A stretch of 64,000 nucleotides of DNA from Octopus vulgaris (Eukaryota): NCBI GenBank assembly GCA_951406725.2, contig OX597818.1:107942001-108006000 (forward strand), written 5' to 3'. Of this stretch, positions 1 through 64,000 are shown one piece after another. Both the position numbers and the translations under genes were made by a program. Position 1 is the first letter of the stretch; each line of letters starts with the position of its first letter. Under the pieces are notes generated by a model, which ran no database searches, was not told the DNA's origin, and saw nothing but the letters and a program-made list of their open reading frames with translations.

Positions 1-329
1 ACCATCTTGAACTCAATCAACTTTGGGCTCTGCAAGTCTCTACATCATATTTTACAATCCATAATAGAGGGATGCTTATAATTTGCTGTTGCCATTTAGC
101 CCCAGGTCAGTCCTGATCAATCAGACCTATGATCAGAACAATCAATACTTAACTGTCTTAGCATCCTGTATCGAAGACTGCATTATCTTATGTGCCTTTC
201 TTTCTTTTAATATACTAGGAAGGGAATTTAGAGAAATTTGGTTGTTATTTCTAGCAGAGCAGGCAATACATACCAGATTATGGCCTTTGGAACTTAGTAA
301 ACCAAAAAGTATTAACTCTCTACAAGTAT

Positions 330-1496
330 CAATCAGAACCAAATTCTTCTTTATGATCCAGCAAGACAGGCAACCAAATTCCTCAATGCCAACACACTTC
401 TGATGTCACAGTTTTGCAGATTAGAATTTACACAATACATCTCTATCTTCTCCCCTTCCCAGCTACTTGTCTGGATATGTCAATATTGTGTCTTGGAGGA
501 ATAAGTTCAGACGTGGTTTCATACATGTTACAATTTACATTCTGATATGCAGCTGCGTAGTCATTCTTTGCCATGAGAGTGGAATTGTTTTTGGTATTCT
601 ACTAATGCCAGCCAGCTTGGTATTTTTATATTCTGGTTGAAAGTTTGTTAAGAAAGGTCAATGTGACAACCTATCATAAAAGTTCTGAGTTTTTCTAACC
701 TGAAGTCATTCTCTTGTCATAGTTTCAGCAATACCAAAATTAATTCTGCATAGTTTGAACGTAATGCAGGATAAGGAATTGTTTTGTATTCTTGCCTCAC
801 AGCATTCTGGTTGAATTCTTCAGATTTTCGTCCAGTATAAACCCATACCTTCATCAGAAGTTGCTTCTGTGACTTTCAATGGCCATTTCCCCAAAACTCA
901 GTTGAATGCTGAGTGAAGGACACCATGTTTATTTCTTCTGATGTTTGTTGTTTTTGACCACATGTATGTATGTATATATGTAGGTAGGTAGGTAGGTATG
1001 TATGCATGTATGTATATATGCATGCATGTATGTATGTATGTATGTATGTATGTATGTATGTATGTATGTATGTATGTATGTATATATATATGCATGTATG
1101 CATGCATGCATGTCTGTATGTATGTATGTATGTATGTATGTATGTATGTATGCATGCATGCATGTATGCATGTATGTATGTATGTATGTATGTATGTATG
1201 TAGGTAGGTAGGTAGGTAGGTAGGTAGGTATGCATGTATGTATATATGCATCTATGTATGTATGTATGTATATATGCATGTACGCATGCATGTATGTATG
1301 TATGTATGTATGTATGCATGCGTGCGTGTATGTATGTATGTATCTATGTATGTATGTATGCATGCATGCATGCATGCATGTATGTATGTATGTATGTATG
1401 TATGTATGTATGTATGTATGTATGCATGCATGTATGCATGCATGCATGTCTGTCTGTCTGTCTGTCTGTCTGTATGTATGTATGTATGTATGTATG

Positions 1497-1528
<32 letters not shown>

Positions 1529-2787
1529 TGTATGTATGTATGTATGTATATATGTATGCATGCATGTATTTATGTACACACATGACTATAGACAGCATGT
1601 ATACATGTTCTCTTCTATTCTGAATTCTTTAAATTCTTCCTCAATAGAAGGAACCAGTTTTCTAACAAAGATTCAAAGCTTCATCATTGATATGTTGATG
1701 ACCAAAACAACATCACATTATAAACCTGAGAAAAGTCTTGCATATTTTTATTGTTCTATTTAGATTTTTGGTTAACATCTTTTTTCAGAAAATCCCAGCT
1801 TTCCCTAATTGTCCCTTAAACATTTACTGATACAATCAATTGTACAATGAACTGTTATTTGTGTAAATATGAGTTTATAACTTTGGTAAAGAAGCTAAAG
1901 GTTTCAGAGCAGTTACCCTCTTCCTCCTAAATTTTCAAAGAGATATTCACATCAACAAAGCAGCTGACCTCTGTGATGGTTACGGTTTCTCATCTGGCCA
2001 GTTACGTTTGCACTTGGCAGAAGTTTCGATGGCAACATTTCACCAAAATTCCTTGTGTTGATGCTTGTGAATGTATTCAATAACAGGAAGATTCTCAATA
2101 CTTTTATCCCAGGAAAGTCTTTTTCAGAGGAAACATGTTGTCGTATTAAGATGTAGTACTTTAACAACATTTTTGGGGCAGCTGCTAATCACGCGTGTGA
2201 TGTCTTCCAAAGAAATGTGACTTAATTATTATTTTCAGTTGCATTTTGGAGTACCAAGGGCTTCACCACCACTTTAGTCTATTAGGTATTTGGTAGTAAT
2301 TTCATGTTTTGGGATTCCACTTTTGCCAAATGCAGAATCTTCAGCTACCCTGAGTAGGAAATGGATTCATATGCTTTCCTCTAATCAATTCATATTCTCA
2401 CAAGGTTTTCTTTCTTTGTATAGCACAGCATTGTTTATCAAAAGTTGCTAGGCCCACTCCCTCACTTGCTTCTTTCCACCTGCCTATTCATCAATCACTA
2501 TATATTGTCAGACTCACTACAATGCCAGAGGAATTGGTTGAGACAGCTTGTATAGAGCTTGTGCATAGTGTTTAAACAAACAGTAAGCCCATAGTTTTCT
2601 GCCAACTCAGCCGTTTCATTCTTGACTACAAGATTCACCCATACTCTAGCAAACTAATTTGGAATGTCTATCTGACCTTCCATAGTTCTTTTAAATATGC
2701 ATATTAAGGATTTTCTATATAATGTCAGCCTCTGGTACCAATATCCAACTGTTAAGTCTTTTCCAGGTGTCTTCCTATTTGCAGGAA
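330..2787 (-). mobile_element. Heavily decayed R4/Dong-like (RLE-type) non-LTR retrotransposon remnant, interrupted by a (TATG)n array
   Basis: Minus-strand translations across frameshifts give RKTPGKDLTVGYWYQRL (cf. WKAPGxD.I..YW), ENYGLTVCLNTMHKLYTS (cf. NYRPITCL.T.YKL.T), AGGKK...QLLINNAVL, ID*RKAYESISY (cf. WIDY.KAYDSV.H) and a GGRG motif near 1925. Many stops; boundaries approximate. Confidence 0.6.
961..1570. repeat. Compound (TATG)n/(TAGG)n/(CATG)n/(TCTG)n microsatellite
   Basis: Directly visible; it produces the HTYI/MYVC pseudo-ORFs. Confidence 0.98.
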
Positions 2788-3518
2788 AAACAGCACCATG
2801 ATGCAATTCACTCTGCCAGAAATTTGGAAACAACATGTTGTACTGCTTGGCATTGACGCTAGAAGCTCCAATACGAACATTTCAGAGTGTTTGGGTGTCG
2901 TCAATATGAGGACAGTGAATGCACCGAGAGTGATAAAAATCAAACAGTCAACATCATGTGGTGTTTGGAGTGATCACTAGTGATAATGATGTTATACGTT
3001 GATTCATCTTCCCACATGGCCTCAGACTCAACATGGAGACCTACATCAAGTGCCTGGATGAGGTAGTGCTGTCCTGGTTGAAGAGGGGTCCTCTGGAAGA
3101 CCCTATATCTGGCAGCAGGCCTCTGCACCATGCCACACAAGCAGGAGTACCCAGTCATGGCTGTCAGACAATTTCTGTGATCACATCACCCTTATCATGT
3201 GGCTACCTAACTCCCCAGACTGCAACCCCTATGATTATTGTGTGTAGGGTGCAGCTGAATGAGAGACCAACAAAACTCCCTGTAACACCAAAGAGGAACT
3301 GAAGGCAAAGCTTATGGCTGCATTCATCAGCTTAAATGAGGAGACCATCCAGAAGAGTTGCAGGAGATTCTGAAGACATCAGGAGACCAGAGTTGAAGCT
3401 GCTCTTTAATATTTCAAGATATTTTTATGTAATTTTGGTAAATATTTCTGTTAAAATGAGATGTCAGTGTTATTTTTATTTTTGCTTAGCTTAGACAACA
3501 TTTATTTCACAGCACCCT
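2788..3518 (+). mobile_element. Internally deleted DD37D (maT-type) Tc1/mariner transposon relic, retaining the 3' end
   Basis: N-terminus MMQFTLPEIWKQHVVLLGI, then FIFPHGLRLNMETYIKCLDEVVLSW, YIWQQDSAPCHTSR.., WLPNSPDCNP.DY across frameshifts. Homologous to 48457-49040. Confidence 0.85.
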
Positions 3519-3579
3519 GTGCATGTGTATATGTGTGTGTGTGTGTCTGTATATATATTTATATATATGTAAATGTATG

Positions 3580-3636
<57 letters not shown>

Positions 3637-3651
3637 ATTATGTATATATGC

Positions 3652-3770
3652 AGGTGCAGGTGTAACTTTGTGGTAAAAAGTCTGCTTTCCAACCACATGG
3701 TTCCAGGTTCAGTCCCACAGCATGGAACCTTGGGCAAATGTCTACTATAGCCATGGTCTGACCAAAGCCT
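3652..3770 (+). mobile_element. SINE family A, 5' fragment
   Basis: Matches the head of 12293-12723 (GTGGTAA...CCAACCACATGGTTCCAGGTTCAGTCCCAC). Confidence 0.8.
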
Positions 3771-3777
3771 TATATAC

Positions 3778-3835
<58 letters not shown>

Positions 3836-4644
3836 TGAGAGAGAGAGATGGAGAGAGAAGGGAGGAGAGAGAATGAGAAATACAGATATCTACATAAATA
3901 CTTAAATGGAAGAATGGGTGTGTTTCATTGCCACTAATTAGCCTTCTTAAAAACAAAGCTGACCCCAAAAGAAAAACTGATAAGAATGTTATGTTTATTA
4001 CTCAATGTAACCATGGTAACCAAACGAAAAACAAAAAGAAGATAATTAAAAACAAGTACAATGGCAAGAATGACAACGGAAAGAAGAAAGAAACAAATTT
4101 ACTTTGTGTCATAATGAATGAAAAAAAAAGAAGGAAAAAGCCAACAGCAAAAGCAAAAAGAAAAAAGCTAAATTAAATCGACTAATTAGGGTTACCAAGA
4201 CAAAGTAAGATCAAAATTCTTCCAAACTACTGAAAGAGATGTGTGTGTGTGTGTGTTGATATGCAAAAATATTTGTTTATGTATATATGCATACATACAA
4301 ACACACACATAATGATGATGATAGTAGTAGTAGTAGTAGGAGGAGGAGGAGGAGTAGGAGTAGGAGGAGGAGGGGAAGGAGAAGGAGGAACTCATAACAA
4401 AACAATGATGGCAACAGCAACAATAATATTTCCTTTATTAGCCACAAGGGTTCACAGAGATACAAAAGATTGAAACTTTCACCTAAAATTACAAGGAAAG
4501 AACAGAAAATGTTAACTCTAAACAAAAAAGAAACCATTTACAAATTATGAAGAGAGGAGTTGAGAGATGTTATACAGTAAATGGACAATATATATATTCT
4601 TTAAAGGTATATACACAGACCTGTATGTATACATGCACACATAC

Positions 4645-4990
4645 AGGAATTACAACTGTGTTTTGTGGTCTGCTACCACAACAGCTCTTTTATAGGATCC
4701 TGTTAGCTCAAGACATCATCAGGAGGAACCATGTTCGGTTTCAGCCCCTACTCCTCTACCGTTTTGATGTGGCCCCCTCCCTTTCGTGTCTTCAGCTCTG
4801 GTGTTGGGTGCATGTCTTCTTTCTTCTGTTCCCTGGCCTCTTCGGTGTAGCATCAATGAGTGTCAGCGGGCGACTGACTAACTTGTCAAACTTTTTCCCT
4901 TTAAATACCTGCCGCTAGGCTCTAGCAAGCAGCCCCAGCAAGTTGTCACGTGACACTGTCTCAACTTTAACTGACCAATGAAGGCGGGTA
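4645..4990 (-). mobile_element. Short LTR/pLTR-like repeat, copy 1 (homologous to 60920-61295)
   Basis: The reverse complement aligns by eye with 60940-61295. It carries CCAAT (4975-4979), the palindromic E-box TGTCACGTGACA (4944-4955), a TATTTAAA, and CTGATGA/GAAAC cores. Confidence 0.7.
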
Positions 4991-5484
4991 AAAGTTTTTA
5001 TTTTCCATTCCCTTCAAAATTGATCTTAAATGTGGTTTTGGACCTTTTGCCTGCTCCTTCTACCATGTAAGACTGCCTGTTACCTCTTTTGTGTTTAAAT
5101 GTACTCATAAGTGCTGTAATGGATTACCAGGGCTCCAAGCTCATAGCCAAGATGGGAGTTATGGAGCAATTGTAGATTTCCAATATAGCAAATATATAAT
5201 TGTTAAAGAGGACAACTAATGTCAAGGCAAGACAAACAGCTTTACGCTTCTTTTTTCATCTATTTCTTCATTTCTTTATTCCTTTTCTCCAGTCCTCTAT
5301 GTCATCGCTTCATTAATCTGCACCCTTCACATTTTCCCTATTTGTCTCCAATGATGGAATATCCCATACTTTTGGATATCCCAGAAACATCTGTAAGACT
5401 TTATATTTTTCCAATAATAATAATGTATATGACTTGAGATGCTTGTCTTGCCTTAGCACTTGTTGTCCTCTCAAACAAATAATA

Positions 5485-5518
<34 letters not shown>

Positions 5519-5696
5519 AATGGCGGTGCCCCAGCATGACCACAGCTAGTGAGCTGAAACTAGATAAATAAATAAAAAGAAAAAAAAATATAAAGTTAAT
5601 CCCAACATGAAAACACAAAGAGAAAACAGAACAACGCAAGGACGTGGAACAAGTATAGTGTTATTGGATGCTCAGGAAAGGAAAGAAAGAAGGAGG

Positions 5697-5731
5697 ATTT
5701 AATGTTTTGAGTGGAGCTCTTTGTCAGAAAC
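5697..5731 (-). ncRNA. Decayed minimal hammerhead ribozyme in a PLE-like repeat fragment (approx. 5580-5810)
   Basis: Minus strand: gttt CTGACAA a gagc tcc actc AAAA ca TT aaat. Reverting four CpA to CpG gives CUGACGA-A-GAGC-ucc-GCUC-GAAA-CG-UU. Confidence 0.55.
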
Positions 5732-6199
5732 ATAGGAAAAGGAAAGATTCAAGGAAGGGAAAACGGAGAACAAAAATCGCCAACGATACACACGCTGTCA
5801 CATATTGAATCATATATATATATATATATATGTTTATGAATTTGTGTTGCAAGACTCCTGATGTGAAACTGTGTGTTGAAAGAGATATTGTTGTAGAAGA
5901 ACAGAATGGACTAAGCAGAGCAGAAGCACAGACAAGGACATAAAGCGTCACTAAAGAGGTCACAGATGTGTGATGAAAGATATTCGGACAATGGACATGA
6001 GTTTAAATAAGAACAGTAATAAACAATTAAAGAACAGATATATAGTACATGTGTTTATTTGGTAAAAATGTGAACATATATAACAATGTATATATACATA
6101 TCTTTTATCCTTTCTCTTTTACTGCTTTCAGCCCAGGGCTGAGGTCATGCTGGTGCACCACCTGTAGTTACTCAGTGTTGTTTCCAGCATTGTTTTTGG

Positions 6200-6512
6200 T
6201 GAAGTAGCAAGTTAGACGGAGCTACTCTTCTTTACATCTTCTTCTGTGATGTGGGTTCATCTGGTATCTCAGATAAAAACCTGTCCAGAATTTCCTTGAA
6301 AACTTCCACATCAACATCGTGTAGATCTCTGAGGTTGCCTGGAAGGATGTTGAATAATTGCAGGCCCTTAAAACCCAGATTGTTGCAGATTTTTGGTATG
6401 ATGCAATGCCATCCATTCGAGGACTGGTATAGAGAGCAATTCCAAAATTGGGAGTGAAACCCTCCAAGATCTTCCAAGTATATATCACCACCGATCTCTC
6501 TCATCTTCTCTC
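6200..6512 (-). mobile_element. CR1/L2-group LINE ORF2 C-terminal remnant
   Basis: VIYTWKILEGFTPNFGI...NNLGFKGLQLFNILPGNLRDLHDVDVEVFKEILDRFLSEIPDEP, a typical CR1-group 3' end. Confidence 0.8.
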
Positions 6513-6845
6513 CTTAAATATTGAAAAGCTTGCAAGACACAACGAAAATTTTAGTAAAAGTAAAAGTAAAAATAAAATAACGAACTTTTTTTAAATTCTG
6601 TTGACTAGCTTCCTGATTTCAGTACAACGTATTTCTGTAGTGGGTATATAATAATATGTGGAAATTGACGATTTAAAAGTCTGTTATCAGCATATTGGCA
6701 TGGAAATAATTTTTCTTTTGCCCTTGTTTATAAGTTGTTTGTAATTTTAACCTTTAAAGGTATTTTAATATGCTGCCACTTTTTGATGAATATTTTTCTG
6801 TAAAAAACTTCATCCTATATTAGTAGTAGTATATATATATATATA

Positions 6846-7105
6846 TAGTAAAAATTATTTACCAACATAATGTGGCAGTCCTGGTTAGGTTGATTGTTAC
6901 TGTTATTTAGCTAAACACTCTTGTTTGAAAATATAAAGATACAGATGGTGTATCGTATAGCCAGCTGAGGACAATGTTTCCTGGGACTAAATAACAGTAA
7001 CAATCGTCCTAACCAGGACTGCCTCATTATATTGGCAAATAATCTTTACTCTAGAGTACTGTTACTGAATATCTCTCGTTCAGGGATTTAGAAATAATAA
7101 TTTTC
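6846..7105. repeat. Foldback repeat family copy 1 (arms approx. 6846-6910 and 6987-7050, plus a one-sided extension)
   Basis: Arms are reverse complements (GGCAGTCCTGGTTAGG / CCTAACCAGGACTGCC). Homologous to 37096-37328. Confidence 0.85.
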
Positions 7106-7184
7106 TGTTTATTAGATCAGGGACTGTGTGTCACTTTGAAAAGTATATGTTTCAAACTAGAGTTTAGTGACACAAATTTTAACT

Positions 7185-7247
7185 GAGCAGTTATTCTGTG
7201 CTGATGAAGAGAAATAACCCAGAAACCATTGGTACACAGATATTGCT
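7185..7247 (+). ncRNA. Type I hammerhead ribozyme motif with degenerate stem II
   Basis: Stem I tctgtg (7195-7200)/cacaga (7235-7240), extendable by agcagt/attgct; CTGATGA 7201-7207; GAAA 7222-7225; stem III ACC-att-GGT; cleavage triplet GUA 7232-7234. Confidence 0.7.
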
Positions 7248-7251
7248 TTGA

Positions 7252-7295
<44 letters not shown>

Positions 7296-7404
7296 TTTGT
7301 GTTTGTATTTATCCGCCCCACCATCACTTGATAACCGATGCTGGTGTGTTTATGTCCAAATCATGGCCATAGTCAAATGACTGAAACAAATAAAAAATAA
7401 AAGA

Positions 7405-7438
<34 letters not shown>

Positions 7439-9017
7439 GCCTGCATATATATATACATACACACACACACATATATATATACACACACATATGCACATTT
7501 ATATATACATATACCTTGCACACATGTACTTATATGTACATATATTTACATGGAAATAATAGAAAAAATTCCAGTAAATGCCACCAATTAAAATGAGACG
7601 TATTTTAAAGAGCTGAGAGCCAAAAAGCTTTCTAGTTTTTTTTTAATCAGAGCACTTCATGACCTCGTTCTTTTAACAGCTTTTCAAACTCTGTTTAAGT
7701 GCAAACAAATACACCATTAATATTTTTGCTTTTTAAGTTTTTGCTATAATGTTTTGATTTTATTTATAATCCCTGTTTGTATTCTGAACCTATCTGTGTC
7801 ATTCTCAATTCTTTGGAGAGTACTTGGCACCAGAAATGCATGATTTTCTTTATTAACTGTTTGTTCGCTTTTCATAGAATGGTAAAACCTCAGTTCATTT
7901 TTCTTGTTATTGTCCTGAGGAGGAACATTTTGTTCCAGTTTTCATTTTCTGTGATTTCCTCTCTTTCCCTGCCCCTCACCTTTCATATTTTTGCCAAGCA
8001 TTTGGGAATATTCATCGGTAACTGTCATTTCTTTTTCATCAAACAATGAAATTGTGGCACCAAAAGAAGGTACAGTTAAGGGTGATTTCTGATACTGAGT
8101 CTAAAGATATTTTCTTTGTGGTCCCCAGGGTTTTGGCAGGTGGTGCTCTGCAAACAGGGGTTTGTTGTTTTCTTTGCTGTATTTAGTTTTGTTTTCTTTG
8201 TTTTTGTTTATTCTTCCCAATTCTTCCATACATTCAATTCTAAAGTATGTTTTATTCTGACAAATCTAACAACTAGGCTTTCAGGCATATATCATTAATC
8301 TTACACCTATGTCTTGGAGTCTTCCACTAGATACAGTTCCAATTAAGGGCCTGTGATATTTTTCCATGTCATTAGGATTTTGAGATTAGTACCTAGATAT
8401 TGAATGTCTCCCATGGTAATTAACAACCAAGTATCAAAGCTTATAATGTGCAGAAAGAGTCCCTGCGAGACCTCTGACAGCAGGATGCTTATCTGCTCAC
8501 ACAGAATCTACCAGAACAAACAAGACCAAATGTTCTGAGAAGTAAAACAATAATATGCTTTATTACATTACAGGTAATAACACCTGAGAAAATATTCTAA
8601 TTAGTTTTAAAAAGATAGAGTGGTGTGTAAAGGAAATTTGGTTGTTGTTTCTCTCAGTTCTTCCTTTAGTTTAATATGTGGAGCTGGTTCTCTGGACAAC
8701 TCCAAGAGATGTGTAGGCAAAATGGTCTTGAACTTGTTTTTATCACAAGCAAGAACAGTTGGTCTGTAACTTGGTGGAGTGATTCTATATTAGACATTTT
8801 TGGAAAGTGACAGGGAAGATATAGAATATGAAGAGGAAAACACCAGTTTATGAAGACGGAATATGTTATTGACTAGAATGTCGTTTGTGTCAGAAGTTTT
8901 TGGCAAAAACTAAGGATACGTTAATATTAGAAAAGAGATTGATGAAAGTAACAGAAAAGGCAAGATTTTTAAATTTCTAACATGAATTATCTAGAATAAT
9001 TTAATTATTCTAGATAA

Positions 9018-9215
9018 TTGGTTTCAAATTTTGATACAAGGCCAGCAATTCTGGGGGAAGGGAAACTCGATTATTCAACTGCTATTTATTTTATTGACTC
9101 CAAAAGGAAGAAAAACAAAAGTCAACCTTAGACAAATTTGAACTCAGATCGGGAAGATAGACAAAATGCTGCAAAGTATTTTGCCTGGCATGCTAACAAT
9201 TCTGCCAGCTTGCCA
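9018..9215 (-). mobile_element. SINE family C, diverged
   Basis: Similar to the reverse complement of 54229-54459 and to 25553-25771. Confidence 0.65.
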
Positions 9216-9539
9216 TGTTACTTATGAAAAAAATTATTCTAAAATATTAGCGTTGCTCTGCACTAGAGTTGGAATTCTAAATTAAGGGTCTTAAAATCTT
9301 TATCCGTCATCATCCTCATTTGATGGTTTGATAAATCAAACCGGGAATACTTTCCACTGCCTCTTCATCTTCCTTACATGGACTTTTCCCTATTTCCAAT
9401 TTCCAAGTTCCCTTGCAAGGCTTTTGGTTGGCCAAGGCTTTAGCAGAAGCCATTTGCTGAAGGTGCCATCTAAAGAAACTGAACTGCTTCTGATTCAAAC
9501 TTCTTAGATGCATATCTATGCTGGCATTGCCAACTTCCA

Positions 9540-9815
9540 TCATCGTCAGTGTCATCGTCATAATTTAAGGCCCATTTTCCATACTGGCATGGGTTGCACA
9601 GTTCGACAGGAGCTAGCAAAGCTAGAGCACTGCACCAGGCTCCATTGTTCTCGCGAGTTCTCTACAGCTGGATGCCCTTCCTAATTGCAACTGCTTTACA
9701 GATTGTTCTGGGGACTTTTTATGTGTCACCAGCACAGGAGCTTTTTATGTGGTGCCAGCATGGATGATTCATCACCAGTGTTCTTTACGTGACACCAGTA
9801 CAGGTGCTTTTTACA
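9540..9815 (-). mobile_element. SINE family B, diverged
   Basis: CTACAGCTGGATGCCCTTCCTAA core with a (CAT)-like tail. Confidence 0.7.
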
Positions 9816-11417
9816 TTTAGAAATTGTGTTTCCGAGTTCAAATTGAATATGAAACCATGAATATACTGAAAAATGAGAAACTGATGATTATTAAAATTTC
9901 GATTCTATCGTAATATAAATGTATGAGGTGAACAGTTCAGAAAACATTAATTAAAAAGAAAGGTGTTTATTTCCAAGTAAAAATGTCTACTTTCAAGATG
10001 GCATATTGATACTAAATTATCCCTTCTCTCTTAAACACACGAGATGTCCAAATTCCCATAATTCAAGCATCGCTATGTAGAGTTAGTTTGAAAAAGAGAT
10101 TAGCATTTTTTCATGGAAACACTTCTTTTTAATTTCCTATTTTCAACTGATGGCGACAGATTAGAAATAATTGTGCAAAGATGGTGCTAAGATAATTCTA
10201 AATTACATTGACCCACAGTAGCACTTTCAATTTCAAAACAAATCTGTTATATAATTGTCAACATTCGGTTTCATTTGATTATTGCATTCCTTTCTGCCTT
10301 TTAAATTGCTTAACAGCTGCACACAATGGCATTTATTGAATTCCACTGATTCCATATTGTTTTTTTTATCCAAGTGACACATATGAATATATCATTTATA
10401 AAAGTACAAATTTCTAGGATTTTAGGAACATTTATTCTCTGACAGACTTCCTAAATGTCTGGGAATATTTCAGGAACCTTGTAATCTAATCTCCCAGTGA
10501 AAGAACTATTAGAGTCTAGATTCATTGATTATAAGATGCATGAGCACAATTGTTCCGAGGTCAGAGAGATAACTAAATGGCCAATGGTGCAAACCTTGCT
10601 AGGGTCATTGCTTTGTACTGTTAAGGAAAAGTTCAAAACTATGCGTCTTTCAGTTTTCTTGATAGGGAAATTTTGCTACTCATATTTCATAGTTAAGTGC
10701 TGTATGGCTTGGAAGGGTTTAGAACTGCAAAAGCCAATTGTTTCAGTATGCAATCATACGCATAGTTTCTTTTTACTTTGAGACAAGTACATGCATTGCT
10801 TCATGTAAAATGTTAGATTATAAAAGAAAAAACTCCAGCTTTTGAGGGGTTGGGAATATGGATATGTCTAAGGACTGTAAAGGAGGGAGAGGTGCATGCA
10901 CACCATGTGTGTGTTTGTGTGTGTGTGTGTGTGTGAAAGTTGGTATGTTTGTCTTTAAGTATCTGTAACTAGACATTACTTGTATACTTAAAGCATGCAA
11001 CAATGACACTTTTTCAGTGATGTTAATGTTTACAGCCAGCATAAAAACATGCTCAGCTTGTGTTGTTCAAGATGTGAAAGACCAGAAAAATAAGAGAACA
11101 TGATAGGTTTTAAGGGAGTGTTGACAACAGGTAAAGCATCCAGCTGTAGAAAAGCTACCACAAGTTATATCTAAATCATGCCATCATGGGAAAAGCACCA
11201 GCATGGGTGCTTTTTACATGGTGCCAGCACTCACAGGTTTACAAGGCAAGGATCTCTCAACTGAGAGAGGGAGTGAAAGTGTGAGATTAAAAATCAATAT
11301 TCTATGATTAGTGATCAATAGTCTATGCCATCAACAACAACCATTAAACTTCAGTTTCTTTCTTTTGATAATACAAATCTTTAATGTGTAGAATCATTCC
11401 TTTTTGTTCCGTTTCAT

Positions 11418-11965
11418 TATAGCTGTTTTCGATCTAATTTGGATTCTTTGCCATCAAATTTGAATTCTTTGCAATCGAATTTGAATTTTTCAATTGGTGC
11501 TCAAGCCTTGAAAAAAAAAAGAGAGTTAAACTACATCAGCCGTAAGGGAATACGTGTCTATCTTATCTAACTCGTCCAGTAGAGCCCACCAATTGATATC
11601 GGGAAAGTTCAATTAAATAACTTATGAACACTGCTATAGCTTCTACCAAACAATGATCCATTATGTCGACAGGTCTGAACAAGGGGAGATGATGAATGTA
11701 TGATTCTTTTTCTAATATCTCCCCTTGTTCAGACCAGTCGACATAATGGAGCATCTTTTGGCAGAAGCTATGGCAGAGTTCATGAGTTATTTCATCGAAC
11801 TTTTCAGATATCAATTGGTGGGCTCTACTGGATGAGTTAGATAAGATAGACATGTATTCCCTTACGGCTGATGTAATTTAAGTCTTTTTTTGTCAAGGTT
11901 TGAGCACCAATTGAAAAATTCAAATTTGATGGCAAAGAATCCAAACTATATCGAAAACATCTATA
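11418..11965. mobile_element. Approx. 550-bp palindromic (foldback) MITE-like element
   Basis: Arms 11418-11690 and 11717-11965 are reverse complements (e.g. GTCCAGTAGAGCCCACCAATTGATATC / GATATCAATTGGTGGGCTCTACTGGAT), with a 26-nt loop and TA at both ends. Confidence 0.85.
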
Positions 11966-12292
11966 TTTCCAGTCTTACATCTCCTTCCATCATAGACTTC
12001 TACTCACATATTCATCCTAAGTACAAGCCTCTGCCACATTAACCCCCAACATGGAACAGCAATATTTATCCTCAGCATTGAGTAATGCACCTATATTCTC
12101 TTTCAACATGGAGTACAGTACCAATATTTCCTATCAACTTAGTATTTTGCTCTTATATCAACACCCAACATGCAGTATTAACCCTCAACATGCAACACTG
12201 CTCCTACATTTACCTCCCATGTTGAGTGATGTTTTTGTATTGTCATAATTCCTAACATATGACTCGCTCACAAAATAAAATCTGTCACTATA

Positions 12293-12497
12293 GGCATAGG
12301 AGTGGCTGTGTGGTAAGTAGCTTGCTAACGAACCACATGGTTCTGGGTTTAGTCCCACTCCATGGCACCTTGTGACAAGTGTCTTCTACTATAGCTTCAG
12401 GCTGACCAAAGCCTTGTGAGTGGATTTGGTAGACAGAAACTGAAAGAAGCCCGTCGTATATATGTGTATATATATATATACATATATATATATGTAG

Positions 12498-12543
<46 letters not shown>

Positions 12544-12723
12544 GTTTGTGTCTGTGTTTGTCCCCCCAACATCGCTTGACAACCGATGCTGGTGTGTTTA
12601 CATCCCTGTAACTTAGCAGTTCGGCAAAAAGAGACCAATAGAATAAGTACTAGGCTTACACAGAATAAGTCCTGGGGTTGATTTGCTCGACTAAAGGTGG
12701 TGCTCCAGCATGGCCACAGTCAA
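12293..12723 (+). mobile_element. tRNA-derived SINE family A, near full length, with internal (TA)/(TG) microsatellite
   Basis: A-box-like TGGCTGTGTGG and B-box-like GGTTTAGTCCC; conserved body GCCTTGTGAGTGGATTTGGTAGACAGAAACTG; more than ten copies in the window. Confidence 0.9.
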
Positions 12724-13309
12724 CCCTCATCAAACAGACCCTTGATTAAAAGAGGTTCTAGCCATGACATTTTCATTTTTGGTGGATATTTTGAAATACA
12801 TTACTTTTAGCAGGAATACTTGGCAGTCCCAAAATACTTAGGAATCTCACCAGTTTGCTGAGGTCCAACAATCAGGTAATCAATGGCAATTGGCTGATCT
12901 AACCCCTGGCAGAAATCATTGTATCAGCAGAAAAACAATTTGCTTAATTATTGAAGACATCACTAAGAAAACTGACCATTCAAACATCTGGGAAACAGGA
13001 TCTTATCAGGAAGTTGCCTTTTCTCGCCTCTTTTTCTTGGACAGACACAAACTATAGATAGAATTTTGTTGTTTTCTTTGGCCACTAGCAAGTAATGGGA
13101 CATACACTTGTCATGCTGCTGGACAGTCCCCTTGTGTTCCTTTTCCAGTGATGAAATTTTATTCCAATGTAAATATCTTTTCTGTTGTTCCTAGTAACAA
13201 TAATATATAATTGTTATCGATAAAAACAAATATTTTTGTAGTTAAAATCTAAACAGGATTTATGTTCTTTCCATTGACTTCAACTCAGCCGAGAAATCAC
13301 ACAGTTCAT

Positions 13310-13545
13310 TACCATCATCATCAGCATCATCATCTTTTAATGTCCTCCTTCCATGTTGGCATGGGTTGGATGGTTTGACAGGAGCTGCTCTAGCAGAAGA
13401 CTGCACCAGATTTCTGTGTCTGTTTTGGCATGATTTTTATGGCTGGATGCCCTTCCTGATACCATCCACCCCACAGAGCAGGCTGAGTACTTTTTACAGG
13501 TCAGTTTTGGCATGGTTTGTTTTACAGCTGGATGCCTTTCTAAAT
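13310..13545 (-). mobile_element. SINE family B with internal duplication of the core
   Basis: (CAT)n tail, CCATGTTGGCATGGGTTGG, and two GCTGGATGCC cores. Confidence 0.8.
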
Positions 13546-14023
13546 GAGGCATTCGGCTGTAAATTATTGTTACCAGAAATCAGAAATATTTTATCATTAC
13601 AACCGAATGTTTGTCTTCATTTTTAAAGACGATAGACTGTGATCTGAGGAAGATCTGGCTGTTATTTCATGTAAGAACACCTTCATGGCTTGTCTACTTT
13701 GTGTATTTACAATGGAAGATTCTAGCCGAGCACCAACTGCATCATATTTCAATCGAGGAAAGATCTGTGAAAAACCGTGGACAATGACTTTTCTATTTGG
13801 ACAAGTTAATAAAAGCAAACATTTACAACAATGACTGTCGCACTGTATGGAAGAATTGGTAGAGTGCCAAGCAAATAACTGCTTTATTTAGTTCCGTCTC
13901 TCTTCATTCTGTGTTCAAATCCTATTTGGAGTAGATGTCCTAAGATTATGCACAAATTCAGTAATGAGGCCAGTTCTATTGATTACACCCACTTCATGTC
14001 TATTTGAGAAATAATTATAACAA

Positions 14024-14161
14024 ATTATTTACATTATTTACATTTGTCCTCATCTTGTTTGTTGTTAATACAACGTTTTGGCTGATATACCCTCCAGCTT
14101 TCATCAGGTGTCTTGGAGAAATTTTGAACCTGGGTTCTCATTCCTAAGGTATTTTTCGATG

Positions 14162-14192
<31 letters not shown>

Positions 14193-14372
14193 CATTATTA
14201 TTATTGTTATTATTATTATTGTTATTATTCAGGTCACTGCTTGGAATTGAACTCGGAATCTTGGGGTTAGTAGCTTGTGATCTTAACCACTATGCCATAT
14301 GCCTGTGGGCATATCCATCAAATGTAAATAATGTGCATAATTCCTCATGTCATAAATATAGAACTGTATTAT
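14024..14372 (-). mobile_element. Composite element: tRNA-like head + (AAT)n + hammerhead-containing body, copy 1
   Basis: Minus strand: GGCATATGGCATAGTGGTTAAG (A box)...GAGTTCAATTCC (B box), (AAT)n, then a body homologous to 18803-18955. The terminal motif AAATGTAAATAATGT occurs inverted at 14031-14045 and 14320-14334. Confidence 0.8.
14067..14112 (-). ncRNA. Minimal type I hammerhead, GAAA mutated to AAAA
   Basis: Minus strand: gacac CTGATGA a agctg gagggtatat cagcc AAAA CG TT gtatt. Confidence 0.7.
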
Positions 14373-14791
14373 AACAGAGTTTACATTTCTCAGAACATAC
14401 TCTCTTTCCATCACATTCCACTTAGACACACCTAATAAATCCAATTCTTTTCTTTCCAGAATTTTTTACTCTCTATCACTCATTTTAGCACCAAATTAGT
14501 CACTTAGGAATGTGTTCTTTTGAACCAAGCTTTGAAGGAGGTTCATGCTTTTCCCAACAGTTTTAGTTGTGCAAAAATGGATGTTAGATTCAAGTGGAAT
14601 CGAAATCATTTTTCTAGTCTCTGTACCAAAGGCTGTTTGACCAATACTTTTCAGTGCTCATGAAGAAAAAAAAATCAAAGTGAAGGAGCCTCTATGTGGT
14701 AATTCAACTTCCTAGAAATTTCAGCTAGATCTTTCTCTCAAATTAAACCTTTTTCTATTAAATTTAAATATTTAGGGCACACTGGATAATG

Positions 14792-15254
14792 CAGCATTTC
14801 TCAACCAGAATCCTAGGGTTCTGCAAAAAGTTCCTAGGGGTTCCGCAAGAAAGAGTGAGATAAGCTAATACTTATTTGATGATATATAATTATATATATA
14901 TATGATGATGATGATGATGATATATATATGGGAAAAAAAATCAAGATAGAAAATGCTAAAATAATTCATTAAAAGTCATTTCAGTATCGGTTTCAATCAT
15001 TGAGACTTTTTCAACTGTAATAATTAAACAATTAAATTTTAAAAAATTAAAAGAGAAATTTTTTTAAAGAATATTTGTATAAAGTATATATATATATATA
15101 TATTATATATATATATATATATGATATTTACAACTACGGTGCAAAAAATATGAGAAAGATATTATATATAATTGTTTTTTTTTGTGCAGGGATTCCTTGA
15201 TACATGCATTTTATTTTAGGGGTTGCACAAGGGTAAAAAGATTGAGAAACGCTG
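14792..15254. mobile_element. hAT-type MITE
   Basis: TIRs CAGCATTTCTCAA / TTGAGAAACGCTG; 8-bp TSD GGATAATG (14784-14791) / GGGTAATG (15255-15262). Confidence 0.85.
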
Positions 15255-16130
15255 GGGTAATGTATTTTCAGATACACTGTTTGAATAGAAGCTGCAGTAT
15301 TTTACTGTAAGAGTTTGATGACAGACAAGTCTACTCCCTCATTACAGACCTGGGCTTAAATAACATAACAGATAATCAAACTAATACAAGAGCCTCCACA
15401 GAGCCACTCACTCTACTAGAAATAGCAAGTAAATTTTCCACAACAACAGCAAAAAGAAGTACAAGTTAGAAAAGTACCCTGTGACTGAAAATAAGATTCA
15501 ATGTTTACAGCTGGAAGACTTTTTGCATGATGTGAGGGAGATAATGATGGTTATTTGTAGCAAACTGAGAAGCTGCATAGAGGACCACGGAATGGTTAAA
15601 TTTATGGTTCTGTTTATTGATTTATCAAACCAAGATATTTCCCTCAATATAAAAAAAAAATTAATTTACAGAAATCAAATTGTTGTCCTTAAAACATCTT
15701 CTGTCATCTCCATTATTGCAGGTTATTTCATTGCAAGTGATATCATTATCTCTTTTGGTATTGCTTCCATTCCAGTAAATGGTAGAGGGGAGGCTGGGGG
15801 AGCTGCCTATACTTGACACATTACATTGAGGGGAAACTTCCCAAACTGTCCTGTTTACTCATAACACACTGCTTCTTCTTTATTTCCCTGGAGGAACAAA
15901 TTGAATGTCCATATATCTTCCAGGTCTTATATAGACTGGGGGAGGCAAATAATTGGATGAAATTAATAAAATTAGCGGTTAAATGGGTGTGTGCTTGGAT
16001 GTAAAACATTGGCATTATGATAGTTTCCAGGTTGCTGTTGCTTAGCATTTGGTTAGCCTGATTGAGCTGCGCTCAAAGGCATTCCAACCATGGTTATCCA
16101 GTTTAATTTCTCTTTCTTTTTTCATGGATA

Positions 16131-16374
16131 GGCACAGGTATGGCTGTGTGGTAAGAAGCTTGCTTCCTAACCACATCGTTCTAGGTTCAATCCCACTGTG
16201 TGGGCACCTTGGGCATATTTAACTATAGCCTTGGCCCAACCAAAGCATTTGGTAAGTGGATTTGGTAGAAGGAAACTGAAAGGAGCCTGCCACATATGTG
16301 TGCGTGTGTGAATTTGTGAGTGTTCGTGTGTGCATGTGTGTGTGTGTGTCCATGTGTCCATCTGTGTTTTTGTT

Positions 16375-16414
<40 letters not shown>

Positions 16415-16725
16415 TATGAATTTGTCTGTGTGTTTGTGCATTTGTGTGTGTGTGTATGCGTGTGTGTATGCGTGTGTGTATTTATGTGTTTGTGTGTTTG
16501 TGTGTGAGTGTGTGTATTTTTGTATTTGACTCCCACCCCTGCTTGAAAAACTAGCATTAGTGTCTTTACAACCCCATAACTTAGCAGTGTAGCAAAAGAG
16601 GTTGATGGAATAAATGCCAGGCTTAAAAACAATAAATAGAGGGGTCAATTCATTCAACAAAGGAGCTTGTCAAGGTGCTGCCCCAGCATGGCCACAGTCT
16701 AATGACTAAAGCAAAAATGAAAAGA
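16131..16725 (+). mobile_element. SINE family A with expanded internal (TG)n
   Basis: Same head, body and tail as 12293-12723. Confidence 0.85.
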
Positions 16726-16780
16726 CAACAGTGCATCAAGACCTTCATTATTTAGTCTTCTGCATCTTTTTTTTTTCTAT

Positions 16781-17175
16781 GGTGCAGGAGTGGCTGTGTG
16801 GTAAGTAGCTTGCTTACCAACCACATGGTTCTGGGTTCAGTCCCACTGCATGGCACCTTGGGCAAGAGTCTTCTACTATAGCCTTGGGCCGACCAAAGCC
16901 TTGTGAGTAGATTTAGTAGACAGAAACTGAAAGAAGTCCATCGTATATATATATATGTGTGTGTGTCTGCGTTTGTCTCCCCAACATCTCTTGACAACCA
17001 ATGCTGGTGCATTCACATTCCCGTAACTTAGCGGTTCAGCAAAAAAGACTGATAGAATAAGTACCAGGCTTTCAAAGAATAAGCCCTGGTGTCAATTTGC
17101 TCGACTAAAGGCAGTGCTCCAGCATGGCCGCAGTCAAATGACTGAAAGAAGTAAAAAGAAAAAAAAGTAAAAGAG
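16781..17175 (+). mobile_element. SINE family A, full length
   Basis: Head GGTGCAGGAGTGGCTGTGTGGTAAG through tail CCAGCATGGCCGCAGTCAAATGACTGAAAGAAGTAAAA. Confidence 0.9.
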
Positions 17176-17529
17176 CAAATGGCAGAGCATGACTTCTGAC
17201 TGTTCTAGTGATCAAATAGAAGCTCTTGATTGAGTCAACAGTCTTACTCGTTAGAGACGTTCCTGAATGAGTGGAGGTAATGTATGCAGGCAGAAATGGC
17301 CATAAACTTCATCGAGACAAATTTATTATTCATTTTCAAACAAATGACCTTTGTGTATTCATCAAAAATACTTGCTTTAATCTCAGCTGGGATATTAGTT
17401 ACTAGACCTCAAAGAGTATTATTCAATTCGTTTCATATAAATTTCTGAATTTTCTATTTGGGTTTAAAATTAACTAATTAAAACATATACATCTTCAGCA
17501 CATTTCTATACTATAATCTCCATAGAGAA

Positions 17530-17736
<207 letters not shown>

Positions 17737-18106
17737 GGTATACACAATCAAAGCAATATAATTAAAATAGCCATCTATGTATCATACTTAATCTATACAC
17801 ACAGTCAATGGGCCAGTTACTGCAGTATTTGCTTTGAGGTAACGCTTCTTATGGATTAGCTGTGTTAGAAATACAATAAATATCAGAAAGAGATATCAAT
17901 TTGCCCCTGCTATGGCCAGCAGGAGCACCAGGGGAATTTTTCCATTTTTGGACATTTTCAGTGCAGTGTGCTTACAGCCAGCCACATTTTCAAAGGAGAA
18001 TTCTTCATGTCTGATACAGGAAAGAGTGAATAAGATATTCACTGGTGTTGCAAATAACTGCCTGGCCAATTTTAGGAAAGTTATGAGGAAGCAAACTCAT
18101 TGGTAA

Positions 18107-18282
18107 CATCATCATCATCATCTTTTAGCGTCCATTTTCCATCCTTGCACACCTCTTATGCCCAGCTTTTCTCTCAGGATGCTTACATTCTGTTGTGCAT
18201 GCACATTAACAATGCCCATCCAGCAAAGTATAGTAGCTTCATTTCTTTCAAGCCTACACACGTCCTCAGTGGGCACAGTCCC
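18107..18282 (-). mobile_element. RTE LINE fragment with (CAT)n tail
   Basis: Minus strand EDVCRLERNEATILCWMGIVNVHAQQNVSILREKLGIRG; the same region as 26830-26883. Confidence 0.7.
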
Positions 18283-18294
18283 TACTTAAGAGTG

Positions 18295-18413
18295 TTTAAG
18301 AGTGCGGGCTACTAACCCCAAGATTCCGAGTTCGATTCCAAGCAGTGACCTGAACAATAATAATAATAATAATGATAATAATAGTAATAATAATAATAAT
18401 AATAATGATAATA

Positions 18414-18479
<66 letters not shown>

Positions 18480-18707
18480 CATACGTATTGAGAAGAGCAT
18501 TGTCGATGTGAGAACTATTACTACCCATGTATTTTAATTTAACTTTAAAAAAAAAAAATGAACGAACTAGTGAGTTTAGTTTAATGGCCTACCAATGTAT
18601 ACTATGAGTTTCTTTGCCCTATGAGTCGGGAAGACATTCAGCAAGAAATGGAAGCAAATTTGAAAGAAGAGAAAAAAAAAAAAATAATAATAATAATAAT
18701 AATAATC

Positions 18708-18795
<88 letters not shown>

Positions 18796-18955
18796 CAATA
18801 ATAACATCAAAAAATACCTTAGGAATGAGAGCCCAGGTTCGAAATTTCCCCAAGACACCTGATGAAGGCTGGAGGGTATATTAACTGAAATGTTGTGTTA
18901 ACAACAAACAAGATGAGGACAAATATCTGTCAAATGTAAATAATGTAAATAATAT
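18295..18955 (+). mobile_element. Composite tRNA head + (AAT)n + hammerhead element, copy 2 (unrelated approx. 200-bp segment at 18478-18682)
   Basis: GCGGGCTACTAACCCCAAGATTCCGAGTTCGATTCCAAGCAGTGACC, then (AAT)n, then CATCAAAAAATACCTTAGGAATGAGA...ACACCTGATGAAGGCTGG...GAAATGTTGTGTT; homologous to 14024-14372. Confidence 0.8.
18854..18899 (+). ncRNA. Minimal type I hammerhead, partly decayed
   Basis: Stem I gacac/gtgtt; CTGATGA 18859-18865; GAAA 18887-18890; TG TT (CG TT in copy 1). Confidence 0.7.
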
Positions 18956-18959
18956 ACAA

Positions 18960-19095
18960 CCCCTACTTGTTCCCAAAATTCATCACTATACTCATTGCTA
19001 ACCTTTACCTTACTGACAGCATCCCTGTAAATGGCTTGTACAGCTCTCACCAACCACTCATCTGCCCTTATTTTCCGTCTTGACCACCAGATCAC
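18960..19095 (-). mobile_element. RTE LINE reverse transcriptase fragment
   Basis: IWWSRRKIRADEWLVRAVQAIYRDAVSKVKVSNEYSDEFWEQVG. Confidence 0.8.
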
Positions 19096-19112
19096 ACAAA
19101 TAAAAATACAAG

Positions 19113-19161
<49 letters not shown>

Positions 19162-19188
19162 ATACACACACACACATGTATGCATATA

Positions 19189-19464
19189 TACTGTGGAACC
19201 TTAGTTTATGAATTTAATTCATTCCTGAAGGCTGTTCTCCTGTGGGAAATTCAAGAGAAGGCACAATGAATTCAAGCAAGGATGTGCATTGAGAAAAGCT
19301 AAACACTAACTGCCACTCTTTCACTAATCCACCCATCTTGTTCCCAACCTGTGAGTCCATTACTCAGGCCATTATTCATCAACCAACAGGTTTTATGTTG
19401 GGAAAATTCTATGTAAACTGATTTGTTTGTGATGAGAGGGTTCCGTAAACCATATTTCCATAGT
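19189..19464. mobile_element. pogo/Tigger-like MITE, diverged
   Basis: Imperfect TIRs TACTGTGGAACCTTAGTTTATGAA / TCCGTAAACCATATTTCCATAGTG. Confidence 0.5.
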
Positions 19465-19717
19465 GTGTGTGTGTGTGTGCGTGTGTCAATTAAATGTAAG
19501 GATGAAATCTATATACGGTTTTATTGAGTAGCCAGCATGTGAAACCAATTAAGGTAAAAAGTTAATGCCAAGTATATAATTTTTTTAAATACATTATTAC
19601 ATTAAGGGCTGTTGCTATAAGTAAGCACATGTGTATCTTTTGATAAAGTAGTTTGACTTTAGCATCTCTTTCCAGCATGTGGCTTTACTTATAGTAACAT
19701 CCCTTAATGTAATAATT

Positions 19718-19731
19718 ACATATATATAGCC

Positions 19732-19762
<31 letters not shown>

Positions 19763-19899
19763 TACATATATAGACACATATACACACATATATACATACA
19801 TATATATATATGTATATATATACATATATACATATACACACATATATAAACATATATACATATATCTATACATATATACACATATATACATATATATAT

Positions 19900-19945
<46 letters not shown>

Positions 19946-19980
19946 GCACACACACATATACATCCATTTATACATCTGTG

Positions 19981-20011
<31 letters not shown>
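19718..20011. repeat. (TA)/(CA)/(TG) compound microsatellite
   Basis: Directly visible. Confidence 0.95.
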
Positions 20012-20283
20012 TAAACATAGATATATCAATATAGATACATATGCAAATAATATCATTGGATGTACTGAATTAATATAGCTTCATAAGTTTAGCATTTCAT
20101 TTGTTTATTCTTTTTAAAAGTGATCTATGTACAGAATTAAACTCCAAAATATTTAAGAATTCCATTATTAAAATATTGCGAAGTTAATCTACAGGAAGAA
20201 TATTGCTTATTACATTATCATATTAATAATTATATTGATTTAAATATCTCGAAAAGAATTCACACATATATATGCATATATAT

Positions 20284-20460
20284 ATGGTGGTGAGGATGGT
20301 GGTGGTGGTGAGAATGTGGTGGTGGTGGTGAGGATGGTGGTGGTGGTGAGGATGGTGGTGCTGGTGGTGGTGGTGAGGATGGTGGTGCTGGTGGTGGTGC
20401 TGGTGGTGGCGGTAGTGTTAGTGCTGGTGGTGGTGGTGCTGGTGCTGGTGGGGGTGGTGA
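20284..20460 (+). repeat. (GGT)n-based trinucleotide array with GCT/GAG/GAT variants
   Basis: Directly visible; source of the poly-Pro pseudo-ORF. Confidence 0.95.
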
Positions 20461-21350
20461 ATCTTTTACTGAAAGTTGTTTAGGAGACATCACTATAAGT
20501 CACCCAAATCGACACCCCAGCAGCACCTGAGAAGCCCGAGCATACAGAGGTGAAACAAAATACTGCCAAATATTTTCTTTGTTGCTCAAACAATTCTCCA
20601 AATCCACCAGCAGAGTCACCAGAAAGAATCTTTCTGTCTTTCAGTCGATGAAATATCATTAAAAAATAAATTAATGAAATAGATAAAAGTATAAAGATAT
20701 ACTATATAAAAAAATAAGTAAAAGAAAAAGCTAAATTAATTTCCTGATTGTTTAAAAATTCTTGTCCAGCATCTCTATTATAATTAATTATATATAATAT
20801 TCATTTATATATAGCACATAATTAATTATATATAATATTCAATATATCTTTATTAATGATCAAAGTTCTAAATGAGAATAGATACATATGGATAAATAGA
20901 AAACTAATAATTTTTTTGAGGTTATTAATAGCAGCACAAATATTTATTAATTAGGGATAGTAAATGAGAGAATCGGTAGAGTGCTGGACAAGATGCTTTG
21001 TGGTGTTTAAAATACATATTAAAACTCACCTGTCTTAAATTGGCCTTTCATCCACCTGAGGCTGAAAATTAACTGAATGGATGTGTAGAGGTGAACTAAT
21101 GAAGTGTGTTGAAGGTGAAAATCTGGAAACAAATGCCATTATTTGGGCAACAAAATTGTTAGAAAACTGGACAGAATGGCTTGCAGTGTTCATTTAGTCT
21201 TTTAATTTCCAAGTTCCTAAACTGCTGAGGTTGACTTTTATCATTTGAACCAAATTAAGATAAGTACCAATATTTCTAGCCTTGTGCTCAGCTAAGACAT
21301 TTTTATTCTTGTTGTGCTTCCAGTTTTATATCCTGTAGAGTCAAGCTTAA

Positions 21351-21551
21351 CCCTTTCATTATTGTATTTCTGTTGAGATGCTCTGTGTTTCTTTCAATTA
21401 ATTATAAATATAACAAAGAACTTAGTAAAATAGCTTCGTTATCATTAAGCTAGTGTTAGGAGCATAAATTGTGACTAAGGTTTCCTGGAAGAATTTAATT
21501 CAAAACTTATGAAAACAAGAGCTGGTTTCAGCCAGGTTGGTAATGAAAGGG
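21351..21551. mobile_element. piggyBac-type MITE (201 bp)
   Basis: TTAA TSD at 21347-21350 and 21552-21555; TIRs CCCTTTCATTA / TAATGAAAGGG. Confidence 0.85.
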
Positions 21552-21599
21552 TTAAACTCTGAATATGTGTCACTATAGAGATGCTCACTACACTTGATT

Positions 21600-23840
21600 G
21601 GCAGAACTCTCTGATTGCAGCAGGACAATCTTCTACAGAAACACAATGGCTACGTTATGCAAGTGGAAATGTTCGATCCTTTCCAGCATCAAATATCCAA
21701 AGGCAATATGGTTGATAGTTTCTTCCTATCTTCTGTAGATCTTTCATTGTGAACCTTTGTCTTCCGTCCTTGATGATGTGACACTGATAGAATCTGATTG
21801 CAACACTCTACTCTTCTACTATGGTTACCATGCTTTCTCTTCTTCTTTGCAACTGACGTATCCAGTGAGTCCACATTTTGGAGCAGGTCTGCTTCTAATG
21901 TCCTTCTTTGTCCTTCCAAGTTTTCTGCAGTTGAAGCTGGTCATTATGCATAGCCTTCTGCTTTGCTTGTTGGACATAATTTGTCATCAGCTTGGAGTTT
22001 GGAGAAGTGGGTTATTTGTTTTGTCAAGTAATCATCCATACAACTAGTAGTACTCTGGAGAGTTACTCTGAGTCAATACAGACTTAACTTCCTGAAGCTT
22101 TTGAAAGGTGCAGTCTACAGGCATCTGTGTTTATGAGGTGCACCTTGGTCAGAATCATTCTTGTCTCAGTGATGTGTCTCTTGGTGTTGTTCAGTTTCCA
22201 GTTAACGATGTTGGACCTGATGTTATAAAGAGTATTCTTAGGATGTTAAGAACCTCAAAGCTGTTCCCCATTTTGAACTTGATCCAAAATGAGTACTCAC
22301 CATTTGTACTCTTTCCAGATGTTTTCCTTCATGGCAGATTATTGCAAGCCACTTTTATTCTTCACTCCCAAGATGTGCCCTCTTGATCTAAATCCTTGAT
22401 CATATCTCTTACCAAGAACTTGGTTTGTAATCTTGATTATTTTAACTTTCTTTAAGATGGTGCACATGTTAATTCTAAACTCTAGTTTGATATTGTCATT
22501 GAAAGATTGAAAACAATGATGGAGAGAAGATCTTTCTGTTGAATGTTGCCTTTAATATATGTATTAGCGTCGCCTTACTGGCACTTGTGCCCGTGCTAGT
22601 AGGGCGTCAAGAGTACCATCATTGCCTTATTGGCACCTGTGATGGTGGCATGTGTAAAAAGATTCGAGCGAGGTCATTGCCAGTACTGCCTGAGTGGCCC
22701 CCATGCCAGTGGCACCTAAAAAGCACCCACTACACTCTCGGAGTGGTTGGCGTTAGGAAGGGCATCCAGCTGTAGAAACTCTGCCAGATCAAGGTTGGAG
22801 CCTGGTGCAGCCATCTGGTTCGCCAACCCTCAGTCAAATCGTCCAACCCATGCTAGCATGGAAAGCGGATGTTAAATGCTGGTGATGATGATGATGTTAT
22901 TATTAAAGAACAGCTGGTTCCATTTGTCATTTTGTGTAAAGGTAGATGAGTAATTAGTGGTGCAGGTGAAAAACAGAAGGGAGCAAGTACAGGATTCAGA
23001 GCATTTATTTGGATTCTTGAAGGGTCACAATAGGCAGACACCACTCATGCTTATATCTTATTGATCTTGAAGACAGCAGCATGTTCTTCATGATGTTCAT
23101 GCCTAACCATTTCCAGTTCTTTATATATTTGTGTTAGTCTTGTAATTGTTGAATCCATGTAACATTTTTCTTTTCTTCTTCCCCAAATCTTACACCTCAA
23201 TTCCTTGACTTCCTCAAAAGTGTTTGGCTGGTTCATTGACAGTTATTTTCTTGCTTAATTCACAACAGAATTTCTTTGTATCTTTTTAGACAATCTCGTT
23301 TATGCCTGAAGATATTATTTCTCTTTGAGAAATTCCTATTCTCTATACTTTTGCTTCAATCTTGTTACCTTAATGTCTCTTTCTGTCTGATATTGAATTT
23401 TTATTCCATTTTTTTCCTTTCCCTCTTTTTGATGTTGCTCTCTTCTTCGATTTCCTTTACCAATGATTGTTGTTCTCACCCTCACCAAGAATCTCCTCTG
23501 TTGTTTCCTTCCAATCTGCTTGTTTTCTTTTCCGTTGTTGACTTGGTATTTCTCCCATACTTATGAGCGCTGAAATGGTTACATACAGAAGCCAATTTAT
23601 TTCTGTTAAGTTCAAAGCTCTTTCATTTCATTCTTGATGATTTGAACAGATTCTTTAGCCAGTATAACGACACCTTTAGAACGGTGGTCTTTCTTCATCT
23701 TTGAGATTACCGATCTTTCTTTGATAGCCATTTTTTTTAGGATTTTCATTCTGTTTCTGGGTATAAGTTGTCCTCTCTGCTGTTTTCTCATTGCTGCCAT
23801 CTTCATTGCCTTCCTCTTCTTAGTTGTGTACTTCTGGACA
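21600..23840 (-). mobile_element. Decayed R4/Dong-like non-LTR retrotransposon remnant, interrupted by a family B SINE
   Basis: Minus strand: PNTFEEVKELRCKIWG (cf. P..EEV..FW..IW), FNDNIKLEFRINMCTIL (cf. FS.DI.MEFG..KC), an HP.A..RLYL-like segment near 22100-22130, and EGMVTIVEE*SVAIRFYQCHIIKDG followed by a decayed Zn-knuckle region. Confidence 0.6.
22563..22897 (+). mobile_element. SINE family B (RTE-related, (GAT)n tail)
   Basis: GGAGTGGTTGGCGTTAGGAAGGGCATCCAGCTGTAGAAACTCTGCCAG core and CCCATGCTAGCATGGAAAGCGGATGTTAAA(TGA)n tail; near-identical to 51680-51857. Confidence 0.9.
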
Positions 23841-23842
23841 AT

Positions 23843-23927
23843 CAGAGATGATGGTACCTATATTTTATCACTAGAGATGGTGGTACCTCTATTTTATCAC
23901 TAGAGATGGCAGTACCTCTATTCTATC
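23843..23927 (+). repeat. Three tandem copies of a 29-bp unit
   Basis: CTAGAGATGGTGGTACCTCTATTTTATCA x3 with variants. Confidence 0.85.
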
Positions 23928-24255
23928 CCTTTCTGGACCTCACTCTTTTTATAGTTGTTGTTGGTGGTGGTAGCAGCAGCAGCTGTAGTGGCAGTGGTGG
24001 TGGTGGTGGTGATGGTAGTGGCACCATTATCATCATTATTGTTATTTCTAAATGAGTGATTGACGAAAGAACTAGTAGAACACTTCATTAAATGCCTTGT
24101 AATTTTCACTTATATTCCTTGATGTTCTGAGTTAGTACAAATCCTGCAAAAATTCACATTACCTTTCTGCCTTCTGGGATTAACATTACTAGGCACTGAA
24201 ACTCTAAACTTGCAACAAATATATATTAAAAAAAAACCATCATTTTCTACTGAAA

Positions 24256-24560
24256 CATCATCCTCATCATCATCCTCATCATCATAATCTTCGTTTAACG
24301 TCCGCTTTCCATGCTAGCATGGGTTGGACAGTTTGACTGAAGACTGGAGAGCCAGAAGGCTGCACTAGGTTCCAATCTGATATGGCAAGGTTTCTACAGC
24401 TGGATGCTCTTCCTAACGCCAACCACTCTAAGAGTGAGTGGATGCTTTTTACATGCCACTGGCATGGGAGCCAGTCAGGGGGTTACTGGCATTAACCACG
24501 TTTGGATGGCACTTTTTACATGCCATCAGCACAGGAGCCAGTCAGGGAGTACTGGCCACA
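24256..24560 (-). mobile_element. SINE family B
   Basis: (CAT)n CGTTTAACGTCCGCTTTCCATGCTAGCATGGG...CTACAGCTGGATGC. Confidence 0.85.
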
Positions 24561-24639
24561 CCTACGATACAGTTATATTTATCAATGGCATCAACAATAC
24601 ATACATGCACACATATACACTCATGCACACAAGCATACA

Positions 24640-24675
<36 letters not shown>

Positions 24676-24677
<2 letters not shown>

Positions 24678-24835
24678 AGTGGCTGTGTGGTAAGGTGCTT
24701 GGTTCCCAACCACATGGTTTCCTGGTTCAGTCCGCTTCATGGGACCTTGAGTAAGTGTCTTCTACTGTACCTTTGAGCCAACCAAAGCCTTGTGAGTGGA
24801 TTTGGTAGATGGAAACTGAAAGAAGCCTGTTGTAA
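24676..24835 (+). mobile_element. SINE family A 5' half, followed by (GA)n to about 24990
   Basis: Matches the family A head and body. Confidence 0.8.
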
Positions 24836-24860
24836 ATATATATATACATATAGAGAGAGA

Positions 24861-24940
<80 letters not shown>

Positions 24941-24951
24941 GAGAGAGTGTG

Positions 24952-24993
<42 letters not shown>

Positions 24994-25552
24994 ACAGACA
25001 GACAGATTCAGTTGAATTAGGTACTTAAGTTGAAGCACCAAAATTTACTCAGTGTTTAACTTTCTACATTGGCTGGAACATAATGTCTCTTCTGGAAAGT
25101 GATCGATATTATTCCAGAATTACATGAATAAGCAACAAATGTAGATGGCATAAATATGACACAGCTCTAACAGTGCTTGGGAAACTAATGTGGGGCCATG
25201 TGAACTGGTTTCATCATGAGGATATTAATCTTGTATTATTGTTAAAGCAATACAACGAAACCCAGAAGGAATGTCTTGATGCATTTCTAAGACCCATTCA
25301 GGCCCTGATGAATTCAGTTGACTGTACAAGATTAAGTCAGAATTGTGTGGAATGAAAGTCCACATTATTGCTGATTTCAGAGATGTTCCTGGTCTCTGTA
25401 GAAGACTATGGGTATTCCAAACTGCAGGTATCAGAAATGGTGGGTAACCCAAACTGTGGGTATCCCAAATGGTGGGTATCAATAGACAAGACTGATCCAC
25501 TGTTGAGTCTATGACTCATGCTTATTCATAAGGAGAGTCAATGTTGATATCA

Positions 25553-25771
25553 TTCTTTTCTACTGTTGGCACAAAGCCCGAAACTTTAAGGGAGGGGGCC
25601 AGTGTGGATTAGATCGACCTCAGTACACAACTGGTACTTAATTTATTGACCCCCGAAAGAATGAAAAGCAAAGTTGACCTCAGCGGAATTTGAACTCAGA
25701 ACGTAAAGACAGACAAAACACCACTAAGCATTTCACCCTGCATGCTAACATTTCTGCGAGCTCGCCGCCTT
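25553..25771 (-). mobile_element. tRNA-derived SINE family C
   Basis: Reverse complement AAGGCGGCGAGCTCGCAGAAATGTTAGC...GAGTTCAAATTCC (B box); matches 54229-54459 with a different 3' tail. Confidence 0.85.
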
Positions 25772-26327
25772 AATGTTGAGACTATTAGAAAGCTTATGAC
25801 GATGTTACATTGGCTGATTCTACATTCTCAAGAGTTTCTTCCCTCTGTAATGTGAGTTTAAGTACTCCCATAGTTGCAATGCAACTCGTTTTTCTCTGGT
25901 CCATACAATAACTACCAGTCATATACTGAGGTTCATTCCCATCATTATGACCTTTCCTTAAAAAATATTTGACCTTGTTGCTGATTTAAGAAATCAATAC
26001 CCATTAATTAGTTTGACTTGGTATTAATTATACTCTTGTTTTGTGGAAAAAAATGGAATCAGAGTAAAAAAAAAAAACCTGATTAAATTGTAAACAGTTT
26101 TATATAGGATGATAGGAAATGATTCATTCAGTTTATGTCTTTTTTTTTTTTTTGTTTTCTCAAAGTATTGATGTTATGAATGATACAGCAATAAATAAAT
26201 ATTATCCCAAACCTCTAAAGTAAACAACTGAAGGAAAAGGAGAAAGAAGAGGAGGCAGAGGAGGAGGAGGAGTGAAGAAGTATGTCTTTATCGAAGTGTG
26301 TGGAGGAAAATATGTAAATATATCTTC

Positions 26328-26535
26328 TATCATTTACTTGTTTCCGTCATTAGACTGCGGCCAGGCTGGAGCACTGCCTTGAAGAATGTTTTGTTGAATG
26401 AATCGAGTCGCAGTACTAATTTTATTTTTTTAAACTTGGTATGTATTCCATCGGTCTTTTTTATCAAATTGTTTACTTACATGTAAACATCCTCTATCAC
26501 TTGTCAAGGAGTGGTGCGGGACAAACGCATACACA
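26328..26535 (-). mobile_element. SINE family A 3' half, diverged
   Basis: TTTACTTGTTTCCGTCATTAGACTGCGGCCAGGCTGGAGCAC matches the reverse complement of the family A tail. Confidence 0.65.
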
Positions 26536-26549
26536 CATATATAATATAT

Positions 26550-26883
26550 TGCGATAGATGCACAGGGGCAATAGACACCACAGATACTCAGAAAACAGAT
26601 TCCATCACACCCCAGGGGGAGAAACTAGAAGTAGTTGATGGCTGACCAAGTTAGTAGTGGAGGTGGATGCTCAGAAAATGTCACCACTAGAATATGAATA
26701 GCCTGGGCAAAGTTTAGAAAGCTTCTACCCCTACTGGGTCTCTTGCTCAGGGTGAAAGGTAGATTGTACGATGCATGTGTGCAAACTGCCATGCTTCACA
26801 GTAGTGAAACATGGGCTGTGACTGCAGAGAACATGCGTAGGCTTGAAAGAAATGAAGCTAGCATGATTCGCTGGATGTGTAAT
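26550..26883 (+). mobile_element. RTE LINE ORF2 fragment
   Basis: GEKLEVVD...DQVSSGGGCSENVTTRI*IAWAKFRKLLPLL..LRVKGRLYDACVQTAMLHSSETWAVTAENMRRLERNEASMIRWMCN. Confidence 0.9.
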
Positions 26884-27084
26884 TGTTCTTTAAAATTATA
26901 AAATGGTGACAATTTACCCATCACACCCTGTGTGTGTGTGTGTGTGAGTGCAAGTGTGTGTGTAAGCATGTGTGTGTGTGTATTTGACTATAACATCATT
27001 TATATCAACATTAGAAGGATGCATGATTGATGTTCAAAGGGATTTGAACTTGGAATGTCAAGTGTTGGAGCAAATATCAGCTCT

Positions 27085-27251
27085 GCTGAGTGGTTGGTGT
27101 TGGGAAGGGCATCCAGCTGTAAAATTTCTGCCAAAACAATCACAGAAGCCTGGTGTAGGTTTCAGCCTGGGCGGCTCTTGTGGTATTGTCTCACCCATGC
27201 TAGCATGGAATGCAGACATTAAACGATGATGATGATGATGATGATGATGAT
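27085..27251 (+). mobile_element. SINE family B 3' part
   Basis: GGAAGGGCATCCAGCTGTAAAA core and (GAT)n tail. Confidence 0.8.
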
Positions 27252-28183
27252 ATTTGTTCCAACACTTAGTCTGAGACTCTAAAGAGTTCACGACCTTAGC
27301 ACTGGCACTGTTTATGGAAGAGAGTAGCATCACTGGTGTGATCCCTATTTATCCAACAATCAGTTGTTCCATTGTTGTTTATGTTTTGGGTTATAAACCC
27401 AAGGCCCTTCACAAAGTAGAAACCCTTACTCTCTCAACCTGTTATTTAATCTTGGGCCAAACAAGATTAAGTAAAACCTTTAAACAAGAGCAGTCCAACT
27501 TTAATCACAGAATTGTTTAGGGATACCTAAGAATTATGCATTCTTTTGTCTTTGTAAGTTTGTTATTTGATTCCTTTAATCAATTTAGCCCAAAATTGCA
27601 GATTCTGGTGAAATTACATTCATTCTAATATTCTGCAAAACATTTCGATTTTCTCAGTATTTGATAAAAGTTTTTATAAATGAACAATTCTGTAGCTCCA
27701 TTAAAACTTACCTTCTAACATATTTTCGATTACTGAAATAGTTGAATCTTCTTAGTAACTAAAAGCTAAATACTTAAAGTTCATTAAAATCTATTCTATG
27801 GTTATTGAAATTGTACTCTTTGTCATTTTTCCTATAACCATTCCTCATCTATGCTACAGACTTTATAGAGCTGTACTCAAACATTTTATCAAGTTCACAC
27901 CAGTAGTTGTATCTTATGGAATACCAATATTTCGCCTCTCAAACTTGTGACATATTGGGCAGCCTCATGACTTGTGATAGACACACCAAGAACTCTAAAG
28001 CTGCTTTAAGGCCATTGAATTTGTGATCATTCATCAAACATAACCAAAAGGTTTTGCATTATTGACTCAATGTGTCCTGTTATGGTTTTTATAATCTCTC
28101 AACGTAATATGAATTACAATAATTTGAAAATAGATTTAACATGCTAAGTAATGTTACTCTACAATGAAAATATGAAGAATTCT

Positions 28184-28475
28184 CATCATTCATCATCATC
28201 ATCGTCATCATCATCATCATCATTTAACATCCGTTTTCAATGCTGGCATGGGTTGGATGGTTGGACAGGAACTGGCAAGCCAGAAGGCTGCACCAGGCTC
28301 CAAATTTCTGTTGTGGCATGGTTTCTATGGCTGGATGCCCTTCCTAACAGCAACCACTTTACAGAGTGTATTGGCTTTTTTTGAAATTAATACCAATACC
28401 AAAGCTTTATATGCAGCACCAGTATGGATACTGCCTAAGTGGCACCAACACAGGTGCTTTTTCCATGGTGCCAGT
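28184..28475 (-). mobile_element. SINE family B
   Basis: (CAT)n tail and GCTGGATGCCCTTCCTAAC core. Confidence 0.8.
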
Positions 28476-30012
28476 GTGGCTATAGTAATTCCTTAACATA
28501 ATATGAATTACAATAACTTTAAAATAGGCTTAGCATGGCAAATAATGTACAATAGAAATATGGAGAACCAGCTGTAAAATTTGATCTTATAATCTTTAAA
28601 TTCTTCAAGCTTTCTTGAATTCCCTCCCAAAATCCATTTAGCTTGCTCAGCACTGTAGCTGAGCCAAAATCCTATTTCATTTTCACAGTTTCTGATTGAG
28701 TCTTGATAAGATGCAATGTTCCATGGCTTCTAGCTGAAAGCTAACAACTTGAATATTTTAGCTCATGATTATATATTTGAATGGCCATCACTTCAAATAT
28801 TGGATAGATAAGGAAAAATGAATAGCAATTGAAGCTGCTTATTCTTGACTGGAGATTTTAGCAACACAACATAACAACATCAACTAAAATCTCATACATT
28901 TTGTTGAATATTCAGAGTTTAATAGCCTACAGGAAGAAAGCCTCATACAATTCCATATGAATATCAACCTGTGAATTACATTTGAAATCGTTGCAGATTT
29001 GTTAAATCTACTCTAAAAATATTTCAATTTTCAATTTCTCTAGTTTATTTACTCAATTTTATTTCAAATACGATTTTATTTGTTTGCATGTTGCTTGTTT
29101 GTTTGTTTGTTTTGTTTTCATTTTTCTAATATTTATATTTTAAAATACTTTTGATGAAGATTGGTTGCAGAAATGGCAAAACAGTTATGAAGCAAATATA
29201 TATATTTAAATATATCTGAAGAGACTTTCAGTTATTTCATGTGGTTCTAAAGTTGGTCTGGCTCCTCAATATAATATCTTATTGGAAGAGACATTCCTTA
29301 TTCCATTTAATGCTGATTTCAAAATAGCTTCAGGCTTCTCCTTATTTCTTGAAGGAAGAATGGAAGTCGATTGATAATTGTGTTTCATCAGATGGGTGAA
29401 ATCCATCAGGTATATTTATATATCATAATTTACCTTTAGTAACAGAAATAATAACATAGCAAAGCTGAGAGTAGAAGGTGTTTGCACTAGTATGGTATCC
29501 TAAAATAGTCAGGGAAAATTCTGAATTTTGTAAGGCCAGTACAATACAATAGCTATTTCCTTATATAGATGCAGGTGCATGCATGTATACACAATCAAGT
29601 GTTGTATATGCAATACATTTAACTAAATACATTAAAGCTTACAATAATATTTTATATTCCATATTTACATCTGTAGATGCAGAGTAAAAGTATTCAGTTT
29701 CATATTGGCGAGAATGGATGAACAGAGCACTCTGCATCAGTAACAGACATATCAGCTGAGGACCAATATTTCAAATGGTTCAGTTCTTACGCTTGTTTCA
29801 CTAATACAGTATCATCTCATCTTTGTGCATCATTTACATTATGTCATGGGAGTTTGAAACATAAGGATATATCAGGAATAAAATATTTCATTATTTTTCA
29901 AAGTCTCAGACAAAATAATGCAACTGTTACACATAAGTGCAATAAAATTTTATGGAAACATGCAGAAAATAAACAATCCAAAACATCAGTGATACTGATT
30001 TCCTCTTGTTTT

Positions 30013-30057
30013 TTATATATGTATATGTATATATATATATATTTACGCCTGTGTGTA

Positions 30058-30114
<57 letters not shown>

Positions 30115-30124
30115 CCGTCTGTGT

Positions 30125-30193
<69 letters not shown>

Positions 30194-30214
30194 CACACAC
30201 ATGTATGTGTGTGT
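30013..30214. repeat. (TA)/(TG) compound microsatellite
   Basis: Directly visible. Confidence 0.95.
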
Positions 30215-31250
30215 GGCTTAGATATCTCTATTACATTCCATTCATTCAACTCTTAGTTTCCACAGCAACCACCTACATACAGAGTGAGAGAGCTTTTCGA
30301 AAGATTTCTCCAGGATGAGGAATGCACATTTGGAATGTCAATTACCATTTTTGCATATCAACTCATTATGTTCTGCACCACAAACAACCACAAATGCCTC
30401 AAAGTTCTTTAGTATATGTAACAGTGATTCAAATAGTGTTGTTATTTGGGGGTTAAAAATGAACTCAGAGCTGTTCTGGGCATGAAACAAAATTTAGTCT
30501 CAATTTAAAAGACCTTTCTGGGAAAAAAAAAATTCTTGTTTACACCATGTGCATATATGTTTTGCCCAAATTTCTTTTCTCTCTTTGATTTTTGAGCATG
30601 ATAGTACTTGATACGGCAGCCATTGGGTTAGTATTCACTGATTTGCCAATTATTACCTATTTTGGATTTAATTAAAGAATTTGGAGAAAATAATTAGAGT
30701 GGCATTTGCACATCAGCATGGAACCTATAAAGAAACTTACCAATCAAGAACCGAAGGGGAATAAGCCAGGAGTTGATCATTAATGGTTCCATTAGTGATG
30801 TGGGTCTTACAAAACCTTTGGAATTGGTTGAGCATTTTCTTCAAACATTTTTCTGAAGCAATATTTTTCAAGATGAAAGACAAGGCCACAAGGCACACAT
30901 GGAAACAGGGGAACACCAGCTTCGTTACACCAATGGAGGAGACGAATGCTTTATCTGTTGATAGTTGTGCATCTTCCAAATTACAGAAAATACTGCAACA
31001 TATATTCATCTCTGAGACAAGAAATCAATGCTCAGAAATCAATATCTTGCAAATATAAACACCTACATTCAATCACCTTACCTGCATTTATCCTACCTGC
31101 ATCAATGAAAGCAACATGTCAACAGGTAAAGATCAACAACAATGGAATCAAATCACATTCACAATGTATGTCAGAAATGATTGCATCATTTCTCCAAGTT
31201 ATATCCAAATTCCTGCAACAGTTATATTTTCAAAAGTCTTTCTTTTATCA

Positions 31251-31601
31251 CAGGCGTGGCTGTATGGCAAGAAGTTTGCTTCCCAACCACATGGTTCCAG
31301 GTTCAATCCCATTGTGTGCATCTTGGGCAAGTGTCTTTTACTATAGCCTCAGGCTGATCACAGCCTTATCATTGGATTTGGTAGGCAGAAATTAAAAGAA
31401 TCCCATTATCATCATCATCAGCATTATCATCGTTTAACACCTGCTTTCCATGTTGGCATGGGCTGGATGGTTTGTCTGAGACCTGGAAAGCCAAGAGGCT
31501 GCACCAGGCTCCAATCTGATCTGGCAATATTTCTACAGCTGGATGCCCTTCCTAATGCCAACCACTCCAAGAGTACAGTAGATGCTTTTTACGTGATCAA
31601 G

Positions 31602-31650
<49 letters not shown>

Positions 31651-31800
31651 AGATATCTGTGTGTGTGTGCGTGTGCATGTGTACACGTGTGTGTGTGTTT
31701 GTATCTGTGTTTGTTCCCCATTACGGCTTGAAAACTGGTGTTCGTGTGTTTATGTCCCCATAATTTAGTGATTCAGCAAAAAAGACTGACAGAATAAATA
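31251..31800 (+). mobile_element. SINE family A with a family B SINE nested in opposite orientation (approx. 31405-31595)
   Basis: Family A head 31251-31405 and tail part 31690-31800 flank a (CAT)n-led family B copy. Confidence 0.75.
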
Positions 31801-31869
31801 ACATATTGTAACAACTCCCAATGAAAATGATTGGCTGAGAAGTGGGAGTCAAGGATAAATCAAACCCAG

Positions 31870-32560
31870 TTAACACAGAGATGACCATGGACATAACTAT
31901 GGCTATTCCTTTGAACAACAAGCGAAGGGCAAACAACTTTGGATACAAAAGCTGTGCTGTAGGACCTTTGCAACCAAGACAGGCTTGAAGATACATCAGG
32001 GAAAGACTCGCAAGAAGAGGACAGAGCAGTGTGGATCATCTGATTGTAAAACACATGGCAAACAATCCCCAGACTCGAACCACAGCAGATTGATAAATGC
32101 TACAGCAAAGACTTTTTCTGAACAGGAAACTGCAAGTTATGAGACTGGTGCATCAGATAGTACTCGGATGAAACCAAAGGTTCTGTGGCCTGCTGCAAAT
32201 GAGAAAGGAAGAAATGAAGAGTTTGAGAACAAGGTATGTTATGCTCTTTTAGAAAATGACAGGAACTACAGTGGAGAAACTGGAAAAGTTAGCAAGCTCA
32301 ATATATGATACAGGAAAGGCCCAACTCATCATAAAGCAAGTACCACTATGAGTGGTATCCAAACTACAGTGGAAAAGGTCAGCCGCTGGATTTGGTTGAA
32401 AAGAAATGATGAGCAATGGCTAGAAGAATATTGAGCTATATTTAATAACCAGTTGATCGAGCAAACAGGGTCTCATTTCAGTGACAGGTGCTGGCATGCA
32501 ATGATGCCATCAAGAGGTAGGCCCTGAAATGGCGTGCATTCTCTACTGATGACCCCATAC
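31870..32560 (+). mobile_element. HERO-like non-LTR retrotransposon, internally deleted (N-terminus joined to C-terminus and 3' UTR)
   Basis: CCRTFATKTGLKIHQGKTR (cf. C.CGK.CK..RGLKIHQ), KPKVLWPAANEK (cf. IKWP.AN), and VEKVSRWIWLKRNDEQW (cf. AEKASRWLW.KR...W). Confidence 0.7.
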
Positions 32561-32789
32561 ATTTGCTGGCTTCTTGTATGCAGAGCTTTCAACTGGTAGC
32601 ACTTGCATGTGCAAGTTGTTTGCAAAACGTCTGTTCTGTTCACTTCTAGACTGTTTATATCTTACCATTTCCATATTGTACTGAGTTTCTTCAATGGATT
32701 TTGGTTTCTTCAGCCACGAGAGAATGGTTCACTGGATGACACCGTTCTTAGGACCAAATAAAAAACGGGATGACCAAGATTATTAGTAA

Positions 32790-32990
32790 TAATCCTTTCT
32801 ACTATAGACACAAGGCCTGAAATTTTGCAGGGGAAGGCTTGGTCAGTTATATCAACCCCACCACTCAACCAGTACTTATTTTATTGCCCCCCCCTCCCCC
32901 CAAGAATTAAAGGCAAAAATGACCTCACCAGAATTTGAACTCAGACTGTAAAGATGAAAAAATAGCATTATGCATTTCGTCCAGCATCCT
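32790..32990 (-). mobile_element. SINE family C, diverged
   Basis: CTTTCTACTATAGACACAAGGCCTGAAATTT tail and GAATTTGAACTCAG B box. Confidence 0.65.
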
Positions 32991-34249
32991 GTATTGATTC
33001 AACCAGCTTTGATAAAGGTAACAATAGCAAGCTGATTCACATTTGCAGTTGAAAAATGCATCATAGTGACTAAAGATTGATCTTATCGAATGATGTGTCA
33101 TGTAACTTATATTCCCACTAATAAGATGAATTATAAGCTTATTGCAGATAATTAATAGCAAACCTCATTACACACACACACACGTACACATACACACATA
33201 CACATACGCGCGCATATACGCATGCAGAACTCCCCTATTCATTTTCCCATTTAAGTGAATATTGAACTGATGTAAAAAGGTGTTAAGAATTCCTCAGTCA
33301 TGTATCCTTAACATAATTCTCAAGTAGAGAATCAGATTGATATAATGTTTCAAGGCTGGACGTTTGAATTACTGGTAGAGTCCATCGAGAGGGCTTCTCC
33401 ATCGTGCCACAACTATTAGGAATGCTATTTTTAGAAATCTCTCTTCTTCTCTTCTTCTCCCCCGCCCCCATCACAAAGTATTCTGATTCTTTTTGTTCTC
33501 TTTTCGTTTCCTCTTTTTCTAACCAGCAACAACAAAGTTTTATATTAGAAACAGTTTAGCTCATACGCATGGGGATGTATTCTCTCTCTCTCTATATATA
33601 TATATAAAATGTGTGTGTAGATATCTATGTATACTTTAGTAAATTTATTCATTTGCCTGCATATGTATGTATCAGTTTTGTACATGTCAGCATACATATG
33701 TATGTTTTTAGTGGGTGCATGTATAAATGGATGCATGTGTGCATTTGTATGTGAATATCGTGTGTCTATATCTATATTTTTATGCTTTTATATTATCTGT
33801 AAGTGAATATTTTATTATAAACAGATTCACATTTTAATTAAACTTTTTTAATATTAATTAATTTACCGTGGGCATGTATGTTTTGCCTTCTAAACTAAAA
33901 TTTATTTTTGATATTTTTTCAATTTTACACAATAAAATATTTAATTTTACATCATCATTTCTTAAAAAAGCCTTTAGTTGAAGCAACCAAGGAAAATAAA
34001 ACCAAATTTAAATGTGTATCTGTCAATGCAAATTGTACAATAGATTTATACATGTAACCTTAATTCTTGTCCCATTCTTAATCACAACTCTTTGACAAAT
34101 GGGAACATGAAACATTGAGTAGCAGTTTTTTGTGATACTTTCGAGATGTTTTTTCAGCTTTAATGATAAAGCATAAAAACTCTAACTCCAGTATTTGAGT
34201 ACCAATCTTTCCCACCTTGTTTCACTTTTATGTGCTTAAACTGGTATAC

Positions 34250-34299
<50 letters not shown>

Positions 34300-34301
<2 letters not shown>

Positions 34302-34560
34302 CATTATCATCATCATTTAACGACTGTTTTCCAAGCTGGCATGGGTTGGACAGTTTGACAGGAGCTGACCAGCTGAAGGGCTGTTCAGGCTCCATGTCAG
34401 TTTTGGCATGGTTTCTATGGCTGGATGCCCTTCCTAATGTCAACCACTTTACAGGGTGTACTGGGTGCTTTTACACATCATTGGTATGGGTGTTTTTATG
34501 TATCATTGGCATGGGTACTTTTAACGTGACCCCACCACCTACAAGTCCACAAGATTAGGG
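34300..34560 (-). mobile_element. SINE family B
   Basis: Core GCTGGATGCCCTTCCTAATG and (CAT)-like tail. Confidence 0.75.
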
Positions 34561-34857
34561 ATTCCCAGCTGAAGAGAGGTGCAAGGGATAAGGTTGTGTG
34601 CAATGGCTACAAAGAGCTTTTACTTAACTTGACATGTCTTTTCAAGCACAGCAAAGTACCAAGAGACTTGGTCCCCTGTCATCCGTTCTGTGAGTCCCAA
34701 AGTTTGCAGATCCTTTCTTGCCATGTATTATCATCATCATCATCACCATTATTTAACATCCACTCTCCATGCTGTCATGGGTTAGATGGTTTGACTGAGG
34801 CTGATGAGTCAGAGAGCTGCACCAGGCTCAGTCTGATTTAGCATGGCTTCTACAGCT

Positions 34858-35250
34858 GAGGACAGCCGTGTAAAGAAGTGCCAGTCCCTAACTGTGGAGG
34901 GAACCTGTGGTAGAGGTAGGCCCAGGAAGACATGGGATGACGTGGGGAAGCAAGATCTTTGGGCCTCACAGACGCAATGACTGTTCACCAAGATCTTTGG
35001 AGATATGCTGTGCTTGAGATGACCCATCAAGCCAAGTAAAATCGAAGTCGTGACAGATACCAATGTTAAATAAATGGCACCAATGCTGGTGGTACGTAAA
35101 AGCACATTCTGAGTGTTGGGCCTCATGGAGGCAAGGACTAAGACCATTTGGCATTATGCTGGGCTTCAAGTGTTGGGCCCCATGGAGGCAATGACCAAGT
35201 CCATTTGGCATTATGCTATGCTTGAGAAGACCCATTAAGCCAAGGGAAAC
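34858..35250 (+). mobile_element. RTE LINE 3' end with partial duplications
   Basis: EDSRVKKCQSLTVEGTCGRGRPRKTWDDV...DLWRYAVLEMTHQAK*, followed by repeated TTGGGCC.CATGGAGGCAA.GAC segments. Confidence 0.85.
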
Positions 35251-35259
35251 TGTAGTCAG

Positions 35260-35482
35260 GGCAGATACCAGTGTCACACAAACAGCACCAATGCTGGTGG
35301 CACACAAAAGCACTCATTACACTATCGGAGTGGTTGGCATTAGGAAGGGCATCCAGCTGTAGAAACATTGCCAGTTCAGACTGGAGTCTAGTGCAGCCTT
35401 CCAGCTTGCCAGCACTGGTCAAACTATCCAACCCATGCCAGCATGGACAACGAACATTAAATGATGATGATGATGATAATGA
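35260..35482 (+). mobile_element. SINE family B / RTE 3' UTR
   Basis: GGAGTGGTTGGCATTAGGAAGGGCATCCAGCTGTAGAAAC...(GAT)n. Confidence 0.8.
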
Positions 35483-35553
35483 TAATATCCTTCCTAATGC
35501 CAACCAGGAGTATAATGGGTGCTGTTATATGCCATTTACATACATACATATAT

Positions 35554-35666
35554 AAGAGTGTAGGCTCGAAATGTAAAAGACTTTCTCACTTCCCAAGCAT
35601 TAAATTAACACATCTGTTCGTTGTTTACACATCTGTCTTCGTCTTTTGTATTTTTTTATAAATTCT

Positions 35667-35672
<6 letters not shown>
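35554..35672 (+). mobile_element. PLE-like terminal fragment with the 3' half of a minimal hammerhead
   Basis: AAGAGTGTAGGCTCGAAATGTAAAAGA = stem II GAGY-gtag-GCTC, GAAA, YG-TA. CUGAUGA is missing (5' truncated); embedded in TA repeats. Confidence 0.45.
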
Positions 35673-35710
<38 letters not shown>

Positions 35711-35837
35711 CATATATTATATATATATATAAACACAGATGCACACACACACACACACACACATATACATGTGTAGATATGTATTACATATGTATGTATG
35801 CATGATATTAATAGCGTTGTATGAAATTAAGTTAATC

Positions 35838-36525
35838 TGTAAAATGCCCAGCATTTTTAGTCAAAACATGACAGGCAACAAGGGTTGGGCATTTTATTGA
35901 CAAATTGAATTCTGTGAAACCTAAACATCTGTAATACACATCAGGGATGAGAAAATTTTGTAAGCAAATTGCTATTGAAATCTTAAAGAAACCATTCTGA
36001 TGACCATTGCATGATTTTAGTCTCCTAATCATGACAGCTGTCTGAATGGAATCGACATTTAGAATTGCATAAAACATTTTTCCTGGCACAAAAACATTTC
36101 TTCGTTTGACACATGCACCTAATAATTCTTTGCCCAGTTTCCCGATCCTCTCGTGTTGTAACTGACCTGAATAGGATTTGTTTATTCATCCAGATATCTT
36201 CCATTCCCAATAAAGCTTTCTTACACATCACACGGTGTTATCTAAGATAAAAGCAATTTTACTACCCCTTTGTATGTGATGCCCATCTGATACAAATTGT
36301 CCAGGACATCCATGATGACAACCAAAACATTACAAGTGCTTCAACATCCTTTGGTACACACTGGAAATCCAAACTGTGGCATTGAATGAACTTAGTTGTT
36401 GCGAACTTACTGGCAAATTTTGATTGTTTGCAGTTCAGGATTATTTTCAGCATTTTGTTGGTTAGTTGAGAATATTTCAGCCGTTTTGCTTGATACAAAC
36501 TTCACAACCTTCAGTATTCCTGTGA
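35838..36525 (-). mobile_element. KRBA2/SCAND3-like (Ginger-type) DDE transposase C-terminal remnant and element end
   Basis: Minus strand QAKRLK...TGQRIIRCMCQTKKCF.A.RKNVLCNSKCRFHSDSCHD matches the Cys-rich GQG..C.C...C...CNSKCH...C C-terminus. A TGT-type end lies at 35839. Confidence 0.55.
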
Positions 36526-36566
36526 AATGTGAGCTAATACTTTAGTTCCACATAAGGTTAGTAATC

Positions 36567-36782
36567 AATATGTGTGTGTATATGTGTGTATGTGTATGTA
36601 CATGTGCATGTATATATGTGAGTGCGTTTGTGTGTATGTATATATATGTGTACATGTGAGTGTGTATGTGTATTGTATATATGTGTGTACATGTGTGTGA
36701 GTGTGCATGTGTGTACATGTTTGTGTGTGTGTGAGCATGTGTGCAAATGTATGTCCACGTGTGTGTATGAATGTACACATAT
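36567..36782. repeat. Degenerate (TG)/(TA) microsatellite
   Basis: Directly visible. Confidence 0.9.
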
Positions 36783-36789
36783 ATCAAAA

Positions 36790-38930
36790 CTTATGCACTT
36801 GAGACATTGTTTTACCCCTGCTGAGGAAAGATCTTCTCCTAATCTTTTCCTAATTCTTATGTTTGGAAGCCAGATCTCCAATTTTACTAAACTTCTATCC
36901 AATTCCCTCTTTCATCTTGTTCCCAAATATCTTGTATTTCTTCTGAAGTCTCTCAGAATCTAGTCTATAAGGTTTTTGTATTTTCCATCCACCAGATGCC
37001 TTTCATTTCCTGGTTAAATACAGCCTGACCACATTACAATAACTTTATGATCTTTGCAATGACATTTAGTTCTTTTCCTTCAGTCAATATCCAGATTTGG
37101 AGTAAAGATTGTTTGCCAACATAACATGGCAGTCCTGGTTTAGGATGAATGTTGCTGTAATTTAGCCCCAGTAGACATCATCTCTGGAAACAATGTCTCC
37201 TGGAGCTAAATCACAGCAACATTCATCCTAAACTAGGACTGCCATGTTATGTTGGCAAACAATCTTTACTCCAAAATACTGTTGCTGAATATCTCTCGTT
37301 GTGAGATTTAAAAATAGTAATTTTCTGATATCCATTTTGCTTTACATTTCCCCCATAGTATACCAAGCATATTACATTCAAGAGTGCATACACCTGCTTT
37401 TGTCAAGCATCAATGAAATTCTATATTTATGTGTTTATATAGTCCCAAGTTGGCAAAAGCAGCTACAGCAGTTTACCGTTTCAAGAGATGTCTTCAAATT
37501 TGATATCAGGAAACTTTGTCTCTTCGTTTGTTGAACATTATTTCCTTTTCTTTTTCAAATTTCCATGTTAACTCAAGTCTTTATAATAATAAATAAATGC
37601 AGCATCATTAGAAATAGAGAAGTAGTTAGCAAGGTGAAAGGTAGTGATTATAGAATGGTAAGAAGCAAGGTCCAAACTGACTTGTAAAAGCAAAAGACAG
37701 AAACTATTCCACTCCAAAAAAAAGAAAAAAAAAGTCAATCAAGATTGCCAACAGCAAAATTGATCTTTACCAAACTAACCTTAATAATGCCAGAAATTCA
37801 GTGAAATTTAAAATTTAAGATGGTTAAAGTTTATGTTGATTGGAACATCATTTAGAGTGTCTTTGGCCATGTTCACCATATTCCTAACCATAACTTCTGT
37901 TAATTCTCTTCTGGCCTTCTTTTACAATGAAGTCTTTCAGAATAAATACCAAATTTTTTTCTTGCAAGAATATAGAAAAAATTGGTGTGTGAGAGGTGTC
38001 AATGTTCGCAATAATGTAAAAAATATTTAGATAAAAATAAAAAAGGCAAAAAAAACTGAAAGAAACAAGTATGATTGCATCAATAAGATCAGAGAAATTA
38101 TTGAATAAGCACTGTTGTGAGAGAGTACAAAGAAAGGCTGAAGACTGGAAAATATTGGTGAGTAACAATGTAGCAATCACGTAAATTGCCTTTCTGTGAA
38201 TTGCATCTAATATATCAGTCTCTGAAGGAAATCAAAACAGAAAATAAGGGTCATTAGTTTGCTGTAAGAAGTGGAAAATATCAAATGTTTTGATATCAAA
38301 GAATAAAGATCTCTCGCCAAAATATTTGATATTTTCTTCTACTTAAAGTAAAGTAACATAGCTTAATTTTTGCTTTTACATTATTGACATTTTGTGACAC
38401 AGACCATCTCTAGTCATTTTAATTATAGTGATTATTTATGAAGGAAGTACTCTGTCTTGGTAGCAACAACAATATCAAATGCAAGACACAAGCTTCTAAA
38501 TATAATTGAGGAGACTTACAACAAATTTTCAAAATAGTCTTTTACGATGGGAAGGTTACAACCACTTCTAAATTTCACTTCTTGAAACCAATTATCACTT
38601 TTATCATTGTTGTAGCTGGGATTATTTTCATTTCTCCTGTTATTGTTACTTCTAAGAAAGAAATCCATCAATAACACTTTCTTTAGCAGGTAATTCCACT
38701 TTCTTCTTGTAGACACTCTCAAGATTATCCACCATCTTTCCAACAACAACCTCAGCCACTTTTTTGAGTTCCTTATGGCTAACACCCATGGACATACTTA
38801 CAAAACTAGAAAACAATACAGCACCCATGACTTTCAAAAATGCTTTTTCAGGATCACAATTGCTGAAGTATAGAATAAACCTCCCATATCAGTCATTAGA
38901 TATTGAGACACTACATTCTTCAATGTTTCC
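36790..38930 (-). mobile_element. Possible very decayed L1/Tx1-like LINE remnant
   Basis: A-rich minus strand with KGIWW-like and ALLEC...LWG-like segments resembling a Tx1/L1 ORF2 C-terminus. Weak. Confidence 0.3.
37096..37328. repeat. Foldback repeat family copy 2 (180-bp near-perfect palindrome 37096-37275 plus a one-sided extension)
   Basis: TTTGGAGTAAAGATTGTTTGCCAACATAACATGGCAGTCCT ... AGGACTGCCATGTTATGTTGGCAAACAATCTTTACTCCAAA. Confidence 0.9.
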
Positions 38931-39019
38931 ATGCCTCCTGAAATTTGCCAACAGGACGCCTGGTGTCCACCCCGACCCACTATTTTTAAAGGACTCATTT
39001 ACTGTTCACTTCTTGTACA

Positions 39020-39200
39020 TTATTCTATGTCCTGTTGTCTGTCTTTACGTTCTGAGTTCAAATTCTGCCAAGGTTGACTTTGTCTTTCATCCTTTTGGGG
39101 GGTCGATAAATTAAGTACAAGTTATGTACTGGGGTCGATTTATCGACTGGCCCCTTCCCCCTAAATTTCAGGCCTTGTACCTAGACTTGAAAAGATTATT
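39020..39200 (+). mobile_element. SINE family C
   Basis: TTACGTTCTGAGTTCAAATTCTGCCAAGGTTGACTTTG...GGGGTCGATAAATTAAGTAC. Confidence 0.8.
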
Positions 39201-39559
39201 CTGTGTCCTGTTCGTGCACCTTTGACTACTTTTTTCTGATGAGTTGTTGTGCACCTGACCACTGCATGCAATAAGTTCATTTACACATTTCATACCAAAA
39301 GAAGAATTGCTATTAACGAGGTTTCCATCCTTTTTGTTTTCTTCTTCATCACATCTGGTCACATGATTATATAAATTCCAGTTACTGAATTTCTAATTCC
39401 TATAGTTGCTCTCAGATTGAGTTGTTGAGTTGTCATCATCATCATCATCATTACCATCATTTAACATCCATTGTTCATGCTGGCATGAGTGAGTCCTCAT
39501 CATCATCGCCATTGTCATCGTTTAACGTCCGTTTTCCATGCTGTAACCTACACCAGTGT

Positions 39560-39999
39560 TGCATAACCAGCCCACTCAAAAGTACCTTGGATTGTAGGGT
39601 GACATGCCATGCTTGAGAAGACCTATTGAGTGAAGTACATCAAAATCAAATAAAATCACAATCAAATGGAAATTGTAGTTGCGATCCTTGTGTCAGTGGC
39701 ATGTAAAAAGCACCATCCGAATGTGGCCAATGCCAGCACTGCTTTGACTGGCATCGTAAAAAGCACCATCCAGTTATGGTCAATGCCAGCCCCCTGTCCT
39801 GTGCCAATGGCATGTAAAAAAAAGCACCCACTAAACTCTTGGAGTGGTTGGTGTTAGGTAGGGCATCCAGCTGTAGAAACACTGCCAGATCAGATTGGGG
39901 CTTGGTGCAGCCGTCTGGCTTCCCAGACCCCAATTAAACCGTCCAACTCATGCCAGCATGGAAAACGGACGTTAAACGATGATGATGATGATGATGATG
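39560..39999 (+). mobile_element. RTE 3' UTR / SINE family B, long form
   Basis: GCTTGAGAAGACC (the RTE 3' end seen at 35220), repeated GGCATGTAAAAAGCACC units, the core, and a (GAT)n tail. Confidence 0.8.
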
Positions 40000-40610
40000 T
40001 ATATCATGAATACAAGGATAGAAAGATATGAATAAATGGCTTGACTCCAGTATTTCACTGGTATTTATTCACCAACCCCTGACTAAGCTTGGGGTTGAGA
40101 TCAACCAGGGTGAGATTTGAACCTTGGATGTAAAAAATATTTCTAAATACTACAAGACATCCACCTGATGTTCCACCATTTCTGTCAATTCAGCAAACTT
40201 TGGCTAAATGTAATATTGATTGCTAACAGAACAACAAAGCCTTAAATCTGGGGAAACAAGAATTTGATTACATCAACCCATTTACCTGATTGTAATTTAT
40301 TTCATTTACCTTTGAAGGAGGACGAAAAAAATCAACCCTAGCAAGATTTGAAATCAGAGCATAAAGACTCATTACTAAAACCTACAATTTCAGACAATTC
40401 ACCAAAATGTTCCTCACCAGCTCAAAAGCACTGAGTAGTTCCAATCGTGACATTCCTACATGCAAATTCTTTAAAGAATTCACGTCCAGCAAGTTATATA
40501 CAATGCACTAAATGAATATTTTCAGTAATAAATTCTTTCGTTACCTAATCCCATGTCAAATCTTATCAAAGAAATCAAAAGTTTTCCAGCCATGACCATC
40601 CTATCTTACA

Positions 40611-40949
40611 AGGTGGTTTGCAACCATTTTTTAAAAATCTATGGACCCCTTTGTTTATTATTTCATTCTGTGGAACCCCCATAGCCATTCAATATTTAAA
40701 ACTAGTTTTATAGAAACTTCTTTCAAAATTTCTATTTTGTTCACCCACATTCCCTTGTGTAGGCTGAACAATGTCAGATATCAGAAAAAGAAACTGTGCC
40801 ATTTCTTGCAATAAATACATCGAAAGCAAAATTATTTCACGGACCCATAAAATACTTCTGTTGATCCAATTTACTATTTTGTCTTTGTGGACCCCCAAGA
40901 ATCATATATGGATGCCAAGGAGTCAAATGGACCCAGTTGAGAACCACTA
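40611..40949. mobile_element. hAT-type MITE, diverged
   Basis: Imperfect TIRs GTGGTTTGCAAC / GTTGAGAACCAC, subterminal GGACCC repeats, right flank ATCTAGAA. Confidence 0.65.
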
Positions 40950-43900
40950 ATCTAGAATTTTCTTGGTCACTTTTATCTCAGAAATTCTTCCCATTCCTAA
41001 AATAAAAAAAAGTGTGGTTTGGGGTGCAATCAATATCTGATCTGCTATTTCTAGCAGGTTGACAACATCTGAAGGGTTCCTCATTGGCTCACGGAAAACC
41101 ATACTGTCTTTTTAGCTTTCTGCTTCCATGGGATGTGACTTATTCTCTATGGCTCAGTGGCTCAGCAGCTCAGAAAGAGGTGTGCAGAGCAAGGCGTACT
41201 GAAAGCATGTTATGTTCAAAAAGGAAGGAAACCAATTTGGGTACAACATAGGGTATCCAACATACATGCAGTGATGCTGCATCAGCTGGAACCAAAAACA
41301 TTTCTTAAGTGTCTTCATAGTTTTGCTCTATCTTTAAAACATGGTCTTTTAGGCAAGAGCCAATGTAATCAGCGTGCAAGAACACAGAGGCAAGAATTTG
41401 TTGTATTTTGATATCTTTCTTGTTGCGGTTGCTTTCTGTTTTTGATACAGTATCAATGTTATTGATGCCATCAGAACTAATTCTGTAGATGCTGGAGCTG
41501 CTGCTGCTGTTTGCTTCAACAGATTCTCATTGACATGTGTGATGGTAGGCTCAGTAGTTTAGTGTCAACAGACATTTGCATTAAAACCGTTTCTAATCGT
41601 TTCCTACAAAACACCGATGTTTTATTGACAGCTTTAATTACTCTGTGATGTTGTTACTTAACATTGGTTAAATCTAATTAATTACACTGCACTATCAGGA
41701 CACTGAAGTATTCTTAAAGACCATTGCAAAATTTTGCTTGTCTTTTTTATAAAATTTTTATCTTAATTACTTTTTCAACCAATTTCATTAATTACCTTTA
41801 TCCTGTTAAGTATTGGATTCCTACAAATAGATTTATTTTATTTGAGAAATCTGTTTATAATTGACATTGATCTTATGACTTATTGGTGTATTCAAATTGG
41901 TTGTTATTCAGTAAGTGATCCTAGTTAGAATGATTGCCTTTATTTTTTCACCTTTCTTAAATGTAAGTATATGAAAAGAAGAAAAGAAAGTGCAGCTAAT
42001 TACAATGATAATTTACCGTTTACTTTTGTTAGGAAGGTTGAAGTTTCTACAGCATATTATCGCTACTTATTTGCTTTTCACTTCAATCAAATGAATAACA
42101 AAATTAAGCTTGGAAAAATTATATGTAAAAAATGACACTGGTTGGAATTGAAATAGAAAAGGGAGATGATGCTAGAATTTCTGTATCAATTAATCCGACA
42201 TTTCTTTATAAGCTAAGAAACTATTCAAAATATATAACTTCGGCTATTATTCCTGAATGATAGAATGCACACATACACACACAAATACATGCACACACAT
42301 GCATACATGCTCACACACATACACATACATTCATACAAAGACACACAGATATAAAGACTTACACACATGTGTGTACATATATGTATGCATATGTGTGTTC
42401 CTTTGTTCTCTAATTCCTATTATCTGCAAAAATTTTCTGCAATGTAAGTGGTGGGGGTGTTTGTTATTCATTGTAAACTATAAGAAATAATGACAATTCT
42501 AAGATGTTTAAGGAAGAATCTCCACACATGCATACACGGTGCCATATCCAATATTCAAATTTACAAAACCTTTCCAACTCATGAAGCTAACATGATAAAT
42601 AATAGTAAAACGGTTTTATCAAAATTCTATTCTAATAAATGTATATTTAAAAACAAAATGATATTTACACAATAGGAACTTTGAACAGGACCATAAATAT
42701 AACAGTGTGTATCTTAGACATTGGAATTTTGAGCCTGTAATAATATATACTGGCTTATAGTGTTTTGCCGGAACTGTTAAAGTAAATTTGTTAGCATTGC
42801 AACATTGCCATTTGTTATCTTGAATATACAATTAGAAACTCGGAGAAGAAACAATTCCATAGAAACTGTTTCAGAAAATATCCTAGAGACAAACTGCCAG
42901 TAAGAATCCTCAAGATTAAACTGCTGCTAATATTAAGAATAGCAAACCTCAATTGTAGTTCACAGTTTGCTGCTGTTTATAGTTGTTTTCTTTTTCTTTT
43001 CCACTTGTTTTTTTTTTTTGTTTGCATATAAATTTAACTTAACACTTTAACATTGAAGCGTTCATTATGCTAATGGTGTTAGATGTGTTGACGTGTTGCT
43101 ATAAAAAAAAACAATCGAATGATGAAACTGAGAATCCAATGTGAACTCATGTGTGATTCAGCAGGGTTTCCTGTCAACAAGGCTAATTTGAACAAATAGC
43201 ACTGTCTATATTAACACACATAGATCTGGAGAATTTGAATGCTGAAATCAAATTCTCAAAAGAGAAAAACAGAAAAGAAGAACAAAAATGATAATTCTGA
43301 TTCTTCTCTGGCATTTCCTTTAAATAGCAAAAATACATTCACTTAAATTAACGTCAGTGCATGAGCTGAAATTGAACCTCGCATCCTCACAGCTAATAAT
43401 AATGTCTTCACATAAGAAATATGTTAGAAGTGTAAACTTCTCGGAAACTAATTGGAAAATACTTTCTCTGTAATAAGCCAGATTCCTGTCATAAATATAA
43501 ATGACTGTTTTAAGAGTGTATAAAACTCAATTAAATCCATTTCCAAGACACAAGCTGGATAATAATTTCAAGTAAAGTGGCTAACACTGAGCATTTCATA
43601 GTGATTTACGTTATGAAGATATTACAAAGTGCCATCAGCTTTATTGTTAAGCTTAAATGAAATTTATATACAACAAAGTTTTCTAATTAGGAAGTTGTTA
43701 CCATTCCCAGTTAATGTATCAGAGCTGTTTGAAATTAACATACTGAACAAATTTCTGTTTTTCTTTTCGGTTCCTCTAGAGTTTTCTGTAATCATTTTTC
43801 CTTTCCATTCCTATTTATTTATTTATTTGTTGTGTTCTTTGTGCTCATTAATATATGAATTTATCGCTGGAATGAGATATGAAAGAATGCTTTCAAATAG

Positions 43901-44049
43901 ATTTACAAAGAACAGAGTCTGTTGAATAAAGTTACTAATTGCAATAAAATCTTTTTGCTAAAATTATTGGTGTACAAGTTTCACGGTTCAAGTGTGAGTT
44001 GAGTTGAGTTAGGAAGTGATGAGGAATGAAAGGAAGTGGTTAATGCATG

Positions 44050-44302
44050 GAGAAGAGGAGAAGACAGAGAGAGAGAGAGAGAGAGAAAGAGAGATAGAAG
44101 GAGGAGAAGACACAGAGAGAGAGACAGAAGGAGAGAAGATAGAGAGAGAGAGAGAAGGGGAGAAGATAGAGAGGTAGGTATGTGGGTAGGTAGGTAGATA
44201 GAGAGAGAGAGAGACAGTGAGAGAGAGAGAGAGAGAGAGAGGAGGAGAAGATAGAGAGAGAGACAGAAGGGGAGAAGATAGAGAGGTAGGTATGTAGGTA
44301 GG

Positions 44303-44335
<33 letters not shown>

Positions 44336-45525
44336 AAAGAGAGATAGAAGGAGGAAAAGACAGAGAGAGAGAGAGAGAGACATAAGGAGAGAAGATAGAG
44401 AGAGAGAGAAGGGGAGAAGATAGAGAGGTAGGTATGTAGGTAGGTAGGTAGATATATAGATAGATAGACAGATAGAGAGAGAGAGAGAAGGAAGAGAAGA
44501 CAGAGAGAGAGAGACAGAAGGGGAGAAGATAGAGATGTAGGTATGTAGGTAGGTAGATAGATACATAGATAGATAGATAGAGAGAGAGAGACAGACAGAC
44601 AAACAGAAAGGGGAGAAGATAGAGAGGCAGGTAGATAGATAGACAGATAGAGAGAGAGAGAGGGAGAGAAAGAGATAGAGAGACAGAAGGGGGAGAAGAT
44701 AGAGAGGTAGGTAGATAGATAGACAGATAGAGAGAGAAAGAGAATGGTATTGAGGTGACAGAAGAAAAGACAAAAGAGTAAAAAGAGAGAGAGGGGAGAT
44801 TGATAGAGAGAAAGAGAAAGAGAGACAGAGGATGGGAGAAGATAGAGGGTAGGTAGATAGAGGGACAGATAGATAGAGAAAGAGAGAGTGTGAGAGAGAG
44901 AATGGGATTGGGTTGACAGATGGAAGAAAAAACAGGAGTAAATAGAGAGAGAGGGGGGAAGATAGATAGATGAATAGAGAGAGGAAGAGGAAGGGAGAGA
45001 GAGAGGAAGAGTAAGAGAGAGAGAGAGAGAGGAAGAGAAAGAGAAAGAGAAAAGGGAGAAAGAGAGAGATTGAGAAGAGAAGGGGAGAAGATAGATAGAG
45101 AGAGAAAGAGAAAGTGTGAGAGAGAGAGAAACATATACAGAGAACAAAGGTGGAAGACACAGGGAGAGAGAGAGAGAGAGAGAGAAAGGGGGAAAGAGAA
45201 AAAGAGAGAGAGAAAGAGAAATTGACAGATAGAAAGAAAATGAGACAGGGAGAGGAAGATAGAAAGACAGATATATAGAGATGAAAATAGAGAGAGTGAG
45301 AGAGATAAAGAGAATGGAACTGAGTTGACAAACAGAAAAGATGAAAGAGTAAATAGAGAGAGAGACAGAGAGAGACAGAGAGAGAGAGAGGGACAGAGAG
45401 AGACAGACAGGGAGAGAGAGACAAAGTGAAAGAGACAGGCAGAGACAGACAGAGAGACGGAGACAGAGAGAGAGAGACAGAGAGAGAGACAGAGAGAGAC
45501 AGAGAGAGAGAGACAGACAGACAGG
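44050..45525 (+). repeat. Approx. 1.5-kb polypurine compound minisatellite (GA/GATA/GGTA/GACA)
   Basis: Recurrent unit GAGACAGAAGGGGAGAAGATAGAGAGGTAGGTATGTAGGTAGGTAGATAGATAG; source of the 388-525 aa SL-rich pseudo-ORFs. Confidence 0.95.
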
Positions 45526-45748
45526 TTATTCAAAGTAAATAAGTTATTCCATCCACTGACATAACCGTGTGGTAAGAAATCAACTTGCAAATGACTTGAA
45601 TGAGAGTTCACTCCCACAGCAGGGTATCAAAAGGATGCGTCATCTACAGCAGCCACAGATTTATTAATACCTTGGATGTGGAATTTAGTTGGCAGTAACT
45701 ATGAGCAGACACCCATTATATCAATATATACACATACACATACAGATT

Positions 45749-45958
<210 letters not shown>

Positions 45959-46211
45959 GGCAGCTGTTTGCAATATTATCCCATAAGGAAAATTACAGTC
46001 ATCAAGTAAACTTGTCTAAGGATGTAAATAATACCTACATTGCTAGAAATAGGCACTAAAGTGCTCCAATGTTGTTACAAAGCACATAACATATACTCTG
46101 ATAGGGGTTGCAATGGCCCCGAACACCGAACCCTTAGACTGAACATAACAGTGTAGGTGTTATTTGCACTCTTAGTCAAGTTTAGGTGACTACGACTATA
46201 ATTATATATAT

Positions 46212-46246
<35 letters not shown>

Positions 46247-46427
46247 CATGTGTGTATAAACATATATATATATTCAGAATTTAGGTTAGCTAAAATATGT
46301 TTGTCACATATTTCAACTGCAAAAGGCAAATACACTGCAGTTACCATGGAGAAAAATTCTCTCTTATGATAAAAAGGTGTGAAAACACGCAGTTCGTTCA
46401 GTGTCGCCATCTGTTAGGAATCCTAGA

Positions 46428-46645
46428 CATCGATGTTTCAAGTTTCTGTCTTTTGTCAATGAGATGTACCTAAGAGAGAGAACTCTGAATGAACTTATTT
46501 GCTCCGATCAGATGACCTACTAACACAAATATGTCAACATATTGACTGAGTTATATATAAAGTTACAGCTTTATTAAGTTCATTCAGAGTTGTCTCTCTT
46601 AGGAACATCTCATTGACAAGAGTCAAAAAACTCAAAACATCAATG
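46428..46645. mobile_element. Small foldback / MITE-like element (arms approx. 70 bp)
   Basis: TTGTCAATGAGATGTACCTAAGAGAGAGAACTCTGAATGAACTTA vs TAAGTTCATTCAGAGTTGTCTCTCTTAGGAACATCTCATTGACAA. Confidence 0.8.
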
Positions 46646-46659
46646 CATTTGTATATATA

Positions 46660-46710
<51 letters not shown>

Positions 46711-46961
46711 GTGTGAAAAGTTGGATATTAATTTAATAATACCATCAATTTAACACCAAGTGGCTTAGCGCATAAAAACCCAAGGATACAATAAAAATTT
46801 ATATACACATATATAAGAGAGTGACCACTATATGGTCGACTCTAGCGCTAAAAATAGATCCGCTATGGTATTAGCCACTAAAAAATTGTTTCCAAGGAAA
46901 GTCAGCTCAACATTTAACATAAATGGGCAGGGCATATGAAAAATAACAAAAAATATAGATT

Positions 46962-47037
46962 AACTCTAGACAATTGTTTCGCTATTAATGTATATGCAAT
47001 TTTACTTACACAACATCCATAGGTCATCAGCAGAATT
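46962..47037 (-). ncRNA. Type I hammerhead ribozyme motif
   Basis: Minus strand: aattctg CTGATGA cctat...atagc GAAA caatt GTC tagagtt. Confidence 0.75.
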
Positions 47038-47513
47038 TGTCTAGAATACAATTTATTAAACCGCACACTGAATTTTAACACAACGTCAAACACACGTGTG
47101 GTTCAATCGATTATATTCGAAGTTATGATTCAAACTCCCTCGCTTAAAGCGCGCTAAAGACTTCCGGAAACAAATACTGCATAAAAGATTTACTGCAGTA
47201 TAATTAAAATCAAAAAATAAGGGTGAAAAGTTGGATATTAATTTAATAATACCATCAATTTAACACCAAGTGACTTAGCGCATAAAAACCAGGGATACAA
47301 TAAAAATTTATATTCACATATATAAGAGAGTGACCACTATATGGTCGAATCTAGTGCTAAAAGTAGATCCGCTATGGTATTTGTTTCTGGAAGTCTTTAG
47401 CGTGCTTTTAGCGAGGGAGTTTGAATCATAACTTCAAATATAATCGATTAAACCACACGTGTGTTTGACGTGTTAAAATTCAGCGTGCGGTTTGATAAAT
47501 TGTATTCTAGACA

Positions 47514-47589
47514 AATTCTGCTGATGACCTATGGATGTTGTGTAAGTAAAATTGCATATACATTAATAGTGAAACAATTGTCCAGAGTT
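47514..47589 (+). ncRNA. Type I hammerhead ribozyme motif
   Basis: Stem I aattctg/cagagtt (7 bp, 1 GU); CTGATGA 47521-47527; long stem II (ctat/atag, gatgt/acatt, tgtgtaa/ttgcata); GAAA 47571-47574; palindromic stem III ACAATTGT; GUC 47580-47582. Confidence 0.8.
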
Positions 47590-47749
47590 AATCTATATAT
47601 TTTGTTATTTTTCATATGCCCTGCCCATTTATGTTAAATGTTGAGCTGACTTTCCTTGGAAACAATTTTTTAGTGGCTAATACCATAGCAGATCTATTTT
47701 TAGCGCTAGAGTCGACCATATAGTGGTCACTCTCTTATATATGTGTGTA

Positions 47750-47789
<40 letters not shown>

Positions 47790-47834
47790 TATGTATATAT
47801 ATGCATATATATATATATTTCCATATAAATACAT

Positions 47835-47890
<56 letters not shown>

Positions 47891-47945
47891 GCTTGGAAAT
47901 GGATGTGTGGTGATCGATCATATAATAATATAGATAATATATATA

Positions 47946-48091
47946 TAGGTATGTACATATATGTATGTATGTATATCTGCATATATTATCATCACCTTCA
48001 TCATCATCATCGTTTAATGTCCGCTGCTGATGATGATGATGATGATGATAATATATGCAGATATACATACATACATATATGTACATACCTA
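47946..48091. repeat. Local foldback duplication
   Basis: TAGGTATGTACATATATGTATGTATGTATATCTGCATATATTATCATCA and its exact reverse complement surround a truncated family B SINE tail. Confidence 0.85.
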
Positions 48092-48456
48092 CATATATAT
48101 ATATATATATATATACATGCAGATATGGGTACAGGACATCAAACAAATGTGAACAGAAAGAGAAATGAGAACATAAAAAAACATATGAAGCAAACTTTTT
48201 TTTGAACAACGAAAGAAACAAATAGAGAAACGAGACAGACAACATAAAGACTATTCCCTTCATCAGTTGTCCCCTGTTTTATCTACTCTGGTAGATAAAG
48301 GTAGGGGCAAGACATGGCTTCATTAAAATAGTCCTTCTCACAAAGCAAATTAAATAAAATCAGGGATTTTTTGTGGAGGGTTAAAGTGGTAACAAAAACA
48401 GGACAGTAAGAACAAACAGTGAGGGCTGTTAAGCCAAGACGATGTGAAGTGGTGAA

Positions 48457-49040
48457 GGGTGCGATGGGTAAATTGTCACCATTTCATATTTTGAATTTTA
48501 CACATGCACAATGTTTGTTTTTGATTTTGTCAACTACACAGTACGCTAGTGAGATAAACAGCATCATGATGCAATTAATTCTGCCAGATATTTGGAAACA
48601 ACATACAGTACTGTTTGTCATTCATGCCAGAAGCTCCAATAGAAACAGATAGGGAACAGTCTGAACAACCGTTGGCTTGCTGTGTCCCCAAAACATGTGA
48701 TAAAAATCAAACATTCAATCAACATCATGGTGTTTGGAGCGATCACTAATGATGGCAATGTTATGCCTTCATTCATCTTTCCACATGGCCTCAGACTCAA
48801 CATCATGTACCTTGTGGAGGTAGTGCTGTCTTGGATCAAGAGGGTAGTTGCAGGGAGACCCTGTGTCTGGCAACAGGACTCTGCATCATGCCACACAAGC
48901 AGGAGAACCCAGTCATGGCTGTCAGACAATTTCTGTGATCACATCACCCCTAAAATGTGACTAACTAACCCCCCCAGACTGCAACCCACCTTGATTATTA
49001 TGTGTGGGGCACAGTTGAGCAAGAGACCAACTGTACCTCA
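48457..49040 (+). mobile_element. Internally deleted DD37D (maT-type) transposon relic, retaining the 5' end
   Basis: MMQLILPDIWKQHTVLFVI; IMVFGAITNDGNVMPSFIFPHGLRLN; WQQDSASCHTSRRTQSWLSDNFCDHITPKM*...PDCNP.DYYVWG, with 37 residues between the second and third catalytic D in the reconstructed frame. Confidence 0.88.
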
Positions 49041-49139
49041 CATAATTATTTCCTTTTTGGAAATAATACACTGTCACTAAAAGGGACCAAGGTTGCAGTA
49101 GCACCGGCATTGCTAGAAATAGGAGTAAAATATTTTTCT

Positions 49140-49560
49140 TTTGCTCTTTTACTGTTTCAGTCATTTGACTGGGGCCATGCTGGAGCACCACCTTTTAGTC
49201 AAAGGAATCAACCCCTGGACTTATTGTTTGTAAGCCTGGTACTTATTCTATCAGTCTCTTCTGCCGAACTGCTAAGTTATGGGGGCATAAACACACCAAC
49301 ATCGGTTGTCAAGTGATGTGGGTGGGGACAAACACCAACACAAAGACACACGCATAAATTTAAACATATATATATGATGGGCTTCTTACAGTTTCCATCT
49401 ACCAGATCCACTCACAAGGCTTTGGTCATCCCAAGACTATATTCTTATATTCTTATATTTGTTTCAGTCATTTGACTGCAGCCATGCTGGAGCACCTCCT
49501 TTAGTTGAGCAAATCGACCCCAGGACTTATTCTTTGTAAGCCTAGTACCTTGTAAGCCTA
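49140..49560 (-). mobile_element. Two SINE family A fragments in tandem (49140-49440, 49455-49560)
   Basis: Reverse complement of the family A tail and body. Confidence 0.8.
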
Positions 49561-49802
49561 GTACTTTTCTGACATCTACCCATCCACATACACAATCACG
49601 CATACACATACATACACACATACATTAATGCAGTTATATACAGTCACACACACAGGCACTCATTCACAAAAGAAATTAACAAAATCCACTATTCATATGA
49701 CCTGCACCGTTTCACCTTCCTATTCTTTTGCCTCTCTCCTCCAGCTTCGTTTGAACCCTTGAACCTTTAGAACCTTCTAGATTCTTCTACTTTCAACCAC
49801 TT

Positions 49803-49821
49803 TGACGTCACTCCTTATAAA
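49803..49821 (+). promoter_or_regulatory. CRE (TGACGTCA) + TATAAA pair upstream of the hammerhead; putative element-internal Pol II promoter
   Basis: TGACGTCA 49803-49810, TATAAA 49816-49821. Function is inferred. Confidence 0.4.
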
Positions 49822-49910
49822 GGAATATTTTAAAGAGACACTCATTACTGCTATGGGCTCCGTGTGAGCAATCATCTGAAAGTTTTTTATGCATTTTGAT
49901 ATTGACATAA

Positions 49911-50011
49911 GTTCCTTGCTTTTCCTGATGAGAAAGTGGCATAATGTACTCCTTATTCCTTCGCAATTAGGAATATGCAGCCTTCGAAACATATGTCGAA
50001 AATAAAGGAAT
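49911..50011 (+). ncRNA. Intact-looking type I hammerhead ribozyme
   Basis: Stem I ttttc (49920-49924)/gaaaa (49998-50002), extended by ttcctt/aaggaa; CTGATGA 49925-49931; stem II closed by GAA/TTC (canonical G10.1:C11.1), continuing with gcat/atgc and attcct/aggaat; GAAA 49986-49989; palindromic stem III ACATATGT; GUC 49995-49997. Confidence 0.88.
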
Positions 50012-50198
50012 TTTGTTAATTCGTCGTTCAGCTCCATTCTTTCATATATTTATATTTTTAAAATAAACATACAAATTTCCACACAAAAGCACGTAATCTA
50101 TGCACTAGGCACGTAACTTCAACTTTTTCTGATGTGAATTTGCTACCCAGGTATCGGTTAATTCAAATTATCCTTAATAAGATAATTCATTCACTACT

Positions 50199-50240
<42 letters not shown>

Positions 50241-50242
<2 letters not shown>

Positions 50243-50405
50243 ATGGACTCCTTTTCAGTTTCTGTCTACCAAATCCACACACAAGGCTTTGGTCAACCCA
50301 AGGTTATAGTAGAAGACACCTGCGCAAGGTGCCACGCAGTAGGATTGAACCCAGAGCCATGTGGTTGGGAAGCAAGCTTCTAACCATACAGCCACGCCTG
50401 CACCT
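50241..50405 (-). mobile_element. SINE family A 5' half
   Basis: Reverse complement of the family A head and body. Confidence 0.85.
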
Positions 50406-51071
50406 ATATTGTTAATAATATTTACTTAAAACATTGCTTGAACAACAATAGAATTTTATGAGTTCAGTTCTTGGTGATATTGCACGAAGTTTAAGCTGTG
50501 TGAAATACACCCATGACAGCCAGAAATGAAATGGAAAATGCAAGCTTGACAAACTATTTTTGCACCTGTCTGTCATAAGGTATTTCTTCAAAAAAGAATG
50601 TAAAGATTAGTGTGATAAATGAAATGGTTTAGAACCAATTGAAATGCCATAGACATGGATATTAAAAGGATGGGAAGAAAGATGATGTATGATAGAATTC
50701 TTCTATGATTTGAATTAAAATTCTGCTGTTGGGATTAATACAATAAATACCAACAATATATTGAGCTAAAAGAAATCAACAATTTTGTATCATTCAGAAA
50801 TTGGTCTCATCCTTAATCTAAAAGTTAAAAAAATATCAAACTAGTTGTTGGAGCAGAATTATATCAGTTAAATGACTAATGCCCATGGGAAAGGCATGAA
50901 TATATGGTAAGTTCCTTATTTTAGCTTTTTTTTTTTTTTTGCAAAGAAGTTTAAGATTTCGTCTTTGTGTAATAAAACAGAATTTATGTTTTAGTTCTTT
51001 CAATCATTGGACTGCAACCATACTGGAGCACTGCCTTGAAGGATCTTGTCAAACTATTGTGTGTGTGCGTG

Positions 51072-51122
<51 letters not shown>

Positions 51123-51124
51123 GT

Positions 51125-51400
51125 GTCGTCATCATCATCATAATCATCATCATCATCATCATCGTCATTTAATGTCTGTTTTCCATGATAGTATGGGTTG
51201 GTCAGCTTGACAGGAACTGGCCAGACCAGGAGCTGCACTAGATTCCATTGTCTGTTTTGGCAATGTTTTCTACAGTTGGATCCCCTTCCTAATGCCAACC
51301 GTTTTACAGAGTGTGCTGGATGCTTTCTACATGGTGTCAGCACCACCTACGCTAATGCTTGCTACATGGCACCAGTACCCACACCAATGCTTTTCATGTG
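51125..51400 (-). mobile_element. SINE family B
   Basis: (CAT)n tail and CTACAGTTGGATCCCCTTCCTAATGCCAACC core. Confidence 0.8.
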
Positions 51401-51454
51401 ACACTTTGGTTTTAAGATATTACTGTTGTTATGGTGGACAGGTCGTCTTGGATA

Positions 51455-51857
51455 CAACAAAATCAAATTCGATGACTGGCATCCATGCTAGTGGGGTGCA
51501 AAGAGCACCATACGAGTGTGATCGTTGACAGAGTGGCTAACCGGATTCTGTGCCGGTGGCACATAAAAGGCACCATTCGAGTGTGACCATTACCAGCACT
51601 GCCTTACTGGCACCTGTGCTGGTGGCATGTGTAAACAGATTCGAGCGAGGTCATTGCCAGTACCGCCTAAATGGCCCCCAAAGCACCCACTACACTCTCG
51701 GAGTGGTTGGCGTTAGGAAGGGCATCCAGCTGTAGAAACTCTGCCAGATCAAGATTGGAGCCTGGTGCAGCCATCTGGTTCACCAGCCCTCAGTCAAAAT
51801 CATCCAACCCATGCTAGCATGGAAGCGGACGTTAAACGATGATGATGATGATGATGA
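51455..51857 (+). mobile_element. SINE family B / RTE 3' UTR, young long form
   Basis: Near-identical to 22563-22897, with CpGs retained. Confidence 0.9.
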
Positions 51858-51859
51858 AT

Positions 51860-51985
51860 GTGTCATGCCTCTTTGTCCTCCATCATCTTCTTTGTAAGGC
51901 TCAACACTTTAAGATTGGTCTTTAACACTTCGTCCCGTGTCTTTTTGCATCTCTCTCTTTCACAACTTCCCTCCACTTCAAGTGT
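51860..51985 (-). mobile_element. RTE LINE 3' ORF fragment
   Basis: LEVEGSCERERCKKTRDEVLKTNLKVLSLTKKMMEDKEA (cf. VEGTCGRGRPRKTWDEV at 34890). Confidence 0.6.
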
Positions 51986-53302
51986 TTCAGTTTCTTTCAT
52001 TTTCCATCTCCTAAATCATTTTGTATCATTCAGAAATTGGCCCAGGCCTATAGTATTATACACTTGTCCGAGGTGCCATACAGTGAGACTGAACCTAAAA
52101 CCATGTAGTCGGGAAGCAAATTTCTTACCACACAGCCACACCTCATCATGACTTGAGGTTTCACCATCATTTGAGAACTTGAGAGAAACTTTCACACATA
52201 AGAAGATTAATTTATGCATAACATGTAGCAGTGTCTTATCACTGTCTACCAATTCTCTTGAGCATGTAGACATAATATATTTTGCATGTTTGCGTTCTAC
52301 AGAATTCTATTCTAGAGAGTTAATCCATGGCCTGAAACTTCTGTCTCTTAAAGAGAGACATTTTCCATGTGGGCTGAGATGAACGAACTTGGCTTTGAGA
52401 TCTAATGAAACATTCGACAATTCATCAGTGCTCTTATTCTAACAGGGAAGGTGAGTGGTCGAGTGGTTAGGATGTTGCACTCACAGTCACTAGACCATGG
52501 GTTCAATTCCTGCACTTGGTGGTGCATTTTTTCTTGACAAATATATAATAAAGAGACACAGGTGTGAATGAGTGGTAAGAAGCTTGCTTCCCAGATGGCT
52601 CTGGGTTCAGTCCCATTGCATGGAAACCTCAGCCCTTCATTTCACACTTCTCTGCTGGTGTGAGAGTGACAGAATCATTGGGGCATTGGTAGAAATGTTT
52701 TTACGGTATAACTTTCAGCTCTCTACATTCTGAGTTCAAATCCCACCTTCCTGGTGAAACCAACATGAAACCGCTCCGGGATTCATTCCAACCCTGATGG
52801 TGACAGGGGAGGGTATAGACCCTCCCAGATCATATAGAGAGTGCTGGAGAAGCTTAACATGCATAGCATCTTCCTAAGGGCAGACCATTGATAGACTAGC
52901 GATTGCTCCCACTGCCTACACTAGCAAAATATACCCTTTGTAGCTCAGCAGAGTCAACAGTTGAAGGCTTACTCTCTTAGTCATACACTCACGCTGATGG
53001 TGGGGGGGGGGGACTAAATATGAACCGTTGACCTTTCAACAGATTCTCCCTATTATGACGAATCCATCGTAATTGCTTTCTTTTATCTTCTAGACTTTGC
53101 AATTCTCAATCGTTTTTATTTTTCCATGTGATATAATGGCCCCATTCACTTCATTTTGCCTGGGGCCAATTTTGAAATTGATAATACTTAAATAAATAAA
53201 TAAATAAATAATCAAAAACAAAATTTGAAAGGAAAGGCTATTAAATGCAGAACTATAATGAGAAACATTACACATTATACAGCAAACTTTGACTTCAGTT
53301 GT

Positions 53303-53348
53303 CTACTACCGCTACTGCTGCTACTACTACTAAAACTACTACTACTAC

Positions 53349-53409
<61 letters not shown>

Positions 53410-53490
53410 GATGATGATGATGATGAATGTGGTGGTGGTGGTGATGATGATGATAATGATACCATTATTACCACCAGCCACTACAGCTGT
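53303..53490. repeat. Compound trinucleotide array (CTA)n(ATA)n(GAT)n(GGT)n
   Basis: Directly visible. Confidence 0.95.
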
Positions 53491-53707
53491 GTAAGTAATG
53501 TTCCATCAATTAGCCATGTATAGTTTAACCTAGTACAGCATTAATAATATTACATTAACTATGCACATATAAATCAGACAATTAAACATATCAGAATATA
53601 GAATATTGGTTACTTTCATTAATTTCATTTACATGAGAATTCCTTCCCACCTTTGCATGTGCAGAACATCATACATAGAAACAGGCAAACATACCTAAAC
53701 ACATACG

Positions 53708-53739
<32 letters not shown>

Positions 53740-54066
53740 CTATGATACAATGTGATGCACATGCACATAGAAGTGTAGCTAGGCAGTAAAAGAGTTCACT
53801 TTGTAAGCATTTGGTTCCAGGTTCAATTCTGCTGTGCAGCATCTTGGGAAGGTGGCCAGTACCTTGTCGATTTACTTGATGGAAAATGTAGGTGTGGACT
53901 TGGAGAAGACATGGAGTAGAGGGGACATGTCACCGAAGTGATCTCAAATGGCAATGAAAGGGGTTGGATAAATGTAATTGATTGATTGACTGACCAAATG
54001 ATTAATCAGACAATTGATTAGTTGATTGGTTAAATACTTAACCAGCTGAGAAATAAATAATAAAGA

Positions 54067-54715
54067 GGCACAGGTGTGACTGAGTGGTAAGAAGTTTACT
54101 TCCCAACCAAATGGTTCTGGGTTCAGTCCCACTGCATGGAAACTTGGACAAGCGCCTTCTACAATAGCCTTGTGAGTGGATTTGGTAGATGGAAACTGAA
54201 AGATCCCTGTCGTATGTATATATAAACAAAAGCAGCGAGCCGGCAGAAACGTTAGCATGCCAGGCAAAATGCTTAGCGGTATTTCGTCTGCCGTTACATT
54301 CTGAGTTCAAATTCCGGCGAGGTCGACTTTGCCTTTCATCCTTTTGGGGTCGATAAATTAAGTACCAGTTTCGCACTGGGGTCGATGTAATCGACTTAAT
54401 ATCTTTCTCTGTCCTTGTTTGTCCCCTCTGTGTTTAGCCCCTTGTGGGTAACAAAGAAATATATATAAACACATACACATGTGTGTGTGTGTGAGAGAGA
54501 GAGTGTGTATCTTTGTGTCTGTGTTTGTCCTCCACCACCACATGACAACCGGTGTTGGTGTGTTTACATTCCCATAATTTAGTGCTTTGGCAAAAGAGAC
54601 TAATAGAATAAGTACCAGACTTTAAAAATTTTCATGTGATGAAAAATTCTTCAAGGTGGTGCCCCAGCATGGCCACAATTTAATGAAAAAAAACAAGTAA
54701 AAGATAAAAGATAAA
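54067..54715 (+). mobile_element. SINE family A interrupted by a family C insertion
   Basis: Head 54067-54215, tail approx. 54500-54715. Confidence 0.85.
54229..54459 (+). mobile_element. tRNA-derived SINE family C, full length, with 12-bp TSD
   Basis: TSD TATATATAAACA at 54217-54228 and 54460-54471; B box GAGTTCAAATTCC. Confidence 0.9.
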
Positions 54716-54729
54716 AATTGAAATGCAAT

Positions 54730-55480
54730 GTTTGGGTTTCGTGGAATAGAAAAAAGCTGTCAGGGCCTGGCTTTGTCAGTTGGAAACAAACTGCGTGTAT
54801 GTAAGGTAAAAAGCCTGGTGAATTAAAAGGGACAACATTCGGTAGAGATGGCCATTGGTATGTTGTGTGCAGTTGGAGGTTTGCATATAAGACATACTAC
54901 ACATGGAGCCATCGTAGTTGAAAAGTGTAAGCAAAAAAAGAACTCCGGAAAGTTGATGGCAATGTTTTTAGCAAGAAAGCATAAGGCCCTCAAGTTCAGT
55001 TTGTGAGGTAGGAACACTTTAGGGCCATGTGATGTACAAAAGCATCCCTTACAAACCAAATTTTAATCTCACAAAAGCTGTGCTGCTCAATTTTGATGAA
55101 CAGGTGAGATTCTCCTGACATTGCAGCTCTGCTATGACAGAATCAAATGCAAAATTGTTTTTCTGTTCTGTGTGGGATGCAAAGAAACAGGCCAAAAAGG
55201 ATGTTTCCAACCACATCAGTAGTTAGCTTTTTCCATATTCTTGGAGATGATAGTCATCGCAACAATGAAATTGATAAGGTTAGGGTTAGTAGGATAACTT
55301 TTATTGCTAATGCTACAAATGGGGATAAGTTTATAGAGTTTACTCATAGAATCACCATTAAAACCAATGCTATTTACAGAGATAAACTTTTAGAAACAAA
55401 AGAACTTGTTGAGTATTAAATTTTAGGATAATTCCAGTGTTTTGTGCCACCTCAGAAAATCATAGATGTTTGGTTCAAGC
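54730..55480 (-). mobile_element. Possible decayed CR1/L2 reverse transcriptase remnant
   Basis: Minus strand AFDSV-like and GP..F-like segments in the expected order; heavily degraded. Confidence 0.35.
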
Positions 55481-55537
55481 CCCATTAGTGAACCTATGTT
55501 ATTCTCTCTTAAATTAAGGATTATAATGTCGAGTAGT

Positions 55538-55860
55538 GAAGGTGCATGACTTGGCTGTTATAGCATCGGGCTCACAATCATGAGAGAGTGAGTTCGATTC
55601 CTGGACCAGGCTGTGTTGTGTTCTTGAGCAAGACACTTCGTTTCCCATTGTTCCAGTTCACTCAGCTGTAGAAATGAGTTGTGATGTTCCTGGTGCCAAG
55701 CTATATCGGCCCCTTTGCCTTTCTTTTGGGGAGTGGGAGCTGGAATGCCTGGGTGACTGGTGGTCTTCCATAAACAACCTTGCCCGGACTTGTGCCTTGG
55801 AGGGGAACTTTCTAGCTGCAATCCCAATGTCATTCATGACCGAAGGGGCTCCTTCCTCCC
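55538..55860 (+). mobile_element. tRNA-derived SINE family D
   Basis: B box GAGTTCGATTCC followed by TGTGTTGTGTTCTTGAGCAAGACACTT...TCAGCTGTAGAAATGAGT; head related to 62467-62795. Confidence 0.75.
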
Positions 55861-58709
55861 TCCCTTCCTTCTAATGGCTAATAATTAAATATTTTTCGTC
55901 TTATACTGGTGCCCTTCATATTTAGAGTTAGGAACAGACTTGAATGTCTTCCATAAGAACAGAGTCAAGTATTTCTCTGTTGTATTTCTCAATGCTTTTA
56001 ATTCAGGATTCTTTGAAATGGACCATTTATTTCTTACTGGTATCGGTCATTAGAATTTGATCATGTTTTGGCTTTTTAATCTCCTGTACTTATTTCAGTT
56101 TAATACATGTTCTGGAGATCTCTGGTTCTAGTCCTTGAATGGCTAATTCCCTTTTCAAAAACATATACAATACCATGCACACACGCATACACACATGTAT
56201 GTGCACAAGTGTGTATGTGTGTTTGTGCATATGTGTGTCTGTGTGGACATAAACTGGCTTCTACAATTTCCATCAACTGAATAACAATTTAGATCTTTCT
56301 TTCAATGAGTATTTATTAACTCTAAATGCAGTTACTTCCATTGTAACTCAAGAAAGTTGAACACTTAGTTTAGTTATAATAATAATGCCATTAATATAAA
56401 CTTACAGCTTTCACCAACTGAATATTCACCGGCCTTTAAACCACTGCATCACTTCTTCCTCGCATACCTGTGTGCAGTAGCTTTATCTTGAAGTATCCAT
56501 TCTCCCTATAAATTTGCTATTTTCTTCATATCTTAAAGAGCTAAATCATTCCTGCTCCACTTTCTTGAAGTCATAGGTGTCAGTTCTTTTAGACATCAAA
56601 GGTGATAACAACACTTCCAGCCTACATAATAGTACATAGTGCTTTTATCTAAGAATATCCATTCCTCTCAAGGTGTAATCTTCAACATAGCTCGAGGTCA
56701 ACTTATCCTTGATGTAGCTGAAAGTCATAATAGAAGTCTATGAAAGTTAAATCAAATGGGATTTTAATATACAGATCACATTAATAGTGAATTGATGTAA
56801 AAAGGAATACCATTAGTTAATACTTTTACACTCTCATACAAAGTATAACATTTACTTACAGATTGTACATGCTGTGAGTACAATTCTTGACAAATAGGCA
56901 AGCTTGAAGCATAAGCTATGCAGATACACGAAAACACAAACAAGAGTAAATTACACAAAGAAGAGGGAAAAGCTTTGGGGGTTGGGCAATGAGGGGAAGA
57001 AGTAATTCAGTATGATATATTTGGACATAGAGCCAGGAAAAATTACTTTAAACTGGAAGCTATCTAATTAAAATACACTAAGAATGTCAAGAGAGAATTT
57101 AGTACCATGTAAACAATGAACCAGTCTGAAATACTGGCCATAAATCAGTGGGTTTCTCAAGGGAAAAACCATCAGATAATTCTTCAATCTTACCACTTTT
57201 ACAAATACAGAAATACTAATATTTCATACCTTGTTTTTGGGGGAAAGTTAAAATAATCAAAAGAAGAGAAAAAGAAAATAGATTTTACCTTAATTCTTTT
57301 TTTTTTCATAAGAACTGTAATTTGATTTAGTTTTAAGATAACATTTGAAATGTTTTTTTGAAATTTATTTTTTTTTTTACTGTTTGAAAATGTAATTCAT
57401 TTAAAAAATATTTATTATAAAAATGGAACTGAGAATAAAAATGCAAAATATCAAAGAATAAAAAAAACAGCATGATTATTTCTTAATGAAGCAAGAAGAC
57501 GAAAATGAGTGATTCCTGATAGAGAGAAAATGAATTGGTTCACCATTGTTAAGAGAACATTAACAGAACGATTGCTCATCAATGTCATGAATCTGAAAGA
57601 TAAACAATCCTGACTGAACACAGAACTATGATCAAAGTCATTCCAGCCATGACCATTCCATCATTTTTATATCAGGAACTCCATTGCTTGAATGAATCTT
57701 TCTTCTTTTCTAACTTTTCAGAATTCAAAATGTCCTTTTCTGGCCCAAATATCCTACCTGACCAGATCAGCTCTCTCACACCTACCTTACAATGCCATTT
57801 TAAAAATATGCAAACACACCATCAAAATCTCAGTTATGAGATAATGCATAATTATTTCAAAACACTGTGAGTAAATGATGTGATTACAGTTGAGAGAATA
57901 ATCGGAATGGTAAAAGGTTAAAATAGTAAGGGATGGTCACTGGAAAGAGGCTGCCTTGTTGGGTTGTGGATATTAATGTAGTTATGTAGCCCCAGGCCAG
58001 TCTTGACCAAGCATCCTACATCACACAACTAGTTGTCTTATGGCCTGCAGTTAGTTGTTGTGGGTCACTTTACATCGTCCTTCACCAAGTAGGGTTAATC
58101 TACAGGCTGTCTGTTTTATTTCAGTTACACCATGACACCATTTATCTGCAAACCATCACTGTTCACTCTGATATGCAGTGATGGTTGTATGCAATGTAGT
58201 TTGGACAGCTACGTTAAACTGCAATTTCTTCACTGTTCAACACTGATATGACATATTTTAGTGGTGGCCACACCAGAGATAAACAAAATGGACATGCTCA
58301 AAATGCCGCAGTTGCTGTTCCTTGTATCATGTTATTTCTCTGCTCAGAATTTAAAGTTAATTTAAAGAGCATTGATGTTAAAGCTATTTCTTTTGTATGT
58401 GTTTTTTTTTAAGTTTGTCCCAGTTGAGTAGAAAAGACAGTAATTTTAGAATGCTGTTGTAGCCATCCACAGTGTTGTAAATGGACGTCAGTGTTGAAGG
58501 ATATTTCATGGAGGCACAGATCTTGTTGAGATTTGAAGCTTGTTGTTACAACAATTTGTCCTTCTTGTATGTCTTTTAGATCTGGTTTTTTTTTTTTTTA
58601 TATATTTCATAATGTATATTGTCTGTGGTTGTCGTCTGTGTCCACCTTGTAAGGATGGTAAATGTTCTGGTTTTGTTTACTTTATCGATTATTATTGCTT
58701 GTTCTAGAG

Positions 58710-59546
58710 CAAGGGTGTCAAACTCATTGTAGTTCATGGGCCACATATCAACCCAATTTGATCTCAAGCCAGCTGGACCAGTAAAATCCTGGTGTAAGAA
58801 CCTATAAATAACAATTTCAAAATGTTCCCTTTGTTTTAGTGTAAAAACGTACATTCTGAAAACGTTCATTTTTAAAGAACAATTTTTTTGTTTTTTGCAA
58901 AACACTGAACAAGTGAAAGTAGGAACTGTTATAGAAGACTGACTTATCTACCTCGTAAATGTATACAATTTATAAATGGAAAACAAAAGACACTTTGAAA
59001 ATAATTTAAAAACACTTATTTTTTTATCATTTATTTTCAATATGTTCCTGAAACTTGGTATCTTTTCTCCTTCACAAGTGCATCAATATCAGGCATCAAA
59101 TCTTGAGTAGCAGCCAATTTCAGGATGTAAATACACCAAACACACGGGTTTCCCATTCACCTCCACAAATAAATAGGAAAAGGGACCACTTTTCTTGAAA
59201 TAATCTACACTCTGTATCCACTTTCCTCTTTTTTGACAAAGATATTTTGGGTAAAACAGAGTGAAATGTTGACCTAAAAGAAAAAAAGAAAACACATTGT
59301 TAGTCTTTGAATTAATTTCAAAAAAATATATTTATTCCAATAAAATATTGAAACAAGTCTTTAAATAATTTAAGGGAGTTTTTTTTCCATTAGAAATGGA
59401 ATCATTGACATTATCATCAGTCATATTCCAACAATCATCATTCACAATAACAAGTAAGTAAATACGTATAGAATATAATTTTTACACTTTTCAACGTCAT
59501 CTCATGGGCTGGTTCTAGCTCATGGGCTGTATGTTTGATAACCCTG
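58710..59546. mobile_element. hAT (Charlie-type) non-autonomous element, 837 bp
   Basis: TIRs CAAGGGTGTCAAAC / GTTTGATAACCCTG; perfect 8-bp TSD TTCTAGAG at 58702-58709 and 59547-59554 (NTCTAGAN target is typical of Charlie elements). Confidence 0.92.
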
Positions 59547-60002
59547 TTCTAGAGAGATCAGGGACCTGGGTAGGTATAAGTTTGAAAGCTAAGTCAACAG
59601 AGAGGAGGTACAACTAGATGAAATATCCAAGCAGTTTAAATGTACAAGTCTCTAATATCCAAGTGGCTAAAAAGTGTCAGCAAAAGGGCACTCAGCAGTG
59701 ATGAACTGGATGTGACCCAGCCCTGTTAGAGTGTAAGAGGTTAAGGGCCAAAACACTTGCTGAAGGTGGATTTGTTCTCTCAAGACCTTCTGCAGTTCAC
59801 TTCTCTTGATAGTTTCTTACCACCACTGTTTACACAATATTGTTGTAGTTTGTTTCTGTTGACCCAATATGGTAGCTGCGGTTGTTTTACATTTGTTTCT
59901 GACATCTTTTGTCACCTGCTTTGACTTTTTGAATGGTTTGGAAGAGTTACCTTCTCTGCACACATACATGCATATGTGCATGCATATGTTCTTGTGTGTG
60001 TT

Positions 60003-60203
60003 CATCGTCATCACCATCATCATTTAAAGTCCGCTTTCTATGCTGATGAGGATTCGATGGTTTAACAGGGGCTGGTAAGCCTGGCAGTTGCACCAGGCTC
60101 CAATTGTCTGTTGTGGCATGGTTTTTATGGCTAGATGCTCTTCCAAATTCGGACCCATTTACAGAGTGTACTGGATGCTTTTTACGTAGCACTGTCACCA
60201 GTG
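60003..60203 (-). mobile_element. SINE family B
   Basis: (CAT)n tail, TGCACCAGGCTCCAAT and core. Confidence 0.75.
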
Positions 60204-60441
60204 TAATAATAATAATAATAATAATGAAATTATTGTATACAGTGCTCAGGTGCACCACAACTTGTCAAAAGTGCATATAAAGCATATGCAGTAATGTACA
60301 AGTGTCTGGAAAGCGAACAGTGTATGAGTCAGATACATACTTGCGTGTGTATGGAGGGGAGAAAATCAGGTGTGGTGTTGGCGAATCTCAGGAAGCATGG
60401 AAGTTTTGAAGGATGCAGTGCTCCGACAACTAACAACTGAT
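60204..60441 (-). mobile_element. CR1/L2-type LINE 3' end with (ATT)n tail
   Basis: Minus strand SVVSCRSTASFKTSMLPEIRQH, then a 3' UTR ending in (ATT)n. Confidence 0.7.
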
Positions 60442-60810
60442 CAATCGTATGCAATATTCTCTGACATTGCTTGTAAGATGAGGGACAATGGAATTGGTAG
60501 GTCTTACTGAAAGTCTGTTGTTTCGAGCCTGGATTTTAAATTATTGACATTAAGGTTTAAGTGTTGTAGTCATGTCCAGAGTGGGGGTAGTTTGAGGGTG
60601 ATATCAACTATGTTTGAGATGCTGTTTATATCAGGGGAATGGATCAGAATGTTGTGTAGGTAGCAGTTAAAATGAGTTGAAGTTATAACAGATATCTGTT
60701 GCACTCCATTCAGGGTTGGGGAGGATCATATAAATTCATGGTATGAAGTGTTTGTATGCTTTGTGGCCTCAGATGCAGTTTGCTAGCATCTGTTTTGGTG
60801 TAGTATTGTA

Positions 60811-61328
60811 TATAGTGGTGTATATTATGGTTTAATATCTTATAAGCTGGTCGGCTCTAGCTGCTGGAACTGAAACTAACATGACATTGTTGGAAGGCAG
60901 GGTTTAGAGAGGGTGTGGGTTAAGATTACGCATCCTTCCCCTCCATTGGTCAGTTGAAGCTTAGACAGTGTCATGTGACAGTTAGTTGGTGCTGGCTGCT
61001 GGAGCCTACCAGCGAGTATTCAGAGGGAAATTTGGCAGGATGGTCATTCGCTTGCTGACATTCATTGATGCTGCATCAAAGAAACAAAAGGACAAAAGAA
61101 AAAAGGAGAAAGAAAAGAACGCACTCAACACCAGAGCTGAAGACACTTCCGAAAGGGATGGGGAGCACCATGTCACAAATGGTAGAGGAGTAGGGGCCGA
61201 AACCAAACGTAGTTCCTCCTGATGATGTCTTTAGCCACTGGATCCTATAAGAAAGCTGTTGAGGTAGCGAACCATGAAACATGGTTGGAATTCCTATAGT
61301 GATGTATATTATGGTTTAATATCATATA
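60811..61328 (+). mobile_element. LTR/pLTR-like repeat copy 2, bounded by a 34-bp direct repeat
   Basis: TATAGTGGTGTATATTATGGTTTAATATCTTATA (60811-60844) vs TATAGTGATGTATATTATGGTTTAATATCATATA (61295-61328); interior homologous to 4645-4990. Confidence 0.7.
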
Positions 61329-61337
61329 TGTGTGTAT

Positions 61338-61555
61338 ACTGGTTTCAAATTTCGGCACAAGGCCAGCAATTTCGAGGGAGGAGGCAAGTTGATTACATCA
61401 GCCCCAGTGCTCGACTGGTACTTATTTTATCAACCCGTAAAGGATGAAAAGCAAAGTTGATCTAAGGGAAATTTAAAGTCAGAATGGAAAGACGGACAAA
61501 AGGCTTAGCGGCATTTTCTCCCACATGCTAACAATTCTGCCAGCTGGCTGCCTTG
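61338..61555 (-). mobile_element. SINE family C
   Basis: Matches 9018-9215 and 25553-25771. Confidence 0.75.
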
Positions 61556-61870
61556 TTTAATTGCATATATTATCACATATATTAATAGGGTAATATTTTA
61601 CAGGGTAATATATGTGTAGGTGTGGTAAAGTGGTTCAAAGGACCCACTTTGTCAAACATGGTCTTATTGACCCTAATTGAGGGTTCTCTGAAAGATAGCT
61701 GTGAATGTAGAATACAAAAGTTACTTACAGGTTAACGTAACAAGTAGTCAGTTCTATTGATTAGACAGCAGGTATTTTGATAATTTAAACCAGTGGAGTA
61801 TCTATATTGTGTTACCTGGAAGGTTGCAGCATGCTATGATGCAATGTATTACTGGATGAGTGTTATGTTG

Positions 61871-62379
61871 TACGAGGGTGAGTCAAAAAATAATGCTGCC
61901 ATTTTGTTTAGGACAGGTATAATTACCAACACAGGAACATGTATAATACATCAAAATGAAGCTGGCCCTCTGTGGATCACATCCTTTCTTCTCAACATGG
62001 TCACTGTTTCTCTCAATAGCAAAGCTCCACCTCTGAATGAGAGCATGTGTCCCTGCCCAATAAAATTCTGTTGACTGTCCTTTGGGCCACCTCTTCACTA
62101 CAGTTTTCACTTCCTCGTTACTGATGATCTTAAAGTCTAGAGTTTGATTCCTGGCATTGTGTTGTGTAGCGAAGAAGTGGCTCAAAGTACAGACAACAGA
62201 ATTTTATGGGGCAGGGATACATGCTCTCATTAGAAGGTGGAACATTGCTATTGAGAGAAACGATGACTATGTTGAGAAGTAGGGATGTGATCCACAGAGG
62301 ACCAGCTTCGTTTTGATGTATGATACATGTTCCTGTGTTGGTAATTATGCCTGTCCTAAACTTTTTGACTCACCTCATG
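61871..62379. mobile_element. Palindromic mariner-derived MITE built from two inverted transposase 3' ends
   Basis: TIRs TACGAGGGTGAGTCAAAAA / TTTTTGACTCACCTCATG; each arm encodes the mariner C-terminus (SNEEVKTVVKRW...EFY.AG.HALI.RW..AIERN.D.VEK). Confidence 0.88.
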
Positions 62380-62466
62380 GTATGTTATGGCACAATATGT
62401 CACTATACACCGTGTTACAGTACAGTGTTATGTTACAATATGATGTTACTGTTATGAAATCATGTG

Positions 62467-62795
62467 TGAAGGCACGTGGCTTAGTGGTTAGTGTGTTGGA
62501 CTGATGATCTTAAAGTCTAGAGTTTGATTCCTGGCATTGTGTTGTGTCCTTCAGCAAGACACTTTATTTTCCATTTCTCCAGTCTGCTCAGCTGGCAAAA
62601 GTGACTTGTACCTGTATTTGAACGGTCCAGCCTTGTTACGTACTGTGTAGTGCTGAATCACCCTGAGAACAACATTAAGGATATGTGTATCTGTGGTGTA
62701 CTCAGCCACCTGCACATTAATTTAAGGAGTAAGCTGTTCTATTGATTGAATCAACTGGAATATTGATCATTATAACTGACAGAGTGCCAGCTTTT
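62467..62795 (+). mobile_element. tRNA-derived SINE family D-like
   Basis: A box TGGCTTAGTGG, B box GAGTTTGATTCC, TGTGTTGTGTCCTTCAGCAAGACACTT. Confidence 0.75.
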
Positions 62796-63341
62796 TTGTG
62801 GGGTCAGCCTTTATTGAGAATGATTTATGGTAAGTTGGCAACCAGAAAATGATTGAAGGACTTACGGATCCATAAAGAAAAACAAGATTAATTGAAACAA
62901 AATGATATTAGTGCTATAGAATGAATGCTTCCAAACAGCTTGGGGTTAATGTGGTCTGCAGTTTAGGGATATTTGGCAGTTTAGCCATAGAAGGAAGTCT
63001 ACGAAGCGCCAAATGTTAATGAGTTTTGTGTGTATTATTGGGTGAAGGATACTTGTAGAGGATGTTTTAGACTAGATAGATAAAAGTTAGTGGAGTTGTA
63101 GACTCTGAAACAGAAAGGGAATAACCAGAACACTGACATTTCTTTGGGCAAACAGAAGAGTGAAGAATGTAGAAGAGAGATCAGCAAAAGTGTTGAAGAC
63201 TTTATGGTAAGTGTGAAAGAAAGTTTTACAAACCATTCTGTGGAATGTATTGATTCAGTTTGAAATTTTGTTGAAGTCAAAGTTATCTTGGAAAGCAGCG
63301 TCTTAAAATATAGAAATTGGTTTTAATCCCCATGCCGTGCT

Positions 63342-63385
<44 letters not shown>

Positions 63386-64000
63386 GTTTATGCTGTAGCT
63401 GTTGTTTAGCCCCAGGCAAGATCAGACCAAGTAAACTTGATATCTAAGTTGAATTGTATTCCTTCCCAAGTTGAAACAACTTTAATGAGGTAAATAACTA
63501 CAGGCAAAACACTTGCTTAAGCACCTCATACAAGATTTTCACAGAAATCTTGACTAGGTACACAAAGCCATGCTAATTGGAATGGTCTGTAAGATAGCAG
63601 CAGTCACATTCCAGCCAAGACTTGGTACAGTAAACAATTGTTAATAAATTACACATGATTAATTACTTGTTAATACAATCCACATCACTATTGATTATTA
63701 ATATATTATATGTAATTATTCATGTTTAATTCCTTACATATGATTATTAATTATTAATACATTACAATTAATTGCTAAATATAAATGTATCCAAGATGAA
63801 GTCAGAAACTTGACTATAGTTTACTATGACAACCATAAAGTCTATGATACGATGCATCAGAATTGAATCCTGTTGGTAAATGAGTGTAAAAGATGCAAGG
63901 CTCAAAGCAAATGGTGCTTTCAAAGAAATCTCATTTAACATTGCCATAATTTTATAGCAGATTCTTGATTTCCTGTTCCAGTCTAGAGATTATCTCAGCT

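Follow-up and report, generated by a model that had tools for sequence, protein, structure and literature searches.

Organization of the locus

The window, meaning the whole 64-kb stretch of DNA that was analysed, contains a locus in which a 510-bp unit is followed by a 167-bp partial copy and then by an inverted arm of 370-384 bp, with (TA)n on both sides. The full monomer (46705..47214) is non-coding, has a GC content of 32% and carries its hammerhead-sense strand on the minus strand, with a putative 3' end at 46705. The partial upstream copy (47215..47381, minus strand) corresponds to unit positions 1-168, is the equivalent of a pseudo-LTR and contains no hammerhead. Its identity to the unit is 95%, with 7 substitutions in 167 columns and one gap (4.2% divergence). 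The third segment (47377..47746, plus strand) is an inverted, 5'-truncated copy of 370 bp, which runs from unit position 473 (at 47377) to unit position 101 (at 47746), head to head with the direct arm, and shows a weak TA-rich extension to about 47760. It differs from the unit by 12 substitutions in 371 columns (3.2%), ten being transitions and six lying at CpG, and by a 3-nt deletion. When the monomer (46705-47214) was compared with the 64-kb window by BLAST, the matches were itself, the direct copy at 47215-47381 and a single inverted copy; no further copies of the 510-bp unit were detected elsewhere in the window.

At the inversion junction a GTATT microhomology (47377..47381) was found, which equals unit positions 164-168 and is also the reverse complement of unit positions 469-473. 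The chance of a microhomology of at least 5 nt at this junction was estimated from base composition as about 0.7%. As read from the hammerheads, the sense strand of the direct arm is minus and that of the inverted arm is plus, so the arms stand head to head, and both 3' ends lie in (TA)n. The left (TA)n array (46652..46709, of which 46652..46704 is outside the unit) adjoins the 3' end of the direct arm and is the likely target site, and the right (TA)n-rich array (47753..47890) adjoins the 3' end of the inverted arm. Read along the sense strand, the inverted 5'-truncated copy comes first, followed by the partial copy and then by the full unit. A one-sided extension of about 99 nt (the "tail", 46705..46803, minus strand) is present at the left end and missing from the inverted arm; we infer that it lies between two reverse-transcription start sites. 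The 510-bp unit, the 167-bp partial copy, the switch at GTATT and the (TA)n setting had been described in the original prediction, and all were borne out by BLAST and the array coordinates, with the inverted arm measuring 370-384 bp where approx. 380 bp had been given.

The coding capacity of the element was negligible. In the six frames of the circularised 510-bp unit, the longest stop-free stretch was 62 codons and the longest one starting from Met was 37. An AUG is located at the start of hammerhead stem II, but it is followed by a stop after 4 codons. No long ORF and no RT or GIY-YIG ORF was found in the element, and the search of 14 chosen ORFs out of the 66 in the window against Pfam gave no match and no Penelope coding remnant. 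A tRNA-derived SINE was also considered and rejected, as no tRNA (ARAGORN), no A box and no Pol III promoter were detected, and just one-mismatch B-box-like words were present.

Some further features were observed around and within the insertion. A 23-nt TA-rich word occurs only at 46650-46672 and 47792-47814, one on each side, and would be a possible target duplication; it was not counted as such, the word being of low complexity and TA runs lying between it and the element. Directly left of the bordering (TA)n there is an imperfect, MITE-like inverted repeat of about 220 bp (46428-46645, 75% self-complementary), with no second copy in the window. Short inverted repeats within the monomer (46886-46893 with 47166-47173, and 46737-46745 with 46865-46873) coincide with, or lie close to, the two sides of the inversion junction, and the structure of the RNA or cDNA may determine where copying stalls or switches around unit positions 160-168.

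Other features of the window

A second, unrelated repeat of about 140 bp is present in two copies (18806-18950, plus strand, and 14024-14160, minus strand) which are 88% alike, each directly after an (AAT)n array. Both contain a minimal hammerhead-like motif (CUGAUGA, short stem II, GAAA) that looks degenerate and fails the core-plus-helices descriptor used below. These repeats are likely the ends of another Penelope-type family.

A transposase-like ORF relic (48643-48960, plus strand), which we take to be Tc1/mariner, had no Pfam match, and the only named relative among its five matches was an uncharacterised protein of Octopus bimaculoides (64% identity). A non-repetitive open stretch of 123 codons (58576-58947, minus strand) is possibly a host exon; it had no Pfam match and no longer relatives were found. 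Another of 144 codons (31874-32308, plus strand) displays a C2H2-like motif, had no Pfam match and presumably resembles the N-terminus of a LINE protein. A purine-only (GA/GATA)n array of 1.5 kb (44050-45521) shows a 142-bp higher-order period.

Hammerhead motifs and predicted folding

Each arm carries one type I hammerhead. In the direct arm it spans 46962..47037 on the minus strand (C3 at 47030, C17 at 46969, 10.1 = C at 47023, 11.1 = C at 46981), with a predicted GUC cut between 46969 and 46968. Its position 1.1 is U, and a competing 9-bp helix masks the cut site in the fold prediction. In the inverted arm it spans 47514..47589 on the plus strand (C3 at 47521, C17 at 47582), the predicted cut follows 47582 and stems I and II are predicted at a probability of 0.89-0.99. 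Both motifs consist of a 7-bp stem I, CUGAUGA, 43 nt of long stem II, GAAA and the GUC site, and in both stem III is the palindrome ACAAUUGU. The 10.1:11.1 pair is C:C in the direct arm and C:U in the inverted arm. The spans and strands of the two motifs, the palindromic stem III and the long stem II had been predicted, and a stem I of 7 bp gives the same spans.

A core-plus-helices descriptor found exactly two sites in the 64 kb, namely the two arms. The same descriptor matched in 2 of 200 shuffled windows and in none of 5,000 shuffled monomers. Rfam gave no hammerhead family, neither at the gathering score nor at E ≤ 10; its 33 weak matches were situated on or beside TA arrays and chiefly involved microRNA models.

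In the folding analysis of the monomer, the active fold was 3-7 kcal/mol above the minimum, as calculated without tertiary contacts. Two copies co-folded, likewise without tertiary contacts, had as their minimum a double hammerhead in which the core is open and stem III forms between the molecules over 8 bp; its energy lies 4-5 kcal/mol below that of two monomers. This predicted minimum corresponds to the dimer mode of cleavage described for metazoan type I motifs (PMC4209133, PMC6765202). The circularised monomer is predicted to be 67% paired and folds better than its shuffles (z = -5.8, 40 shuffles). Since the antisense circle folds as well (z = -7.2), the hammerhead strand cannot be told from its complement by the folding score.

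In the descriptor scan each strand of the locus held one sense motif, as the original prediction had stated. This means that no monomer could be released by double cleavage in cis. The other structural claim, a duplex of about 380 bp in the transcript, was supported at 370 bp in the fold prediction: such a duplex would form were the whole locus transcribed, and 84-85% of the bases in the whole-locus transcript are predicted to be paired. Given one sense hammerhead per strand and the long inverted repeat, the locus is likely a dead-end copy.

A multi-copy family in sequencing runs

Seven runs, from four studies and with three organism labels, contained 28-60% of the sampled words. Contigs from 4 of the 24 runs in the list (X1, X2, X19 and X20) were aligned to the monomer alone, and 11 runs with a small share of the words were left aside. 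X1 is the best-matching run and maybe the source sample of the window itself, and the family argument is carried without it by X2, X19 and X20. No matching run is recorded as RNA; X19 and X20 are presumed to be RNA by guess only, and their contigs are read as the sequence of other copies, not as expression. The number of contigs that matched the monomer was 455, 657, 83 and 15 in X1, X2, X19 and X20, respectively, most of them 90-99% alike or less; the contigs are short, none spanning the whole unit. The question whether the monomer might be single-copy was thus answered, with 15-657 contigs per run indicating a multi-copy family.

The head-to-tail junction recurs in diverged contigs, from 47208 back to 46705 in X1 and from 47190 to 46737 in X19. 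Among the loose ends listed, those that X1 and X2 show before 46724 also look junction-like by eye. Because this junction recurs, a genuine element is more likely than a chance truncation, and the non-coding unit of 510 nt is probably that element. Other strand-switch joints were observed at 46780/46864 (X2) and 46780/46869 (X20), and one side of each lies 3-8 nt from the switch point of this locus (46872 equivalent). In nine X1 contigs, (TA)n loose ends were found before 46800, near the end point of the right arm. The inversion junction of this locus was itself absent among the joints listed for the four runs and is therefore without independent read support.

The depth of the first and last bins of the unit, which adjoin in a circle, was 9,707 and 267 in X1, 57,702 and 3,677 in X2, 388 and 18 in X19, and 110 and 1.1 in X20. 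Cover was therefore polar in all four runs, about 16- to 100-fold higher in the first bin, as judged from summed contig depth, which is a weak measure and gives no copy number. The steep one-ended fall hints at fixed reverse-transcription starts with 5' truncation, which it fits better than random circular permutation. Alternatively, the first 170 bp could be common to more abundant relatives, which would raise the cover there. The circularly permuted start points that had been anticipated for the monomer received less support from this contrast in depth between the two bins.

Variation within the family was taken from 40 of 86 variant rows. U10.1 accounted for 36-39% and U11.1 for 46% of the family depth in X1 and X2. 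A compensatory change in stem I (47032 A>T and 46967 T>A) has each of its halves represented in the family, unphased. One further G>C and one further G>T place in each of three runs could represent a subfamily with a canonical G10.1-C11.1 or U-A pair. Such 10.1:11.1 variants may, reportedly, already be described in a paper on dimer-cleaving Penelope hammerhead variants. The mismatches proposed for the two arms were confirmed as C:C and C:U. Simple damage, which may lower activity, is a less supported explanation for them, because U10.1 and U11.1 are common family alleles and the axolotl motif HHR_Amex2, with U.U at the base of helix II, is described as still cleaving, best as a dimer (PMC7229834).

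A pattern scan of metagenome contigs returned one locus (L001), a chance 22-nt match with no similarity beyond it. There were no matches in viral contigs with two patterns and none in genome contigs. These scans of metagenome, viral and genome contigs found neither an autonomous partner nor pseudo-LTR homology.

Divergence of the arms and probable single origin

In order to compare the arms with the family, 16 variable family positions were picked from the 40 variant rows listed. At the 13 positions that it covers, the inverted arm has the letter of the unit at nine, the other allele of the family at three and a deletion at one. Rare alleles at 46919, 46926 and 47135 are common to both arms, the other allele making up 94-100% of the family depth there. 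As judged from these sequence comparisons, one template followed by later neutral decay explains best both the divergence of the arms and their common rare alleles. The arm divergence of 3-4%, mostly by transitions, together with the common rare alleles thus suggests that the locus is one aged insertion and not an assembly artefact.

Comparison with known elements

Animal non-LTR retrozymes likewise have a non-coding, low-GC monomer with a type I hammerhead and a short palindromic stem III (Cervera and de la Pena 2020, PMC7229834; Li, Clavereau and Pollet 2026, bioRxiv 10.64898/2026.07.22.740005). The head-to-tail junction, the many dispersed copies and a proposed mobilisation by Penelope are also described for them. 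The monomer of 510 nt is longer than the 150-450 bp given in PMC7229834 and lies inside the 51-972 bp of the 2026 preprint. The stem II region measures 43 nt, compared with about 4 bp in canonical type I motifs. At this locus the direct units amount to 1.33 and carry one hammerhead, and an inverted arm is added to them; the word "inverted" is absent from the main text of PMC7229834. Circles and cleavage are described for such retrozymes; for the present element the evidence is sequence and fold prediction. The preprint reserves the term "active" for two or more units in succession that each contain a complete hammerhead; at this locus one hammerhead per strand was found.

Endonuclease-bearing Penelope-like elements (Neptune, Hydra, Penelope/Poseidon) likewise combine a partial tandem, an inverted 5'-truncated head, a tail at one end and a (TA)n target (PMC8557442, PMC11167929, PMC4209133). 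In the published layout, partial tandems go with a truncated copy lying inverted at the 5' end and with a tail of 30-40 bp at one end, and (TA)n targets are reported in Naiad and Hydra (PMC8557442). This layout matches the partial tandem and inverted truncated copies that had been named as Penelope hallmarks. Their hammerhead is similarly described near the 3' end, upstream of the presumed priming sites, Naiad being without hammerheads unlike Neptune, Hydra and Penelope/Poseidon. The present element differs in that it has no RT or GIY-YIG ORF, its tail is about 99 nt compared with the usual 30-40 (PMC8557442) and its cut site lies 165 and 264 nt upstream of the two putative starts. The minimal Penelope hammerhead is described with a bulged base after position 9 and a conserved G10.1-C11.1 (PMC4209133), a pattern that is lacking here (C:C, C:U). 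Chlamys elements such as MRC1 of Chlamydomonas are also non-coding and of the Penelope type, with pseudo-LTRs and head-to-tail insertions. They are green-algal, mostly without canonical hammerheads and tied to autonomous families by 3' similarity (PMC8557442).

The Poseidon protein is reported to cut and extend both target strands in vitro and to start from two sites inside the RNA, which mark the limits of the tail (PMC11167929). Poseidon is described as the sole Penelope-like element reconstituted in vitro, and its insertion has no need for hammerhead cleavage. By analogy, the label "ribozyme-processed", which had been applied to the present element, is less supported. Penelope families have been reported in octopus genomes (PMC8967140). 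Together with the Octopus bimaculoides relative of the neighbouring transposase-like ORF, this makes an octopus the probable host.

Origin of the insertion

The structure is fairly probably a partial tandem plus inverted copy of a hammerhead-bearing unit from a multi-copy family, likely made in one event by the RT/endonuclease of a TA-targeting Penelope-like element acting in trans. Mobilisation by a Penelope-like element appears likely by analogy in insertion geometry. That this is a non-coding, hammerhead-bearing mobile element with Penelope-type geometry had been predicted, and it is well supported by the anatomy, the lack of ORFs and the multi-copy family. The earlier choice between a retrozyme and a Penelope pLTR holds in so far as both fit. 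They need not be framed as alternatives, since animal retrozymes have been proposed to be non-autonomous Penelope derivatives (Li, Clavereau and Pollet 2026, bioRxiv 10.64898/2026.07.22.740005). As the locus falls outside the definition of "active" in that preprint and is not autonomous, it is therefore called a retrozyme-like non-autonomous Penelope-type insertion.

In the proposed mechanism, a source locus with tandem units would be transcribed into RNA longer than one unit, in the form of a linear multimer or of a circle that is closed once the double hammerhead has cleaved. The partner enzyme would nick both strands at a (TA)n site. One nick would prime at unit position 1, copying 1.33 units, and the other at about unit position 100, copying 370 nt. 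The two cDNA ends would then anneal via GTATT, generating a head-to-head insert with the tail on one side, and the three segments would drift apart afterwards, partly through CpG decay. The same sequence would result from twin priming and from the first cDNA folding back and being copied, and the two cannot be told apart from it.

A more far-reaching version, which we put forward tentatively, is a live octopus family. It would be a 510-nt retrozyme that cleaves as a dimer only, its 43-nt stem II being closed by a pyrimidine-pyrimidine pair, and that forms a circular RNA. A TA-targeting Penelope-like element would act on this RNA in trans, copying it from two fixed starts about 100 nt apart, one per target strand. 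If this were true, such loci would be direct insertion-level proof of retrozyme mobilisation by Penelope enzymes via twin priming. In that case the origin of tails and inverted heads could be dissected with the monomer, which would serve as a compact natural substrate.

It is unlikely that the three segments are instead the 5'-truncated ends (pseudo-LTR region) of a coding Penelope-like element, the 510 bp marking the reach of one cDNA. The geometry would be the same, a steep 3'-to-5' fall of cover is expected from it, and most Penelope insertions are described as 5'-truncated (PMC8557442, PMC8969392). The AUG at the start of stem II also recalls Poseidon of Anolis (PMC11167929), yet here the stop comes after 4 codons. 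A chance truncation would, however, be private to the locus, whereas the 510/1 junction is seen again in X1 and X19, in contigs that have diverged, and among the loose ends of X1 and X2, and no stop-free stretch exceeds 62 codons.

A classical retrozyme, which would depend on an abundant circular RNA of 510 nt, cut and rejoined at the GUC site, as the obligatory template for rolling reverse transcription from arbitrary starts, seems quite unlikely. It would account for the type I hammerhead, the palindromic stem III, the low GC content, the greater-than-unit copy from one template and the predicted self-paired circle, and such circles have been shown in coral, mussel and axolotl (PMC7229834). 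Arbitrary starts are difficult to reconcile with the unequal depth of the first and last bins in all four runs, though these adjoin in a circle, or with direct units amounting to 1.33 only. Furthermore, uncleaved RNA is described as the main substrate in Poseidon (PMC11167929).

A rearrangement of a single older copy at the DNA level, by replication template switching or repair and with no RNA step, is considered very unlikely. The microhomology junction, the common rare alleles and the similar divergence of the two copies (4.2% and 3.2%) fit any single event, this one included. In contrast, the tandem junction is a feature of the family, and inversion joints close to this position are present in other copies. 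Moreover, (TA)n abuts both outer ends, and no host flank is duplicated in the arms.

Finally, an inverted arm produced by assembly or library artefact is extremely improbable: although the junction is absent among the joints listed and such structures are reported to trouble assemblies (PMC8557442), neither form fits, since a fold-back chimera of one molecule would yield identical arms, not 12 substitutions (10 transitions, 6 at CpG) and an indel, and a mis-join of random family members would not share rare alleles.

Significance of the finding

Judged by titles and abstracts, the papers found on octopus hammerheads or retrozymes and on cephalopod non-autonomous Penelope elements described no such family, which may nevertheless be present in Repbase or Dfam. 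What sets the retrozyme-like non-autonomous Penelope-type insertion apart is its long tail, a long stem II that is closed by two pyrimidines, and a retrozyme-like unit that bears the complete set of Penelope hallmarks. No new mechanism and no host function are indicated. The mobilisation of animal retrozymes by Penelope has been argued in print from co-occurrence and pseudo-LTR similarity. To this the locus adds insertion-level evidence, as a retrozyme-like monomer here combines a partial tandem, an inverted head, a one-sided tail and a (TA)n target within 1 kb. Its hammerhead is moreover a natural variant available for assay, and such elements would be extended to cephalopods.
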